A DNA stretch of 62,629 nucleotides, filler included. It is 7 parts of 7 records of this genome, joined end to end, with 100 filler letters (N's around TTAATTAATTAA, not from the genome) between each part and the next. Parts side by side here need not be neighbours in the genome. Positions count along the whole stretch, not along the records: positions 57,002 to 62,629 come from SRR31156797_11746; 6 more parts are not named here. The stretch is one strand, 5' to 3'. The notes beneath the pieces are model-generated. The model was not told the DNA's origin. It made no database searches and was given only the letters and a program-made list of their open reading frames with translations. Both the position numbers and the translations under genes were made by a program. Positions 1-62,629 of the stretch are shown here, piece after piece. Position 1 is the stretch's first letter. Each line of letters opens with the position of its first letter.

Positions 1-231
1 TCTTTTTTTCATCCATTCTTTTACAAGGTTATAAGTTTTTGTAGTAGGTTTTGCATATCCATATACTCCATGAGTTGCTCTTTTAATGATTGCATCATTT
101 ATTACATCAGGAGTTTTAAAATCCATATCAGCTACCCAAAGTGGTTGTAAATCAGAATATCCAAAGTATGTTTCTAGTGCATCATATTTAGCACAAGATG
201 TTCCTTTTCTATTTACTATCTCATCAAACAT
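1..231 (-). CDS. MalY/PatB family PLP-dependent C-S lyase, 5' part (runs off window start)
   Basis: Manual translation from ATG 231: MFDEIVNRKGTSCAKYDALETYFGYSDLQPLWVADMDFKTPDVINDAIIKRATHGVYGYAKP. The R-x-GT-x-x-x-K-x-D, PLWVADMDF and HGVYGY motifs are typical of MalY/PatB. Not in the ORF track. Confidence 0.9.
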   Translation of the reverse strand, partial: MFDEIVNRKGTSCAKYDALETYFGYSDLQPLWVADMDFKTPDVINDAIIKRATHGVYGYAKPTTKTYNLVKEWMKKR

Positions 232-315
232 ATATATTACCTCTACTATAAACTATTTTTTAATGATAAAATGATATAAAACTTATACTAACAATTAGTT
301 TACTATGAGGAAGAA

Positions 316-2130
316 ATGAAAGAAGCTATTGAAATTTTAAAAAAGAATGATCTTTTAAGAATCATTGATGACGAGTTGGATATATATTTAGAGATACCAC
401 ACATCGCTTATGTTGAAGTAAAAAAAGAAGACTCAAAGGCATTATTATTTACAAATGTTGTAGATAGAAAAAACAATAAAAAATTTGATATTCCAGTATT
501 AATGAATGTATTCTGTAATGAAAAAGCGGTAAAACTTTTCATTGGAGATGGAGATAAGATTGGAAAAGAGATTGAATCTTTATTAAAAATGAAGCCACCT
601 ACAACATTAAGTGAAAAACTTTCTACTTTTGGAAAACTATTTGCACTTAAAAATACAATTCCTAAAAAGAATAGGGGAAAAGGTGAGTGCCAAGAAGTAA
701 TAAAACTTGGAAGTGAAGCAAAACTTTCAGACCTTCCTATCTTAACTACATGGGAACAAGATGGTGGTCCTTTTATTACAATGGGACAAGTTTATACTAC
801 ATCTTTAGATGGTGAAATGAAAAATGTTGGTATGTATAGACTTCAAGTATATGATGACAATACATTAGGAATGCACTGGCAGATTCATAAAGATTCGAAT
901 CATTTCTTCCATGAGTATAAAAAAGCTGGAAAGAAAATGCCAGTTTCAATTGGAATAGGTGGAGATCCGATGTATATTTGGTGTGGACAAGCTCCATTAC
1001 CTATTGGTGTATTTGAATTAATGTTATATGGTTTTGTAAAAAATAAAAATGCACAACTAGTAAAATCAATTACAAATGATATTTATGTACCAAAAGACAA
1101 TGACTTTGTAATAGAAGGTTTTGTTGATACAAGCAAAATGAAAATTGAAGGACCATTTGGGGATCATACTGGATATTATACTTTAGAAGAAGAGTATCCT
1201 TTTATGGAAGTAACTGCAATTACTCATAAAAAAGAGCCTACATATTTAGCAACAGTAGTTGGAAAACCACCATTAGAAGATAAGTATATGGGGTATGCTA
1301 CAGAGAGAATTTTCCTACCATTACTTAAAACAACTGCTCCTGATTTAATTGATTATTGTATGCCAGAAAATGGAGTTTTCCATAACCTGATTTTAGCAAA
1401 AATCAAAACACTCTACCCTGGACACGCAAGTCAAATGATGCATGCTTTCTGGGGAGTAGGGCAAATGTCATTTGTAAAACATGCAATTTTTGTAAATGAA
1501 GATGCACCTGATTTAGAAGATTTTGATGCAATTACTGAACACATATTAAATAGAATTGATATTGAAGAGTTCCTTGTATCAAAGGGAGTTATTGATGCAC
1601 TTGACCATACAAGTCCTAAGTTTGCAGTGGGTGGAAAACTTGGTCTTGATTGTACAGGTGAAGAAGTAAAAGAACTTGGAATTACTCTATTAAGTGATGA
1701 TGAACTTTTAAAGAAAGTAAATGAACTTACAGATGAAGTTAAACAATTAAAACAATACTATACTCATACGAAAAACCCTGTAACTGTTATAGCTGTTGAT
1801 AAGAAAAGAAATCAAAAAGAGATTTTTGAATTATTAAAACCTTTATATAAAAATATAAAAATATTAATCATAATTGATGATGCAAACCAAAATGATGTAA
1901 ATAATCCATATATGTTAGTTTGGAGAGTTACAAATAATATAGATTCAAATAGAGATTTATATATTGAAGATAATACTATTTGTTTAGATGCAACAAATAA
2001 AAATGATTATGATAACTTCAAAAGAAGATGGCCTGATGATGTTGATTGTTCGAAAGAAGTAATTGATAGTTTAAGACAAAGAGGTATTTTAGATATTTCA
2101 GATGAGTTTATAAAGAAGTTTCAATTATAA
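316..2130 (+). CDS. UbiD-family decarboxylase, menaquinone (futalosine pathway) MqnL type
   Basis: NVGMYRLQ, EGPFGDHTGYY and VVGKPPLED UbiD motifs; about 600 aa with a duplicated C-terminal subdomain as in Campylobacterota; RBS GAGG. Confidence 0.9.
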   Translation: MKEAIEILKKNDLLRIIDDELDIYLEIPHIAYVEVKKEDSKALLFTNVVDRKNNKKFDIPVLMNVFCNEKAVKLFIGDGDKIGKEIESLLKMKPPTTLSEKLSTFGKLFALKNTIPKKNRGKGECQEVIKLGSEAKLSDLPILTTWEQDGGPFITMGQVYTTSLDGEMKNVGMYRLQVYDDNTLGMHWQIHKDSNHFFHEYKKAGKKMPVSIGIGGDPMYIWCGQAPLPIGVFELMLYGFVKNKNAQLVKSITNDIYVPKDNDFVIEGFVDTSKMKIEGPFGDHTGYYTLEEEYPFMEVTAITHKKEPTYLATVVGKPPLEDKYMGYATERIFLPLLKTTAPDLIDYCMPENGVFHNLILAKIKTLYPGHASQMMHAFWGVGQMSFVKHAIFVNEDAPDLEDFDAITEHILNRIDIEEFLVSKGVIDALDHTSPKFAVGGKLGLDCTGEEVKELGITLLSDDELLKKVNELTDEVKQLKQYYTHTKNPVTVIAVDKKRNQKEIFELLKPLYKNIKILIIIDDANQNDVNNPYMLVWRVTNNIDSNRDLYIEDNTICLDATNKNDYDNFKRRWPDDVDCSKEVIDSLRQRGILDISDEFIKKFQL

Positions 2131-2143
2131 AAGTTAAAGTAGT

Positions 2144-4423
2144 TTAAACTACTTTAACTTCATTTTTTCCGTTTCTTTTAACATAATACATTGCATTATC
2201 GGCTCTTGTTAATAAAGAGTCTGCACAATCTGTCTCTTCAAATTGAGATACTCCAAAACTACAAGTGACTTTTCTATCTATTTCAAAATCAAAGTTAGCA
2301 ATTTTTTCTTTTAGTAAGTATGCAATATTTTTTGCTTGTACCTTATTTGTTTCAGGTAGGATAATAATAAACTCTTCTCCACCCCATCTTCCAAAGGAGT
2401 CAGTCTTTCTCATTGTATTATTTACTAAAGAAGATATTTTCTCTAAAACATTATCACCAGTTGAATGTCCAAGTTGGTCATTGATTAGCTTAAAGTTATC
2501 TACATCAAAGAAAATCAAAGATAAACCTCTATTATATCGCTTTTCTCTATTTAGCTCTAATTCTAAAATAGATTCAATTTTTCTTCTACTAAAGGCATTT
2601 GTTAATCCATCAATATGAGCTATCTTACTTAACTCTTCTTCAGCAAGTTTTCTTTTTTTTATCTCTTTATTTAGTTTTCTATTGTTAATTACAACTATTA
2701 TGATTAGAATTGAAAGAAAGGCAATTATTTTATAAACCCATGAGTAATCTTTTTCTGGTTCATAGATAATAGAGTTATATTTATCTCTAATAAGTTTTCT
2801 CTCTTCATCAGTAATTGTTGAGATTGCTTTATTTAATATATTAAGAAGAAATCTGTTTTCTTTATTTACATGAAGTCTAAGTTCATAGTTTTCATTATAA
2901 ATCCCAGAAATTTTAGCATTTGAGATTGTTTTTTTAGTAATATTATATGATAAAGCAGGAAGTTTACCTAAAATCCCATAAACCTTATTTTTTTGAAGTA
3001 AGTCAAAAGACTCATTTATACTAGCTGTTTCAACAAAATTGATTTTTGGATATTTCTTTTTTAAATCTTTATAATATGAAGCATATTTTGTAATAGCAAT
3101 TTTTTTATTTGCTAATTCTGTTATTGCTGTTGTATATGGTTTATCTACTAAAGTAGTTAGTGCAAGTTTAATTTTATCTACACTCATACTCATGTTTGAG
3201 TTTATATTTTCATAATCTACAGTTCCAAATGCATATTTTAAATTATTTGCATTTGTATTTATTTTTTCATTTGCTTCTTTATTGTTGTTGATTACTTCAA
3301 TTGCTGAGATTAGATTTAGTTTTTTCCTTACAAGATTCCAGTAATCAATCTCTATTCCTGAAAGTTTATTATCTGTTTCAATTGTAAAAGGTGGAAAGTT
3401 AGAATTAGAAATAAGATTTATTTGATAATTTCTAATATATTTTTTTTCTTCTTGAGTTAAGTTTATTTTTTTAGGATTGTAAATTATATCTTCAAGTTTA
3501 AAATTTATTGCACTATCACTTAATCCAAGTAATAAATAAAGTCTTTTTATCTCTTCAACTTTTTTATAATCAATATTTCCTAAGTTTCCTTCTTCAAACT
3601 GGGCAAGTTCTTTTAAGATTTTGGCTTCATATTTTAAAGCTTCAAGAGATTTATTTTGTGTATTATATTTCTCATAGATAATTTTTACTGTTTCATCAAT
3701 ATTTTCAAAAGCATATTTCCAACCTTTTAAAACAGCTCTATGCATTTTTCTAACTCTAATTGGATTTTGTCTTAACTCTTCTTGTGAAGTGAAAAACAGT
3801 CCTCCATAAAACTCAAAGCCATATTCACTTGGATTATGAATCTTAAACTCTATATTTTTAGAGTCTAAAATATAAGGTTCATTAGATAAATAACATCCCA
3901 TAGCATCAGTTTTACCACTTATTAAATCTTCAAGTTTAAAAGAGTGTTGTTGGAAGTTTATATCTTTTAAGTTTAAGCCTTGAGATATAATCATAGAGTT
4001 AATAGCAGCAGCTGACCTCGCATCAGGGGTTAGCATAACTTTTTTATCTTTTAAGTCTTTTATTTTTTTAATATTTGAATTGTTAAGTGATATTAAGACC
4101 ATTGGTGAGTTTTGATAAATAGCTGCTAATAGAACTACTTTTTTTCCTTCTAGTCTATCTATTATTAAAGATGATTTTCCTACAGCATAACTAGCTTTAG
4201 AGTTTAATACTCCATTTACTAAATCTACATCGAAGTCAAACTCTTTAATTATAACATCTAAGTTTTCTTCTTTGAAGTAACCCTTTTCTTTTGCTATATA
4301 ATAACCTGCAAATTGAAATTGATGTAACCAATCCAATTGAATTGAAATTTTTTCTTCTTTTGCTTGAAGTACTAAAGTATTAAAAAGTAAAGATATTAGT
4401 AAAAATATTTTGTAGATATTCAT
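2144..4423 (-). CDS. Membrane diguanylate cyclase: NMT1/THI5-like PBP + SBP_bac_3-like PBP + TM + GGDEF
   Basis: Signal peptide; QLDWLHQFQFAGYYIAKEKGYF (NMT1-like sensor); NFPPF...GIEIDY (second PBP); one TM helix; DGLT, DVDNFKLIND, RKTD I-site and GGEEF. Confidence 0.9.
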   Translation of the reverse strand: MNIYKIFLLISLLFNTLVLQAKEEKISIQLDWLHQFQFAGYYIAKEKGYFKEENLDVIIKEFDFDVDLVNGVLNSKASYAVGKSSLIIDRLEGKKVVLLAAIYQNSPMVLISLNNSNIKKIKDLKDKKVMLTPDARSAAAINSMIISQGLNLKDINFQQHSFKLEDLISGKTDAMGCYLSNEPYILDSKNIEFKIHNPSEYGFEFYGGLFFTSQEELRQNPIRVRKMHRAVLKGWKYAFENIDETVKIIYEKYNTQNKSLEALKYEAKILKELAQFEEGNLGNIDYKKVEEIKRLYLLLGLSDSAINFKLEDIIYNPKKINLTQEEKKYIRNYQINLISNSNFPPFTIETDNKLSGIEIDYWNLVRKKLNLISAIEVINNNKEANEKINTNANNLKYAFGTVDYENINSNMSMSVDKIKLALTTLVDKPYTTAITELANKKIAITKYASYYKDLKKKYPKINFVETASINESFDLLQKNKVYGILGKLPALSYNITKKTISNAKISGIYNENYELRLHVNKENRFLLNILNKAISTITDEERKLIRDKYNSIIYEPEKDYSWVYKIIAFLSILIIIVVINNRKLNKEIKKRKLAEEELSKIAHIDGLTNAFSRRKIESILELELNREKRYNRGLSLIFFDVDNFKLINDQLGHSTGDNVLEKISSLVNNTMRKTDSFGRWGGEEFIIILPETNKVQAKNIAYLLKEKIANFDFEIDRKVTCSFGVSQFEETDCADSLLTRADNAMYYVKRNGKNEVKVV

Positions 4424-4516
4424 GAAGAAAGTATATCTAAATAATATAAAATATAATCCATATGGATTTAATATATTTGTTGCTATAATACATGTTCTAA
4501 AAATAGGAGAAAGTTA

Positions 4517-5086
4517 ATGATTTTAATGATCGATAATTACGATTCATTCACATACAATATTGTTCAGTACTGCTTAGAGTTAGGAGCAGACTTAAAAGTA
4601 ATTAGAAATGATGAGTTAAGTGTAGAAGAAATAGAAAAATTAAATCCTGAAAAAATTATAATCTCTCCAGGACCAGCAACTCCTGATGATGCAGGTGTTT
4701 GTTTAGAAGCAATAGAATATTTTGCTGATAAAAAACCAATTTTAGGTATTTGTTTAGGACATCAAAGTATTGCTCAAGTATTTGGCGCAAAGGTTATAAG
4801 AGCAAAAAATATGATGCATGGTAAAACTTCAAATATTAAAATTGAAAAAGATACAAAGATTTTTAACGAACTACCAAGTGAATTTACTCAAACTAGATAT
4901 CACTCTTTAACTGTTGAAAAGGAAAGTTTACCAGCTGAGGTGATTCCTACATCATATAGTACAGATGATAATGAAATTATGTCTTTAGAGATTAAAGACA
5001 AAAATATTTATGGAGTTCAGTTTCACCCAGAATCAATTATGAGTGAATATGGACATAAGATTATAGATAACTTCTTGAAGATATGA
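4517..5086 (+). CDS. trpG: Anthranilate/aminodeoxychorismate synthase component II (class I glutamine amidotransferase)
   Basis: IDNYDSFTYN, ISPGPATP, GICLGHQ, RYHSL and GVQFHPES motifs. pabA cannot be excluded. Confidence 0.9.
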   Translation: MILMIDNYDSFTYNIVQYCLELGADLKVIRNDELSVEEIEKLNPEKIIISPGPATPDDAGVCLEAIEYFADKKPILGICLGHQSIAQVFGAKVIRAKNMMHGKTSNIKIEKDTKIFNELPSEFTQTRYHSLTVEKESLPAEVIPTSYSTDDNEIMSLEIKDKNIYGVQFHPESIMSEYGHKIIDNFLKI

Positions 5087-5730
5087 AAACAGTAGCTAGT
5101 GCATATAAATATTTATTCTTACTATTCTTTTTTGTAGTTTTATCTGCACTAGTTTACAATATTCTTAACCTTAGTATTTCATATAAAGAGGCTTTAAACT
5201 TTTTTATTAATAACTCTTTATTGAGTATTATTACAAATGCTTCAACTATTATCTTAGGTCAAAATGACTTTGGTCTGAGATTTCCTTTTTTACTTTTTTA
5301 TATTCTTTCTGTTTTTTTAATGTATAAACTAACAGAAGACTTTTTTAAAAAAGAGTCTGATAGATATATAAATTTAGCTATCTTTTCTATTTTACCAGGA
5401 CTTTTAAGTGCTTCAATACTTGTAAATAGTGCTATTATAGTTACTTTTTTCACTCTTTTATATATATACATATTCAAAGTAACAAGTAAACACTCATATA
5501 TATTATTGGTATTATTTTTATTTTTAGATAATTCATTTGCTATATTTTTTCTAGCACTATTCTTTTATTCTCTTAAAAAAAGAGATACAAATTTACTTGT
5601 AGTTTCATTAGTTCTATTTGGTATTTCAATGGGAATATATGGATTTGATAGTGGAGGGAAACCCAAAGGTTTCTTAATAGATACTTTTGCTATTTATGCA
5701 TCTATCTTTTCACCTTTATTATTTATATAC
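5083..5730 (+). CDS. Polytopic membrane protein, probable glycosyltransferase family 39 (ArnT/PMT_2-like), 3'-truncated
   Basis: Many hydrophobic helices; LGQNDFGLRFPFLL resembles the GT39 'FGxxxxxxRLP' motif; overlaps the trpG stop (ATGA). Confidence 0.6.
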
Positions 5731-5830
5731 NNNNNNNNNNNNNNNNNNNNNNNNNNNNNNNNNNNNNNNNNNNNTTAATTAATTAANNNNNNNNNNNNNN
5801 NNNNNNNNNNNNNNNNNNNNNNNNNNNNNN
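5731..5830. other. Artificial contig linker (N44-TTAATTAATTAA-N44)
   Basis: 100-nt N pad with a 12-mer giving stops in all six frames; composition changes sharply across it. Confidence 0.98.
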
Positions 5831-5831
5831 G

Positions 5832-6779
5832 TATACCAACCTTGTGGGCAGCTATCATTCGACCGCTCCCCATCCGGACAAGTTCACCCTCAACCCCGGT
5901 TCCGATGCGCTCCCCAAGTGCTTGACCCTCGTTCAGATCGATCTCACCAGCCAACATGAGGTCAACCGCTTCTTCAAGGCAATCCGGCCGGATCATGTAT
6001 TCCTTGCCGCGGCAAAGGTCGGGGGCATCCATGCCAACAACACCTTCCCGGCCCAGTTTATCCATGAGAACCTTGCCATCCAGGGAAACATCATCCACGC
6101 CGCCTATGAAACCAAGGTCAAGCGACTCCTCTTCCTCGGCTCCTCCTGTATCTATCCCAAGCAGGCCCCCCAGCCCATGAAAGAGGAGCATCTGCTCACC
6201 GGTCTCTTAGAGCCGACCAACGAGCCCTATGCCATTGCAAAGATCGCCGGCATCAAGATGTGCGAAGCCTACAATCGCCAGTATGGCACAAAATTCATTG
6301 CCGTCATGCCCACCAACCTCTACGGGCCTAACGACAATTTCGATCTCGAGACCTCCCATGTGCTTCCGGCGCTCATCCGTAAGTTCCACGAAGCCAAGCA
6401 ATCCGGTGCACCGGAAGTAACCATCTGGGGAACCGGTTCCCCCAAAAGGGAGTTCCTCCACGTGGACGACATGGCAGACGCGTCCGTATTTGTCATGGAC
6501 CTCCCCGACCCTGTTATCGAAGAGCATCTCACCAACTATCCCAATCCCTGTTTCGTCAATGTGGGCACCGGCACGGACTGCACCATCAAAGAAGTTGCCG
6601 AAACCATAAAAGATGTTGTAGGATACAAGGGATCTCTGAGATTCGATACCTCAAAACCCGACGGCACTCCCCGGAAACTTCTTGATGTTTCACAACTGCA
6701 AGACTTAGGCTGCACAGCAAAGCTTGATCTCAAAACAGGGATCGAAAATACATACAACTGGTATTGCGAACGCTTATAA
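5832..6779 (+). CDS. fcl: GDP-L-fucose synthase, 5'-truncated
   Basis: [35 protein letters not shown] (YxxxK), [27 protein letters not shown] and KPDGTPRK motifs. Confidence 0.95.
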
Positions 6780-6815
6780 CCCCTTTGTTTCCCATATTAT
6801 TCTGGAAGATAACCT

Positions 6816-8534
6816 ATGACTGCTGCTTCAATAATAACGCCCCATGGACAAAGTGAACTTGTCAATCTGCTTGTTGACGAGAAGCGGAATCGGCTTTTAA
6901 AAGAGCTTACGTCGACAATGCCGGAAGTGATACTTAACGACCGTCAGATCTGTGATTTCGAACTTTTGACAACAGGTGTCTTCTCACCCCTCACCGGTTT
7001 TATGAAAAGAATTGATTATGAATCGGTTCTTGATCGAATGCGTCTGGAGACCGGCGAACCATGGCCTGTCCCAATATGCCTTGATATTCCAGAAACCCTT
7101 GCGCTGTCCCTTGAAACAGGGCAATCTGTCGTTTTTCGGGATCAGGAAGGGTTTCTGCTAGGGGTGATGAGCATCGATGACATCTGGCCGGTTGAAATTG
7201 AAAAAGAAGCCCTGGCGGTATATGGCAGCCTTGATAGAAGTCATCCGGGTGTGGAGTATCTTTTTAACAGATCAGGAAAGTATTATATTGGAGGTCGTAT
7301 TGAAGCATTAAATCTCCCAATACACTCTGATTTCAAACAGATCCGGTTGACTCCAGCAGAAGTGAGAACCGTATTTGCACGATTAGGATGGACACGCATC
7401 GTCGGTTTTCAGACAAGACAACCCTTGCACAGGCCCCAGTTTGAAATGATCATACAGGCAATGAGAAAGGCAAAGGCAAATCTATTGCTCCTGCCCATTG
7501 CAGGGGTTACAAAACCGGGAGATTTTGATCATTATACAAGAATGCGCTGTTACAAAAAGGTTGCATCCCATTTCCCACCCGATTCTTTTGTTCTGAATCT
7601 GCTTCCCCTGGCCACGAGAATGGCAGGACCAAGGGAAGCGTTGCTACACATGATAATCGGAAGAAATTTCGGCTGCACACACTTTGTCATCGGGCATGAT
7701 CACGCAAGTCCGGGACAGGACAGCACCGGTAAACCGTTTTACAGGTTTGATGAAGCGCAACTCCTTGTCAGGCAAGCAGGCAGGGAGGTTGAGGTTGAGG
7801 CAGTGTCGTTTGAAGAAATGGTCTACCTCCCATTTGAGGATGAATACCGGCTTGCAACGGAAGTGCCCAAAGATACTCAGACCATCTCCCTGTCAGGAAC
7901 AGATATTCGCAAGCGAATCAAAGCAGGAAAAAAAGTGCCCGACTGGGCAACTTTTCCAAAAGTGATCGAGGAACTCAGAAAATCTTATCCCCCACCATCC
8001 GAACAAGGGTTTACAGTCTTTTTTACCGGTTTTTCTGGAGCCGGGAAATCGACCATTGCCAAGGTCCTTTACTCTCGATTCCTGGAGATGAGCACACGGC
8101 CCGTCACACTGCTTGATGGTGATATCGTTCGAAGAAACCTTTCCAGTGAATTGAATTTTTCAAGGGAACACCGTGACATCAATGTTAAACGAATAGGATT
8201 TGTGGCAGGGGAGATCACAAAGAACCGTGGGATCGCCATCTGTGCGCCCATTGCCCCCTATGAAAACACCCGTTCTGAAATCAGAACCTCCATAGAGGAG
8301 TATGGCGGTTTTTTTGAAGTACATGTATCAACGCCCATTGAGGAATGTGAAAAAAGAGACCGAAAGGGCATGTATGCAAAAGCAAGAGCGGGACTTCTCA
8401 AAGGGTTTACAGGGGTTGATGACCCCTATGAGATTCCTTTTCAACCCGAACTTCGCATCGATACGACAAATCTGACACCAGATGAAGCCGTCCAGGAGAT
8501 TCTTCTCAGTATCGGCCAGAAAGGATTTATTTAG
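6816..8534 (+). CDS. cysC: Bifunctional-type sulfate adenylyltransferase / adenylylsulfate kinase fusion (sulfurylase motifs degenerate)
   Basis: N-terminal Sat fold (FSPLTGFM, MAGPREALLH, NFGCTHF). C-terminal APS kinase with P-loop GFSGAGKST, LLDGDIVR, KGMYAKAR and GFTGVDDPYE. Confidence 0.92.
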   Translation: MTAASIITPHGQSELVNLLVDEKRNRLLKELTSTMPEVILNDRQICDFELLTTGVFSPLTGFMKRIDYESVLDRMRLETGEPWPVPICLDIPETLALSLETGQSVVFRDQEGFLLGVMSIDDIWPVEIEKEALAVYGSLDRSHPGVEYLFNRSGKYYIGGRIEALNLPIHSDFKQIRLTPAEVRTVFARLGWTRIVGFQTRQPLHRPQFEMIIQAMRKAKANLLLLPIAGVTKPGDFDHYTRMRCYKKVASHFPPDSFVLNLLPLATRMAGPREALLHMIIGRNFGCTHFVIGHDHASPGQDSTGKPFYRFDEAQLLVRQAGREVEVEAVSFEEMVYLPFEDEYRLATEVPKDTQTISLSGTDIRKRIKAGKKVPDWATFPKVIEELRKSYPPPSEQGFTVFFTGFSGAGKSTIAKVLYSRFLEMSTRPVTLLDGDIVRRNLSSELNFSREHRDINVKRIGFVAGEITKNRGIAICAPIAPYENTRSEIRTSIEEYGGFFEVHVSTPIEECEKRDRKGMYAKARAGLLKGFTGVDDPYEIPFQPELRIDTTNLTPDEAVQEILLSIGQKGFI

Positions 8535-8611
8535 TGAATAACGTATATTGTTACTGTTTTATATGAAAAGGAAAATAACTTAATGGTATTTAATGAGATT
8601 GGAGGTGCGTA

Positions 8612-9805
8612 ATGAAAAAATCTTTTACCTTTAAATTATTTTTATTATTAATGGCTTTAACATTTAGCCCGCTTTGTTTGTTTGCGGATACATATTTTGT
8701 AAGGCCAAACCAAGGGGAATATGGTGTTGAGAATGGATTGACCTACGAAACCGCATTTGATGGTTGGGATAGAATTTATTGGGGGGAAGGAAAGGGTAAA
8801 GTCGGCCCCGGAGATACTTTGTTTCTATGTGGAAAATTTGAAAGTGATTATATCAACATTACCATCGATGGAACTGAAACGAAAAGGATAGTATTCCGGG
8901 GGGATTACAATGTCGAACCCGGCTTCGTTAATGCTAATGGCAGATCTAAAGCTATACGGCTTGATGGAGCAGCGTTTATTACTTTAAAAAGTATTGTAGT
9001 GAAAGGAGCAAAAAACGCAGGGATAGGCTGTGCTTCTCAATGCAAGGGGTTAATTCTTGACAATGTTGTAAGCCATGATAATGAAGGGAGCGGGATTGAA
9101 GTTTCAGGGCAGGATTTAATACTTAGAAATTGCACCTCATACAATAATAAACACTCAGGGATAAGAGTGTCTTGGGCGGACAACTCAAGAGTCTTGAACT
9201 CCCATGTCTATAATAATGGTACCGACGGAAACAATAATGATGGTATTTTTATCGGTAATGGGTCAAAAAAATTTCTGGTAAAAGAGTGCTTTGTTCTGAA
9301 TCAGAAGGGGCAATCAAGCTTTGATGTTTCAGACACGAAAACACAAGAAGGTAGAGTTAGCGGAACTTTTATTGGTTGTAGAGCAATTAACGGACCTACA
9401 TATGGATTCCATAGTTCAATCAACTTCAGGACAACCATCTTCTATAAGAATTGTGAAGCCTCAAATCATAAATATAATTTTCAAGTAGGATTATATAATG
9501 GCGCAGGAGTTAGTTTTATAAACTGTACGGGAAAAAGCGATATTCAAAAAACGGCAGGCTGGACTATACAAGGGAGAGGTGAGCGATATGTTCGGATCGA
9601 AAAGTGTACAGAATATGCACAAAATGCTTTATATGTTATTAATATTGGCGATTCAAAGGGGCTGACTCTTGTTGAAATAAATAATAATTGGTACGGTGGA
9701 GTTGAAGCCTTTTCCAAAATTGACGGAAAAACTCAAAGTTGGGATAAATGGAGATCAAAGGATCAAAGCATTATTAAAAGTAGCAGTCAGTTTTCTCCAT
9801 ACTAA
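8612..9805 (+). CDS. Secreted right-handed parallel beta-helix protein (pectate lyase-like fold)
   Basis: Signal peptide; VGPGDTLFLCG cap motif; repeated N/G-I-x-V...N..S..N strand pattern. Confidence 0.75.
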   Translation: MKKSFTFKLFLLLMALTFSPLCLFADTYFVRPNQGEYGVENGLTYETAFDGWDRIYWGEGKGKVGPGDTLFLCGKFESDYINITIDGTETKRIVFRGDYNVEPGFVNANGRSKAIRLDGAAFITLKSIVVKGAKNAGIGCASQCKGLILDNVVSHDNEGSGIEVSGQDLILRNCTSYNNKHSGIRVSWADNSRVLNSHVYNNGTDGNNNDGIFIGNGSKKFLVKECFVLNQKGQSSFDVSDTKTQEGRVSGTFIGCRAINGPTYGFHSSINFRTTIFYKNCEASNHKYNFQVGLYNGAGVSFINCTGKSDIQKTAGWTIQGRGERYVRIEKCTEYAQNALYVINIGDSKGLTLVEINNNWYGGVEAFSKIDGKTQSWDKWRSKDQSIIKSSSQFSPY

Positions 9806-10287
9806 CAGTTTGTTTTTTCAGCTATGAAAGTTTTACGGTTCTAAGAATTGGATCTGGTTCTAAGGTCTGTCCATAGTTCACAAACCAAAACTTGAAGAAA
9901 CTATGTGTTTTTACAGGGGGATTTGTTTTAGGGGGTTACATGGGGATATCCTATAAAACCTGAAAGAAAGCGGGGGCCAATTCTTGTCTTTGAACTAAAA
10001 CAGATCCGATACCCCCCCCTTTTGTTGTCATACGTTAAATTTTCATAAGGGTTAATCAAATACCACTTGCATTTGGTTAACCCTCTCTCCCTTTCTTGTC
10101 AAGTTGCTTTTCAATCGGGCTTTCCATCGATCCAATTAATGGGCTCTTTTTGTACTCTAAATATTGAAAACATAGTTAATTGCCAGAAGCTGCCATAGAA
10201 AAGGTCAAGAGAGTTCTTTCCGTCTTGGGGAAATCCCATTTTTACTCCATAGTAATGTCTTTGTTTTCGTAAAAGTGAATTGATGTC

Positions 10288-11580
10288 ATGAAGTTATCAG
10301 ATATAATTGATTCCAAGTTCAGTAAAAATGTTGCTACCTTGATGACAGGTAATGTCATCGCTCAGTTTGTATCTATCGGTGTAAGTCCGATCGTTACAAG
10401 ACTTTATTCTCCGGAAAATTTCGGTGTCCTCGCTGTATTCATTGCATTTGTAAATATGCTGGATAAACTTGCTACTTTTTCCTATGAAAGAGCTATTGTT
10501 TTACCAAAAGAAAAAATAGATGCTGTATCTATTTTTTATTTAAGTTTTTTTATCCTGATTCTTGTTACTTGTTTACTGCTGGTATTGGTTTGCTTTTGGG
10601 GTGAGCCCTTTCTAAAATTAACAAATAGCTCCCAGATGAATCTCTGGATAAAACTTGTTCCTTTAGCTGTGTTGTTTACAGGAAGTGTGAAAATTTTGCG
10701 GTTTTGGCTTCTTAGGGAAAAAGCGTTCAAAGTTGTTGCGTTCTCAAGGAGTGGAGAGTCAGTTACATCAGCTGTTATTAAGATCTGTATAGGTTTTTTT
10801 ATCGGATCCTATACTGCCGGTCTTATTCTCGGTTCATTGGTCGGACTCCTGGTCTCATTGCTGATTGTGCTTTTGAATCCTGCGATAAGGGAGATTAAAG
10901 AATACTTCAGTCTGATTTCAATAAATGATTTAAGAAAAGTGTCTGTTTCATATCGGAAATTTCCCCTTTTTTCAACATGGAATGCTGTCTTGAATATGCT
11001 GTCAATGCAGATGGTTATTTTAATGTTTTCCGTTTACTTCTCTCCGGCGGTAGTTGGGTTTTACAGCTTGGGGACTAGAGTATTGAAACAGCCGATGATA
11101 TTTATTTCTGAATCTATTCAAAATGCATACTTTCAAAAAGCTGCTTATGATTCAGGTCAGGGGCAAAAACTCAAAAGTTCATTTGTGAGGTTGACAGCTT
11201 TTCTGGGTATAATAGCAGTAATCCCGTTTACAGTGCTTTATTGCTGGGGAGAGCCTCTTTTTTCTTTTGTTTTTGGGCAAGAATGGAGTACAGCCGGGCT
11301 TTATATAAAATGGATGTCTCCTTGGTTTTATCTGCTTTTTATCAGCACTCCGGCAAATGTTGCATATGAAGTTTTGTATAAACAGGATATCAAAATGCTT
11401 ATAAATATCACAAAACTGATTGTCTGCTTTTGTACCATATATTACGGCTACAATGCTTATCATGATGCATTAAGTACTTTAAAGGTTTTTGTCGTTTCAA
11501 ATGTAATAATGGAATTATTATCTTTGAATGTTGCTTTTGCTTTAATCTTTAATCAGAAAATACGAGGAGCTGATATCTAA
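10288..11580 (+). CDS. wzx: Polysaccharide flippase (Wzx / MOP superfamily)
   Basis: PIVTRLYSPENFG, YRKFP, VGFYSLG and VFGQEW motifs; many TM segments. Confidence 0.85.
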   Translation: MKLSDIIDSKFSKNVATLMTGNVIAQFVSIGVSPIVTRLYSPENFGVLAVFIAFVNMLDKLATFSYERAIVLPKEKIDAVSIFYLSFFILILVTCLLLVLVCFWGEPFLKLTNSSQMNLWIKLVPLAVLFTGSVKILRFWLLREKAFKVVAFSRSGESVTSAVIKICIGFFIGSYTAGLILGSLVGLLVSLLIVLLNPAIREIKEYFSLISINDLRKVSVSYRKFPLFSTWNAVLNMLSMQMVILMFSVYFSPAVVGFYSLGTRVLKQPMIFISESIQNAYFQKAAYDSGQGQKLKSSFVRLTAFLGIIAVIPFTVLYCWGEPLFSFVFGQEWSTAGLYIKWMSPWFYLLFISTPANVAYEVLYKQDIKMLINITKLIVCFCTIYYGYNAYHDALSTLKVFVVSNVIMELLSLNVAFALIFNQKIRGADI

Positions 11581-11585
11581 TTATT

Positions 11586-12563
11586 ATGTATAAATCACCT
11601 GTTTTTGTTTTCTCATTACCTCGTTCCGGGTCAACATTGCTGCAGAGAATATTAGCCGTTCATCCTGATATCAGCACGACTGCAGAACCTTGGATCATTT
11701 TACCATTTGTTTATTCTTTACGAAAAAATGGGACGTTTGCACAATATAGTCACATCTCTTCGCATAATGCAGTGACTGATATTCTAAAACAGTTGCCAAA
11801 TGGGGTAGATGATTATTATGAAGGGCTACGTCTTTTTGCAAATACGATATACCATCAGCTTAATCATGAAAATACCAAGTATTTTTTAGACAAGACTCCA
11901 AGGTATTATCTTATTTTAGACGAAATTTCCAAAATATTTCCCGAAGCCAAATTTGTTTTTTTATTCAGGAACCCTCTCGCAGTTCTTGCTTCAACAGTAA
12001 AATCTTTTTACAGGGGCAGGCTTGGAGACTGGCGACATAAAATTGATCTGTTTCATGGGCCTGTCTTGCTTTCACAAGGTTATCAGAAGCTTAAAGATCG
12101 AAGTATTGCCATACAGTATGAAGATCTATTGAGTGAGCCTGAAAAACATATTTCAAAAATCTGTGAATACCTGGAGATCCAGTATAGTGACAATCTGGTT
12201 ACGGAATTTAATAAAACCAAGTTGAAAGGATCTATGGGTGATCAGATCGGAACCAGCCAATATCGTGCACTTGAACTCGAAACTCTTGAGAAGTGGAAAG
12301 TTACACTGAGAACTTTTTTAAGGAAAAAATATGCCATAAAATACTTAAAAAAGCTTGGACCCGAGACTGTCTCAAATCTTGGATATGATATACGTAATTT
12401 AATAAACGAGGTGAAAGCCCTGGATTCGACAAAAGATAAGTTTTTTACGGATCTGATTCAATTAATCCTTTGTGAAATTCGAATTTTCTTTGAGATCCCA
12501 TTACAAAAACAGAATCTAAAAAGAAGTATTTTTACAAAAGAAAATCGTTATATTCATTACTAA
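11586..12563 (+). CDS. PAPS-dependent sulfotransferase
   Basis: 5'-PSB loop SLPRSGSTLL, DKTPRY, 3'-PB motif FLFRNPLAVLAS and IQYEDL. Confidence 0.9.
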   Translation: MYKSPVFVFSLPRSGSTLLQRILAVHPDISTTAEPWIILPFVYSLRKNGTFAQYSHISSHNAVTDILKQLPNGVDDYYEGLRLFANTIYHQLNHENTKYFLDKTPRYYLILDEISKIFPEAKFVFLFRNPLAVLASTVKSFYRGRLGDWRHKIDLFHGPVLLSQGYQKLKDRSIAIQYEDLLSEPEKHISKICEYLEIQYSDNLVTEFNKTKLKGSMGDQIGTSQYRALELETLEKWKVTLRTFLRKKYAIKYLKKLGPETVSNLGYDIRNLINEVKALDSTKDKFFTDLIQLILCEIRIFFEIPLQKQNLKRSIFTKENRYIHY

Positions 12564-12569
12564 AAAGGT

Positions 12570-13505
12570 GTGTATATGGTAACTGTAGGCACAATTATTC
12601 CATGCCATAATCGGAATAAATTGACTGTTAAATGCATCCGTACTTTGCTCGAAATACCCAAGCACAATTTCTCCCATAATATATATATCGTCGATGACGG
12701 TTCAAAAGATGGGACAAAAGAGGCGATTACAAAAGAATTTCACGACAAGGTCACTTTATTGGAAGGAGATGGTAATCTTTTTTGGACAGGTGCAATCAAC
12801 ATGGGTATTAAAAAGGCGCTTTCCGACGGGTGCAATTATATTCATTTGATGAATGACGATATAAAGTTTAATCATGATTTTTTAACCATGCTCATGGAAG
12901 CAGGGCATAAAAATAGAGAAGCCATTATCGGTTCCATAACCTGTAGCATTAAAAAACCTTCCAGTGTGGTTCGGGGAGGTGTATTGCTGACGAACAGAAA
13001 AACACAGCCATGGATTGAAATTAATAAAAATAATATAGATGAACACAACCTTAAAAGGTGTTATGACGTTGACAGTCTGTCCGGGAGATCTGTATTGATT
13101 CCTTCTAAAGTCTTTGATTCTATAGGGTATTTTGATGGTAAGCGATTCCCCCACAGCTTTGCCGATTTTGATTTTTTTTTCCGTGCTAAAAAGAATGGTT
13201 TTTCAATATTGATTAACCCGGAAAGCGTCATTTATACAGAAATTGAACCTAAACTCTTAGCCTGTTTGATTAAACAACCAAAATCTCTTGCTATAAAAGA
13301 TTTATGGTTTGATAGAAAATACTTCAGTATTATTACTTTTCTGCATTTGTCAAAACAAGCAAGATTTCGGTTTTGTTTTTTAACCTATCTTTTTGCGCAG
13401 CGAATTAAATGGACAGCATTAATTCTTTTTTGTGATGAGAAAAAGATTTGCGAAATATTTAATAGGCATGACATATTACGGGGAACGCCTAATAGTTTGC
13501 ATTAG
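12570..13505 (+). CDS. Glycosyltransferase family 2
   Basis: IIPCHNR, IVDDGSKDGT, GNLFWTGAINMG, LMNDD and DFDF motifs. The start may be ATG 12576. Confidence 0.9.
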   Translation: MYMVTVGTIIPCHNRNKLTVKCIRTLLEIPKHNFSHNIYIVDDGSKDGTKEAITKEFHDKVTLLEGDGNLFWTGAINMGIKKALSDGCNYIHLMNDDIKFNHDFLTMLMEAGHKNREAIIGSITCSIKKPSSVVRGGVLLTNRKTQPWIEINKNNIDEHNLKRCYDVDSLSGRSVLIPSKVFDSIGYFDGKRFPHSFADFDFFFRAKKNGFSILINPESVIYTEIEPKLLACLIKQPKSLAIKDLWFDRKYFSIITFLHLSKQARFRFCFLTYLFAQRIKWTALILFCDEKKICEIFNRHDILRGTPNSLH

Positions 13506-13576
13506 TAAATGGCCTGTTCCCTTTAGAATTAAGGCTATTAACATCTGGGAGCCACCTGAAAGCTATTCGGGGTAAT

Positions 13577-14623
13577 ATGAAATATTTTTTATTTTTAATT
13601 TTGTTGTTTGCTTTTGTTGTGAGTAAAACTGTTTTCTCTATGCGGATCGGAGGCGTTGTTGGTCTTAATGTTAATAATATAGCTGTATATCTGTGTTTTA
13701 TTGTTCTTTTGATATCAGATATGGCTACTGGGAAAATCAAGCAAAAAAAAATAATAGGTCTTAGAATTCTCATTGTAAGCGTAATATTTCTCTTTTTTAG
13801 TATGGTGTATGCACAGATAAACGATTACGATACCGAATCTGTATCGTATCTATTGCAACTCGTTAAGCGACTTTATGTCGATCCTATGTTGTTGTATGTC
13901 ATTGCCTTTTTATTAATAGATTCTCAAGAAGATGCGTTGCGATGTCTTATGACAATAGTCGTATTTTTTTCATTATTAAATATTGTATCTTTAATTCTGA
14001 TGAAGTTTAATATAAACTTTTTCCTTGTCCAGGAACATTCGAAGGGACTTACCAATCGTTTCTCCGGGCTTATCGGTAATCCCAACAAAACTTCATATCT
14101 TTTATGTTGTTTGTTACCGTTCATGTTTTATTTGAAAAATATCAATAAAGGAAAAATCCAAAAAATCTTATTTTTATGTCTCGCAGGTCTTAGTGTTTTT
14201 ACAATCGGGATATCAGGTTCTCGAGGTGGGCTTTTCGCGTTGATGTTTACAACCATTTATTTATTGTTTTTTAATAAGCAATACTTTAAATTACTACTCT
14301 TTTTCGTCTTCGTTTCTGTTTGCACTATGGTTGCTCTTAGCAGTGGTCTTGAGATTGCACTTTTTGAACGGCTACAACCTCTTTTGGAAGGTGATTTCTC
14401 TGCTGGAACAAGTGGCCGATTAGATATTTGGGGGGAATTGTTTAAAGTGTACACTTCAAATTTTTTCACCATATTGTTCGGGTTAGGAGTTGGTATGTCT
14501 GAAATGGTTGGAATGAAAGCAGACCCTCACAATTTTTATTTGCAGATCTTATCGGAATTTGGAATTGTCGGTTTTTTATTTTTTATCGGAAGTGCTTCAT
14601 GGCTGGTTGTTAGAATCTGGTTT
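13577..14623 (+). CDS. O-antigen polymerase/ligase (Wzy/WaaL family), 3'-truncated
   Basis: Polytopic; RFSG..GNPN, SGSRGG, GRLDIW, FGLGVG and PHNFYLQILSEFGIVG motifs. Confidence 0.85.
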
Positions 14624-14723
14624 NNNNNNNNNNNNNNNNNNNNNNNNNNNNNNNNNNNNNNNNNNNNTTAATTAATTAANNNNNNNNNNNNNNNNNNNNN
14701 NNNNNNNNNNNNNNNNNNNNNNN
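14624..14723. other. Artificial contig linker
   Basis: N44-TTAATTAATTAA-N44. Confidence 0.98.
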
Positions 14724-14788
14724 CTATTGCACATTCACTTATGCAACAGCCCCGTTTTTTCGAATATAGTCGGTATTCTGCTATAGCA

Positions 14789-15418
14789 TCAGCGGCTGAA
14801 GGCCACGCCCAGGCTGTTGGTTCTCAGTGATACGTAGTTTCCCTTCAGGGGGGTCTCGTTGCTCAAGGGGAAGGTGTAATATACGCCGGCCTTGAAGGGA
14901 TCGTAGATTTTCGCCATCCCGCTGTTGCCGTCGATGACCAGTTTCACGGGCAGAGTATGGCTCATATACTTGCTCAGCATGGGCTCGAGGGCGCGAAGGG
15001 ATACGCTTTCCACCAGATTCATTCTGGAGTGGCTATTGCTTTTATAGATCTGCGCGCTCAGGCCCTTGGGGGTGGCGCCGACGGGTTTTTCATCATAGTT
15101 GACCCACAGAAGGTAGGAGTCTCCCTCGCCCCAGGCCTTTCCGGCTGCGGGGGTGTCAACGAATACATGGATTCCGAATCCGCCCCGGCCGTCCTGCAGG
15201 CCGTCGATGTACTTGGCGTTGAACTCATAGACCATGGTGTCGTTCTGGGGGACATAGATATTGGCCTTGGCCATTCCCGCGTTCAGGTTGGTCTGACGTA
15301 ATTCAGAGGACGATATCTTCCAGCTTCCATAGGTCGGCTTGACCCGCAGGTCGTCGGCGAAGATGGGAACAGAAAAAATAACTGCGATACAGATGAGTAG
15401 AAATAACAGTTTTTTCAT
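14789..15418 (-). CDS. Hypothetical secreted beta-rich protein
   Basis: Signal peptide MKKLLFLL...IFA; RBS GGAGAG; no recognisable catalytic motif. Confidence 0.7.
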   Translation of the reverse strand: MKKLLFLLICIAVIFSVPIFADDLRVKPTYGSWKISSSELRQTNLNAGMAKANIYVPQNDTMVYEFNAKYIDGLQDGRGGFGIHVFVDTPAAGKAWGEGDSYLLWVNYDEKPVGATPKGLSAQIYKSNSHSRMNLVESVSLRALEPMLSKYMSHTLPVKLVIDGNSGMAKIYDPFKAGVYYTFPLSNETPLKGNYVSLRTNSLGVAFSR

Positions 15419-15551
15419 ATAACTTGTCTCTCCCGGATGAATTAGTTTTTTATTGGAATTTCAGAGTAAACCTGAATTCTCCTGTACACAAGGAAAATAT
15501 CATCAAAAAACGGTGAGAAAAAGAAAAGAAAAAATAAGCGTCCGAACTTTG

Positions 15552-16928
15552 TTACTTTTTGATTTTCCGGTTGTTTATAATAAATTCGGCAGCCTCGGAA
15601 AGGTCCTTTTTTATAACAAGATTCTTGAATTTTCCCGAAGGGAGAGAGGCCTTCGTCTTCTTTCCGTCTCCCGTGAGAACCAGGATGGGACGGACTCTTC
15701 CATTGACGGCGCACTCCAGATCGCCCGGCCTGTCTCCGATCATCCAGCCGTTTTTCCGGGTGAACCCCAAAAGATGAGCGGCCTTGTTGAGCAGTGCAGG
15801 GGAGGGTTTGGTCGAGGATGTATCGCTGAAGTCGGGGTGGACGGCACGGGAACCGGCGCCGCTGCTGAAGTAGATGGCATCGGGCTGGCTGTCGGGATCC
15901 CCTGTTTCATGAGCCAGTAAATAACACATGTACTCGTTATTCAAAAGAACGACAGATTCGGGAACATAGCCCATACCTATGCAGGACTGGTTGGTATTGA
16001 CGATGACGGCGTATCCGGCCTGCTTCAGTCTCTGGATGGCCCGGGCCGATCCGGGGATCAGGCTCATGGCGTGAGGGCCTGTCTCATAGGAGGAGAGGGA
16101 GGAGATGACTCCGTCCCTGTCGAGGAAGACCACGGGCTTGTTCTTCAGAAGGCTCCTTTTCTGTATCTCCAGGCGACGGGTCTCCATATGCGAATGGCCT
16201 TTCAGTTCGTGGATGAGAACGGGATGAGGAGCCGCGCAGAATGCGGGTCCGGATATCCAGGTCGTCTTGTTCTCTTTGTAAGCGGTGATGCCGGGATGGT
16301 AGTGACCCGACAGGGACAGGACGACCTTTCCCGACTCTCTGCAGAGTTTGCGGATGTTTTCGGCCTCCTTGTAGACATGCTTGATCTTGATCTGCTCCGA
16401 GGGGGTGCTCACGAAGTGCTGCAGATGGATCTGGGGCGGGCTGTCGGGATCGCTGAGAACCTTTTCCATCAGCAGGCGCTCCCGGTCGAAGCGCCGGGGC
16501 TGACTGCCGTCCCATTGCCGATCGTGAAAGCAGACGAAGCGGTAACCCTTGATATCCTGTACCGGATCCTGGTCCCCCCATATCTCGGAGAAGAGTTCCG
16601 GCTCGTCCTTGTTGCCAGGAATAACGATCCAGGGGATGCCGGATTTATCCAGATGGGAGCGTATGGTCAGATAATCCTTACGGACCATTTTCTTGAATGG
16701 CTCGGATACGTCCATATAGTAGTTGTTGTGCTTGAGGATGATTCCCGGCGTGTCTACTATGTCCCCGGTGATCACGAGGATGTCGACCTTCTCCTTCTTC
16801 AGCTTCTCCAGGGTTCTGTTCAGGATGACCGGGATCTCCCGGCTGCGGTTCTTATGCTTGTGGGAGGAACCCGGGGTGTGGTAGCGGAAGTGGAGGTCTG
16901 TCAAATGTCCGATTCTGATCTCTCTCAT
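15552..16928 (-). CDS. Calcineurin-like metallophosphoesterase fused to a GmhB/HisB-type HAD-IIIA phosphatase
   Basis: N-terminal half: TDLH, TGDIVD, PGNKD, QHF, SGHYH. C-terminal half: FLDRDGVI, TNQS, TKPSP, WMIGDRPGD, LVLTG. Confidence 0.85.
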   Translation of the reverse strand: MREIRIGHLTDLHFRYHTPGSSHKHKNRSREIPVILNRTLEKLKKEKVDILVITGDIVDTPGIILKHNNYYMDVSEPFKKMVRKDYLTIRSHLDKSGIPWIVIPGNKDEPELFSEIWGDQDPVQDIKGYRFVCFHDRQWDGSQPRRFDRERLLMEKVLSDPDSPPQIHLQHFVSTPSEQIKIKHVYKEAENIRKLCRESGKVVLSLSGHYHPGITAYKENKTTWISGPAFCAAPHPVLIHELKGHSHMETRRLEIQKRSLLKNKPVVFLDRDGVISSLSSYETGPHAMSLIPGSARAIQRLKQAGYAVIVNTNQSCIGMGYVPESVVLLNNEYMCYLLAHETGDPDSQPDAIYFSSGAGSRAVHPDFSDTSSTKPSPALLNKAAHLLGFTRKNGWMIGDRPGDLECAVNGRVRPILVLTGDGKKTKASLPSGKFKNLVIKKDLSEAAEFIINNRKIKK

Positions 16929-16994
16929 AGTCCTACGATTGTAAGTAAAACCGGGCGTTAAGAGAAGATCCCGGCCTACGGAAGTTGAACGATA

Positions 16995-18476
16995 TTATGC
17001 TTCCGGGAGCTCCTTTTCCTCGAGGATATTGCTGCGTATGACGATGCGTCCCAGGCGGTAGAGGATGATCTCCATGGTCTTGTCCTGTATCATCCGGCCG
17101 AATAGCGGTAGCCCCAGGCCCGCCACGCCCGCCGGGCTTGCCTTTCTCAGCTTCAGGAGTTGCCTCGCCTTCAGGACCGGGCGTATGGTCTTCCAGGAGT
17201 CCATGCCCTTCTCCCTGAGGAGTGTCAGAAGAGGCTGTCTGCTGAAATCCCTGACCTTGCGAAAGAGATCGACCGACATCTTCTCCATAGCGAAGCGGCT
17301 CCCCGGGGCGTTTGAGTAGACGGCGCCCAGGGCTATGATGCTGAGCTTGTAGGAGCCGGAGAGCAGCTGTACGGGCCGGTAATGCTCCAGGGCTTTTCCC
17401 GTCGGGTGGGCCGTCTGCGAGAGGGCCAGTACCAGATCCATCGCAACCTGCCTGGGAGAGTCCTTCTCCTCTCCCGAAGCGATCTCGCCATGGACGGCAT
17501 TGATGGTCTTTCGTAAAAAACCGCTCAGGTTCTTACGGGCTCTGACCCTTTTTCTATGGGCGTCCGCCTCCAGGGTGAAAAGGGGGTCGGGGCTCAGATC
17601 CGCTCTGATAAGGAGTTCTTTATAGCTTTTGATAAGGCTATGCAGCAGTTCCTCTTTTCCCTGCTGTTCCGGGAGGATGGACAGCTCCCGGTCGAAATGT
17701 TTCGCCTTGCGAATGATCTCCTTTCTTGAGAAGCGTTCTTTTTCCTTCTCCAGCTCGCTGCACTGTCCACCGTAGAGGTAGAGCAGGTATTGGGCGCTGC
17801 TGTGAAGGATGCGGAGGTAGAAGGAGCGGATCGTCCCTTCCCAGAACAGGCGCATGGCCAGGCTGCGCAGCCCGTACAGGACCAGCCCGGGAATTCCGAA
17901 CAGGGGGACCAGCGCCAGACGCAGGATTTGGAAGAAGATCCCCTTTTGTCCCATGTATCTCAAAATCCTGTTCCGGTTAAGGCTCCGGGCGGTCCGGGTT
18001 CCCTGTAGGAAGGGATTGAACCAGGACAGGCGTCTGTTCATAAGATAGCGGAGCAGACGGCTCCGGTCGTAAAGATCACGGATGTCCTTATACCCCATCA
18101 GTGCGATCTCAAGGGCTCTGATAATGGTGAAATCAAGTCTTACAGTACCCTCTTCGTCCGAGGGGGATACGGTCTCGATGATGGCGCGGAAGTCATCGCT
18201 CAGGTTCATCCTTTCCGAAGACATCAGTCGTTTCTTCAGGAGCCCCATCAGCTCCTCCATCTTTCCCCGGCTCTCTTCGTCTTCCCAGTGAAGGCCAGCT
18301 TTGCGAATCCTTCTGAGGAGAAGAGGGGTCAGGACATAGCGTATGGTCAGTGGAATGAGGACGAAGGAAACGGCCCCCATGATTCCGGCAGCCGTAAGCA
18401 GGGACTGGAGAAGGGGGCTCAGGGTTTTTCCTTTTTCAGAACGGCTTCCAGGGTGTCCCAGGCCAGAGCGGCGCAC
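16995..18476 (-). CDS. Hypothetical membrane-anchored protein (start uncertain, probably near 18420)
   Basis: Long ORF with hydrophobic segments, co-oriented between sufU and the phosphatase gene. Confidence 0.6.
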   Translation of the reverse strand: MRRSGLGHPGSRSEKGKTLSPLLQSLLTAAGIMGAVSFVLIPLTIRYVLTPLLLRRIRKAGLHWEDEESRGKMEELMGLLKKRLMSSERMNLSDDFRAIIETVSPSDEEGTVRLDFTIIRALEIALMGYKDIRDLYDRSRLLRYLMNRRLSWFNPFLQGTRTARSLNRNRILRYMGQKGIFFQILRLALVPLFGIPGLVLYGLRSLAMRLFWEGTIRSFYLRILHSSAQYLLYLYGGQCSELEKEKERFSRKEIIRKAKHFDRELSILPEQQGKEELLHSLIKSYKELLIRADLSPDPLFTLEADAHRKRVRARKNLSGFLRKTINAVHGEIASGEEKDSPRQVAMDLVLALSQTAHPTGKALEHYRPVQLLSGSYKLSIIALGAVYSNAPGSRFAMEKMSVDLFRKVRDFSRQPLLTLLREKGMDSWKTIRPVLKARQLLKLRKASPAGVAGLGLPLFGRMIQDKTMEIILYRLGRIVIRSNILEEKELPEA

Positions 18477-18853
18477 TTCAGCCGGACCGGGAAGGCCAGC
18501 AGCTCCCGGAGCGCGGCGATATCCCCGAGGGGCTCCAGCCCTTCCGGAGCCTCCTCTCCTTTGAAGATGCTCTGGACCTTTGCGGTCGTTTCGCAGATCT
18601 CCCGGCGGGAGAGACCTTTTACCAGTTCGGTCAGGATGGATGCAGACGCCATGCTTACCGAACAGCCCTCCCCGTCGAAGAGAAGCTCGGATAGCCGGTC
18701 TTCCTCGTCCCAGTCCAGTCTGAGGGCGACCCTGTCGCCGCAGGACGGATTATCCAGTACGGCATTCTCCTCTCCGGGAGTAAGAGGGGCCTTGTTTCTC
18801 GGATTTCTGTAATGATCCTGAAGGATCTGCTTGTGTTCTTCGCTGAATCCCAT
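18419..18853 (-). CDS. sufU: SUF system NifU-like protein SufU
   Basis: ILQDHYRNPRN, NPSCGD, GEGCSVSMASAS and PVRLKCA; all three Cys and the Asp are present. Confidence 0.92.
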   Translation of the reverse strand: MGFSEEHKQILQDHYRNPRNKAPLTPGEENAVLDNPSCGDRVALRLDWDEEDRLSELLFDGEGCSVSMASASILTELVKGLSRREICETTAKVQSIFKGEEAPEGLEPLGDIAALRELLAFPVRLKCAALAWDTLEAVLKKEKP

Positions 18854-18864
18854 GGCCGGTCTCT

Positions 18865-19266
18865 TTAGGCAAGCGCCCCTTCAATTTCCTTTATCAGGTC
18901 TTCCAGCCTTATCGGTTTGAGGAGGTAGGCCGCCGGTTTTACAGTCATGGCTTTCTTTTTTATGGTTTCGTTGGGATAGGCCGTCAGGAAGATGATGGGA
19001 GTGTTTTTCATCATCTTGATCCGTTGTGCGGCATCGATTCCGTCTATAAAGCTTTTCAGGTAGATGTCCATTATGACGAGATCAGGTTTGTGCTTGATCA
19101 CTGAGGGCATGACGCTGTCGGCATTCTGCACTACCTCCGGAACAGTATAGCCCTCCAGGCTGAGAGATTCCTGCAGTTCCATACCTATGATGGGCTCGTC
19201 CTCAACGATCAAGATGGTTTTTGACGTCACTATGACTTCTCCGTATACATCTGTTGTGTAATTCAT
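18865..19266 (-). CDS. Single-domain response regulator (receiver only)
   Basis: ILIVEDE, PDLVIMDI, PIIFLTA and YLLKP motifs; no output domain. Confidence 0.9.
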   Translation of the reverse strand: MNYTTDVYGEVIVTSKTILIVEDEPIIGMELQESLSLEGYTVPEVVQNADSVMPSVIKHKPDLVIMDIYLKSFIDGIDAAQRIKMMKNTPIIFLTAYPNETIKKKAMTVKPAAYLLKPIRLEDLIKEIEGALA

Positions 19267-19371
19267 TATTAAATGTTCTTGTGTTTTTTCTTATTTCTCT
19301 GTGAGAAAAAAAGAAAGTTTAACCCATTATACTTCTAAAAAAACGCTTTGACAGGTCCTGTTCTGCAAAAT

Positions 19372-20334
19372 TCAGAACAATTTTCCGGAAGCCTGGTCCA
19401 GAACCTCGAGCAGACGGGTCATCTCTTCTTTGCTGTTGTAGAGATAGACGCTGGCTCTCAGGGAGGCCCCCGTCTTTAATTCTCTGGCCAGGGGATGAGC
19501 GCAGTGCTGTCCCGCCCTCAGGGCGAATCCCTCTTCATCCAGATACTGGGCCAGGTCGTGGGCATGGTAATCCCTGTGGGAGAACGATAGAATCCCGGAC
19601 CTTCGGGCGGGTCGCCCGTAGACCTTAAAGCCCCTCAGCTCCTCCAGGCCGCTCAAAAGGAGCTCTGTCAGTTCCCTCTCTTTTTCATCGATTGTCTGCA
19701 TACCCCAGCCGTCCAGATAGTCCATGGCCGCCGCCAATCCGATGGCGCCGGCGATGTTCGGTGTGCCCGCTTCGAATTTATAGGGGACGTCGTTCCATTC
19801 GCTGTGATCCCTGTGGACCGAACGGATCATCTGCCCTCCCCCCCGGAAGGGAGGCAACTCTTCAAGGAGCTCTATCCGGCCGTACAGGACGCCCGTTCCC
19901 ATGGGGCCGCACATCTTGTGACCGGAGAAAACGAGGAAATCGCAATCCATATCCTGTACGTCCACGGGCATATGGGGAACGCTTTGCGCAGCGTCCACCA
20001 GAACGGGAACAGCCCGGGCATGAGCCTCCCGGATGATCTGTTTTACTGGGTTGACCGTTCCCGTAACATTGGACACATGGGTCAGGGCCAGCAGTCTGGT
20101 GCGGGGACTCAGGAGTCTGTCCAGGGAACCGAGGTCCAGCTCCCCGTTTTCCAGAACCGGGATATAATTCAGAACGGCTCCGGCCTGTTCTCCCCTTATC
20201 TGCCAGGGAACGATATTGCTGTGATGCTCCATCCCGCTGATCAGTATCTCATCACCCTGATGGATATAGCGGCGGCAAAAGGCGTCGGCCACAAGGTTGA
20301 TGCCGTCCGTTGCGCCTGAGGTGAAGATTATCTG
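19372..20334 (-). CDS. sufS: Cysteine desulfurase SufS, 5'-truncated
   Basis: Frame is open to the contig edge (IIFTSGATDGINLV). MEHHSNIVPW, VDAAQSVPH, FSGHKM (PLP Lys), FEAGTPN and RAGQHCA (group II catalytic Cys). Confidence 0.95.
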   Translation of the reverse strand, partial: QIIFTSGATDGINLVADAFCRRYIHQGDEILISGMEHHSNIVPWQIRGEQAGAVLNYIPVLENGELDLGSLDRLLSPRTRLLALTHVSNVTGTVNPVKQIIREAHARAVPVLVDAAQSVPHMPVDVQDMDCDFLVFSGHKMCGPMGTGVLYGRIELLEELPPFRGGGQMIRSVHRDHSEWNDVPYKFEAGTPNIAGAIGLAAAMDYLDGWGMQTIDEKERELTELLLSGLEELRGFKVYGRPARRSGILSFSHRDYHAHDLAQYLDEEGFALRAGQHCAHPLARELKTGASLRASVYLYNSKEEMTRLLEVLDQASGKLF

Positions 20335-20434
20335 NNNNNNNNNNNNNNNNNNNNNNNNNNNNNNNNNNNNNNNNNNNNTTAATTAATTAANNNNNNNNNN
20401 NNNNNNNNNNNNNNNNNNNNNNNNNNNNNNNNNN
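20335..20434. other. Artificial contig linker
   Basis: N44-TTAATTAATTAA-N44. Confidence 0.98.
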
Positions 20435-20677
20435 CAATCGGACCATAAGGGCAGATTACAAAGTACCAGAGTGGTTAGAGTTTTTTTGAAGTTTTCCAGG
20501 GTGCTAAATGTATTAAATTTTTCTTGTATCCTTGGGAAAAGGCCACTTTACACATGAATTTTTTGTGGGAAATTATTAGGAGTCCAAGAATTCAGTGAGC
20601 ACTACGTCTGCCAGTCCTGGCTTTTTTTAAATCAACCGAAAGCAGCAATGATAGACATATCAAACGCTTTTCATTTC

Positions 20678-22711
20678 CTAATCAATCTTGACTTCATCAA
20701 TAACTTTTCGGATGACCTTTGCAAGGTCGTTCACGATAAATGGTTTTTCCAAATATTCCGCTATCCCTATGGCCAGCGCTTTTTTTCTGTCGACTTTTTC
20801 GCTGAATCCAGTGCATAATAATATTTTCTGTTCAGATCTTAATTGTAGAATCTTTTGTGAAAGCTCCAATCCGGTCATCCCAGGCATGGTCATATCCGTA
20901 ATAACGAGATCATAAAGGTTAGGATTTTCGATATAGGTTTCTAATGCGGTTATTCCACTCGAGCATGTATGTACAGTATATCCGAGTCGTTCCAGAGTTT
21001 GATGCGCAATGGCTCTTAATGCGTCCTCATCGTCGACGAACAAAATCGTTTCCTTACCTATAGATACTTCTTTATCTTCTATTTCAGGTGCATGAATAGC
21101 TGTCGATTTTTCAATTATCGGGAGATAAACGTGGAATGTAGACCCTTGATCAACTTTACTGTGGACAGTGATATGTCCCTTGAATTCTTTTACAAGACCA
21201 AAAACTACAGCCAGACCCAACCCTGTTCCCTTGCCAGGCTCTTTTGTAGTGAAATAGGGATCAAATATTTTTCCCAACGTTATCGAATCCATACCATGGC
21301 CTGTATCGGAAATTTTTAAATCAAGATATCTACCAGGGATCAAACTAAAATCAGATATGCAGTCTGCTTGGGAGATAATAATCTCTTTCAAACTTAAATG
21401 CATCTGGCCGCCGGTTTCATTCATTGCCTGGTAAGCATTTGTGCATAAATTCATTATAATCTGATGAATTTTAGTGGGATCTGCCATCACGGTAGCCTTG
21501 GAAATAATTTCTTCTTCAATTTCTATTGTTGCCGGTATCGTAGCCCTTAAAAGTTTTAATGCCTCCTTTACAATGTGATAGACAGAAACAGAGTACTTTG
21601 CTTGTGTTGATTTCCTGCTAACCGCCAAAATTTGTTGTACTAAGTCAGTAGCTTTCTGCGCCCCTTTAATAATTTGATTAATATTATCTTGTGTTTTTTC
21701 CGGATCTCCCAAATTCATTTTGGCCAATTGGGAAAAACCAAAGATGGCTGATAAGATATTGTTAAAATCGTGGGCAATACCACCAGCCAGAGTACCTAAC
21801 ATTTCCATTTTCTGAGCCTGTTGGATCATCAATTCCCTGGCTTTAATTTGGGTGATGTCCTTGAGTATGACCATCAACCCAGCTGGGTTTCCTTCGTGGT
21901 TATCATATCTGGATGCACTAAGGTTAATATCAAGTATACGACCATTTTTGGTATACCGTTTAGTCATAAAATTTATAGATGGAACCCCAGTTTCTAAGAC
22001 TCTTATCATTTCATTTGTTGTGGAGTTTTGTTCTGTCTCTGGTATGTAAGGTATCTTTTTGTCTTTTAGTTCTTCGATGCTCCAACCGAATGTATCAGTA
22101 AATGATTGGTTTATATACTGAAGTTTTCTTTCAATATCATAGATGGCAACGGCTTCTGCAGAAGAATTCAAAAGTGATACATAAAGAGCTTTGTTTTTCT
22201 CAGATTTTTCATAAAGGCTGCGATATTTCACTTCATTTTTTTTTAATGCTTTGGTTCTTTGTTTGACCAGATCTTCTAAGCTGTCTCGGTGTCTCGTCAG
22301 ATCTTTTTCAAGTTGTTTGTGGGCTGTAATATCTATAATAAGGACCAAAACTCCCGTCAGATTTCCCTTCTCATCCTTTATAGCTGTAGCAATATGATCA
22401 ATGTAGATTTTTCTACCTGAGGCATCAATTCGTCCATGTTGTGATCTACCACTTTCCTGCCCGTCATAAACTAACTTGGCTGGACAATCTGGACAGACAG
22501 AATCTCGTTTAGCAGCAAGGAAGTAACAATAATGTCCAAGTATATCATTTCCATAAATTTGCTTTGCTTTTGGATTGTATCTAATTACCCTGTAATTCAA
22601 ATCGACTTCCCAAACCGCTATGCCCATTACATCCATCATTTCGTAAAATGCTGAAGTGAGGTTTGATGAATGCGCTTTTATTGATCTAACCGATCTGTGT
22701 GTATTTGGCAT
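20678..22711 (-). CDS. Cytoplasmic hybrid histidine kinase (PAS-PAS-HisKA-HATPase-REC)
   Basis: LAGGIAHDFNNIL H-box, NLCTNA, DTGHGM, FTTK..GKGTGLGL; receiver FVDDE / TDMTMP; no TM segment. Confidence 0.93.
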   Translation of the reverse strand: MPNTHRSVRSIKAHSSNLTSAFYEMMDVMGIAVWEVDLNYRVIRYNPKAKQIYGNDILGHYCYFLAAKRDSVCPDCPAKLVYDGQESGRSQHGRIDASGRKIYIDHIATAIKDEKGNLTGVLVLIIDITAHKQLEKDLTRHRDSLEDLVKQRTKALKKNEVKYRSLYEKSEKNKALYVSLLNSSAEAVAIYDIERKLQYINQSFTDTFGWSIEELKDKKIPYIPETEQNSTTNEMIRVLETGVPSINFMTKRYTKNGRILDINLSASRYDNHEGNPAGLMVILKDITQIKARELMIQQAQKMEMLGTLAGGIAHDFNNILSAIFGFSQLAKMNLGDPEKTQDNINQIIKGAQKATDLVQQILAVSRKSTQAKYSVSVYHIVKEALKLLRATIPATIEIEEEIISKATVMADPTKIHQIIMNLCTNAYQAMNETGGQMHLSLKEIIISQADCISDFSLIPGRYLDLKISDTGHGMDSITLGKIFDPYFTTKEPGKGTGLGLAVVFGLVKEFKGHITVHSKVDQGSTFHVYLPIIEKSTAIHAPEIEDKEVSIGKETILFVDDEDALRAIAHQTLERLGYTVHTCSSGITALETYIENPNLYDLVITDMTMPGMTGLELSQKILQLRSEQKILLCTGFSEKVDRKKALAIGIAEYLEKPFIVNDLAKVIRKVIDEVKID

Positions 22712-23303
22712 TTCAACTGAGCCTTTGTGTATAAATTACAATAAAGCTTATTTAGAATAGATGCTCCGACTGTTAGCATAGCACTTGTGTTTGAAAAGTT
22801 CAAAAATAAGCAGTTCTAAGGTCCGCAATAATATTATGTGTCGCTGAAATAATTGCCAATAAAGGCGATCACTACTCCTAACAATAGTCGCTTCCAATCC
22901 TTCCACCCTTATTTCCGAATCATTTTATCTTTGCCGATAAAAATCAAAATATGATGGTCGGCCTTTCCTTTACCACCCCGCCATATTTTTAGGGACCCTT
23001 TCCAGCTAATGGAAATCAAAGAATAGGTCAAATGTCTTCCAATATGGTGAATGTTTATTGTTGAAGGGTACCCAGTGTGTGTATCTGGTACCCCCTTGCT
23101 ATGCTGTATATTCTTACTTGTATGGTAGGTTATAGCCCCCCCATGCCTTTATCCATAGGCATTTCAGCCTTCTCCGGATCACTGCAACAGTAGAGCCACC
23201 CCCATCAAGCACCCCAACAAAACCCACAACTTAACAGCATACCACCCCCTCCCCCTGTTCCTATATTGAGCGGGGAAAAACCAACCAACACAAAACCATC
23301 AAC

Positions 23304-23340
23304 AAGGGCTTGTCCATTCCGGGCAGGCCCTTTCGTATTT
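23304..23340 (+). terminator. Hairpin + U-tract module 1 (before the Zn-finger ORF)
   Basis: AAGGGCTTGTCC-ATTCC-GGGCAGGCCCTT forms a 12-bp stem followed by TCGTATTT; preceded by AAACCATCAAC. Confidence 0.55.
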
Positions 23341-23364
23341 GAACTCGAAGCAAAGGAGATTTTT

Positions 23365-23607
23365 ATGAAACATTTCAACCAAGTATTCAAAGCCCCGTGT
23401 CCACGCTGCCAAAGGTCCATGACGGCAACCAGAAGATCAATTACCAATCAAACCCGGCTCTTCGTCTGTGCCTGCGGTTATCGTGAGTGGATCACAGAAA
23501 AGCAGTTTGAAGCCATCACGGGCCGGTGCTTCCTCTGCGGCAAGCGTGACTGTTCCGCAAAGGACCACACGTTCAACGGTATCATTCCAGCAGGCATGGG
23601 TCTGTAA
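23365..23607 (+). CDS. Small Cys/His-rich putative zinc-finger protein (80 aa)
   Basis: RBS AAGGAG then ATG 23365, in frame with the tracked ORF; CPRC, CAC and CFLC-x4-C-x4-H. Confidence 0.7.
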   Translation: MKHFNQVFKAPCPRCQRSMTATRRSITNQTRLFVCACGYREWITEKQFEAITGRCFLCGKRDCSAKDHTFNGIIPAGMGL

Positions 23608-23639
23608 ATCACATCATCAATATCCAAAAGGAGGACCCC

Positions 23640-24494
23640 ATGAATCACATCGGAGAAATCAGCACCATCAAACAATTCACCAGGCCACCAGAAAACAAAC
23701 AGCAAGACACCAGGAACATCTCAACCTTTCCCACCTCACCCTTGGACATGCCGCCATCCACTTTTGAAAGCGCCCTGAAAAACAGACAGGAGAACCAGCA
23801 CAAACTCATCCAATGGGTAAAACAAAACCTGGAGCCAGACATCCACTATGGCCGGGTACATGTCGCACAAAATTGTCCATTTGCAAAGGTCGAGGCAACT
23901 TATTTATGCAAGGACATCACCCACTTTTCCAATCTTACACTGTGGAAAGCAGGAGCAGAAAAGATAATCGCAGCGATGGGTTTGACCGCGAATTTTCCTA
24001 ACATTGGCCAGTATGAGGAGGCATGCCTCCGGGGCCTGGAAATTAAACAGGTATTGCTCAAATGTGAGCTAAAAACGCACGGCGGAAGGGTAGTGGCGGA
24101 AGGTGCCGGGGCCAGGCATTTGCGTCAAGACAACTGGAACCTGAATACCAGCATCAAGATAGCCCAAAAATCCGCGATGATTGATGCCACTATCCGTGTA
24201 GCTGGCCTGACTGGGGTCTTTATCAAAACGCATCGCCATACATTGAAAAACAAGCTCCCCAAGATGTCAGATTGTCATGATTACAATTTCCCACCAGGGG
24301 CAGATTGTCCAAACATGCACACCGATGAAAAACCCATCACACAGCGTCAAAAGGATTTCATTTTGAAGTTGGCAGGCGTCAAGGGCCATACCACAGACGG
24401 ATTGAACCGGCTTATCCATGAAAAGTTTAATAAACACCTGAAGGATCTGGATCGTGTTGAGGCGTCGAGGTTCATTGAACATATCAACGGCTGA
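23640..24494 (+). CDS. Phage/MGE protein, putative Rad52/Erf-like single-strand annealing protein
   Basis: RBS AGGAGG; TLWKAGAEKI, VAEGAG and NTSIKIAQKSAMIDA resemble SSAP-like phage proteins; C-terminal PITQRQ...LDRVEASRFIE helical module. The family call is by motif resemblance only. Confidence 0.5.
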   Translation: MNHIGEISTIKQFTRPPENKQQDTRNISTFPTSPLDMPPSTFESALKNRQENQHKLIQWVKQNLEPDIHYGRVHVAQNCPFAKVEATYLCKDITHFSNLTLWKAGAEKIIAAMGLTANFPNIGQYEEACLRGLEIKQVLLKCELKTHGGRVVAEGAGARHLRQDNWNLNTSIKIAQKSAMIDATIRVAGLTGVFIKTHRHTLKNKLPKMSDCHDYNFPPGADCPNMHTDEKPITQRQKDFILKLAGVKGHTTDGLNRLIHEKFNKHLKDLDRVEASRFIEHING

Positions 24495-24654
24495 CCAGAC
24501 ATTAAACAAGGAGGAAAAATCATGAAGAACACATGAATGGGGACACAACTGGTAAGCATCCCTAAAACGTAAAGATTTGGCCCCTTTTAACACCATAAAA
24601 CGATTGCGAGAGTACATCATTTAACCAAAGCAAATAACCCATAAATCAAGCATT

Positions 24655-24692
24655 AGAGGCCTTCCTGGACATTTCCAGCGAAGGTTTTTTTA
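24655..24692 (+). terminator. Hairpin + U-tract module 2 (before radC)
   Basis: GGCCTTC-CTGGA-CATT-TCCAG-C-GAAGGTT followed by a T run. Confidence 0.6.
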
Positions 24693-24716
24693 TGCCCAAA
24701 AATCAAGGAGACAGTC

Positions 24717-25280
24717 ATGGAAAAATTACAGCACCACAAATGCCGGCAAATGGACTTGTTCAACATATCAGAGACCCAAAGCCCCATGTCTCGGTTCGTT
24801 TCGGCCTACCGCATCAGCCTGGTCAGAGATGAGCGGGTCAGTTTCAGCGCTCAAGCTTTATACAACCCAGCAGATGCCCAAAAATGTTTGCAGAACATGA
24901 TTAAAGAAATGGGACAACCGGATAGAGAGCAGTTTTGTATTCTCATGCTCAATGCCAAAAATATCACGATCGGGATGAATATCGTGTCCACTGGCGGGTT
25001 GTCATGTGCTCCTGTTCATCCCCGTGAAGTATTGAAGCCTGCTATCTTGGCGAATGCTTCCGCACTCATACTGGCCCACAATCACCCCAGCGGGGACCTG
25101 ACACCGTCAAACGCCGACAAAGCCATCACCAAAAAAATTATTCATGCGTCGGATATCATCGGCATCGCCGTCCACGAACATTTAATTATCAGTATGGAAG
25201 GCAGCGGGTATTTCAGTTTTGCGGAACACGGATACATCCAGGAAGCATATGACGCCGTCAAGAAAATGGAAATCGTTTAA
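24717..25280 (+). CDS. radC: RadC-like JAB/MPN domain protein (MGE type, no N-terminal HhH domain)
   Basis: DREQFCILMLN, VHPREV and LAHNHPSGDLTPSNAD give an intact JAB metal motif. Confidence 0.92.
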   Translation: MEKLQHHKCRQMDLFNISETQSPMSRFVSAYRISLVRDERVSFSAQALYNPADAQKCLQNMIKEMGQPDREQFCILMLNAKNITIGMNIVSTGGLSCAPVHPREVLKPAILANASALILAHNHPSGDLTPSNADKAITKKIIHASDIIGIAVHEHLIISMEGSGYFSFAEHGYIQEAYDAVKKMEIV

Positions 25281-25300
25281 CCTAAGTCAAGGAGATTTCA

Positions 25301-25675
25301 ATGGAAGCAACAGCAACGAAATTAATCGAAAAACAGTGCCAGAAGCATTTCACTAATCAGGGCATCACCAGCCAAAAGAAGCTTGAGCATCGACTTCAAG
25401 AGATATTTGAGCAGGCAGAACACCAAAGCTCGGCTCTTGTCGGCATTTACAAACTGATTATCCCGGATTGGGAACGGATCGAACGTCTGGAGGGATATCC
25501 GGTAGTAGGGCAGGGCCTGTGGCAGTACATATCCAATCTGTTCATCGACTTTGACCAGCGCAATCACCCCCAGGTCTTTAATGGAGGTCTGTGGCTGAAC
25601 CAGGGCTTTTCTTCCAGCGATGAAATCGGTCCCTGGGAAATCAGCATGGACCGCTGCAACGTCATTTATTCTTAA
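25301..25675 (+). CDS. Hypothetical protein (124 aa)
   Basis: RBS CAAGGAGA; co-oriented within the cassette. Confidence 0.75.
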   Translation: MEATATKLIEKQCQKHFTNQGITSQKKLEHRLQEIFEQAEHQSSALVGIYKLIIPDWERIERLEGYPVVGQGLWQYISNLFIDFDQRNHPQVFNGGLWLNQGFSSSDEIGPWEISMDRCNVIYS

Positions 25676-25693
25676 ACCATCAACGACAATTAC

Positions 25694-25735
25694 AAGGCCA
25701 TCTGGGGCATGCGCTCTGGGTGGCCTTTTTTATTT
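25694..25735 (+). terminator. Hairpin + U-tract module 3
   Basis: AAGGCCATCTGGGGC-ATGC-GCTCTGGGTGGCCTT forms a 15-bp stem with G-U pairs, followed by TTTTATTT; preceded by AAACCATCAAC. Confidence 0.65.
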
Positions 25736-25745
25736 GGAGAACACC

Positions 25746-25934
25746 ATGACCAAACAGCAGAAGGAAGCATACCAGAACACCGACGCCTTGAGAAAAATCA
25801 TCAAATCACTTGAAGGCCAAAAATTTCGCCTGGATTGCGGGCACCATGTAACGGTGTGTCACAGCCTCGGAAACGATATCACGATCAGAAACGGCAAGAA
25901 GCCCGTCATCATCTGTTCCCAATGCGGGTATTAA
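25746..25934 (+). CDS. Small Cys-containing hypothetical protein (62 aa)
   Basis: RBS GGAGA then ATG 25746; LDCGHH...CSQC putative Zn ribbon. Confidence 0.65.
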   Translation: MTKQQKEAYQNTDALRKIIKSLEGQKFRLDCGHHVTVCHSLGNDITIRNGKKPVIICSQCGY

Positions 25935-25978
25935 TCCGCTCACCCCCAAAAAACCGTAATCAACCAAGGAGATTTACC

Positions 25979-26932
25979 ATGACCATCACAACAACTTTTG
26001 AAAACGTAATCAACGCAGTTCGCCAAAATTCCATCAATCATTTTGATGAAGTTATGCCTGTTCATGAAATGGAATTTGACAGCCTCAAACAGATGTGGAT
26101 TTCAGGCAAACAGGTGGATGTGGCTCCCACGGCACAGCGCCTTCTTTCCAACCGCCTGCGGGTGCCTTATTCCTACCTGTCCCGGTGCCCGGAAGAGTTG
26201 CAGGCCCGTAATCTGAATTTCTGGATTGAGCAGGAGCGCAAGCGCCGGGACACATTCTTTTGCCGGTTTGACGGCTCAACTCTCCGTGCCGTATTTACCG
26301 AGCGCTATAAGCCCCTCGACAACATGCAGATCCTGGCACAACTCATTGAACAGGGCTTTAATCACAATCTGAAAGTTCAATATTCCCTCGATCACGGCAT
26401 GTTCCTGTTGAAGATACCGGAGTTTGAAAAGGCATTTGGTGTTAATTCAGGCAATAGGTTCTTTGATGAAGTGGTGCCCGGCATTGCCTTCAGCAACAGC
26501 GAAGTTGGCTTAATAGCTTTCAGCATCGAATCCTTCTTTTATCGGCTGGTCTGCACCAATGGGTTGATTTCAGTTGCCAAAGCAAAAACCGCCAGGTTCA
26601 AGCATATCAGCAACCGGGGACTGGACAACTTCCCCGAGGCCTTGTCCGCAGTTATCGAAGGCTCTTCCCGCAATCAGGAAGACTTCAAGCTGTCCTGCCA
26701 ATCGCACGTTGATGATCCCTTCAATTCAATTGATGTATTCAGCCGGCGGTTCGGGCTTTCACAAAACGAAGCTGACATTGTCAAGAAATCTTTTGAGCAA
26801 GAGTCGGGACACACTCTTTTCCACATTATTAATGCGTTCACAGCTTCAGCCAAGGTGGAAGGCTTAAGCACATCTGATGTCTATAAATTTGAAAAAGCCG
26901 GGGGGCAAGTCTTGTCCCTGGTTAAATCCTGA
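25979..26932 (+). CDS. DUF932 (DUF945)-like phage/plasmid protein
   Basis: RBS CAAGGAGA then ATG 25979; RAVFTERYKPLDN, FSNSEVG, YRLVCTNGLI and HIINAFT motifs. Confidence 0.8.
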   Translation: MTITTTFENVINAVRQNSINHFDEVMPVHEMEFDSLKQMWISGKQVDVAPTAQRLLSNRLRVPYSYLSRCPEELQARNLNFWIEQERKRRDTFFCRFDGSTLRAVFTERYKPLDNMQILAQLIEQGFNHNLKVQYSLDHGMFLLKIPEFEKAFGVNSGNRFFDEVVPGIAFSNSEVGLIAFSIESFFYRLVCTNGLISVAKAKTARFKHISNRGLDNFPEALSAVIEGSSRNQEDFKLSCQSHVDDPFNSIDVFSRRFGLSQNEADIVKKSFEQESGHTLFHIINAFTASAKVEGLSTSDVYKFEKAGGQVLSLVKS

Positions 26933-26957
26933 AATCAATTATCTGAGGTGAATAACA

Positions 26958-27149
26958 ATGGAGGATAACAAAATGAAATTCCGTACAGTATGTGCCTGGT
27001 GTAACCGCCTGATTTCTGAAAAAGAGTGCCCCAAAACAGAGAACAGCCTGGCTCTGTCTCAAAATGGAGTCATGATCAGCCACGGTATTTGTGGCAGGTG
27101 CCGGAAAAATCTTGAAACTATTTATGGACTGAACAAAAGGAGAACTTAA
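26958..27149 (+). CDS. Small stand-alone CxxC...SHGICxxC putative zinc-binding protein
   Basis: VCAWCNR and ISHGICGRC; RBS GAGGTG (alternative start at MKF). Confidence 0.7.
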   Translation: MEDNKMKFRTVCAWCNRLISEKECPKTENSLALSQNGVMISHGICGRCRKNLETIYGLNKRRT

Positions 27150-27151
27150 AA

Positions 27152-27301
27152 ATGTTTGATTTTATGGATGATTTTTTCCCGGATTGGGATGACATTGGGT
27201 TGGCCGGGGCCATGTCAGAAGAAATGGCCGATGAAGAACGGGAACGCCGTCGGCTGGAGAATGAACTGGATCAGGATGATGATAGCGGGAAGGTGGTATA
27301 G
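27152..27301 (+). CDS. Small acidic protein (49 aa)
   Basis: RBS AAGGAG; MFDFMDDFFPDWDDIGLAGAMSEEMADEERERRRLENELDQDDDSGKVV, 18 of 49 residues D/E; below the ORF-track cutoff. Confidence 0.6.
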   Translation: MFDFMDDFFPDWDDIGLAGAMSEEMADEERERRRLENELDQDDDSGKVV

Positions 27302-27302
27302 T

Positions 27303-27620
27303 ATAGTGTAATGTACTGCAATCGTAGTATTTACCATACCAGTGCTCCTTCTATGCAGTACTGATCCAACACCAGTATTTACCACCAGCACCCAACCTCA
27401 CCCAGTACCCCATCCAACACCAGTGCCTTCTAAAATAGTTTTGGTCAGCATTTAATTCAACAATATCTTCTCCCATTTGAATCCGATCCATGCAGTCTCT
27501 TGATTTTGTAGCACTCATTCACCATTTCCGTTTTCGGGTTTTGTTGGGTGGGTACTGGTGAAAGGAGGTATACTGCAACAGAAGGCGCTGGTGTTTTTAA
27601 TACTTCTTTAACTACACTAT
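27303..27620. repeat. Long imperfect inverted repeat (arms about 27303-27396 and 27543-27620) overlapping a degenerate 48-nt tandem repeat (27326-27421)
   Basis: Colinear complementary blocks ATAGTGTA/TACACTAT, AGTATT/AATACT, ACCAGTGC/GCGCTGGT, CCTTCT/AGAAGG, TGCAGTA/TACTGCA, CACCAGTA/TACTGGTG and CACCCAAC/GTTGGGTG. AGTATTTACCA and ATCCAACACCAGT each recur at 48-nt spacing. Confidence 0.75.
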
Positions 27621-27983
27621 TTTAACTTGGACACTGGATCAAAGATATTTCCAGGGAGATTAATTGGCCCGGCAGGAAAAATTGGACGATGATTTCTTTA
27701 AAACTATTTTATCTTGGATGGATGGAGGGAGGGAACTGGAAAAAGAAGTGCTCCCTCTTCTATTCAAGGACTAAATGATACACTTCGAAAGTAGTGAACG
27801 CCTCTTCTGACAATGCTATTGGGGGGAATTATACCATAAATGTGGGGTTTTAATTTGCTTAATGTTTTTGAGATTGTTGTTTTATTGTGTTGGCTCATGT
27901 AGAATATGAGGTTTTATGTAAAAAATTTGAAGTTATCAGAACTATGCAAAAAAACATCAGATTGAGAGGTAATACTGAAATCC

Positions 27984-28616
27984 ATGAATGAGGTTATTGA
28001 TGATTTTGTGCAAGCATTGTTGTCTTTGGATCGGCTGACCGCCCAAAGATTACTTGAAGAAAACACAAATCAAATCGAAGTAATAAATTTTATTGAAAAT
28101 GTTGTTGTGGAGGCTCTTGAAAGGATCGGCGCAGAATGGCAAAGGGGAAACATTGCCCTATCACAGGTATATATGGGAGGTAGAATCTGTGAGGAACTGG
28201 TAGATTCAGTTCTTCCTCCTGGAGCCCCCGATCGGAAAGACCAGCCTAAAATGGCAATCTGTGTGCTAAGCGATCACCATGGTCTTGGAAAAACCATTGT
28301 ATACTCTCTGTTAAGAGCAAGTGGATACGAACTCCTGGATTTTGGGACTATCGATGCTGACGCTCTTGTTGAACGAGTTGAAGAGGAAAATGTGAAGGTC
28401 TTATTGATTTCTGTCCTTATGCTTCCCTCTGCTTTGAAAATCAAAAAGGTCAAAGAAAACCTTTCTAAAAAGGCCCTTGAAGTAAAAATCGTCGTTGGTG
28501 GTGCCCCCTTTAGATTTGACAGCCAACTCTGGGAAGATGTGGGGGCTGATGCAATGTGTTTATCTGCATCTGATTCTATCTCAACAATTGAAAGTTTAAT
28601 GGAGGGTGTCAGATGA
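27984..28616 (+). CDS. Corrinoid (B12-binding) protein, MtaC/MetH cap + B12 domain
   Basis: ALERIGAEWQRG cap domain; DHHGLGK (DxHxxG), ISVLM and VVGGAP. Confidence 0.9.
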   Translation: MNEVIDDFVQALLSLDRLTAQRLLEENTNQIEVINFIENVVVEALERIGAEWQRGNIALSQVYMGGRICEELVDSVLPPGAPDRKDQPKMAICVLSDHHGLGKTIVYSLLRASGYELLDFGTIDADALVERVEEENVKVLLISVLMLPSALKIKKVKENLSKKALEVKIVVGGAPFRFDSQLWEDVGADAMCLSASDSISTIESLMEGVR

Positions 28617-29674
28617 ATATGAACACTATGACGTCATTACAGCGTGTATTGACTACCCTTGGTCACAAAGAGCCAGATAGAGTCCCTTTTTTTCTACTGT
28701 TAACAATGCATGGTGCAAAGGAACTCGGGCTGTCAATCGAGGATTACTTTGCCAAAGCTGAAAATGTTGTTGAAGGCCAGTTGCGGCTGCGTGAGAAATA
28801 CAGGCATGATTGTATTTATAACTTTTTTTATGCTCCTGTGGAAATTGAAGCCTGGGGTGGCGAGATTATTTACCATGAAGACGGCCCTCCAAACTCTGGC
28901 CTGCCTTTTATACGGAATATTAAAGACATAGAGAAGTTGAAAATTCCAGATGTAAAAAGAACTCCTTGTTTGGCCAAGGTTTTGAATTCAGCCAGTATGC
29001 TAAAAGATAAGATCGGTGATGAGGTACCAATAATCGGTGTTGTTATGTCCCCGTTTTCATTACCTGTTATGCAGATGGGTTTTGAGAACTATATCCAATT
29101 GATGTATGAACATTCTGATCTGTTTCAGCATCTGATGAAAATAAATGAAGAATTTTGTGTTTCTTGGGCCAATGCACAATTAGAAGCTGGAACAACAGCA
29201 ATCTGTTATTTTGATCCTGTATCCTCTAATACAATCACAACAAAAGAGATGTACCTGAAAACGGGTTTTGAGGTGGCGAAGCGCACAATTGCAAGGATTA
29301 AAGGACCGACAGCGACACACATGGCATCGGGCCGCTGTATGCCAATCTTGGATAACATAGCACAAACAGGCACTGCCATTGTTGGAGTCAGCAAACAAGA
29401 AAGCCTGTTGTCTCTGAAAGAAGCTTGCCGGAACAAGCTTACGCTTTTGGGTAACATGAATGGAATAGAGATGCGGCGCTGGACACCAGAGGACGCTGAA
29501 CATGAAGTCAGGGAAGTAATTTCGCAAGCTGGGCCTGGAGGCGGCTTTATCCTCTCAGATAATCATGGCGAGATTCCATGGCAGATATCGGATGAGGTGC
29601 TTATGACCATAAGCGAAACTGTTCATAAGTGGGGACAGTATCCTTTGTCCTGGATCAGCCAAAATAAATCTTAA
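28613..29674 (+). CDS. Uroporphyrinogen decarboxylase / MtaA-CmuA methyltransferase family TIM-barrel protein (non-canonical)
   Basis: EPDRVP, SPFSL, FDPVSS, LLGNM and AGPGGGFILS; ATGA overlap with the corrinoid gene. Confidence 0.85.
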   Translation: MNMNTMTSLQRVLTTLGHKEPDRVPFFLLLTMHGAKELGLSIEDYFAKAENVVEGQLRLREKYRHDCIYNFFYAPVEIEAWGGEIIYHEDGPPNSGLPFIRNIKDIEKLKIPDVKRTPCLAKVLNSASMLKDKIGDEVPIIGVVMSPFSLPVMQMGFENYIQLMYEHSDLFQHLMKINEEFCVSWANAQLEAGTTAICYFDPVSSNTITTKEMYLKTGFEVAKRTIARIKGPTATHMASGRCMPILDNIAQTGTAIVGVSKQESLLSLKEACRNKLTLLGNMNGIEMRRWTPEDAEHEVREVISQAGPGGGFILSDNHGEIPWQISDEVLMTISETVHKWGQYPLSWISQNKS

Positions 29675-29705
29675 CAGTCAGGAGGCTGAGTGGAGTTGAA
29701 TATTA

Positions 29706-30410
29706 ATGGAAAATTCGGTATCAGAAAAAGAACTTACTATTGCAAGAAAACAATCCTCTGACTATGCCATGGCCTTTGATTCGATGGCAAGAATCACACA
29801 TTCAGGGAACGAGAAAGAAGCTGTAAAAAATATCCTTCAGTTGTTTGAAATGCTTTTCATTCCGGAAGTGCTTTATTACATATCTTTAAAGGACGGCTTA
29901 CCTGATCAGGTATACTCTCTGTCTCCTTTATCTGAAAATGAAACGGAGATTAAATGCCGGACTGAAATTTTTAGGGGTAGTTATGCATGGACAAAAACAC
30001 AGAAAGGTTTCCTTGTAAAGATAAAATTCAATGGCGCTGATTTTGGAATCGTTGAAGTGGATAATGTCCAATTCCCTGAGTATAAAGAGCATTATTTGAA
30101 TCTTACGCTGTCGATCACTGATGTGTGTGGGCTTGCAATTGAAAATGCCAGAAGGCATCAGGAGATTAAAGATGCTGAAAAAAGACTCCGCTTGGAGAAA
30201 AAAAAGTTGGAGCAAGCATTGTCTGAAGTCAAAACATTAAGCGGGCTCCTGCCGATCTGCATGCACTGTAAAGATATTAGAGATGATAAGGGCTATTGGA
30301 CCCAGATTGAATCATACATCCACGAACATTCTGAAGCCGAGTTCAGCCACGGTATATGCCAGGAATGTGCCAAGAAATACTACCCTGATATGGATATCTA
30401 TGAGGAATAG
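29706..30410 (+). CDS. Signalling protein: GAF-like segment + coiled coil + C-terminal LPICxxCK...SHGICxxC domain
   Basis: GIVEVD...GLAIENAR GAF-terminal helix; coiled coil; LLPICMHCKDIRDDKGYW...FSHGICQEC. Confidence 0.75.
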   Translation: MENSVSEKELTIARKQSSDYAMAFDSMARITHSGNEKEAVKNILQLFEMLFIPEVLYYISLKDGLPDQVYSLSPLSENETEIKCRTEIFRGSYAWTKTQKGFLVKIKFNGADFGIVEVDNVQFPEYKEHYLNLTLSITDVCGLAIENARRHQEIKDAEKRLRLEKKKLEQALSEVKTLSGLLPICMHCKDIRDDKGYWTQIESYIHEHSEAEFSHGICQECAKKYYPDMDIYEE

Positions 30411-30583
30411 CAAAGCGACAGATATGTCTATTTATGAACTCGGAAGAGACTGATATTAAGGGCGATGGCTTCTTCCGTTATTCCTGCGTAGGACTTTAAT
30501 CGGTACCATCACCAAAGATTCCATTAGTCCGGGGTTTGAATTTACTTCATTTCTCCCTAATCCACCATCAAAAAAAATGAAAA

Positions 30584-30683
30584 NNNNNNNNNNNNNNNNN
30601 NNNNNNNNNNNNNNNNNNNNNNNNNNNTTAATTAATTAANNNNNNNNNNNNNNNNNNNNNNNNNNNNNNNNNNNNNNNNNNNN
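30584..30683. other. Artificial contig linker
   Basis: N44-TTAATTAATTAA-N44. Confidence 0.98.
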
Positions 30684-31230
<547 letters not shown>

Positions 31231-31253
31231 TTACCTGATTTTTTAACAGTTTG

Positions 31254-31261
31254 CAAAAATA
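31254..31261 (-). promoter_or_regulatory. Bacteroidetes sigma-A -7 box (TAnnTTTG) for proS
   Basis: TATTTTTG on the minus strand, about 55 nt upstream of the proS ATG. Confidence 0.5.
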
Positions 31262-31329
31262 TAAAAATATCAATCGGACGTTATTTACTTACTCTATTTA
31301 CAAAACTAACAGTCAGGAGGCACTATAAA

Positions 31330-32922
31330 ATGAGAAACTTAATCATATTAATCATCGCCATTTTCGCACTGGCATCCTGCAAATCTACCTATGATTCAGC
31401 AGCAGCCTACGACGATGTTTATTACACACCCAAAAAGGATGTTGTTTCGAGTGCCGCAAGTAATTCTTCAAAAGTGGTTTACAGCGGATCAGCAGCAGCC
31501 AATCAATATGAACAATCTACAGTTCCACAATCCGAACCCGTTTCGGATGACGGATACAAAAGTTATGAATACATGGGAGACACGCTTCCGGCCGCTTCTT
31601 CAGAAGATGACGAATACTACTACGTTGAAGACTCGGAACTGGATTACTATGATTATGACTACGCATCAAGAATAGACCGCTTTCATAATCCTGCAGGTAG
31701 TTTTGGCTATTATGCACCCGTCTATGGCGGATATGCACCTTCCTATGGCCCCAGTTTCTCGATGAGTTATGGTTTTGGATTTCCTTCATCATACTTTTCA
31801 CTTGGATTTGGCTACGGCTGGGGTGGCGGATATTACAATCCGTATTGTTATGACCCATGGTATTGTTCACCATATTGGGGATATCCTTCATATGGTTGGG
31901 GCTACGGAAGTTCATACTGGGCAGGATACAACCATGGCTACTGGAATGGTTATTATGCCGGCGGTGGCGGATACTACCCCGGATACCCTGGCGGTGGTGA
32001 AACCATTTACCCTGAATATTATTACGGGCCAAGAAATTCCCGTGGAAGTTCAATCGTAGGAAGTTCAGGTGCAAGAGGCTCAAGAATTGAAGATGGAAGT
32101 GGAGACAGTGATGTGAAAAATTCTTTTGTTTCAGGAAGAGGCAGCAGGACTGATAATGGACAGGCCTCTGGTGTTGAATTGCAAAATACGCAACGCACAT
32201 CACGCACCCTTGAGCCAAACCAGACAACTGGCGATGACCAGTCACGTACAACACGTTCTGAAAAGATGACCAAACCAGCAGAAGCCGGTGCCATTGCAAC
32301 CGAATCATCACGAAGTGAAAGAGCCAAAGGTGATAACCGGACCTCAAATCCGGAAGTGACCCGTACGTATGCCAAGCCATCTGCTGAATCCAGTGATATT
32401 TCAGGAAATGGCCGCAGTATCCGAACCCAGGAAAAACCAGGAAACGGTTCAACCAAACAATACACGCAACCATCGAATACTTCATCCAGAGGTGACATTT
32501 ATTCAAGGACAAAGCGGTATGCAAAACCCGCTTCAGAAAGCCTGAGTAACACCAGAAGTACCGGAAACACAAAACGTTATACTTCACCAAATGCCAACAG
32601 GCCACGGTCGAGCAACGAATACACCGTTCCTCAATCCAAGCCGACAAGGACTTACACAACACCATCACGGTCAAATAATTCATTCAATTCTTCAAACAGA
32701 AATACACGCAGCTATTCTTCACCATCAAGATCAAACAGGAGTTACTCATCTCCAAGCCGTAGTTACAGCCAGCCATCAAGGAGTTACAGTTCGCCAAGCA
32801 GAAGCACTTCTTCTCCTTCAAGATCATCGGGCAGCTATTCTTCACCTTCAAGGTCGTCTGGCAGTAGCAGCAGTGGAAGCAGATCGAGCGGAAGCTCTTC
32901 CGGTGGCAGAAGAGGAAGATAA
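31330..32922 (+). CDS. Lipoprotein with Tyr/Gly/Trp-rich core and Ser/Arg-rich repetitive tail
   Basis: Lipobox LASC; YDDVYY and YASRIDRFH motifs typical of this Bacteroidetes family; SYSSPSRS-like repeats. Confidence 0.85.
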   Translation: MRNLIILIIAIFALASCKSTYDSAAAYDDVYYTPKKDVVSSAASNSSKVVYSGSAAANQYEQSTVPQSEPVSDDGYKSYEYMGDTLPAASSEDDEYYYVEDSELDYYDYDYASRIDRFHNPAGSFGYYAPVYGGYAPSYGPSFSMSYGFGFPSSYFSLGFGYGWGGGYYNPYCYDPWYCSPYWGYPSYGWGYGSSYWAGYNHGYWNGYYAGGGGYYPGYPGGGETIYPEYYYGPRNSRGSSIVGSSGARGSRIEDGSGDSDVKNSFVSGRGSRTDNGQASGVELQNTQRTSRTLEPNQTTGDDQSRTTRSEKMTKPAEAGAIATESSRSERAKGDNRTSNPEVTRTYAKPSAESSDISGNGRSIRTQEKPGNGSTKQYTQPSNTSSRGDIYSRTKRYAKPASESLSNTRSTGNTKRYTSPNANRPRSSNEYTVPQSKPTRTYTTPSRSNNSFNSSNRNTRSYSSPSRSNRSYSSPSRSYSQPSRSYSSPSRSTSSPSRSSGSYSSPSRSSGSSSSGSRSSGSSSGGRRGR

Positions 32923-32964
32923 TTTTCGACCGCCCCCTTTTTCAACTTTAAAAGAAGTAATAAA

Positions 32965-34428
32965 ATGAAAAAAATCATTCTTATAACAGGATTTTTGTAC
33001 CTCTTTACTACGGGTGTAAATGCACAAAACGAAGAAGATGTACTCAGGTATTCAATTTATGATATTACCGGAACTGCCCGTTACATGGGTATTGGAGGTG
33101 CATATGGAGCTATAGGTGCAGATTTTTCGTCGTTGAGCAATAACCCTGCAGGGATTGGATTGTATAAAAAATCGGAATTCTCCATTTCACCATCCATATT
33201 CATCGGGAGCACTGAGGGTAATTATATGGGCAATACGCTCGAAGATGGTAAAAACAACTTCGCCCTGGGAAATGTCGGGATAGTAGTTGCAGGCTCACCG
33301 GTTGACAGACTCGACCGAAGCCCGGTTCAGAATTACCAATTTGGATTTGGCCTGAACAGGCTTAAGGATTTTAATAACAGAGCTATCATGGAAGGCATGA
33401 ACGATCAACACTCCCTGCTGGATACGTACCTCGTTTATGCCGGAAATAAAAGTCCGGAAGCGTTAAACGCTTTCGATACCCGCCCTGCCTTTGATACGTA
33501 TCTGATCGATACGGTACCTGGTGCCGGACAATACACTTACATCAATGCCTACGACTATATCGGTGGCTTTACTTCATCAATACAAAGAAAGTCAATCGAA
33601 ACAACAGGCTCGATGAATGAAGTTGTTTTGAGCGGTGGTATAAATCTTAGCGATAAGGTTTATTTTGGAGTAACCTTTGGGTTTCCATACATGCGTTACA
33701 AACAAACGGCAAAATTTACCGAATTTAATCAAACTGAAGAGCGCGATCTGGACGAGTTCACAATTACTGAAACGCTTGAAACCAAAGGGAGTGGCTTCAA
33801 CATTAAGTTTGGAACAATTATAAAAGCAACGCCATTTTTAAGACTTGGCGCTTCATTTCATACCCCCACCTGGTACAATAATATTACTGATAAATGGAGC
33901 ACAAATACACAGGCTTACTATACAAATGGTGATTACTTCAGAGCCGGATCGCCTCTTGGCGAATTTAAATATGATATCAAAACTCCATGGCGCGCATCAG
34001 GAAGCGCGGCATTGGTGATGGGCAGGCTTGGATTGATAAGTGCTGAATACACTTATGTTGATTATACTTCCGCGCGATTGAGTCCGTCTGTAGATTTCAC
34101 CGGGCCAAACAATGTGATAAAAAACAGCTTCACCCAAACCCATAATTTCCGCCTGGGTACCGAAATTGTTCTTGGTATAATGCAGGTCAGAGCCGGATAT
34201 GCCTATAACATGAGCCCTTTCAACGAAGGCGTTAACGATGCCAGTTGGGAAGTTATTTCCGGAGGTGTTGGCTACAGGACTTCCGAATTTTTTATTGATG
34301 CAGCATTGTCATACAATCTTACCGGCCGTGATTATTACCTGTATAGCAGCCAAAACTATGAGGCACAAGCCAAACTTGACAATAAGAACTATAATTTCAT
34401 CCTGACATTTGGCTACAGATTTGAATAA
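32965..34428 (+). CDS. Outer-membrane beta-barrel, FadL/OmpP1-like
   Basis: Signal peptide; GTARYMGIGGAYGAIGADFSSLSNNPAGIG hatch motif; C-terminal GYRF. Confidence 0.85.
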   Translation: MKKIILITGFLYLFTTGVNAQNEEDVLRYSIYDITGTARYMGIGGAYGAIGADFSSLSNNPAGIGLYKKSEFSISPSIFIGSTEGNYMGNTLEDGKNNFALGNVGIVVAGSPVDRLDRSPVQNYQFGFGLNRLKDFNNRAIMEGMNDQHSLLDTYLVYAGNKSPEALNAFDTRPAFDTYLIDTVPGAGQYTYINAYDYIGGFTSSIQRKSIETTGSMNEVVLSGGINLSDKVYFGVTFGFPYMRYKQTAKFTEFNQTEERDLDEFTITETLETKGSGFNIKFGTIIKATPFLRLGASFHTPTWYNNITDKWSTNTQAYYTNGDYFRAGSPLGEFKYDIKTPWRASGSAALVMGRLGLISAEYTYVDYTSARLSPSVDFTGPNNVIKNSFTQTHNFRLGTEIVLGIMQVRAGYAYNMSPFNEGVNDASWEVISGGVGYRTSEFFIDAALSYNLTGRDYYLYSSQNYEAQAKLDNKNYNFILTFGYRFE

Positions 34429-34487
34429 AAAGCATTTAGAAACCAGTCCTGCAAGGCCGGTTCCTAAATTATCTTCATAAACTGTAC

Positions 34488-34525
34488 AAAAAAAGGCGAT
34501 GTAAACAATACACCGCCTTTTTTTT
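34488..34525. terminator. Bidirectional intrinsic terminator between convergent genes
   Basis: A7-GGCGATGTA-loop-TACACCGCC-T8. Confidence 0.75.
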
Positions 34526-34541
34526 AATAAATTGTGAATAT

Positions 34542-35345
34542 CTAATTTTCCTTCACATTTTTATCAATATCATCATCAACCAGAATACGGCCGCAATATT
34601 CGCAAACAATAATTTTCTTGTGCATCCTGATATCGAGTTGGTGCTGCGGCGGAATTTTATTAAAACAACCACCACAGGCATCCCTTTCAATTTGTACAAC
34701 AGCAAGGCCGTTGCGCGCATTTTTTCTAATCCTGTTATAAGCAACCACCAAACGGTCTTCGATCATTTTTTTAAGGTCTTGTGATTTATTGTACAAAGCC
34801 TTCTCCTCTTTTTCAGTCTCCTGTACAATATCTTTCAACTCTGAGTTTTTTATCCTCAAATCCGATTCACGCTCTTTGAGCTGTGCTTTGGCGTCGTTTA
34901 TTTGTTCGGTTTTCAGTTCAAGCGCCGTGGTAAATTCGCTGATTCTTTTTTCTGAAAGTTGCATCTCCAGGTTTTGAAATTCAATTTCCTTGCTCAACGA
35001 ATCGTATTCCCGGTTGTTACGCACATTCATTTGTTGTTCTTCGTAGCGCTTAATGAGGGCTTTACTTTCCTTAATTGCCTGTTTCTTATCGTTTACCTGC
35101 TTTTCGAAATTCCTAACTTCTTCCTGATGTTTGTCGATACGGGTTTGCAATCCTTCAATTTCATCTTCAAGATCCTGCACCTCAAGTGGAAGCTCACCCC
35201 TGATAATCTTGATTTTATCAATTTGTGAATCGATTTGTTGTAAACCGTATAATGCGATGAGTTTATCCTTAATCGATACTTCGGTTACCTCCGTTTTACT
35301 ACCTTTCTTTTGGCCGCTTTCCGCTACCTGACTTTGTTTTGCCAT
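34542..35345 (-). CDS. Coiled-coil protein with C4-type zinc ribbon (CT398/HP0958 family)
   Basis: LQQIDSQID, RGELPLEV, long coiled coil, ACGGCF and CEYCGRIL. Confidence 0.9.
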   Translation of the reverse strand: MAKQSQVAESGQKKGSKTEVTEVSIKDKLIALYGLQQIDSQIDKIKIIRGELPLEVQDLEDEIEGLQTRIDKHQEEVRNFEKQVNDKKQAIKESKALIKRYEEQQMNVRNNREYDSLSKEIEFQNLEMQLSEKRISEFTTALELKTEQINDAKAQLKERESDLRIKNSELKDIVQETEKEEKALYNKSQDLKKMIEDRLVVAYNRIRKNARNGLAVVQIERDACGGCFNKIPPQHQLDIRMHKKIIVCEYCGRILVDDDIDKNVKEN

Positions 35346-35373
35346 ACTTTTATGGAATTATTAATTTATCGTT

Positions 35374-36468
35374 CTAAAAATAATTGATCGGGTTGGTGTT
35401 TACCGCCGAAATTTGGACCGCAAAAGTAGAAAAATTTTTCTTTATCAAGTTCATTAATAATTCCTTGGTAAACTGTTCACTTTCGTAATGCCCAATGTCG
35501 GCGATAATAATTTTGCCATCGGCGTCAAAAAATTCATGGTATTTGATATCTCCACTGATGTATATATCTGCGCCTGCTCCAATAGCCTTATGAATTAAAA
35601 AACTGCCACTTCCACCGCAAAGCGCCACTTTCCTTATTTTTTTACTGGTAATGGCTGTATGTCTTACACAACCTGCTCCAAAAGTTCGCTTAAGCCTTTT
35701 CAAAAATTCAGTAGTATTTTCCGATTTCTCCAGTTCGCCGACTATACCGGCGCCAACCTGGTTATGTTTGTTTGCCAGTGGATAAACATCGTAGGCCACT
35801 TCCTCATATGGATGAGATGTAATCATAGCCTTTAAAATTGTTGCTTCCAGGTGTTTTGGGTAGATAAATTCTGTACGGATCTCATCCTCATAGTGAAGCT
35901 CGTTTTTTTTACCAACATAAGGGTTGGTCCCTTCAAGAGCTCTGAAAGTTCCCTGTCCCGGACTGTTAAAGCTACAACTGTCATAATTCCCGATATGCCC
36001 TGCGCCGGCATCAAAAATTGCTTTGCGAACTTCCACCGCGTGGCTCATTGGAATAAATACTACCAGCTTTCTTAACTGATCTTGTTTTGGGTCTAGAATC
36101 TCCTGATTACGCAACCCCAGTTTATCTCCAATAATCCTGTTTACCCCTTCTGCCACATTGTCCAGGTTTGTATGAGCGGCATAAACTGCAATATCATTTT
36201 TAATGCATTTGGTAACAAGCCTGCCAATCATCTGCCTGGTATTGATCTTTTTTAGTCCTTTAAAAATCAATGGATGATGTGCAATGATCAGATTATGCTT
36301 GGTATGAATAGCTTCATCCACTACAGCATCAGTTACATCGAGGGTGATCAATGCACCGGTTGCTTCAGTTCCCGGATCACCAATTATTAAGCCTGCATTG
36401 TCGTAGGATTCCTGCAATGGAAGCGGTGCAAAATGTTCGATAAGTTGTGTAATTTCCTTAACTGTCAT
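35374..36468 (-). CDS. Nif3-like dinuclear metal centre protein (YbgI/YqfO)
   Basis: QESYDNAGL, AHHPLIF, AHTNLD, HPYEEVAYD and DIGHYESE motifs. Confidence 0.93.
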   Translation of the reverse strand: MTVKEITQLIEHFAPLPLQESYDNAGLIIGDPGTEATGALITLDVTDAVVDEAIHTKHNLIIAHHPLIFKGLKKINTRQMIGRLVTKCIKNDIAVYAAHTNLDNVAEGVNRIIGDKLGLRNQEILDPKQDQLRKLVVFIPMSHAVEVRKAIFDAGAGHIGNYDSCSFNSPGQGTFRALEGTNPYVGKKNELHYEDEIRTEFIYPKHLEATILKAMITSHPYEEVAYDVYPLANKHNQVGAGIVGELEKSENTTEFLKRLKRTFGAGCVRHTAITSKKIRKVALCGGSGSFLIHKAIGAGADIYISGDIKYHEFFDADGKIIIADIGHYESEQFTKELLMNLIKKNFSTFAVQISAVNTNPINYF

Positions 36469-36476
36469 ATCAAAAT

Positions 36477-37232
36477 TTATTTGTCTAAAAACTGAACGTC
36501 CTTAATATCAAATTCTTTCATTTGGCCGTCAACGAATATCTGCAAAAAACCAAATTGCGAAACCCCCTTAATTTCTCCAAAAAATTTTTGACCGTTGCTG
36601 TTAAATGGGGCTAATCGGTTGATTTTATATAGCGACCTGATATAAAGCTCATCAATACGCTTTCGATAACCTGCCCTAAGCCAGTTATAATATTTTTCAA
36701 ACTGCATACCCAAATTGTGCAATACTTCCTCCAGATCAAACTCTTTGCCGGTAGCCAGTTTTAGGGATGTTGCATTGGGTATAACTTTGCTAAACTTTTC
36801 CTGGTTTACGTTCAGGCCGATACCCACAACTGAATGATTCAGCTTATTTACTAGCACGGAATTGCGCGACAATATTCCTGCAATTTTAAGGTTTCTGGCA
36901 TAAATGTCATTGGGCCACTTTACCAAAACTGGTGAACCACTCACAAATTTTCTAACACATTCTTGCACAGCTAAAGATACAACTTTGTTTATCATGAACT
37001 GATCGGCTGCAAGTAGAAAGTCAGGGTACAGGATAAAGCTAACCAACAGGTTTTTACCATTCTCACTTTCCCAGGCATTACCTGCCATTCCGGAGCCCTT
37101 AGTTTGATATTTGGCAACAATGGCAGAACCTTCGGCTGGTTTTTCCTCAATAATCCAGTTTTCGGCGGTGATATTTGTTGATTCAACTTCGCTGAAACGC
37201 CTTATATTTTTGAGAAACAGCAGCTTTTTCAT
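36477..37232 (-). CDS. birA: Biotin--[acetyl-CoA carboxylase] ligase (no HTH)
   Basis: ESTN, QTKGSG...WES, VKWPNDIY, KIAGIL and GIGLNVN. Start reassigned to ATG 37232. Confidence 0.9.
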   Translation of the reverse strand: MKKLLFLKNIRRFSEVESTNITAENWIIEEKPAEGSAIVAKYQTKGSGMAGNAWESENGKNLLVSFILYPDFLLAADQFMINKVVSLAVQECVRKFVSGSPVLVKWPNDIYARNLKIAGILSRNSVLVNKLNHSVVGIGLNVNQEKFSKVIPNATSLKLATGKEFDLEEVLHNLGMQFEKYYNWLRAGYRKRIDELYIRSLYKINRLAPFNSNGQKFFGEIKGVSQFGFLQIFVDGQMKEFDIKDVQFLDK

Positions 37233-37384
37233 ATGAACATAATTCGTAAAGTGTGGTTGTAAAAGATAGGACGAAAGTAGCAATTCCGGCTTAAAATAAT
37301 TAAGGCATTGTTTTTGATTACATGAAAAATCCGCTTCAACAATCAAAGCGCACGTCAGTAACGATGTTTACCAATTAAAATAGC

Positions 37385-37392
37385 TACTTTTG
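37385..37392 (+). promoter_or_regulatory. Bacteroidetes sigma-A -7 box for the rsfS-ftsH operon
   Basis: TACTTTTG about 24 nt upstream of the rsfS ATG. Confidence 0.55.
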
Positions 37393-37415
37393 CGGCAAAT
37401 TATTAAAATTACTAA

Positions 37416-37802
37416 ATGACTGAAAATAAATCATTAAACGAAACAGACAAAATTTTAGATTCAATCATTCAGGGTATACAGGAAAAGAAGGGTAAAAAAA
37501 TTGTGAACCTGGATCTGAGTAACATAGAAAATGCAGTTTGTAAAAACTTCGTGGTATGTCATGGCGATTCAAACAGACAGGTTTCTGCAATCGCTGATTC
37601 TGTGCAGGAATTTGTAAGAAAAAACACCAAAGAAAAACCATGGCACAAAGAGGGTGAGCAAAACGCCGACTGGATTTTACTTGATTATGCAGATGTGGTT
37701 GTGCATATTTTTAAAGAAGAAACACGCAGATTTTACAATATTGAAGGCTTGTGGGCTGATGCAAAAATAGCCGAGATCAATCAACAAACTAAGGAAGCTT
37801 AA
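37416..37802 (+). CDS. rsfS: Ribosome silencing factor
   Basis: EKKG, FVVCHGDSNRQV and WILLDYADVVVHIF...RRFYNIEGLW. Confidence 0.95.
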   Translation: MTENKSLNETDKILDSIIQGIQEKKGKKIVNLDLSNIENAVCKNFVVCHGDSNRQVSAIADSVQEFVRKNTKEKPWHKEGEQNADWILLDYADVVVHIFKEETRRFYNIEGLWADAKIAEINQQTKEA

Positions 37803-37808
37803 AATAGA

Positions 37809-39986
37809 ATGGCTAAAGAAAAAAACATAAACCAAAATACCAAACAATCGAAAGATCAAAAAAAGGATTCGTTTAGAAACCTGATGAACCCGGTAAAGAA
37901 AAGTGACGGAAAGAATAAATTCAACTTCTACTGGATTTATACCATCATTGCTTTCATTTTTATTTCGCTTTTCTTCTTTAATGGTGATAACCAATCGAAA
38001 GAGATTAACTGGGGAGAGCTCAAAGATATGCTTGCCGAAGGCGATGTGGAAAAGCTGGTGCTGATCAACAAAACCAAAGCTGAAATTTACATCAAAGCAG
38101 ATAAACTCTCCAAGGCCAGGCACCAGGCACTTCCGGAAGATAATAACAACAGTATCATGGGCACATCACCTCATTATACTTACGTGATTGGTTCGGTTGA
38201 AACTTTTGAAAAGCGGGTAGAAACAGCACAGGAAAATGTTGCCGATCCTGTATATATCACTAACGAAACCCAACAGGACTGGACGGGAATACTCGGCTGG
38301 ATCCTTCCGGTAGGGTTCATCATCCTTGCCTGGATATTTATCATGCGCATGATGAGCCGTGGCGGTGCCGGTGGCGGACAGATTTTTAGCATCGGGAAAT
38401 CCAAAGCACAGCTATTTGATAAGGACACACATGTGAAAGTTACATTTAAAGATGTTGCCGGCCTTGAGGAAGCCAAAATGGAAGTGATGGAAATTGTGGA
38501 TTTCCTCAAAAACCCCAATAAATATACCGAACTTGGTGGAAAAATCCCAAAAGGAGCCCTGCTTGTAGGCCCTCCCGGGACGGGTAAAACACTGTTGGCC
38601 AAATCGGTTGCCGGTGAAGCTGATGTTCCGTTTTTCTCCATCTCGGGTTCTGATTTTGTTGAGATGTTCGTAGGTGTTGGTGCCTCGCGTGTTCGCGACC
38701 TTTTCAGGCAGGCCAAGGATAAAGCACCTTGTATCATTTTTATTGATGAAATTGATGCCATTGGCCGCGCACGTGGAAGAAACCAAATTACAGGGGCAAA
38801 CGATGAACGTGAAAACACGCTTAACCAATTGCTTACAGAAATGGATGGCTTTGGAACCAATGCCGGTGTGATCATCCTGGCAGCGACCAACCGCGCCGAT
38901 GTACTCGACCGTGCATTACTGCGTGCCGGTCGTTTCGACAGGCAAATCAGTGTTGAGCTTCCTGATGTTGAAGAGCGTAAAGCCATTTTCCTGGTACACC
39001 TTAAGCCCATCAAATTTGATGAAAGTGTGGATGTTGAATTTTTGGCCAAACAAACTCCCGGTTTCTCCGGAGCAGATATCGCCAATGTTTGTAACGAAGC
39101 AGCCCTTATTGGTGCCCGCGGAGGGAAAAAAGTTGTCGATAAGCAGGATTTCATGAATGCCATCGACAGGATCATTGGCGGATTGGAAAAGCGAAACAAG
39201 ATCATCTCCCCACAGGAAAAAGAAACAATTGCATATCATGAAGCCGGCCACGCTGCCGTGAGCTGGTTGCTGGAGCATGCTTCACCGCTGGTAAAAGTTA
39301 CCATTGTACCCCGAGGAAAAGCTTTGGGGGCAGCATGGTATCTGCCCGAAGAACGTCAGATCACTACTTTCGAACAGATGTATGATGAGATGACAGCCAC
39401 TTTAGGAGGCAGGGCCTCAGAAGAGATTAACTTCAATGAAATATCAACAGGTGCACTTAACGACCTGGAACGGGTAACAAAACAGGCCTATGCGATGGTT
39501 ACTTATTTTGGGTTAAATAAACGCATCGGCAACATTAGTTACTACGATTCAACCGGGCAACAAGAATATTCATTCACCAAGCCTTACAGCGAAAAAACAG
39601 CACAAGCCATTGATGAAGAGGTTCACAAACTGATCGAATCAGCTTATCAACGTGCTGTTAAATTACTGAAAAACAATAAAGGTAAGGTAAATACACTGGC
39701 AAAAGTGCTGCTCGAAAAAGAGGTAATATTCAGAGAAAACCTGGAAGAGATTTTCGGCAAACGAACTTTTGATCGCGACATTGAACGCGATAAAGAACGT
39801 GAAAAAGAAAAAGAGCGTATGCGGGAAAAGCTGAAGCAGATCAAAGAAGAATTGAGCAAGGAGGAGGCAGAAAAAGCCAAAGCAAATAATGACGGAGAGA
39901 ACAAAGAAGAGCCTCCCGGTGCAGAAACGGATGCCTCGGAAAAGGACAAAGTTGAAACCGAATTGAAAAATACGAACACGAAATAA
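37809..39986 (+). CDS. ftsH: ATP-dependent zinc metalloprotease FtsH
   Basis: Two TM helices, Walker [25 protein letters not shown] and HEAGH. Confidence 0.98.
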
Positions 39987-40015
39987 TACAGATAAAACAC
40001 TAACATCTGCCTCTG

Positions 40016-40660
40016 ATGGAAGAATCCACAACGCGAGAGAAGGTTTTTAAAAATATCCGGAATGCGCTGCTCGAAAAAACAGATGCACCATTTCCGGATA
40101 TTGATAACGAATCACCGGTGTTTAAGGAAAATACCGAATCAATCGACCTTACTTTTGCTCAGGAGTTTACCAAAATTGGAGGGAAATTTGCCTATTGCGA
40201 GGATGAGGACGACATGGCTGAGAAGCTTAAATTCATTATCCAGGAAAACAAAATGGATACTGTTTTCTGTTTCGAAGAATCTTTAAAGCCACTGCTCGAA
40301 CAACATGAAATTTCGTTTGAAGACCATGCCGATAAATTGCCGGAATCGAGCATTGGGATTACAACCTGTGAATTTTTAACTGCCAGAACCGGGAGTGTGG
40401 TCATCTCATCGCGACAGCTCAGTGGGAGGCGCATCAACGTGTTTCCGGAAATTCATGTGGTTGTGGCCTCAACAAATCAGCTGGTAAAAGATGTTAAGGT
40501 AGCAATGAGCCAGCTAAAGGAAATTTATGAAAAGAGTTTCCCGTCATCCATTACGGTGATATCAGGCCCAAGCCGCACAGCAGATATTGAAAAAACACTT
40601 GTTATGGGAGCGCACGGCCCCAAAGAATTATATGTTTTACTGGTTGAAGCAGAAGCATAA
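40016..40660 (+). CDS. LUD domain protein (LutC/YkgG family)
   Basis: GITTCEFLTARTGS and ISGPSRTADIEKTLVMGAHGP. Confidence 0.9.
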   Translation: MEESTTREKVFKNIRNALLEKTDAPFPDIDNESPVFKENTESIDLTFAQEFTKIGGKFAYCEDEDDMAEKLKFIIQENKMDTVFCFEESLKPLLEQHEISFEDHADKLPESSIGITTCEFLTARTGSVVISSRQLSGRRINVFPEIHVVVASTNQLVKDVKVAMSQLKEIYEKSFPSSITVISGPSRTADIEKTLVMGAHGPKELYVLLVEAEA

Positions 40661-40674
40661 AAAAGGAGGTAAAA

Positions 40675-40887
40675 ATGAGTAATGACTGGAACATTGTATA
40701 TACAGTTGGAAATATTCAAAAAGCGGAGTTTATAAAAGGTATGCTGAAAGAACATGGTATTGAAGTCAATATTATGAACAAGCGTGACTCAGAACTTCCA
40801 TCTTTAGGACACGTGGAACTATACGTGTTAAATGATAACCTTAGCAAAGCCAAACAGCTCATAGATGAGCATAATCAGCCTGAATAA
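40675..40887 (+). CDS. DUF2007-like small protein
   Basis: AEFIKGMLKEHGI, NKRDS and VELYV...AKQLI; RBS AGGAGG. Confidence 0.75.
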   Translation: MSNDWNIVYTVGNIQKAEFIKGMLKEHGIEVNIMNKRDSELPSLGHVELYVLNDNLSKAKQLIDEHNQPE

Positions 40888-41698
40888 TTTCTGGTCTCGT
40901 ACCATTACAGGTGCAATTTTCGTAATTGCCATCGTTGGTTCCATCATTGTAAGTCCTGTGGTATTTGCCGCTTTATTTTTGGTGGTAACAATGCTCACCC
41001 TGCATGAGTTTTATTCACTGATAAATCCATCCACATCCATATCTGTGCAAAAGCGCACTGGAATGCTGGTTGCAGGGGTGCTCTATACCACCATTGCACT
41101 TACCGGTTTAGAATTGATAAACAGCCAGTTTCTTTGGGTTAATTTACTTCTTCCGGTATTGATTTTTATAACAGAACTTTACCGGAAAACCAAATCCCCT
41201 ATCAGTAACATTGGGTTTACTTTGTTGGGTATTATTTATATAGGATTGCCCTTTGCACTCCTTAACCGATTGTATAATCCGCCGGTGGCAGGCATGGCCT
41301 ATGACTCAGCATTGCTATTGGGATTTTTTGTATTGATCTGGTCCAACGACACTTTTGCCTATTTAAGTGGAATGGCGCTGGGCAGGCATAAACTATTTCC
41401 GGCTATTTCTCCAAAAAAAACCTGGGAAGGAGCAATTGGTGGATTCATTCTAACCATTTGTGCAGCCTGGATTTTATCCACATTTTACCCTGAAACAGGG
41501 CTTATTAACTGGCTGGTTATGGGCGGAATCATCGTTATTTTTGGCTCTTTTGGCGACCTTGCAGAGTCGATGATCAAGCGAAGCCTTAAAATTAAGGATT
41601 CCGGAAATATTCTTCCGGGTCACGGTGGTATGCTTGACAGGTTTGATGCGGTGCTATTTGCAGCGCCTGCGGTATTTGTTTACATTAACATGATATAA
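40865..41698 (+). CDS. cdsA: Phosphatidate cytidylyltransferase
   Basis: WSNDTFAY, ISPKKTWEG, GDLAESMIKR and KDSGNILPGHGGMLDRFD. Confidence 0.95.
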   Translation: MSIISLNNFWSRTITGAIFVIAIVGSIIVSPVVFAALFLVVTMLTLHEFYSLINPSTSISVQKRTGMLVAGVLYTTIALTGLELINSQFLWVNLLLPVLIFITELYRKTKSPISNIGFTLLGIIYIGLPFALLNRLYNPPVAGMAYDSALLLGFFVLIWSNDTFAYLSGMALGRHKLFPAISPKKTWEGAIGGFILTICAAWILSTFYPETGLINWLVMGGIIVIFGSFGDLAESMIKRSLKIKDSGNILPGHGGMLDRFDAVLFAAPAVFVYINMI

Positions 41699-41707
41699 TC
41701 AGTTCGC

Positions 41708-42364
41708 ATGAGAATTCATAAGGAAGGTATTTCAACCATTATTATAAATTTTCTGTTGCTCGCGTTGTCATTGTTTTTTATTAATTTTTTCAACCCGGAA
41801 CAAACAGTCATCCATTACATAATTTATGTAATTGCTTTTGGTTTTTTCATCTTTATCCTTCGGTTTTTCCGAGATCCTCACCGACCTGTAATCCCGAATG
41901 AATCTGTATTGATTTGCCCTGCCGATGGAAAAGTTGTTGTAATTGAAGAAGCAGAAGAAACAGAGTATTTCAAGGATAAAAGATTACAAGTTTCCATATT
42001 TATGTCACCAAACAATGTGCATAAAAACTGGTATCCGGCAACAGGTAAAATAAATTATTACCGACATCACCCGGGGAAATTCCTTGTAGCCTGGCATCCC
42101 AAATCCTCATCATTGAATGAACGGACTACCGTGGTTATTGAACATGAAACCGGAACCGAAATCCTGGTCCGCCAGATTGCCGGTGCTGTGGCACAGCGTA
42201 TCTCATGCTATGCTGGCGAAGGCAAGAGCATTAAGCAAGGCGAAGAACTGGGCTTTATTAAATTTGGTTCAAGGGTGGATTTATTTCTGCCGATCGGGAC
42301 AAAGATTCTGGTAAGCAAAAATCAAAAAGTGCAGGGATGCAAAGATATTATTGCTTCCTGGTAA
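41708..42364 (+). CDS. psd: Phosphatidylserine decarboxylase proenzyme
   Basis: FFRDP, PADGKV, SIFMSP.NVH, QIAG and FGSRVD autocleavage motif. Confidence 0.93.
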   Translation: MRIHKEGISTIIINFLLLALSLFFINFFNPEQTVIHYIIYVIAFGFFIFILRFFRDPHRPVIPNESVLICPADGKVVVIEEAEETEYFKDKRLQVSIFMSPNNVHKNWYPATGKINYYRHHPGKFLVAWHPKSSSLNERTTVVIEHETGTEILVRQIAGAVAQRISCYAGEGKSIKQGEELGFIKFGSRVDLFLPIGTKILVSKNQKVQGCKDIIASW

Positions 42365-43112
42365 ATAAATATTCATCCGCCTCTCTTATCAGGCCTGAAG
42401 CTTTTAAATCCTCAAAAGGAACTTTCACAGCAGCCATACCGCAATAATAAGCACCAAGTTCATAAGCTTCATAATAAAACACCATATTTTCGTCTTCAAT
42501 AGCAAAGAGCTTAAACGATTTATTGGCGGTGGGCTCATCATTAAAACAATCCTCAGGATTTTTAAAATTTGCTTTTAATAGCGCATTTAGCTTCGCAACA
42601 CTTGTTGTATCCTCCAGGTTTATAATATCTTCAAATTTTAAAAACACCCCTTTTTTAATATCAAAATTGTACGTATGAATTGCCGTAAAACCATGAGCTC
42701 CCAAAGCAAAACTGTATGTTTCCATTTTAAGGCTGATAAATCGGTTGGTCGTATCCAGAATAGCATACCGGTTATCGATTGAAAATATTCCTGCAGCGCC
42801 TGTGTCATCCAGGATTTGTTTTGTTGAATCCGGTGGCATACCCCAGTAATAATTTGCTGCAGTATCCAAAAATCCCTCGATTTCAGCGTTTAACAATTCC
42901 AGGGTTTTATTTGAATCATCATCAGCAATAAAAACCGGGTACTCCAGCTTGATGGAATAACTTGTTGTATCCTCGATTGTTTTTGAGTTTTCAATGATCC
43001 GGTATCCCAGGCTATCATTTTTTGAAGGACCTGAATTACAAGAGATGATGGTAAAAACGGGTAAACATAAAAAAATTAAGGCATAAAGTGTTTTTCTTAC
43101 TTTCATAACCAT
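42348..43112 (-). CDS. Lipoprotein with DUF3298/RsiV-like domain
   Basis: Lipobox ISC; GAHG...TYNFD and YELGAYYCG motifs. Confidence 0.75.
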   Translation of the reverse strand: MVMKVRKTLYALIFLCLPVFTIISCNSGPSKNDSLGYRIIENSKTIEDTTSYSIKLEYPVFIADDDSNKTLELLNAEIEGFLDTAANYYWGMPPDSTKQILDDTGAAGIFSIDNRYAILDTTNRFISLKMETYSFALGAHGFTAIHTYNFDIKKGVFLKFEDIINLEDTTSVAKLNALLKANFKNPEDCFNDEPTANKSFKLFAIEDENMVFYYEAYELGAYYCGMAAVKVPFEDLKASGLIREADEYLFTRKQ

Positions 43113-43807
43113 TGCTTCAGTTCGATCAAATCATGAATAATGTACTTAACGGAGCCGTTTGAGGTTAATTTTTTTGGGTTAAAATAGATGCCGTCGATCC
43201 CAACGGATTCAGCACCTAAAACATCTACTTCCGGGTCATCCCCAATCATCAGGCTATCTTCAGCTTTTGCACCCGCCTTTCCCAGAGCATACTTAAAAAT
43301 ACCCGGATCAGGCTTTTTGCTACCCGCATCCTCCGATGTGACCACATGCCTGAAATAGCTGTCCAGCTTACTGTTCTTTAATTTTGTGAATTGAACTTCT
43401 TCAAACCCGTTTGTAATAATATAAAGTGGGTACTTGTATTGAAGATATCTCAGAATTTCGTGGGCATTCGGGAACAGGTTTGTTTTTTGCGGGCTGATGG
43501 TTATATATTCCATTCCGATATCTTCGGCAAGGCCGGGATCATCTATTCCAAAATCAAGCAGTGTAAGCTCAAACCTGCGCGCACGAAGGAATTCCTTCCG
43601 GATTTCACCTTTCCGATACTGATCCCACAGTTTATCATTATGGACGAAATAACATTTCAAAAAAGAGTTGATGCTTTCAACGCCCAGATCCTTCAGATGG
43701 AATTTGGCGTAAATGTCACGGTAAGCTTCGTGGGCATTGGTTTCAAAATCCCACAAAGTCATGTCGAGATCGAAAAAAATATGTTTGTAATGTTTGTTTG
43801 ATAGCAT
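43103..43807 (-). CDS. yjjG: YjjG-family HAD pyrimidine 5'-nucleotidase
   Basis: IFFDLDMTLWDF, IITNGF, KKPDPGIF and MIGDDPEVD. Probable start ATG 43807. Confidence 0.88.
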   Translation of the reverse strand: MLSNKHYKHIFFDLDMTLWDFETNAHEAYRDIYAKFHLKDLGVESINSFLKCYFVHNDKLWDQYRKGEIRKEFLRARRFELTLLDFGIDDPGLAEDIGMEYITISPQKTNLFPNAHEILRYLQYKYPLYIITNGFEEVQFTKLKNSKLDSYFRHVVTSEDAGSKKPDPGIFKYALGKAGAKAEDSLMIGDDPEVDVLGAESVGIDGIYFNPKKLTSNGSVKYIIHDLIELKQWL

Positions 43808-43863
43808 GCTGCGAAAGTATGCTATTTTGATCAAAAGCGAACGGTGCAAAACCTACAAATCCA

Positions 43864-46800
43864 TTACAGCGAAATAACCGAAATCCTTTGCCGGCCGTCC
43901 ATTTTTACCGTGATTGGTTTCTTAAAGCGTACATGCCTGAAATATTTACCCTGGTAAACCAACTCCTGTTGCCTTAAAATTTCATATTTAACATAGCTCT
44001 TCGAGAATTCTGGCTGCACAGTGAAATAACCCACATTCATGGTGGTTACGTTGTGAAAAAAATGTGATCCTGAGGAGGCATCCAGTGGAAATCCTTCCAG
44101 GCTGGTTTCAACTATGATCCGGGCATTTGAAATCTGAGGCCAAACTACCGGAACACCTATCCATTTGTCACGCGTGCCCCAACGTCCCGGGCCAATCAGC
44201 ACATATTTCCATCCCTCATCATCAGCTTTTCTATTTATCGCTTCAATTTCATTGGCCATTTCATCAGTTTTGGCTTTATTAAATTTTTCAGGATCAGCAT
44301 AAATAACATCATACAAATCCTCAATCACGCCATTACCCATGCCTTTGTCTGAAAACAGGATCATTTTGTCATGATCAATTTGGTCCTGGTCAATCTCGTA
44401 ATCGTCAGCGCTTCCAAGCAGTGGTTTTATCTGCAAAAGGTAAAACGATGCTTTGTAATCTTTATCCTTATCCAGGTCAACAGCGAATTCGATTTCCACC
44501 GGAGTACCCATGGCCTCTTTCACCACATCAAGCACCAGCTCGATGGTTTTTGCAAGCGGAATATAATTGTATTTTAGGATGTTGGCAAAGTTGATGATTC
44601 GGGGACCGTATTTGTTTAATCCGGGTGAAATGGCATTATTTTCAGGATTGAAAACCGAGGCACAGTGGCGTAGTGTTCCGTGCCGTTCGGCATCGTCAAT
44701 ATCCAGCCTCCGCAAACCAGCCATATCACCTTCCATCAAATCGATATCCTTCTTTTTCAGATCGACAGCAAAAAATTGAACCTGTGAATTTTTGTATTGA
44801 TCTTTGGGAGAGTTGATCTCGACGTTGGGATATTTGGGTGAAAACCTGTAAGCCTTTTCGCCTTCCACAACATATTTTCCAAGGCCAACAGCAGCAACAG
44901 CAAATCCTTCATCGGGCTTCATATGCGAAACCGGGTAATAATTGTACGACTGCGCCACGCCACTAATGTGTGGATAAAAAACATCGTCATACTGGTTTCC
45001 GACTACCTCCTGGATTACCACTGCCATTTTTTCTTCTTCAATTTTATAATTCACGGCTTTGATATAATCACGTGCCATTTTAGAAAATACCGAAGCAAAA
45101 ACCAGTTTGATGGCATCCATCACCTGACCAAGCCTGACGTTGATTTCGGGATGGTTGTTTGGCAAAATGTAGGTTTCGAAAATCCCGGCAAAAGGTTGCA
45201 TCTGGGAATCTTCGAACAGACCTGATGAACGCACAGCCAAGGGTTTCCTGATCATTTCAAGGATTACTTTTAATTTTTTAACCAGTGAATCTGTTAGCTG
45301 GCCCTCAACAAATCGCTGCTTTATGGTTTCGTAACCCGGCTCCTGCCAAATTAATTCATACAAGTTATTCCGCTCCATGAAATAAGCAAATTCCTCGGTT
45401 CCAATCACCGAAGTTTTGGGTGCGCGAATATTAATATTTGGAATGTGTTTTGAAAAATCGTAATTATAGATCAGGGTATTGATAAATGCAAGTCCCCTTC
45501 CCTTTCCGCCCAACGATCCGGGTACCAGGTTCACAACGTTGCTTTCGTCCAGGATTGCATTTCTGTCGAAAGGAATGATCTTTCCCCTGTTCTGTTCATT
45601 CCTGAATTTTTGGATTATGTTGATCAGGTACTCACGCAATCCTGACGGACTTTTAAAATCGGTGACCTTATGCGGATTGATGATCTTGGCAACCTGTATT
45701 TCACCTCGGGCCATGAGCCACAACGAAAAATGGTCGCGACGTGCATGGTAAATCAGGGACTCGTCGGGGATGGTGCGCAAGTGGCGCTCAAACTCCCGCA
45801 GCGATTTTGCAATGGCGATCTGGGATCCTTTTTTGTCGCGGTAAATAAAATTACCAAAGCCAAGGTAGTGGGTGATAAAACTTTTAAAATCCTGTTCAAG
45901 CGCTTCGGAATCCTTATTGATAAAACTTGCCCGCAGTTTATAGGCAACATCACCGTTGGCTTCATCTGAGGATTGGATCACTACCGGTAAGTCCTTGATC
46001 TGTGTTTTTATCAACTTTGCCAACCTGAAACCGGCATCATCATCCCATTCGCCATCGCGTTTAAATTTTACATCGGTTACCAGGCAAAGCAGGTAATCCT
46101 TGTAGTTATTAAAAATTGCCAGTGCTTCTTCATAATTGGAAGCCAGCAGGATCTTGGGCCGGGCACGCATCCTGAGCACTTTATACAATTCGTCGGTACT
46201 CACATCATCTATAATGCGTTTGGTTTGCGCCATCACCACATTATAAAGCAAAGGCATGTACCTGGAATAATATTTGGCTGAATCTTCCACCAGTAAAATC
46301 ACACGGACAAGCCCAACCTTGGTATCGTTCTCCACATTGATCTTATCCTCAAGGTGTTTGATCATGGCGAAAAACACATTGGAATTACCGTTCCAGGCAA
46401 AAACCCGGTCAATGGAGTGATTTTCTTCCCGTCTATCCTCAAAATATTTGATATCCCGGTTATTGTTCAGCAGGAAGTATACTGGAATGTAGGGATATTC
46501 TTTTTTCACCTCCTTGCTTAGGTCAACAGGCAATTTTTTGTCACTGCCAACCATCATAATAATCAGGTCGAAGTGCTTGGTCTGCAACTCCTCAAAAACT
46601 TCCTCAACACTGGAAACCCCGGTAATACGAGGTACAGACGTGAGATTTAACTGATGGTATTCGTCCAGCACATGTTCCGTAAACCTGCCCTCACGTTCAA
46701 TGCTGTATGCATCATACAAATTGGCTACCAGCAAAATTTCCTTCACCTTAAACATCATCAGGTCATGATAAATGTCGCGGGCCAAGTTGTTTTTATTAAG

Positions 46801-47691
46801 GAACTTCTGCAATAGCTGCTTCCTGGGCGAATCATCCTGGTCAGTGGTGGTGGTTTTGGCTTTTACACGGGTTTTGGTAAGGATGGTTTTTCCTTCAATA
46901 CTGTTGATATGGCCGGCTATCATGGCAGCCAGATTTTCGATCAAATGACGTTCCTCACGCAGGAAGGGCCCTTCGTCAAGAGTTGGAAATGATTTCAGGT
47001 AATATACTTCAATACTACCATCTTTGTTATCGATGGTTTCGAAGCTCTGACTCATCTTCCATTGGGTTTCCTTGAAATTTGATGTGGTAAATACTTTGTC
47101 TTTCCACCTTATTCGGGCTTCCGTAAATTCGGGATATTGCCAGGCTCGTGGAAGCTGTAAAGCAATCTGTTGCAGCGATTCTTCGATGGGCTTTCCCTCT
47201 CTGAGGATAGCCGTGGTTTGGTTGATGCAGGCCAGTTCCTTAAGTCTTTCGGTAGACTGCCGGGTAGTTTCCATACCCATAATGCTGTTGATATAACCAC
47301 GGATCAATACTGCAATGTTATTGATCAGGTTTCGCTCCTCCTTCAAGAAAGGCCCTTCATCAGCTTCAGGGTAGGTTTTCAGATAAAAAATCTCCACCGA
47401 GCCTTTTTTTCCATCGATGGTTTCAAATATTTGCTTTTGTACCGAGGGTGACTCTTCAAAAAAAGGACTCATAAATTTTTCGCCGTCATAAATAATCCTG
47501 GCTACAGTTTGTTCAGGATATTGCCAACCATTGGGTAAAATTGAAACCACCTTTTGCAATGATTCTTTTACAGGCTGCTCCTCCTTAAAGATATCGTTGG
47601 TTTTGTTTATGGTTTCCAGCTCTTTAAGTCTCTCACGGTTTTCATGAGCAAGTTTCGAAAGGTCATCTGGGGTAAAGCTATGTGGATCCAT
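43864..47691 (-). CDS. Multidomain PEP/pyruvate-binding (PPDK_N ATP-grasp) protein with two N-terminal GAF-like repeats and receiver-like domains
   Basis: Duplicated ERLKEL...WQYPE...EGPFL.EER unit; ILLVEDS...LVTDV receiver; GGKGRG, AVRSS, EDS, FAG, MAVVIQ, EIEFA and LLQIKP PPDK_N motifs; no PEP-binding TIM barrel. Confidence 0.85.
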   Translation of the reverse strand: MDPHSFTPDDLSKLAHENRERLKELETINKTNDIFKEEQPVKESLQKVVSILPNGWQYPEQTVARIIYDGEKFMSPFFEESPSVQKQIFETIDGKKGSVEIFYLKTYPEADEGPFLKEERNLINNIAVLIRGYINSIMGMETTRQSTERLKELACINQTTAILREGKPIEESLQQIALQLPRAWQYPEFTEARIRWKDKVFTTSNFKETQWKMSQSFETIDNKDGSIEVYYLKSFPTLDEGPFLREERHLIENLAAMIAGHINSIEGKTILTKTRVKAKTTTTDQDDSPRKQLLQKFLNKNNLARDIYHDLMMFKVKEILLVANLYDAYSIEREGRFTEHVLDEYHQLNLTSVPRITGVSSVEEVFEELQTKHFDLIIMMVGSDKKLPVDLSKEVKKEYPYIPVYFLLNNNRDIKYFEDRREENHSIDRVFAWNGNSNVFFAMIKHLEDKINVENDTKVGLVRVILLVEDSAKYYSRYMPLLYNVVMAQTKRIIDDVSTDELYKVLRMRARPKILLASNYEEALAIFNNYKDYLLCLVTDVKFKRDGEWDDDAGFRLAKLIKTQIKDLPVVIQSSDEANGDVAYKLRASFINKDSEALEQDFKSFITHYLGFGNFIYRDKKGSQIAIAKSLREFERHLRTIPDESLIYHARRDHFSLWLMARGEIQVAKIINPHKVTDFKSPSGLREYLINIIQKFRNEQNRGKIIPFDRNAILDESNVVNLVPGSLGGKGRGLAFINTLIYNYDFSKHIPNINIRAPKTSVIGTEEFAYFMERNNLYELIWQEPGYETIKQRFVEGQLTDSLVKKLKVILEMIRKPLAVRSSGLFEDSQMQPFAGIFETYILPNNHPEINVRLGQVMDAIKLVFASVFSKMARDYIKAVNYKIEEEKMAVVIQEVVGNQYDDVFYPHISGVAQSYNYYPVSHMKPDEGFAVAAVGLGKYVVEGEKAYRFSPKYPNVEINSPKDQYKNSQVQFFAVDLKKKDIDLMEGDMAGLRRLDIDDAERHGTLRHCASVFNPENNAISPGLNKYGPRIINFANILKYNYIPLAKTIELVLDVVKEAMGTPVEIEFAVDLDKDKDYKASFYLLQIKPLLGSADDYEIDQDQIDHDKMILFSDKGMGNGVIEDLYDVIYADPEKFNKAKTDEMANEIEAINRKADDEGWKYVLIGPGRWGTRDKWIGVPVVWPQISNARIIVETSLEGFPLDASSGSHFFHNVTTMNVGYFTVQPEFSKSYVKYEILRQQELVYQGKYFRHVRFKKPITVKMDGRQRISVISL

Positions 47692-47905
47692 ATCAATCAG
47701 TATTTGTTGATCTTCAAAATAACGAAATTTCTGTTACAAAATTAACAACATGGTTCCATTCTTTTTAACGATTGAATGTCAATTTACTGGTACATTATCA
47801 ACAATACAGCATTGTATGAATTTAATTCTGTAAACATGATTTTGATTTTTAATTGTAAATTCGCCAAAATTTTTTTTCACAGCCTGCTTGTGAAAACTAC
47901 TGAAC

Positions 47906-48571
47906 ATGAGCATGATAAAAGTCATCCACATTGATGAACATCCGATAGTAAGGTCTGGAATTCAATCCGTTTTGGCTTCAGCCCAGGATATCGAGATTGT
48001 TGCATCTGTAAAAAATGTGGAAGCATTCTTTGAAGAGATGAAGCATGTCCCCGCTACTTTTGTACATGTTGTGATGTTTGACATATATTCACCCAACGAT
48101 CTTGAAATTGAGAATATTCGCAGGATCAGGAAAGCATATGGCAAATTGAATATTTTGGTGATGACTATGTATTCCAACGAAAGTTTCATCCTGAAATCCA
48201 TCAAGGCGGGTGCAAAGGGAATCCTTTCAAACCAAACCAACCGCAACGAAATTGTGGAAGCCATGTACACCCTCCGCAATGGATACGAATACCTGGGTAA
48301 ATCGATCACCAACATAGTGCTGAACAGTTACCTGAACCGCTCAAAAACAGGCGAAAACTTCCAGGATGATATGGCTCAACTCTCACTGCGTGAGCTCGAA
48401 GTACTCAAGCTTTTTGGTGAGGGCATGACCAACCAGGAAATCGCAGATCAGCTATTTATCTCCATCCGTACAGTGGAATCCCACAAAACCAACATCATGA
48501 AAAAGATCAACCTCCGCACCACAGTCGATCTGGTAAAGTTTGCCATCCGGAATAATATTGTGGAAGTGTAA
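47906..48571 (+). CDS. NarL/LuxR-family response regulator
   Basis: Receiver (IDEH, VMFDI) plus LSLRELEVL...ISIRTVESHK HTH. Confidence 0.92.
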   Translation: MSMIKVIHIDEHPIVRSGIQSVLASAQDIEIVASVKNVEAFFEEMKHVPATFVHVVMFDIYSPNDLEIENIRRIRKAYGKLNILVMTMYSNESFILKSIKAGAKGILSNQTNRNEIVEAMYTLRNGYEYLGKSITNIVLNSYLNRSKTGENFQDDMAQLSLRELEVLKLFGEGMTNQEIADQLFISIRTVESHKTNIMKKINLRTTVDLVKFAIRNNIVEV

Positions 48572-48850
48572 GCAAGGTGGTTGAATCTTTTTTTCAAGTG
48601 CTATTATTTATTTCAACTTAATAAAGGATCATTCCGATTCTATGTTTGATTTCATAAACTTGTAATGAATTTATTGAAGATCCTGATCGTGTAATCCTTC
48701 AATAGTCAGGTCATACAAAAAAGAGACAGATTCGTTTTGACGTTTTAATGTGCTTCTTATGATTGAAAGTCAGGCGCTTTACCTGTTTATCTTCCGCAGA
48801 ACATTCAAGCGCTAAAACATGGTTGACGTAGCATGAGAAAATCTTACATT

Positions 48851-48982
48851 AAATGTTTCAGCGAGCTGCACCCAAAAGTTGAGCTACAGCCCACCTTGCC
48901 AAACGAGTCAGGAGTGTCGATAATCTTTGTTGTAGAATGATTTAGTTGAAGGAGATGCAAGGTGCAGCGCACCGTAATATTA
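48851..48982. repeat. REP-like palindrome GGTGCAGCGCACC with a degenerate inverted partner
   Basis: GGTGC-AGC-GCACC at 48961-48973; reverse-complement core GCTGCACC at 48865-48872. Confidence 0.4.
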
Positions 48983-49123
48983 AAGATGTCAGTGATTCTA
49001 TGCAAACTGCAGTACAACTAAGTACGTGTTGCGCTATTGTAGAAAAGCGTATTGTGATGATCCGGTATGTGCGTAGTCAGGGTTGTATATGAGCCAATAC
49101 ATCGCGTTTCAGAAGAGCCTTCC

Positions 49124-49157
49124 AAAAACAAAAGGCCACCCTAATGAGCAGCCTTTG
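49124..49157 (-). terminator. Intrinsic terminator of ppdK
   Basis: Minus strand AAAGGCTGCTC-ATTA-GGGTGGCCTTT followed by TGTTTTT. Confidence 0.65.
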
Positions 49158-49204
49158 AATTTATATGGAGTTGTAAAACTTCCTATATCGTTGTTTCGCG
49201 CTTA

Positions 49205-51491
49205 CTAGGCTTCTTTAACAAATGCCTGTGAAGCAGCCAGACGTGCGATTGGAACGCGGAATGGAGAACATGAAACATAATCCAAACCTGTACGGTGGCA
49301 GAACTCAACAGATGAAGGTTCACCGCCATGTTCACCACAAATACCCAGTTTCAGATCTGAACGTACTTCACGGCCTTTTTCGCAAGCCATCTCAACCAGC
49401 TGGCCAACACCTGTTTGCTCAAGTACCTGGAAAGGATCGTGCTTCAGGATGCCTTTTTTGATATAAACCGGCAGAAATTTACCAGCATCATCACGTGAAT
49501 AACCAAAAGTCATCTGTGTTAAGTCGTTGGTTCCGAATGAGAAGAATTCAGCTGATTCTGCAATCTCATTTGCAGTTAAGGCTGCCCGTGGAATCTCAAT
49601 CATAGTTCCAACAAGGAAGTCAACTTCAACACCTTTTTCGGCTTGTACCTCAGCAGCAACACGACGGATAATTTCCTCCTGCATTTTGAATTCCTCAACT
49701 GTACCGATGAGAGGAATCATAATTTCAGGCTTTGGATCAAGACCTTTTGCTTTCAGGTTGCAAGCAGCTTCGATAATAGCGCGGGCCTGCATTTCGGTAA
49801 TTTCAGGATATGTATTTCCCAGACGGCAACCACGGTGGCCCAGCATCGGGTTGAATTCATGCAGACTGTCAACTTTAGCTTTAACTACATCTACATCAAC
49901 ACCAAGTTTTTCAGCCATTTCAGCCTGTGCTTCAGGTTCGTTTGGTGTAAACTCATGCAATGGAGGATCCAGCAGACGGATGGTTACACCAAAACCGTCC
50001 ATGGCTTCCAGAATACCTTCAAAGTCTTCGCGCTGCATGGGTAGTAATTTATCCAAAGCCACTTTACGTCCGGCTTCATCATCAGCCAGGATCATTTCGC
50101 GAACAGCCCAAATCCGTTCACCTTCAAAGAACATATGTTCTGTGCGGCAAAGACCGATACCTTTGGCACCAAAGTCGCGTGCAACCTGTGCATCGTGTGG
50201 GGTATCAGCATTTGTTCGAACATACATCCTGGTATTTTTTTCAGCCATTTCCATCAGCTTACCAAAGTTTCCTGAAAGTTCAGGATTGATGGTGGCTACT
50301 TTACCTTCATAAACTTCTCCGGTTGTTCCGTTCAGGCTCATCCAGTCGCCTTCCTTAAAAGTAACACCTTTGATGGTCATGGCGCGTTTTTTATAATCAA
50401 CAGATACCTCACCTGCACCTGAGACACAGCACTTACCCATACCACGGGCAACAACAGCAGCGTGTGAAGTCATACCACCACGTGCGGTAAGAATACCCTC
50501 GGCAGCGTACATTCCACGAAGATCTTCAGGAGAAGTTTCAACGCGAACGAGAATCACTTTTTCACCTTTTTCGGCCCATTCTTCGGCTTCATCAGCAAAG
50601 AACACTACACGACCGGTTGCAGCTCCCGGAGAAGCAGGCAATCCTTTGGTGAGTGTTTTTGCAGCTTTAATGGCATCACCTTCAAAAACAGGGTGGAGCA
50701 ACTCATCAAGTCTATTAGGGTCCTGACGAAGAATGGCGGTTTTTGGGTCAATTATTCCCTGCTCAACCATTTCTACTGCAATACGAACCATTGCCGCACC
50801 GGTACGTTTACCATTACGGGTCTGGAGCATCCAGAGTTTACCATCCTGAATGGTGAATTCGAGATCCTGCATATCTGAGTAATGATCCTCGAGTTTTTGC
50901 TGTGTTTCGTTAAGTGTTTTAAATGCTGCTGGCATTGATTCTTCGAGTGAAGGATATTTTGCCAGTCTTTCTTCTTCCGAAATATTCTGCATTTTGGCCC
51001 AGCGTTGCGAACCTTCTTTTGTAATTTCCTGTGGAGTACGCACACCGGCAACCACATCTTCGCCCTGTGCATTGATCAGATACTCCCCATTAAAGATATC
51101 TTCACCGGTTGCTGCATCACGGGTAAAGGCAACGCCTGTTGCTGAATTATTTCCCATGTTGCCATAAACCATGGCCTGAACATTTACAGCTGTTCCCCAT
51201 TCTTCAGGAATTTTTTCCATCCGGCGATAAAGGATTGCGCGTTCGGTATTCCATGAATCAAACACAGCACAAACTGCTCCCCAAAGCTGATCCCATGGAT
51301 CAACAGGGAATGCTGTGCCCGTTTGCTTTTTAACTACCCCTTTAAAAGCTTCAACAACTTCCATCAGGTCTTCAGCAGTAAATTCTGTATCTGTCGTATA
51401 TCCTTTGGCCTCTTTGATTTTATCCATCTCTATTTCAAAAGGATCATGGTCACCTTTTTCAGCTTCAACACCCATTACCACATCACCATAC
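49205..51491 (-). CDS. ppdK: Pyruvate, phosphate dikinase, 5'-truncated
   Basis: NAQGEDVVAG, MQDLEFT, GGMTSHAAVVARG (phospho-His), GIGLCRTEHMF, FSFGTNDLTQ and GICGEHGG. Confidence 0.97.
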
Positions 51492-51591
51492 NNNNNNNNN
51501 NNNNNNNNNNNNNNNNNNNNNNNNNNNNNNNNNNNTTAATTAATTAANNNNNNNNNNNNNNNNNNNNNNNNNNNNNNNNNNNNNNNNNNNN
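51492..51591. other. Artificial contig linker
   Basis: N44-TTAATTAATTAA-N44. Confidence 0.98.
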
Positions 51592-51732
51592 GATACTCCC
51601 GGATGAGCGCTATACTCTATAAGGAGGCTTGGGGCCGAGGTCTACCTTGTAACTTTCATCAATGCCATAGGTTATTTATTTTACATCTGAAGCCTGAATA
51701 TGGAGAAGTTTCAATATTCCGTTAATCAAACC

Positions 51733-52768
51733 ATGTCCAACTTCTTAAGATCTTTGCTCAGTCCAATATTCAGCACGATTTTCAGAAAAAGAAAGAATAT
51801 CATCTTTACAATGCTACTTCTCAAGAAAGAGAATGAGATTTATCGACGTCATTGAACCTTAAAAACAAGAAACTCAATTTCAAGAAAACTGATAAATTCA
51901 CCCTTGCTAAGTTGAATTCTCTGTCAAAAAAGGTAATCAGTCATCTAACAATTGTGAAACCAGAGACTGTCCTTGACTGGCAACGTAGATTCATCAAATA
52001 CTTCTGGACATACAAACATAAGTCCCCTGGGGGAAAACCGAAAACCGGTGTCCAAAGATCTCAAGAAACTGATTCTTGAGATGAAGTAGGATAATCCTTT
52101 GTGTGGGGCTGCAAGAAAATCACCAATGAGCTTAAGAAAATCAACATTGAAATCCACTACACCATCCTAAACAAAATTATTCAGACCTTCAGGAAGCAAA
52201 GGAAGATTCAGCCCAATGGTTTTTGGAGTAAATTTCAGAAACCATTGAGATTCCTTGTTCAGTATGGATTTTATGGTCATCAACACCTTATTAGGAAAGA
52301 AATTCTATATTTTCATCATTTTTGAATTGAAATCAAGAAAGATAATTCGGTTTGATTTTACTGAGAATTCATGTCGGAAATTTGTGAAGTAACGGAGAGA
52401 GCTATTTTCCGAGGACTTTGAAGGCAAAGCGATAACACTGATCTATGACAAAGCCTCTCAATTTACTTCAATTGATTACAGCTGGTTTGGAATTAAGGGA
52501 GTTAATGTCTGTTCCAATGCTTCAAACATGAATGTGTTTGTCGAAAGATTAAACGGTTCAATCCGAAGAGAAGCTCTAGACCACTTCTTGCTGTTTTCTG
52601 AGAAGCAAATCCAGAAAATTATTTCTCAGTTTTTTTTCATACAATAATCAGAGAATGCACCAAGGGATAGATAAGATCCCTGATGCAGAAATAGGATAAT
52701 GTTCCGGTAATATCAGGAAACTGCCGGTACTATCGCGATAACATTGTTGTTACCGCTCAAGTGCTTAA
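51733..52768 (+). pseudogene. Decayed integrase-core (rve, IS481/IS3-like) transposase, copy A
   Basis: Fragments across frameshifts and stops: KKENEIYRRH, IVKPETVLDWQRR, WGCKKITNELKK, MDFM, LIYDKASQF, MNVFVERLNGSIRREALDHF, RMHQGI. Confidence 0.85.
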
Positions 52769-53104
52769 GGGTGTAAAAAAATAACGGACGCGTTCTTTAG
52801 CGAGGGGTATATCTTTGGCTCAGAAGGGAGCTGCTTTAAAAGAGTAAATCTAGCTTGCCCGACTTCTGTTCTGGAAGAACTGGTATTACGTCTAAAATCA
52901 GGTCTAGAAAACAGGAGAAAGTCGAATAATACAACATAAATATTGATTCCCTGGTAAAAGTTATTTAAATCCAGGTCTATTTAATGAATTGTTTCAATTC
53001 CTCTATTTGTAAGTTCTGCCTGCCTAGCTGACTGCAGGATAATATCCTGATATCTTTTAGGCCGAGAATTAAAGAAATACCCAAATAATAAACAATTTCC
53101 TTTT

Positions 53105-53782
53105 TTAATTCCGGGAAGCTCTAATCTCACGGAGATCCTTGTAGATTGTAAATTGACTTCGGTCAGTTTCTCTGCAGACCATTTCTATTGCCCCTTTAAT
53201 TGAGAAAAATCCATCTTTATCCAGTTTATCCAGAAAATTCAGTCGCTCGTTTTTATCTGCATAACGTAAAGGAGTTCCTCCTCGTAAACGTTTTGCTTCG
53301 TTAATAAGTGATTCCATTTGTTTTTGAGGGTCAGTATTAAAGGTTTCTTTTATATTATCAACATCATTGAGCGGTTTGACATTTGTAAGGGAATCTACTA
53401 ATGATTTTAGGATCGTTGCTCGGGTAAGGTCATAATTGATGCAAAGAAAACCGATTATTTTCCTTTCGTTGTCTCTGATTATAATTACACTTGATTTCAT
53501 GGGATTGCCATCTGATCTAAATGATTCATAATTTGCTATGTAATCTAAATCTTTAAATTTGTCTGAATATAACAAAGAAAATCCAAAATCGGTAAGATGA
53601 GCGTCCTTAGTTCGATTAGTAAGATTCCCATTGTATAGTTCCACAATAAAATGATTCTTTCCTGAAACATCATGAAGAACTATTTCATAATCTGGCCCCA
53701 ATGTTTCTCCTAGTGCTTTTGTAAGTGGAATAAAGGGTACTAATATAGGATGGCATTCTGGTAATATTTTATTTTCTGACAT
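53105..53782 (-). CDS. YheO/DauR-like PAS + HTH transcriptional regulator
   Basis: LGPDYEIVLHD, MKSS, IIGFLCINYD, GFFSIKGA and SQFTIYKDL. Confidence 0.9.
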   Translation of the reverse strand: MSENKILPECHPILVPFIPLTKALGETLGPDYEIVLHDVSGKNHFIVELYNGNLTNRTKDAHLTDFGFSLLYSDKFKDLDYIANYESFRSDGNPMKSSVIIIRDNERKIIGFLCINYDLTRATILKSLVDSLTNVKPLNDVDNIKETFNTDPQKQMESLINEAKRLRGGTPLRYADKNERLNFLDKLDKDGFFSIKGAIEMVCRETDRSQFTIYKDLREIRASRN

Positions 53783-53848
53783 TGCTTAAACCAAATAGCT
53801 GGATAAGGTATTCATTATCCAGCATAAATAGCTTAGCAAGAAGAGTTC

Positions 53849-54838
53849 TTAACTGTCAAGAAGAGTTCCAATACCTTTTTGTTTGGCTCGGAGTACAATT
53901 TCTTGTGCTGCAACAACATCCAATGCTGCGAATCCGACAGATTTAAATACAGTGATATCATCTTTTGATTTCCGTCCGGGGACAGTCCCTTCTAGTACTT
54001 CACCCAATTCGCCGGATATTTTATCTCTTTTCAATATGCCAGAATTTATCGGTTGAATAAAATCGCCTGCTTCTGAAAAAACAGCTTCTTTGTTATCTAT
54101 GAAAATCTTGTCTGCCTTAATAAGAAGTTCAGGATCGAGTTCTGCCATTTCTGGAGTATATGCTCCAATACCATTGATGTGGGCTCCCTTCTTAATTAAG
54201 TCACCCGAAAATACAGGTTTGATGGATGTCGTTACAGTTGTAATAACATCTGCGCCATCGACAGCTTGTTCTGAACTACCTGCCTGGATTAACTTTGCAC
54301 CTTTGAATAATGCATCTCTTTCATTTTCTTTAATAAATTTCGATATCCTGTCAGGATCAATGTCAAATACTCGAACCTCTTCTAGTTTTCTGGCTTCCAG
54401 CATAGCATCAAGCTGAGAAGCTGCCTGTCCTCCTGTTCCGAATAGCGCTCCTATTTTAACATCCTTATTTGCCAGAATATCTGTAGCAGCCCCGCTGAGA
54501 GCACCGGTTCGCAATCTTGTTAGTTCTGTACCGTCCAGTATGGCTTCTACTTCTCCTGTTTCGTCATTCAATAGGATCATTGTTGCAGGGACAACTGGTT
54601 TCCCTTTTGAATTGTTTTCTGGAAATACTGAAACTATTTTTATTCCTGTTGCATTTAATCCCTTGATGTGAGCTGGCATGAAAAGGGATTGTCCTGCTCC
54701 AAGTTCAATGTCAAAATTTGTCCTTAGAGGTGAAATACATTCATTTCTTGATTGTCTGATAAATGTTTTTTTATTTGCTTCTATTGCATCTCTCATAGAA
54801 AATACACGCCTAATATCATTGCTGGACAGAAATATCAT
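53849..54838 (-). CDS. Ornithine cyclodeaminase / mu-crystallin family protein
   Basis: LFMPA, GIKIVSVFPEN, LTRLRTGA, FGTGGQA (Rossmann), GAHINGIG and FKSVG. Confidence 0.92.
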   Translation of the reverse strand: MIFLSSNDIRRVFSMRDAIEANKKTFIRQSRNECISPLRTNFDIELGAGQSLFMPAHIKGLNATGIKIVSVFPENNSKGKPVVPATMILLNDETGEVEAILDGTELTRLRTGALSGAATDILANKDVKIGALFGTGGQAASQLDAMLEARKLEEVRVFDIDPDRISKFIKENERDALFKGAKLIQAGSSEQAVDGADVITTVTTSIKPVFSGDLIKKGAHINGIGAYTPEMAELDPELLIKADKIFIDNKEAVFSEAGDFIQPINSGILKRDKISGELGEVLEGTVPGRKSKDDITVFKSVGFAALDVVAAQEIVLRAKQKGIGTLLDS

Positions 54839-54839
54839 A

Positions 54840-55736
54840 TTATTTAGCTCCTTCTAATACTGATTTTTTCTTAGTCATAAATTCTCCCCATAGCATAGAG
54901 ATTCCGGCGTAAGCGATTATAGCTACAATAACCCATTGAAGAGCTGCAAGATTCAAACTTTTTACTATAAATACAGCAATTAATACACCTACAATACCGA
55001 AAATGCTTGAGAAAAATGTTATTTTACGTCCGTAAGAACCAAGCCTTACAAATTCCATTGCTCCCATCGGTACAGAAAAGGTACAGGCACCCATCATTAT
55101 TGGAAAAGCCACTGCAGGGTTCAGTCCCAGAGCATAAATCGTTGCCATTGTCGGTGCATATGAGCCGATCCCGACATTATTTAAAGCTCCGTATACGAAA
55201 AGAAGAACCATAGCAAGGACAAGTTTTGTACCGCTGAGAGAAGTCGCTTCACCACCAGAAGCTATAAGATTAAATTTATTGGCTAGGATAAATGTTGCAG
55301 CAATAAGAAGTCCTGCCCCCATGAAAAGTCTTATAAATCGTGCTGGCAGTTTTACAACAAATCTTGGGCCAAGATAGGCTCCTATCATCTGTGCGGCGAT
55401 ACAGAGTACAAGAGTAATTGGGTCTACTGATACTGCTGAAATGTAGGCTAGAGCCATAACCGCTACTGGAATAGCACACTGTGTATTTAATGTTCCAGGG
55501 AGTTTTTGATCATCAACCAGTTTTTTCCCTCTGTACATGATTGTTGACAAAGCGAAATCGGAAATACCGAATGTTGAAAGGAAAAAGATCGCGCATCCCC
55601 AGAGGGCAAGAAATACTGAGTTCCCTTTTTCCTTTGAAATCTCCTTTCTTTTTTTTACCAAATCCATAGTAAGTCGAAATGCATAGAATCCGTTTACGAT
55701 TACTATTGCCGCTAATAATGCAATTACAATATTCAT
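54840..55736 (-). CDS. TSUP (TauE/SafE-like) permease
   Basis: TFGISDFA, LPGTLN and GIGSYAP motifs with multiple TM helices. RBS AGGAG supports start ATG 55736 (MNIVIALL). Confidence 0.85.
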   Translation of the reverse strand: MNIVIALLAAIVIVNGFYAFRLTMDLVKKRKEISKEKGNSVFLALWGCAIFFLSTFGISDFALSTIMYRGKKLVDDQKLPGTLNTQCAIPVAVMALAYISAVSVDPITLVLCIAAQMIGAYLGPRFVVKLPARFIRLFMGAGLLIAATFILANKFNLIASGGEATSLSGTKLVLAMVLLFVYGALNNVGIGSYAPTMATIYALGLNPAVAFPIMMGACTFSVPMGAMEFVRLGSYGRKITFFSSIFGIVGVLIAVFIVKSLNLAALQWVIVAIIAYAGISMLWGEFMTKKKSVLEGAK

Positions 55737-55811
55737 GACAATTCTCCTAAAAACTCTTTTTTTCCATGTGCACAAGGAATAATTACAGACCGGCTGTATT
55801 ATATTGGTTAT

Positions 55812-55857
55812 ATTATTATCGAATAACAAAAAATTGTCAACAAGACAATAAATTGTC
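55812..55857 (-). promoter_or_regulatory. Sigma70-type promoter with tandem palindromic operator
   Basis: Minus strand TTGACA (55840-55835), 17-nt spacer, AATAAT. Palindrome GACAATAAATTGTC at 55844-55857 and a 12/14 copy AACAAAAAATTGTC at 55825-55838. Confidence 0.6.
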
Positions 55858-56128
55858 ATTCGGTATAAATCTAACGATATAAAAAATCTTCTTTTTAAGC
55901 GTAATTGATAGACTATTCACTATCTTTTATTCGGGAGTAAGGTTATAAGTGGGTGTGCATATGGAGTTAAAAACCTAGAACAGCACCTCCGCCGGATCCT
56001 GCGAACCGGAAGATGAATCTGAGGTTGCCGAGTTTGAGGAGAACTTTATAAAAAATCCCTTCTGCTGGATTTGGTCAACAAAAGGGAATCATATAATTTT
56101 TATCTATTGCGTTATTTTTTTCTCGTCC

Positions 56129-56751
56129 CTAAGCACTTGAACGATAGTAGTGATGGTGCAACTCGGATTATAGCGACAGTTTTTAATATTGCCGGTACAT
56201 TTTTCAATTTCTGCATTGGTGATCTTGCCGATTTCTTGGTGCATGCTCTGATAATTGTAATACTTCACAAAATAAGTAACAATTTTCCTAGCCTGCTTCT
56301 CGGAAAATAGGAGGAAATGATCCAAAACCTCTCTGCGAATAGTGCCGACAAGTCTTTCTACATAGACATTCATTTTGGTGTATACGAATAGATATTAACA
56401 CTTTCTATTTCGTACCAGCTGTTAATCAATTGAGGTAAATTGAGCTGCGTTGTCATAAATCAGAGTTTTCTTCTACTCCTCTAATTCATCTGAAAAAAGC
56501 TCAATTCTTTGCTATGCAAATTCCCTGCAAGGATTTTCAGTTATATCAAACCGGACAATCTTCCGAGTTTTCAATTCCATGATCAAAAGAAGATAGATTC
56601 TCTTCCCAAACAGAGTGTCGACGGTCATAAAATCCATCGCATAGAGTGAATCCCAGTGCATTTTCAGAAAGCTCTTCCAAGAACTATTCGGTTGAATGAC
56701 TCCTTTCTTTCTGAAATTTTTGATTATCTTGTTTGCCGTTGTGTAGTGAAT
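56129..56751 (-). pseudogene. Decayed integrase-core transposase, copy B (5'-truncated, inverted relative to copy A)
   Basis: IHYTTANKII, WKSFLKMHWDSLYAMDFMTVDTLFGKR, LIYDNAAQF and MNVYVERLVGTIRREVLDHF; its 3' end (TCAAGTGCTTA...AAAAAAATAACG) matches copy A. Confidence 0.85.
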
Positions 56752-56901
56752 ATTGTCTTTATAGATTCAACCGATACTCTGGCGAAAGCTACTGTTAATA
56801 AATATTTGTCAGACTGAATACTATAGTAAGAGAATGAAGTGATTCTCCGCTCCCAGAAAGCAACGTTAGATCTAAAATGCTATTAAAGGAGCGAGATATC
56901 A

Positions 56902-57001
56902 NNNNNNNNNNNNNNNNNNNNNNNNNNNNNNNNNNNNNNNNNNNNTTAATTAATTAANNNNNNNNNNNNNNNNNNNNNNNNNNNNNNNNNNNNNNNNNNN
57001 N
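56902..57001. other. Artificial contig linker
   Basis: N44-TTAATTAATTAA-N44. Confidence 0.98.
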
Positions 57002-58023
57002 GGTGCGTGCCCTATTATTACAGGGATTTCCGTTTCGGCGGGGCATTGAGCATCGGGTTTGCCTCCTGCTTCCCAGGCTTGTATGGCGGCGCCTTCTATA
57101 ACCCGGTCCCTTAATAGAGGCCTTGCTTCCACACCAAGGGCGCGGCTCAATTGTGAAAGGAAAAACTGGTTTGGCGGCGGCGGGCTGATAGCCGCCACAG
57201 TAGGAGGCGAGTCTTCGGACGGAACCAGGCGACGGACTGCGCCAAGGGCCGGGGCGAATGTTTTTTCAAACACTTCGGCGACATGATCGGCGGACAGCCT
57301 GTCGCTGTAAAACCCCAGCCTTTTTGCATCCGGAACGATAAAATTCCGACCCGGCGACCATTCTTCCCGGATTTGTCTGACCGCGGCCAGCATATAATCA
57401 AGCTGGAGCAATGAAGAAGCCGGCGGCCGGCCGCCCTGCAGTGCGTTGAGCAGCCGATAATCAAGCGGATCCAGACCGCAATTTTCCAACACCTCCAGGT
57501 TTTCCAGGCTTAGGGATTGCCCCGCGGCCACGTACCAGGATATATCGACGCTGCGATACCTGACATTGAACAAAAGCAACCTGTCCGCGGCGGTCAAATC
57601 CGGGCAGGCCTTGAGCACGGCCTTGTCTTCGTTGAAAAGCTGGACATCATAACCTAATTCCTGAATTATGTTCCTCAGGCCGACCCTGTCCCGCTGGCCA
57701 AGGGAAGAAGCCACAGACGCCTGAATCCCGCTTATTCCACGATTAAGCAGGGCCGAGGCTTTTTCTATGGCTGACAATATAATCTTCCGGGTGACGTCCC
57801 TGGGAATCAGCTTATAATTTCCATTCGACGTCGGGATATCGAATTCCTTGTCTGAAAGCCAGTTGGAAATGCTCCACCGCCTTACCAGGCCGTCCCTCGA
57901 TTGTTCGTACATGACGGGCAGCCTGGCGTCAACCAGGGTCCTGGCAGTGTGATCGCAAAAGGCGGCTGCCTTGCATCCGGTTGATGAAACTTCGAGCCCG
58001 ACGCCGATTTCAGTTTGAGTCAT
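57002..58023 (-). CDS. Highly diverged Hsp70/actin-fold protein with degenerate nucleotide-binding motifs, 3'-truncated
   Basis: Motif vestiges in the correct order: VGLEVSSTGCKAA (cf. IGIDLGTTNSVV), LLLFNVRYRSVDIS (cf. ILVFDLGGGTFDVS), CGLDPLDYRL (cf. LGGDDFDRVI) and VIEGAAIQA (cf. VALGAAIQA). Confidence 0.6.
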
Positions 58024-58041
58024 TTTTTTTCAGGCGTTCCT

Positions 58042-60336
58042 TTATTTTTTACCCAGCAGCGTCTTGATGTCGGCCGGACCCGTCCCGGTCCTGGTCGTCT
58101 CATCAAGAGCTTCCCCGAGAATTTTCTTGAATTCCGCGTAGGAAGATTTGAACACGTCGAGGTCCATGCGGTCGATGCTGTTGAGCAGTTCGTGCTTGAC
58201 CTGTTCGAGCCTGGTGGTAAGGGCCGGGTTGAGCGTGGAGTCATTGGCCAGCATGGTGGCGATAACCAGGTCTCCAACCAGGGGAACGTCAAAAAGAAGC
58301 TTCTTGCCTTCTTCAACCAGACCAGGGCCGGCCAGATCGTCGTTTCTATCCAGGGCCCTTTGGGTTCTTTCGCACCAGTCGTCGAAATCAATGACATTCT
58401 GGTCGTCCGAGGGCAGCACGGCCCGGACGCGGTCCAGGTTGCTCTTACCGAGATTCATTATATTCTGTGCAGGCACCCGCCATTCATCTCCGGCCGCCTT
58501 GTCGTCGGACGAATCAATCTGTTCGATTTCCTGGGCTTCCTGAACCCGCTTAAGCTCCTGGAGGTGTTGCTTGGCCGTAGTGCGATCGCCCTGTTCGACA
58601 GCCTGTTCCAGGCCGCGTACGTGTTTATCCATTTCATCGGCGTCATGTCCTGTTATGCCTTTACGCCGAAGATCAGTGTGGGCGGTCATGGCTTCATCCA
58701 ACACGTCATTCTGCCACCCGCCGTGGTTAAGGATCATTTCCCTGGACCAGTCCGTTCCCTGGATGCGGCAGCCTATGGTGAAGATCATATCTCCATCCAG
58801 GGCCATGGACACTTCAATGGCCTTGCCTTCCGGCAGGCCGGGCGGGAGGTCGTAGAACCAGATGTTTCCCATCAAGTCGTTCTCGGAGGCTGTTTCTGAA
58901 AAGCCCTCGCGAACCGGGACTTTTATGAAGCACTGATCCTGCATGGTCGTATTGAAGACCTCTATGTGAGGCTCATCCATCGGGTAGGGCTCATTTTTAG
59001 GGATGATCTCCACGAATCGGTCGCCCTCGACTTCGATGCCGTAAGGCTTGGGGGTCCGGTCGGTTTCTTCGACGATCTTGGTAGCCTTGAGGGCCAGGTC
59101 GGCGCCGCATTTTTCGCATTTTTCATTATCCATGGCGTTTTCTTGGTCGCATTCCTGGCACCAGACATGGATGAGGCTTTTGGCCAGAACGCCGGCGCCC
59201 AGGGCCACGCAGGTCATGGGATCAATGTTGCGCATGATCTTTTCCTTGTCAAAATAGTCTTCCAGGGTTTTTTGAAACTTGGGAATTGTGGAAGACCCTC
59301 CGACCAGCAGAACAGCGTCGATCTCGTCTTTTTCCAGGCCGGCCGCGTCCAGGGCCTGTTTTACGCAATCAAGGGCCCTTTCGGCATGAGGCTGCACCAG
59401 ACGCTCGAATTCAGCCCGGGATATTTCGTATTCCACCGGTACGGGCATGCCGGTTTCGTCCTTGAGGGATTCCATGATGATTACTTCAGCGGAATCCTGT
59501 GATGAGAGTATTTCCTTTGCTTCCCTGGCCTTTTTTCTGAGATCGTGCATGAACTCTTCACTTTGGCTTACGTCTTCCAATTCATACTCGTTCTCAACAC
59601 TGTGGATGACCTGGTCCATGATTACGCGGTCGAAATCGTCTCCGCCCAGCCACATATCGCCTTCATTATTCATTTTCTGGAAGTTGCCGCCGACAATAAA
59701 TAAAATGGACACATCAAAAGTGCCGCCGCCCAGGTCGAAGACAAGTATCATCTGGCCGTCGTCATTTTTACTGTCCAGGCCGTAGGCAATGGCCGCGGCC
59801 GTGGGCTCGTCAATAATCTTTTTTACTTTGAGGCCGGCCATCAATCCGGCTTCCCTGGTGGCGTGCTTTTGCCTTTCGGAAAAATAGGCGGGAACGGTAA
59901 TAACCGCGGAATCCACCGTGTCGCCGAGCCACTGTTCGGCGTCTTCCTTGATCTTTTTGAGGACCATGGCCGAAACGCCCTGGGGAGTGTAAAGCTCACC
60001 GCCCAGGCGCACCCGGACCACGTCCTCATCGCCCTCTGGAGACGGGAGGATTTCATAGGTGACCTTGGCGGCGACCTTTTTTACTTCATCATCCTCAAAA
60101 CCGCGTCCCATCAGACGTTTGACCGAGAAAATATAGTCTTTCCTGGCCGCCTTGGCGTAGTCGTTGGCGTTTTTACCCACGACAATTGAATCGCCGGTTT
60201 TTTTCGATCGTTTGAAGGCGACCACCGAAGGCGTCAGACGGTCGTGTTCGCGGTTCAATATAATTTCAGGCTCCGTGGTCATGTGGCATACAACGGAGTT
60301 GGTAGTTCCCAGATCAATGCCTATGCTTTTGGCCAT
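58042..60336 (-). CDS. Hsp70/DnaK-family protein (non-housekeeping) with zinc ribbon at the interdomain linker and an extended helical C-terminus
   Basis: IGIDLGTTNS, SVKRLMG, TVPAYF, IIDEPTAAA, VFDLGGGTFDVS and LVGGSS are intact; CQEC-x10-CEKC follows the NBD; the SBD is divergent; RBS AAGGAGGAG. Confidence 0.92.
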   Translation of the reverse strand: MAKSIGIDLGTTNSVVCHMTTEPEIILNREHDRLTPSVVAFKRSKKTGDSIVVGKNANDYAKAARKDYIFSVKRLMGRGFEDDEVKKVAAKVTYEILPSPEGDEDVVRVRLGGELYTPQGVSAMVLKKIKEDAEQWLGDTVDSAVITVPAYFSERQKHATREAGLMAGLKVKKIIDEPTAAAIAYGLDSKNDDGQMILVFDLGGGTFDVSILFIVGGNFQKMNNEGDMWLGGDDFDRVIMDQVIHSVENEYELEDVSQSEEFMHDLRKKAREAKEILSSQDSAEVIIMESLKDETGMPVPVEYEISRAEFERLVQPHAERALDCVKQALDAAGLEKDEIDAVLLVGGSSTIPKFQKTLEDYFDKEKIMRNIDPMTCVALGAGVLAKSLIHVWCQECDQENAMDNEKCEKCGADLALKATKIVEETDRTPKPYGIEVEGDRFVEIIPKNEPYPMDEPHIEVFNTTMQDQCFIKVPVREGFSETASENDLMGNIWFYDLPPGLPEGKAIEVSMALDGDMIFTIGCRIQGTDWSREMILNHGGWQNDVLDEAMTAHTDLRRKGITGHDADEMDKHVRGLEQAVEQGDRTTAKQHLQELKRVQEAQEIEQIDSSDDKAAGDEWRVPAQNIMNLGKSNLDRVRAVLPSDDQNVIDFDDWCERTQRALDRNDDLAGPGLVEEGKKLLFDVPLVGDLVIATMLANDSTLNPALTTRLEQVKHELLNSIDRMDLDVFKSSYAEFKKILGEALDETTRTGTGPADIKTLLGKK

Positions 60337-60350
60337 TTAATAGCTCCTCC

Positions 60351-60872
60351 TTAATCTTCGTCTTCTTCGGAAACATCTTCAGTTGACGAAGCCACAAGGA
60401 CCTCGGCCGGGCGAAGAATGTGATCTTTCCAGTAATATCCTGTTTTTTCCACTCGGGCCACATGCCCTTCAGGCAGGTCGGGGTCGTAAACCGTGCCCAC
60501 CGCTTTTTGAAGTCCGGCCACGAATTCACCGTTTCCCACTTCCATCGGGGTGACGCCGAACTTTTTAATAACTCCGGCAAACTGCTTTCTTAAAAGGCTG
60601 AAATTTTTCAAAACCCTTTTGGCTTTTTTATCTTCAGCGGAAAGGGCCTGTTCGATGCCGGCTATGGTTTTGTCAAAACTGTCGATTGAATCTATCAGCG
60701 CCAGCAGGAAATCATGAATTTCCCTTTCCGTTTCGGCCTTTTGTTTTCTGGCGTCAATTCGCAACTTATGGATTTCGCGAAGCTTTTCAACGTATTGTTC
60801 ACGCCAGAGGGCGACGACCTCGGCGAATGGCGCTAAAGCTTGCGCATCATTAACCCCGGGGTCACCCTGCAT
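60351..60872 (-). CDS. grpE: Nucleotide exchange factor GrpE, atypical
   Basis: LIDSIDSFD, KKFGVTPM and GYYWKDHILRPAEVLV. Start ATG 60872 (RBS AAGAGG) overlaps the upstream stop. Confidence 0.85.
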   Translation of the reverse strand: MQGDPGVNDAQALAPFAEVVALWREQYVEKLREIHKLRIDARKQKAETEREIHDFLLALIDSIDSFDKTIAGIEQALSAEDKKAKRVLKNFSLLRKQFAGVIKKFGVTPMEVGNGEFVAGLQKAVGTVYDPDLPEGHVARVEKTGYYWKDHILRPAEVLVASSTEDVSEEDED

Positions 60873-62628
60873 GATCGGCCTCTTGATCCGCGAATTGCGC
60901 GGCAGCATAGATGCCGGCGCCCATTGCTTCGCATTTTTCCAGTTTTAGGCTTCCCATTACCTTGCGGTCGCCAAGCATTTCTTTCACACTTGGAGTTTTA
61001 ATTCTGTTTTTTACGCCGAATTTCTTTTCCAGGGCTTTACGGAAAAGAAAATCAACGCCCGGATCCAATACCGGTAATATCAGGTCTATGTCGGATCTGT
61101 TCATGTTCGCGGATTTAAGCACCCGATTAACAATCTTCATGATTTGAGATACAAGGGGATCAGTAACGCTTTCCACTTCGTCCCTTGTAAGCTCATAGTC
61201 GAAAGGCGCCGGCGTCCCGTCATCGTCGAGCAGAGAATCCTTAATTAATATTTCACACGACTCTTGTCCGGATAATAACTCCATTGCCTCTTTAGTTTTT
61301 ACGGTCAGGTCGGAGATAAAATTATTATTTGAAGCAGGATCAGGGACTCCGGTTTCGACTTCGGTCCGGCTGACCAGGTAATCTACAACTGTTGCACGGA
61401 AATCGTCCGCACCGGCAAATTGATCTCCATCAAGGGCGATAATGCTATATGTCTCCCGACTATAATGCAGAATTGAAAACTCGGCGCACCTCGGACCCAT
61501 TTTAAAGACAAGCATTACAATATCGTTTTCCAGTTCTGCTTTATCTATTCCAAGAGAAGCCGCCGCGGCTATAGGGGAGTCGATAATTTTGAGCACTTCA
61601 AGTCCGGCCCGGCCGGCGGCGTCCAATACGGCCTTTTTTTGTTTTTCGGTAAAATAGGGCGATGTTGTAATAACCGCCTTTCCGAATACCGATCCGAAAT
61701 TCGACTCAGCGTCTTTCTTGAGTTTTTGAAGGACTAATGTCAGCAATTGGCCGGGTGTATAAATGTCGTCGCCGAGGCGGACGCAGGCGGCGTCGCCGGC
61801 TTTACCGGCCGGAACATTCCGGTCGATTTTTTCGGCCTTTTTCTTTTCCTTGATTTTTTTAAGGGCCCGCCCCAGTGATTTGCGTTGCGCCTGGACATCG
61901 TTCCCTTGTTCTTCCACACTGCCGGGACTTTCGGAACAAGGAACTATTTCAAAGGAGACTTTTTCGGAAAGCCTTTCCACAACCGGGTCATCGAATGAAC
62001 GTCCCAAAAGGTCCATAATATAATAAATACGGTTCTTACCGGCCCGGGAAGAAAAATCACGAGCCTGTTTCCCTACGAGTATATTATCCCCGCTTTTTTT
62101 TGATTGTTTGAGGACGATTTCAATCGGCGTAAAGTCTTCGCCTTCCCGGTTGAGTATTATTTCAGGTTCATCGCCAGGCAGGCACATAACCGCATCGGAC
62201 TCGCCCAGGCTGATAGCCAAAACCGGATATTTAATATCTGTTTTTACGGCAACGGCAATGGGTTCCTGCGGAAGCAACAATTCCGGATCCGGTTTATAGC
62301 CTTCCCGATACGGCGCCTGGCCCAGGTCGTCAACTTCAAGGTTGGGCCGCAGATTATCCGGAAAGCCGAGATCGGACAGCATGGCCGGGTTTTCCAGGAG
62401 GCGGCAATAAACATTATTGCTCTCTTCCGGTATACTGCCGCGAAGGTGGGCAAGGTCCAGTTCCGGCTGATCTACTTCCAGGCACATGGCGTCTTCCACC
62501 ATGCGCTGAGCCGGCTGGGTCAGCCTGTGCTGGGCCTTGTTGCCTTTATCCATCATGGCCTTGTCGCGCTTGAATTTAACCATGTGAGCCATCATGGCCT
62601 TGTTGACCGCTTTTTTATCAACATCGAA
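60862..62628 (-). CDS. Degenerate J-domain fused to catalytically dead Hsp70 ATPase domain, 5'-truncated by the window end
   Basis: Frame is open to the window end (FDVDKKAVNKAMMAHMVKFKRDK...GNKAQHRLTQPAQRMVED, J-domain-like). The remainder is colinear with the neighbouring Hsp70 NBD (EPEIILNRE is identical), with the catalytic motifs substituted. Confidence 0.75.
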   Translation of the reverse strand, partial: FDVDKKAVNKAMMAHMVKFKRDKAMMDKGNKAQHRLTQPAQRMVEDAMCLEVDQPELDLAHLRGSIPEESNNVYCRLLENPAMLSDLGFPDNLRPNLEVDDLGQAPYREGYKPDPELLLPQEPIAVAVKTDIKYPVLAISLGESDAVMCLPGDEPEIILNREGEDFTPIEIVLKQSKKSGDNILVGKQARDFSSRAGKNRIYYIMDLLGRSFDDPVVERLSEKVSFEIVPCSESPGSVEEQGNDVQAQRKSLGRALKKIKEKKKAEKIDRNVPAGKAGDAACVRLGDDIYTPGQLLTLVLQKLKKDAESNFGSVFGKAVITTSPYFTEKQKKAVLDAAGRAGLEVLKIIDSPIAAAASLGIDKAELENDIVMLVFKMGPRCAEFSILHYSRETYSIIALDGDQFAGADDFRATVVDYLVSRTEVETGVPDPASNNNFISDLTVKTKEAMELLSGQESCEILIKDSLLDDDGTPAPFDYELTRDEVESVTDPLVSQIMKIVNRVLKSANMNRSDIDLILPVLDPGVDFLFRKALEKKFGVKNRIKTPSVKEMLGDRKVMGSLKLEKCEAMGAGIYAAAQFADQEADHAG

Positions 62629-62629
62629 A

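Follow-up and report, generated by a model that had tools for sequence, protein, structure and literature searches.

The four genes that fill the last piece of the analysed DNA are likely to form the chaperone core of a rare operon of Desulfobacterota, encoding a dedicated, non-housekeeping Hsp70 machine with pseudo-ATPase adaptors. The window (the whole stretch of DNA that was analysed, 62,629 nucleotides) consists of seven contigs with N..TTAATTAATTAA..N linkers between them; the cassette therefore stands alone on the last piece, and the other genes of the window are not its neighbours. This 5.6-kb contig piece (57003-62629) is fully occupied by four translationally coupled genes on the minus strand, here denoted p4, GrpE, p2 and p1, with the following reading frames and domains:

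57005-58023, minus strand: p1 open reading frame, running to the contig end
57003..58023, minus strand: predicted pseudo-Hsp70 NBD of p1, aa 1-335 (AF2 fold, profile reach)
58042-60336, minus strand: p2 open reading frame
58045..58716, minus strand: predicted helical C-terminal domain of p2, aa 541-764, nine helices (AF2, family alignments)
58717..59055, minus strand: predicted substrate-binding beta domain (SBD-beta) of p2, aa about 428-540 (profile, AF2, invariant columns)
59092..59169, minus strand: zinc ribbon of p2, aa 390-415, CxxC-x10-CxxC, at the site of the DnaK DVLLLD linker
59176..60336, minus strand: NBD of p2, aa 1-387 (Pfam HSP70 1e-123), motifs intact
60351-60908, minus strand: GrpE reading frame, open over this interval
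60351..60872, minus strand: private GrpE-type nucleotide exchange factor, 173 aa (Pfam GrpE 2.9e-24)
60862-62628, minus strand: p4 open reading frame, running to the contig end
60865..62220, minus strand: C-terminal degenerate Hsp70 NBD of p4, residues about 159-610 of the full-length form P0023 (Pfam HSP70 1.2e-53)
62284..62629, minus strand: N-terminal HPD-less J-like domain of p4 with a conserved extension, truncated at the contig end

The reading frames of p4 and GrpE overlap, GrpE and p2 lie 14 nt apart with a GGAGG ribosome-binding site in between, and 18 nt separate p2 from p1. These distances bear out the tight minus-strand coupling described in the initial annotation. Its remark that both ends are truncated also holds: p4 lacks 22 N-terminal residues with respect to its full-length form (P0023, 610 aa) and p1 lacks 161 C-terminal residues with respect to P0001 (500 aa), which adds a TPR-like helical tail. 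Neither promoter-like sites (5, against 4.0 expected from shuffles) nor terminator-like sites (8, against 8.1) are in excess within the cassette. The cassette is a rare operon fragment of a sulfate-reducer-type bacterium.

Active Hsp70 ATPases carry D8, K70, E171, D194, a GGG phosphate loop and a GG adenosine motif. In an alignment with E. coli DnaK, HscA and HscC (motif numbering follows E. coli DnaK), p2 keeps this full set, retaining GIDLGTTNS, K70, E171, DLGGGTFD and VGGSSTIP, and its NBD reads IIDEP where IINEP is expected. The same alignment upholds the initial observation that, of the three proteins with the Hsp70 fold, p2 alone has the catalytic motifs, by which p2 is predicted to be the sole Hsp70 of the cassette competent for ATP hydrolysis. 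A charge swap between the J-like and Hsp70 partners (IIDEP for IINEP, with R at the position of the HPD aspartate) was considered and dropped, as the residue corresponding to DnaK R167 is still basic (K or R) in the aligned p2 sequences.

When aligned to DnaK, p2 lacks the hydrophobic linker DVLLLD and presents in its place the CxxC..CxxC ribbon followed by KIVEETDRTPKPYGIE. The four cysteines of this ribbon (C393, C396, C407 and C410) are invariant in all 17 p2-family members, and Pfam zinc-ribbon and DZR matches are present in relatives. Beyond the ribbon, the SBD-beta region of the relatives' Hsp70s aligns with positions 390-560 of PF00012, invariant family columns are dense across the substrate-binding domain, and AF2 predicts strands there in p2 with a pLDDT of about 85-92. 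The complete AF2 layout comprises the NBD, the zinc ribbon, SBD-beta and nine helices, with a full-length model matched by DnaK and BiP structures (E 1.9e-44), and the protein ends in a conserved D-I-K-x-L-L-G-K/R tail. The C-terminal domain marks a rare family, with 19 clusters among 5.8 billion proteins, and occurs at full length in only one of the 401 phylum-sample genomes, the centre genome G001. With a threshold of E 1e-10, the corresponding profile did match 341 of the 401 genomes; we read these matches as ordinary DnaKs because, among those listed outside G001, they reach about 50-66 bits with partial profile coverage, nearly all of it in the SBD-beta stretch.

Several lines of evidence set p2 apart from housekeeping DnaK. 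Only its NBD matches the DnaK equivalog profiles NF001413 and TIGR02350, at 415 bits (cut-off 648) and 394 bits (cut-off 822), and p2 falls under all NCBIfam DnaK/HscA equivalog cut-offs. In an NBD tree obtained by a quick search, which included 12 of the 19 p2-family clusters plus the relative at locus L003 and left out the p1 family as too divergent, the p2 family defines its own clade together with p4 (SH-aLRT 99), outside E. coli DnaK, HscA and other DnaKs; p2 does not group there with E. coli HscC either, though the latter has a long branch (1.81). A canonical DnaK is found besides the cassette Hsp70 in both relatives' genomes searched: G002 encodes a separate one (913 bits), and G001 has DnaK-type matches on other contigs. 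We therefore rejected a housekeeping DnaK operon as the identity of the locus, the equivalog scores, the linker, the tree and the separate DnaK all speaking against it. The same scores, tree position and separate DnaK genes sustain the earlier description of the cassette as a specialised chaperone machine, its Hsp70 not clustering with the housekeeping counterpart.

For the GrpE of the cassette, the more probable start is the ATG at 60872, which is preceded by AAGAGG, overlaps the p4 stop by 11 nt and gives a protein of 173 aa; the GrpEs of relatives have 168-171 aa. It scores 86.1 bits against Pfam PF01025 (gathering 25.8) and lies under the cut-off of all 20 NCBIfam GrpE equivalogs (best 53 vs 194). 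By these profile scores, it is a member of the GrpE family and not the housekeeping equivalog. It is 46-52% identical to the GrpEs of loci L002, L005 and L003, and the altered motif pointed out in the initial annotation is confirmed: FVAGLQKA occupies the site of LDPNVHQA in E. coli GrpE, and F(V/I)xGL(H/Q)K is common to all four GrpEs of this family.

The p4 protein is an NBD without a substrate-binding domain, preceded by a J-like part. Its NBD has suffered the changes D8S, K70M, E171S, D194K, GGG to GPR and GG to LD in the alignment to DnaK. The J-like part is 32-43% identical to free 140-158-aa proteins encoded upstream of GrpE in loci L005, L002 and L003, and with a profile of this J-like family, 19 of the 20 PDB matches were J domains (best E 0.0017). 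The HPD tripeptide, present at position 33 in DnaJ and 32 in HscB, was found neither in P0023 nor in any of the three unfused J-like proteins; at the equivalent site p4 has FKR, and the relatives have xPR or GKN. The gathering score of PF00226 (27.8 bits) was not reached, with the L003 J-like protein at 18.6 bits and P0023 giving no match. Homology of the N-terminal part of p4 to J domains is nevertheless suggested by the PDB profile matches, and the earlier reading of p4 as a dead J-NBD fusion stands for the fusion and its dead NBD, with its J part narrowed to J-like. The J-like protein is clear in one of 151 phylum-sample genomes, again the centre genome, with two further weak matches (7e-5 and 1e-4).

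In the same quick tree search, the p4 NBD groups with the p2 family (SH-aLRT 99) on a long branch of 1.79. An AU test, from which the long rows P0157, L007_482 and L009_487 and the longest-ORF row of L011 (branch 10) were dropped, does not reject a clade joining the p4 NBD to the p2 of the cassette (p 0.683). The p4 NBD thus appears to derive from the p2 lineage, by a duplication and fusion of recent date. The fusion of J-like domain and NBD is lineage-specific, the free 140-158-aa J-like protein being unfused in all three relatives.

Sequence searches with p1 yielded no Pfam, NCBIfam or PADLOC match. Its AF2 model (pLDDT 82.5) is matched by Hsp70/DnaK NBD structures in all Foldseek matches listed, from E 2.5e-16, and its profile retrieves Hsp70s at E-values of 1e-9 and above, with PF00012 present in all six tested. 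Comparison with the p2 family by hhalign gave a probability of 77% (E 2e-5), and the nearest Atlas cluster is Hsp70+TPR (0.96). The predicted structure thus places p1 in the Hsp70 NBD fold family. In the alignment to DnaK, p1 shows D8E, deletion of the K70 segment, D194N, GGG to RYR and GG to SP; it retains an acidic residue at the D8 site and the N-E of IINEP, and it may have residual nucleotide or metal binding. A search of genome contigs for the p1 family produced 166 pattern matches, none of them confirmed. The p1 family numbers 12 full-length representative clusters, extending to 20% identity, and p1 counts as a conserved component of a small family.

The setting of the cassette was read from relatives with 48-55% identity in p2; an identical Logan contig measures 16.8 kb. 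These relatives are Desulfobacterota MAGs, and their operons run in the order Ser/Thr kinase-TPR, membrane TPR giants, J-like, GrpE, Hsp70, p1 and Zn-ribbon/TPR/TM/LysM. J-like and then GrpE precede the Hsp70 gene in all three loci with upstream sequence, preceded in turn by a roughly 645-aa TPR protein (3/3) and, further upstream, by a kinase-TPR gene and a TM-TPR giant in both loci with 8 kb or more of upstream sequence. A p1-like gene directly follows the Hsp70 gene in four of the five loci with downstream sequence (L001, L002, L003 and L004); it is absent from L005, and p1 is therefore not indispensable to the module. Loci L002 and L003 have a ZnR-TPR-1TM-LysM gene downstream, and L005 a homologous Zn-ribbon ORF. 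Sister operons (L007-L009) comprise kinase-TPR, TPR, TPR, a small ORF of about 150 aa, GrpE and Hsp70, followed by a partly degenerate NBD protein at the p1 position; in L007 the main Hsp70 gives a Pfam match to the double zinc ribbon (DZR), and up to nine consecutive NBD paralogs occur at sister loci. We found no description of this operon in the literature searched.

This context redraws the initial annotation. TPR and kinase genes, which it suggested looking for, do recur beside the cassette in relatives, and the synteny of the flanking degenerate genes is kept for p1 (4/5 loci) and not for the p4 fusion, which occurs in this lineage only. The idea of a self-contained four-gene machine gives way to that of the core of a longer TPR/kinase/LysM operon. 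Overall, a specialised Hsp70 set with maintained dead genes survives from the original interpretation; self-containment is corrected, and the possible anti-phage role finds no support.

Comparison with a near-identical strain, X2, bears on whether p1 and p4 are simply functionless, decaying duplicates beside an otherwise ordinary specialised Hsp70/GrpE pair. Such decay would fit the loss of catalytic motifs from both proteins, the occurrence of a single close relative of p4 among 5.8 billion proteins, itself from a near-identical strain, and the rate at which p4 gains amino-acid changes (4.6% of residues, against 0.1% in p2 and 0.6% in p1). Against it, p1 and p4 remain uninterrupted reading frames of 500 and 610 codons in both strains, with no indels among the 132 differences in 5627 bases. 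Changes in p1 comprise nine synonymous and two non-synonymous (pN/pS 0.07), and those in p2 at least 29 synonymous and one non-synonymous, E81D. The 27 of 588 residues that differ in p4 all lie at or after residue 123, leaving the J-like part identical in both strains, and its pN/pS can be bounded at about 0.12-0.4, 40 of the 132 base differences being listed. By these ratios, both dead genes appear to be under purifying selection, in line with the earlier view that the degenerate Hsp70-fold genes are maintained; the faster change of p4 could reflect relaxed constraint rather than a settled function. Given also the 12 full-length clusters of the p1 family and its kept position, we consider decay very improbable.

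The same proteins might instead belong to an NTP-dependent conflict system of the anti-phage or abortive-infection type, in which Hsp70, GrpE and a second NBD-only Hsp70 set an effector threshold, with TPR proteins as sensors and kinase and FHA proteins as regulators. A close parallel is a theme of the GAP1-N2 GTPase-centric conflict systems, which combines an Hsp70 and its own GrpE with an Hsp70-ATPase-domain-only protein, has DnaJ or TPR modules on partners and protein kinases in related themes, and is reported mainly from Actinobacteria and Firmicutes, whereas the cassette relatives are Desulfobacterota MAGs (Kaur, Burroughs, Iyer, Aravind eLife 2020; PMC7159879). The rarity and patchiness of the family (19 clusters in 5.8 billion proteins, 1/401 genomes, J-like 1/151), the fast divergence of p4 between strains, and the Ser/Thr kinases, FHA protein and weak TPR-S (sensor TPR) match in related neighbourhoods are compatible with such a role. 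The cassette nevertheless differs from the theme in its zinc ribbon for linker, HPD-less J-like domain and dead NBD-only partners, and within 10 kb in L002 and L003 there was neither a Pfam match to a GAP1-N2 GTPase or FNIII protein nor a recognised effector domain (nuclease, TIR, pore-former or caspase-like); the sole peptidase domain in these neighbourhoods is the M41 of a cut FtsH-like ORF at the L003 edge. PADLOC-DB 2.0 gave no match for p1, p4, GrpE, J-like, TPR or LysM proteins, and otherwise generic domain similarity only: kinases (PD-T4-6), AAA (IetA) and, weakly, the p2 NBD (PDC-M61B, 4.3e-6). Nothing points to an anti-phage role, and the LysM and TM components suggest one at the envelope, making a conflict system unlikely. 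A further alternative is actin-like polymerising or scaffolding by the NBD-only proteins, cytoskeletal or membrane-organising, with p2, GrpE and the J-like protein just assembling or disassembling the structure. In its favour, Hsp70 NBDs share the actin/MreB fold (MreB_Mbl Pfam matches p2 at 2.5e-25 and p4 at 5.8e-5), sister loci line up as many as nine NBD paralogs, and membrane TPR and LysM partners occur in relatives. We regard this as quite improbable, since the nucleotide-binding motifs on which such filaments normally depend are missing from p1 and p4, and the structures that match p1 best are Hsp70 NBDs rather than MreB, ParM or FtsA.

We thus favour a dedicated Hsp70 machine with pseudo-ATPase adaptors, for which partial precedents exist. 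E. coli HscC, whose biochemistry with DjlB/DjlC was reportedly treated by Kluck et al. in 2002, is likewise separate from housekeeping DnaK, an Hsp70 paralog beside J-type co-chaperones (DjlB/DjlC) and Sel1 TPR-like proteins (YbeQ/YbeT); unlike the cassette, its system has no zinc ribbon and no pseudo-NBD gene, there is no GrpE in the annotated stretch around hscC, and HscC and p2 are ungrouped in the tree, though the HscC branch is long. Mitochondrial Pam16, a J-like protein without HPD that pairs with Pam18, offers an HPD-less J-like domain that serves an Hsp70 motor in a regulatory or adaptor capacity instead of triggering its ATPase; it differs in being eukaryotic, in having a true J partner and in the absence of an NBD fusion. 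Among eukaryotic co-chaperones, Zuo1 retains HPD, and Ssz1 and Hsp110 still bind nucleotide; p1 and p4 appear to differ from the latter two, their canonical nucleotide-binding motifs having been lost. In yeast RAC, Zuo1 (a J protein) and Ssz1 (an atypical Hsp70) act on Ssb, and Hsp110 acts on Hsp70, so that, according to a review, a J-type protein and a non-canonical Hsp70 assist a canonical active Hsp70 through NBD-to-NBD contacts (FEBS J 2026; PMC13580251). In p4, by contrast, J-like domain and atypical NBD lie within one polypeptide, no ribosome link is seen for the cassette, and the likeness to these eukaryotic systems is functional only, without shared descent. Myxococcota also have "DnaK derivates", several NBD proteins with altered or missing linker or SBD and extra domains beside a bona fide DnaK, which the review counts as "dark matter" of function not known; in the main texts, these proteins are listed and not this operon, and a zinc ribbon in the linker is not mentioned (PMC13580251; mSphere 2021, PMC8265645).

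Because p2 lacks DVLLLD and the J-like domain lacks HPD, we infer that the canonical J domain-linker-ATPase trigger has been replaced. The pseudo-ATPases may act as scaffold, sensor or regulator: the J-like domain and the two pseudo-NBDs would be non-catalytic adaptors or regulators that dock on p2 NBD to NBD, by analogy with Hsp110-Hsp70 and Ssz1-Ssb, or alternatively through binding of TPR to the conserved p2 C-terminal tail, and that also link p2 to the TPR scaffolds of the operon. Under this model, p2 would be reset by GrpE and would cycle on a specific client, the most probable being the complex of membrane TPR, Ser/Thr-kinase and LysM proteins encoded by the operon itself in relatives; the module would then serve at the cell envelope as a switch for assembly, remodelling or signalling, and not in general folding. 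A more specific version is possible though doubtful: a RAC/Hsp110-like layer of pseudo-Hsp70 co-chaperones would have arisen independently in bacteria, with p4 and p1 docking on the linker-less zinc-ribbon Hsp70, this docking supplanting the HPD-to-linker trigger, and kinase/FHA signals at a peptidoglycan-anchored TPR scaffold switching the ATP cycle on a single client.

The cassette offers a clean, compact bacterial case of pseudo-Hsp70 helper subunits, in an explicit set comprising an Hsp70 with a zinc ribbon for its linker, a private GrpE, an HPD-less J-like domain and two putatively selected pseudo-ATPase copies. Its four or five small soluble proteins would be usable for studying Hsp70 control without the HPD/linker trigger, and they bear on the role of dead Hsp70 domains in bacteria and on a possible repeated origin of atypical-Hsp70 co-chaperones of the Ssz1 and Hsp110 kind.

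The 62.6-kb window comprises seven contig pieces separated by six linkers (N-run, TTAATTAATTAA, N-run) at positions 5775, 14668, 20379, 30628, 51536 and 56946. Since G+C content, measured in 2-kb bins, varies between 0.26 and 0.57 across these pieces, the source bin of the window may mix organisms. The cassette (57003-62629) fills the last piece and is without true neighbours elsewhere in the window. A 16,792-bp Logan contig of sequencing run X1 contains the entire cassette piece with zero differences and is its possible origin; the piece also lies on a 16,846-bp contig of run X2, representing a second strain, where 132 substitutions but no indels separate the two versions. The four minus-strand ORFs reported in the initial annotation are present as described:

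60862-62628, minus strand: p4, a J-like domain fused to a dead Hsp70 ATPase domain (NBD)
60351-60908, minus strand: GrpE
58042-60336, minus strand: p2, an intact Hsp70
57005-58023, minus strand: p1, a dead NBD

The start codon of grpE is most likely the ATG at 60872, which has an upstream AAGAGG and would give an 11-nt overlap with the p4 stop. The gap between GrpE and p2 spans 14 nt and is preceded by GGAGG, and that between p2 and p1 spans 18 nt. Promoter-like and terminator-like sites inside the cassette piece were no more frequent than in shuffled sequences. This layout fits a single transcription unit truncated at both ends, the full-length products of the end genes being known from a near-identical strain as P0023 (p4, 610 aa) and P0001 (p1, 500 aa). 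At the end of the sixth piece (56104-56880), a short minus-strand ORF (89 aa, 56104-56373) and broken reading frames resemble, by eye, a transposase or integrase gene remnant at the edge of the contig.

The p2 protein (764 aa) matches the Pfam Hsp70 family through its NBD at 1e-123 and falls under the cut-off of every NCBIfam DnaK and HscA equivalog. Alignment to E. coli DnaK, HscA and HscC reveals that all of its catalytic and nucleotide-binding motifs are intact, whereas those of p4 and p1 have been lost, in agreement with the original proposal that only p2 keeps the catalytic motifs among the three Hsp70-fold proteins. The sole family-wide motif change in the p2 family is IIDEP for IINEP. 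At the position of the DVLLLD linker of DnaK, p2 harbors a CxxC-x10-CxxC zinc ribbon and a polar connector, and the four ribbon cysteines are invariant in all 17 family members. The substrate-binding domain (SBD-beta) C-terminal to the ribbon is well conserved, with dense invariant columns in the family alignment, and relatives of p2 match PF00012 positions 390-560 across it. Beyond SBD-beta lie nine helices and, at their end, a conserved tail, DIKxLLG(K/R). The AF2 model of p2 has a pLDDT of 78, and structures of full-length DnaK and BiP match it at E 1.9e-44. At the very C-terminus (window 58045-58075), the family conserves the motif D-(I/V)-K-x-L-L-G-(K/R), which, by analogy with the EEVD-TPR pairs of eukaryotes, could be a docking peptide for the many TPR partners.

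The cassette GrpE matches the Pfam GrpE family (2.9e-24) and lies far under all housekeeping equivalog cut-offs in NCBIfam; it reads FVAGLQKA where E. coli GrpE reads LDPNVHQA, a trait common to all four GrpEs of the family. Residues 1-137 of P0023 show 32-43% identity to free 140-158-aa proteins encoded just upstream of GrpE in three related loci (L005, L002, L003). Of 20 PDB matches to a profile of these four J-like sequences, 19 were J domains (best E 0.0017) and the other was a histidinol dehydrogenase. Pfam DnaJ scored below threshold, and HPD is absent from all four sequences. The remainder of p4 is an Hsp70 NBD (Pfam, 1.2e-53) without an SBD, carrying the losses D8S, K70M, E171S, D194K, GGG to GPR and GG to LD (E. 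coli DnaK numbering). Besides P0023, the matches listed for p4 were PF00012 proteins at 23-36% identity, named DnaK or Hsp70 where named. The J-like protein is free-standing in all three loci with upstream sequence, so the p4 fusion is special to the lineage of the window. The dead NBD of p4 also contains a lysine-rich low-complexity insert (window 61740-61900; P0023 residues about 255-300), in which strain differences cluster.

No matches to p1 were found in Pfam, NCBIfam or PADLOC. An AF2 model of P0001 based on a 7-sequence alignment (pLDDT 82.5) was used for Foldseek searches, in which all matches listed were Hsp70/DnaK NBD structures, from E 2.5e-16, the first being an Hsp70-NBD/Hip-TPR fusion. 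Searched against 1.84 billion representatives, a p1 profile recovered 12 full-length family members and two fragments, and next reached ordinary Hsp70s, the best of them at E 1e-9; all six of the latter that were tested belong to PF00012, one of them an NBD-TPR protein. Using hhalign, the p1 and p2 families aligned over 250 columns (77% probability, E 2e-5), and p1 adjoins Hsp70+TPR clusters in the language-model Atlas (0.96). Its motifs show D8E, deletion of the K70 segment, D194N, GGG to RYR and GG to SP, with N-E kept. Residues 375-500 of P0001 form six helices in the AF2 model.

A quick-search tree of 54 NBD rows places the p2 family and p4 in one clade (SH-aLRT 99) apart from DnaK, HscA and HscC, the last of which sits on a long branch. 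The p4 branch measures 1.79. Constraining p4 to group with the window's p2 and P0005, its closest relative, gave a log-likelihood 5.43 higher and was not rejected by the AU test (p 0.683), so the data are compatible with p4 having arisen when the lineage recently duplicated its own NBD. In the comparison of the two strains, p1 presents nine synonymous and two non-synonymous changes (pN/pS 0.07) and p2 at least 29 synonymous changes and a single E81D (pN/pS about 0.01). The 27 changes among the 588 residues of p4 all fall at residue 123 or later, and its pN/pS is given only as a bound, 0.12-0.4, with 40 of the 132 substitutions itemised. Selection on p1 and p4, the two NBD proteins with dead motifs, is purifying. 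Residues 283-294 of p4, within the lysine-rich insert, hold seven of its 27 changes.

The C-terminal domain of p2 defines a small family (19 clusters among 5.8 billion proteins), carried by three GTDB genomes (labelled Deltaproteobacteria, Desulfobacterales and Desulfopila MAGs) and two JGI contigs. In a sample of 401 genomes from the phylum to which one relative, G001, belongs, only G001 itself gave a full-length match to the profile of the p2 C-terminal domain, the others listed being weak, partial and nearly all over SBD-beta; similarly, the one strong match to the J-like profile among 151 genomes was G001. A second relative, G002, encodes a full canonical DnaK besides the cassette Hsp70, and G001 has DnaK-type matches elsewhere.

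Loci L002 and L003 share the order Ser/Thr kinase-TPR protein, TPR protein (980-1151 aa, roughly four TM helices), further TPR protein (about 645 aa), J-like protein, GrpE, Hsp70-zinc ribbon protein, p1-like protein and zinc ribbon-TPR-1TM-LysM protein, followed by an FHA protein or others. The p1-like gene directly follows the Hsp70 gene in four of five loci with downstream sequence; L005 instead presents a zinc-ribbon ORF homologous to the N-terminus of the LysM protein. Four distant loci (L006-L009) repeat this gene syntax with further NBD paralogs, one of them kinase-fused, and at the p1 position encode a partly degenerate NBD protein (D194G, E171D; GG motif kept). The metagenomic L007 (1-19249) has a run of nine consecutive Hsp70-NBD paralogs surrounding a GrpE, including two NBD-only proteins (about 420-440 aa), an Hsp70-TPR protein (1131 aa) and an NBD-Ser/Thr kinase fusion (985 aa). 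Beside the operon of L002, on the opposite strand (15231-16946, minus), lies a gene for a zinc ribbon, Ser/Thr kinase and FGE-sulfatase-like protein, and in L003 the kinase-TPR gene is immediately preceded by one (41-1246) for an FtsH-like AAA+/peptidase M41 protein whose N-terminus is cut by the locus end.

These analyses show p2 as the single intact motor of the cassette, with a constrained SBD, a private exchange factor and a private HPD-less J-like partner. The canonical DnaK-DnaJ ATPase trigger has two halves, HPD and the interdomain linker. Their joint loss suggests that the p2 ATPase is controlled differently from the canonical HPD-linker route. The J-like domain and the pseudo-NBDs would act as docking and regulatory subunits, a role that would parallel Zuo1-Ssz1 and Hsp110, for which NBD-to-NBD contacts are described in a review (PMC13580251). 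The client of p2 would be the operon's own membrane TPR/kinase/LysM assembly. Zinc ribbons recur in p2, the LysM protein and the neighbouring kinase-FGE protein, hinting at a shared docking element.

Our literature search returned no publication describing the cassette operon. The closest published description is the HSP70, GrpE and NBD-only theme of GAP1-N2 systems (PMC7159879); the defining GTPase and FNIII components of those systems were not found in the relatives' loci. Likeness to HscC/DjlC is limited to a private Hsp70 with TPR-like neighbours. Reviews (PMC13580251, PMC8265645) call DnaK derivatives of such kind unstudied. What the window adds are pseudo-NBD partners, a ribbon inside the Hsp70 and a fusion of the J-like domain to an NBD.
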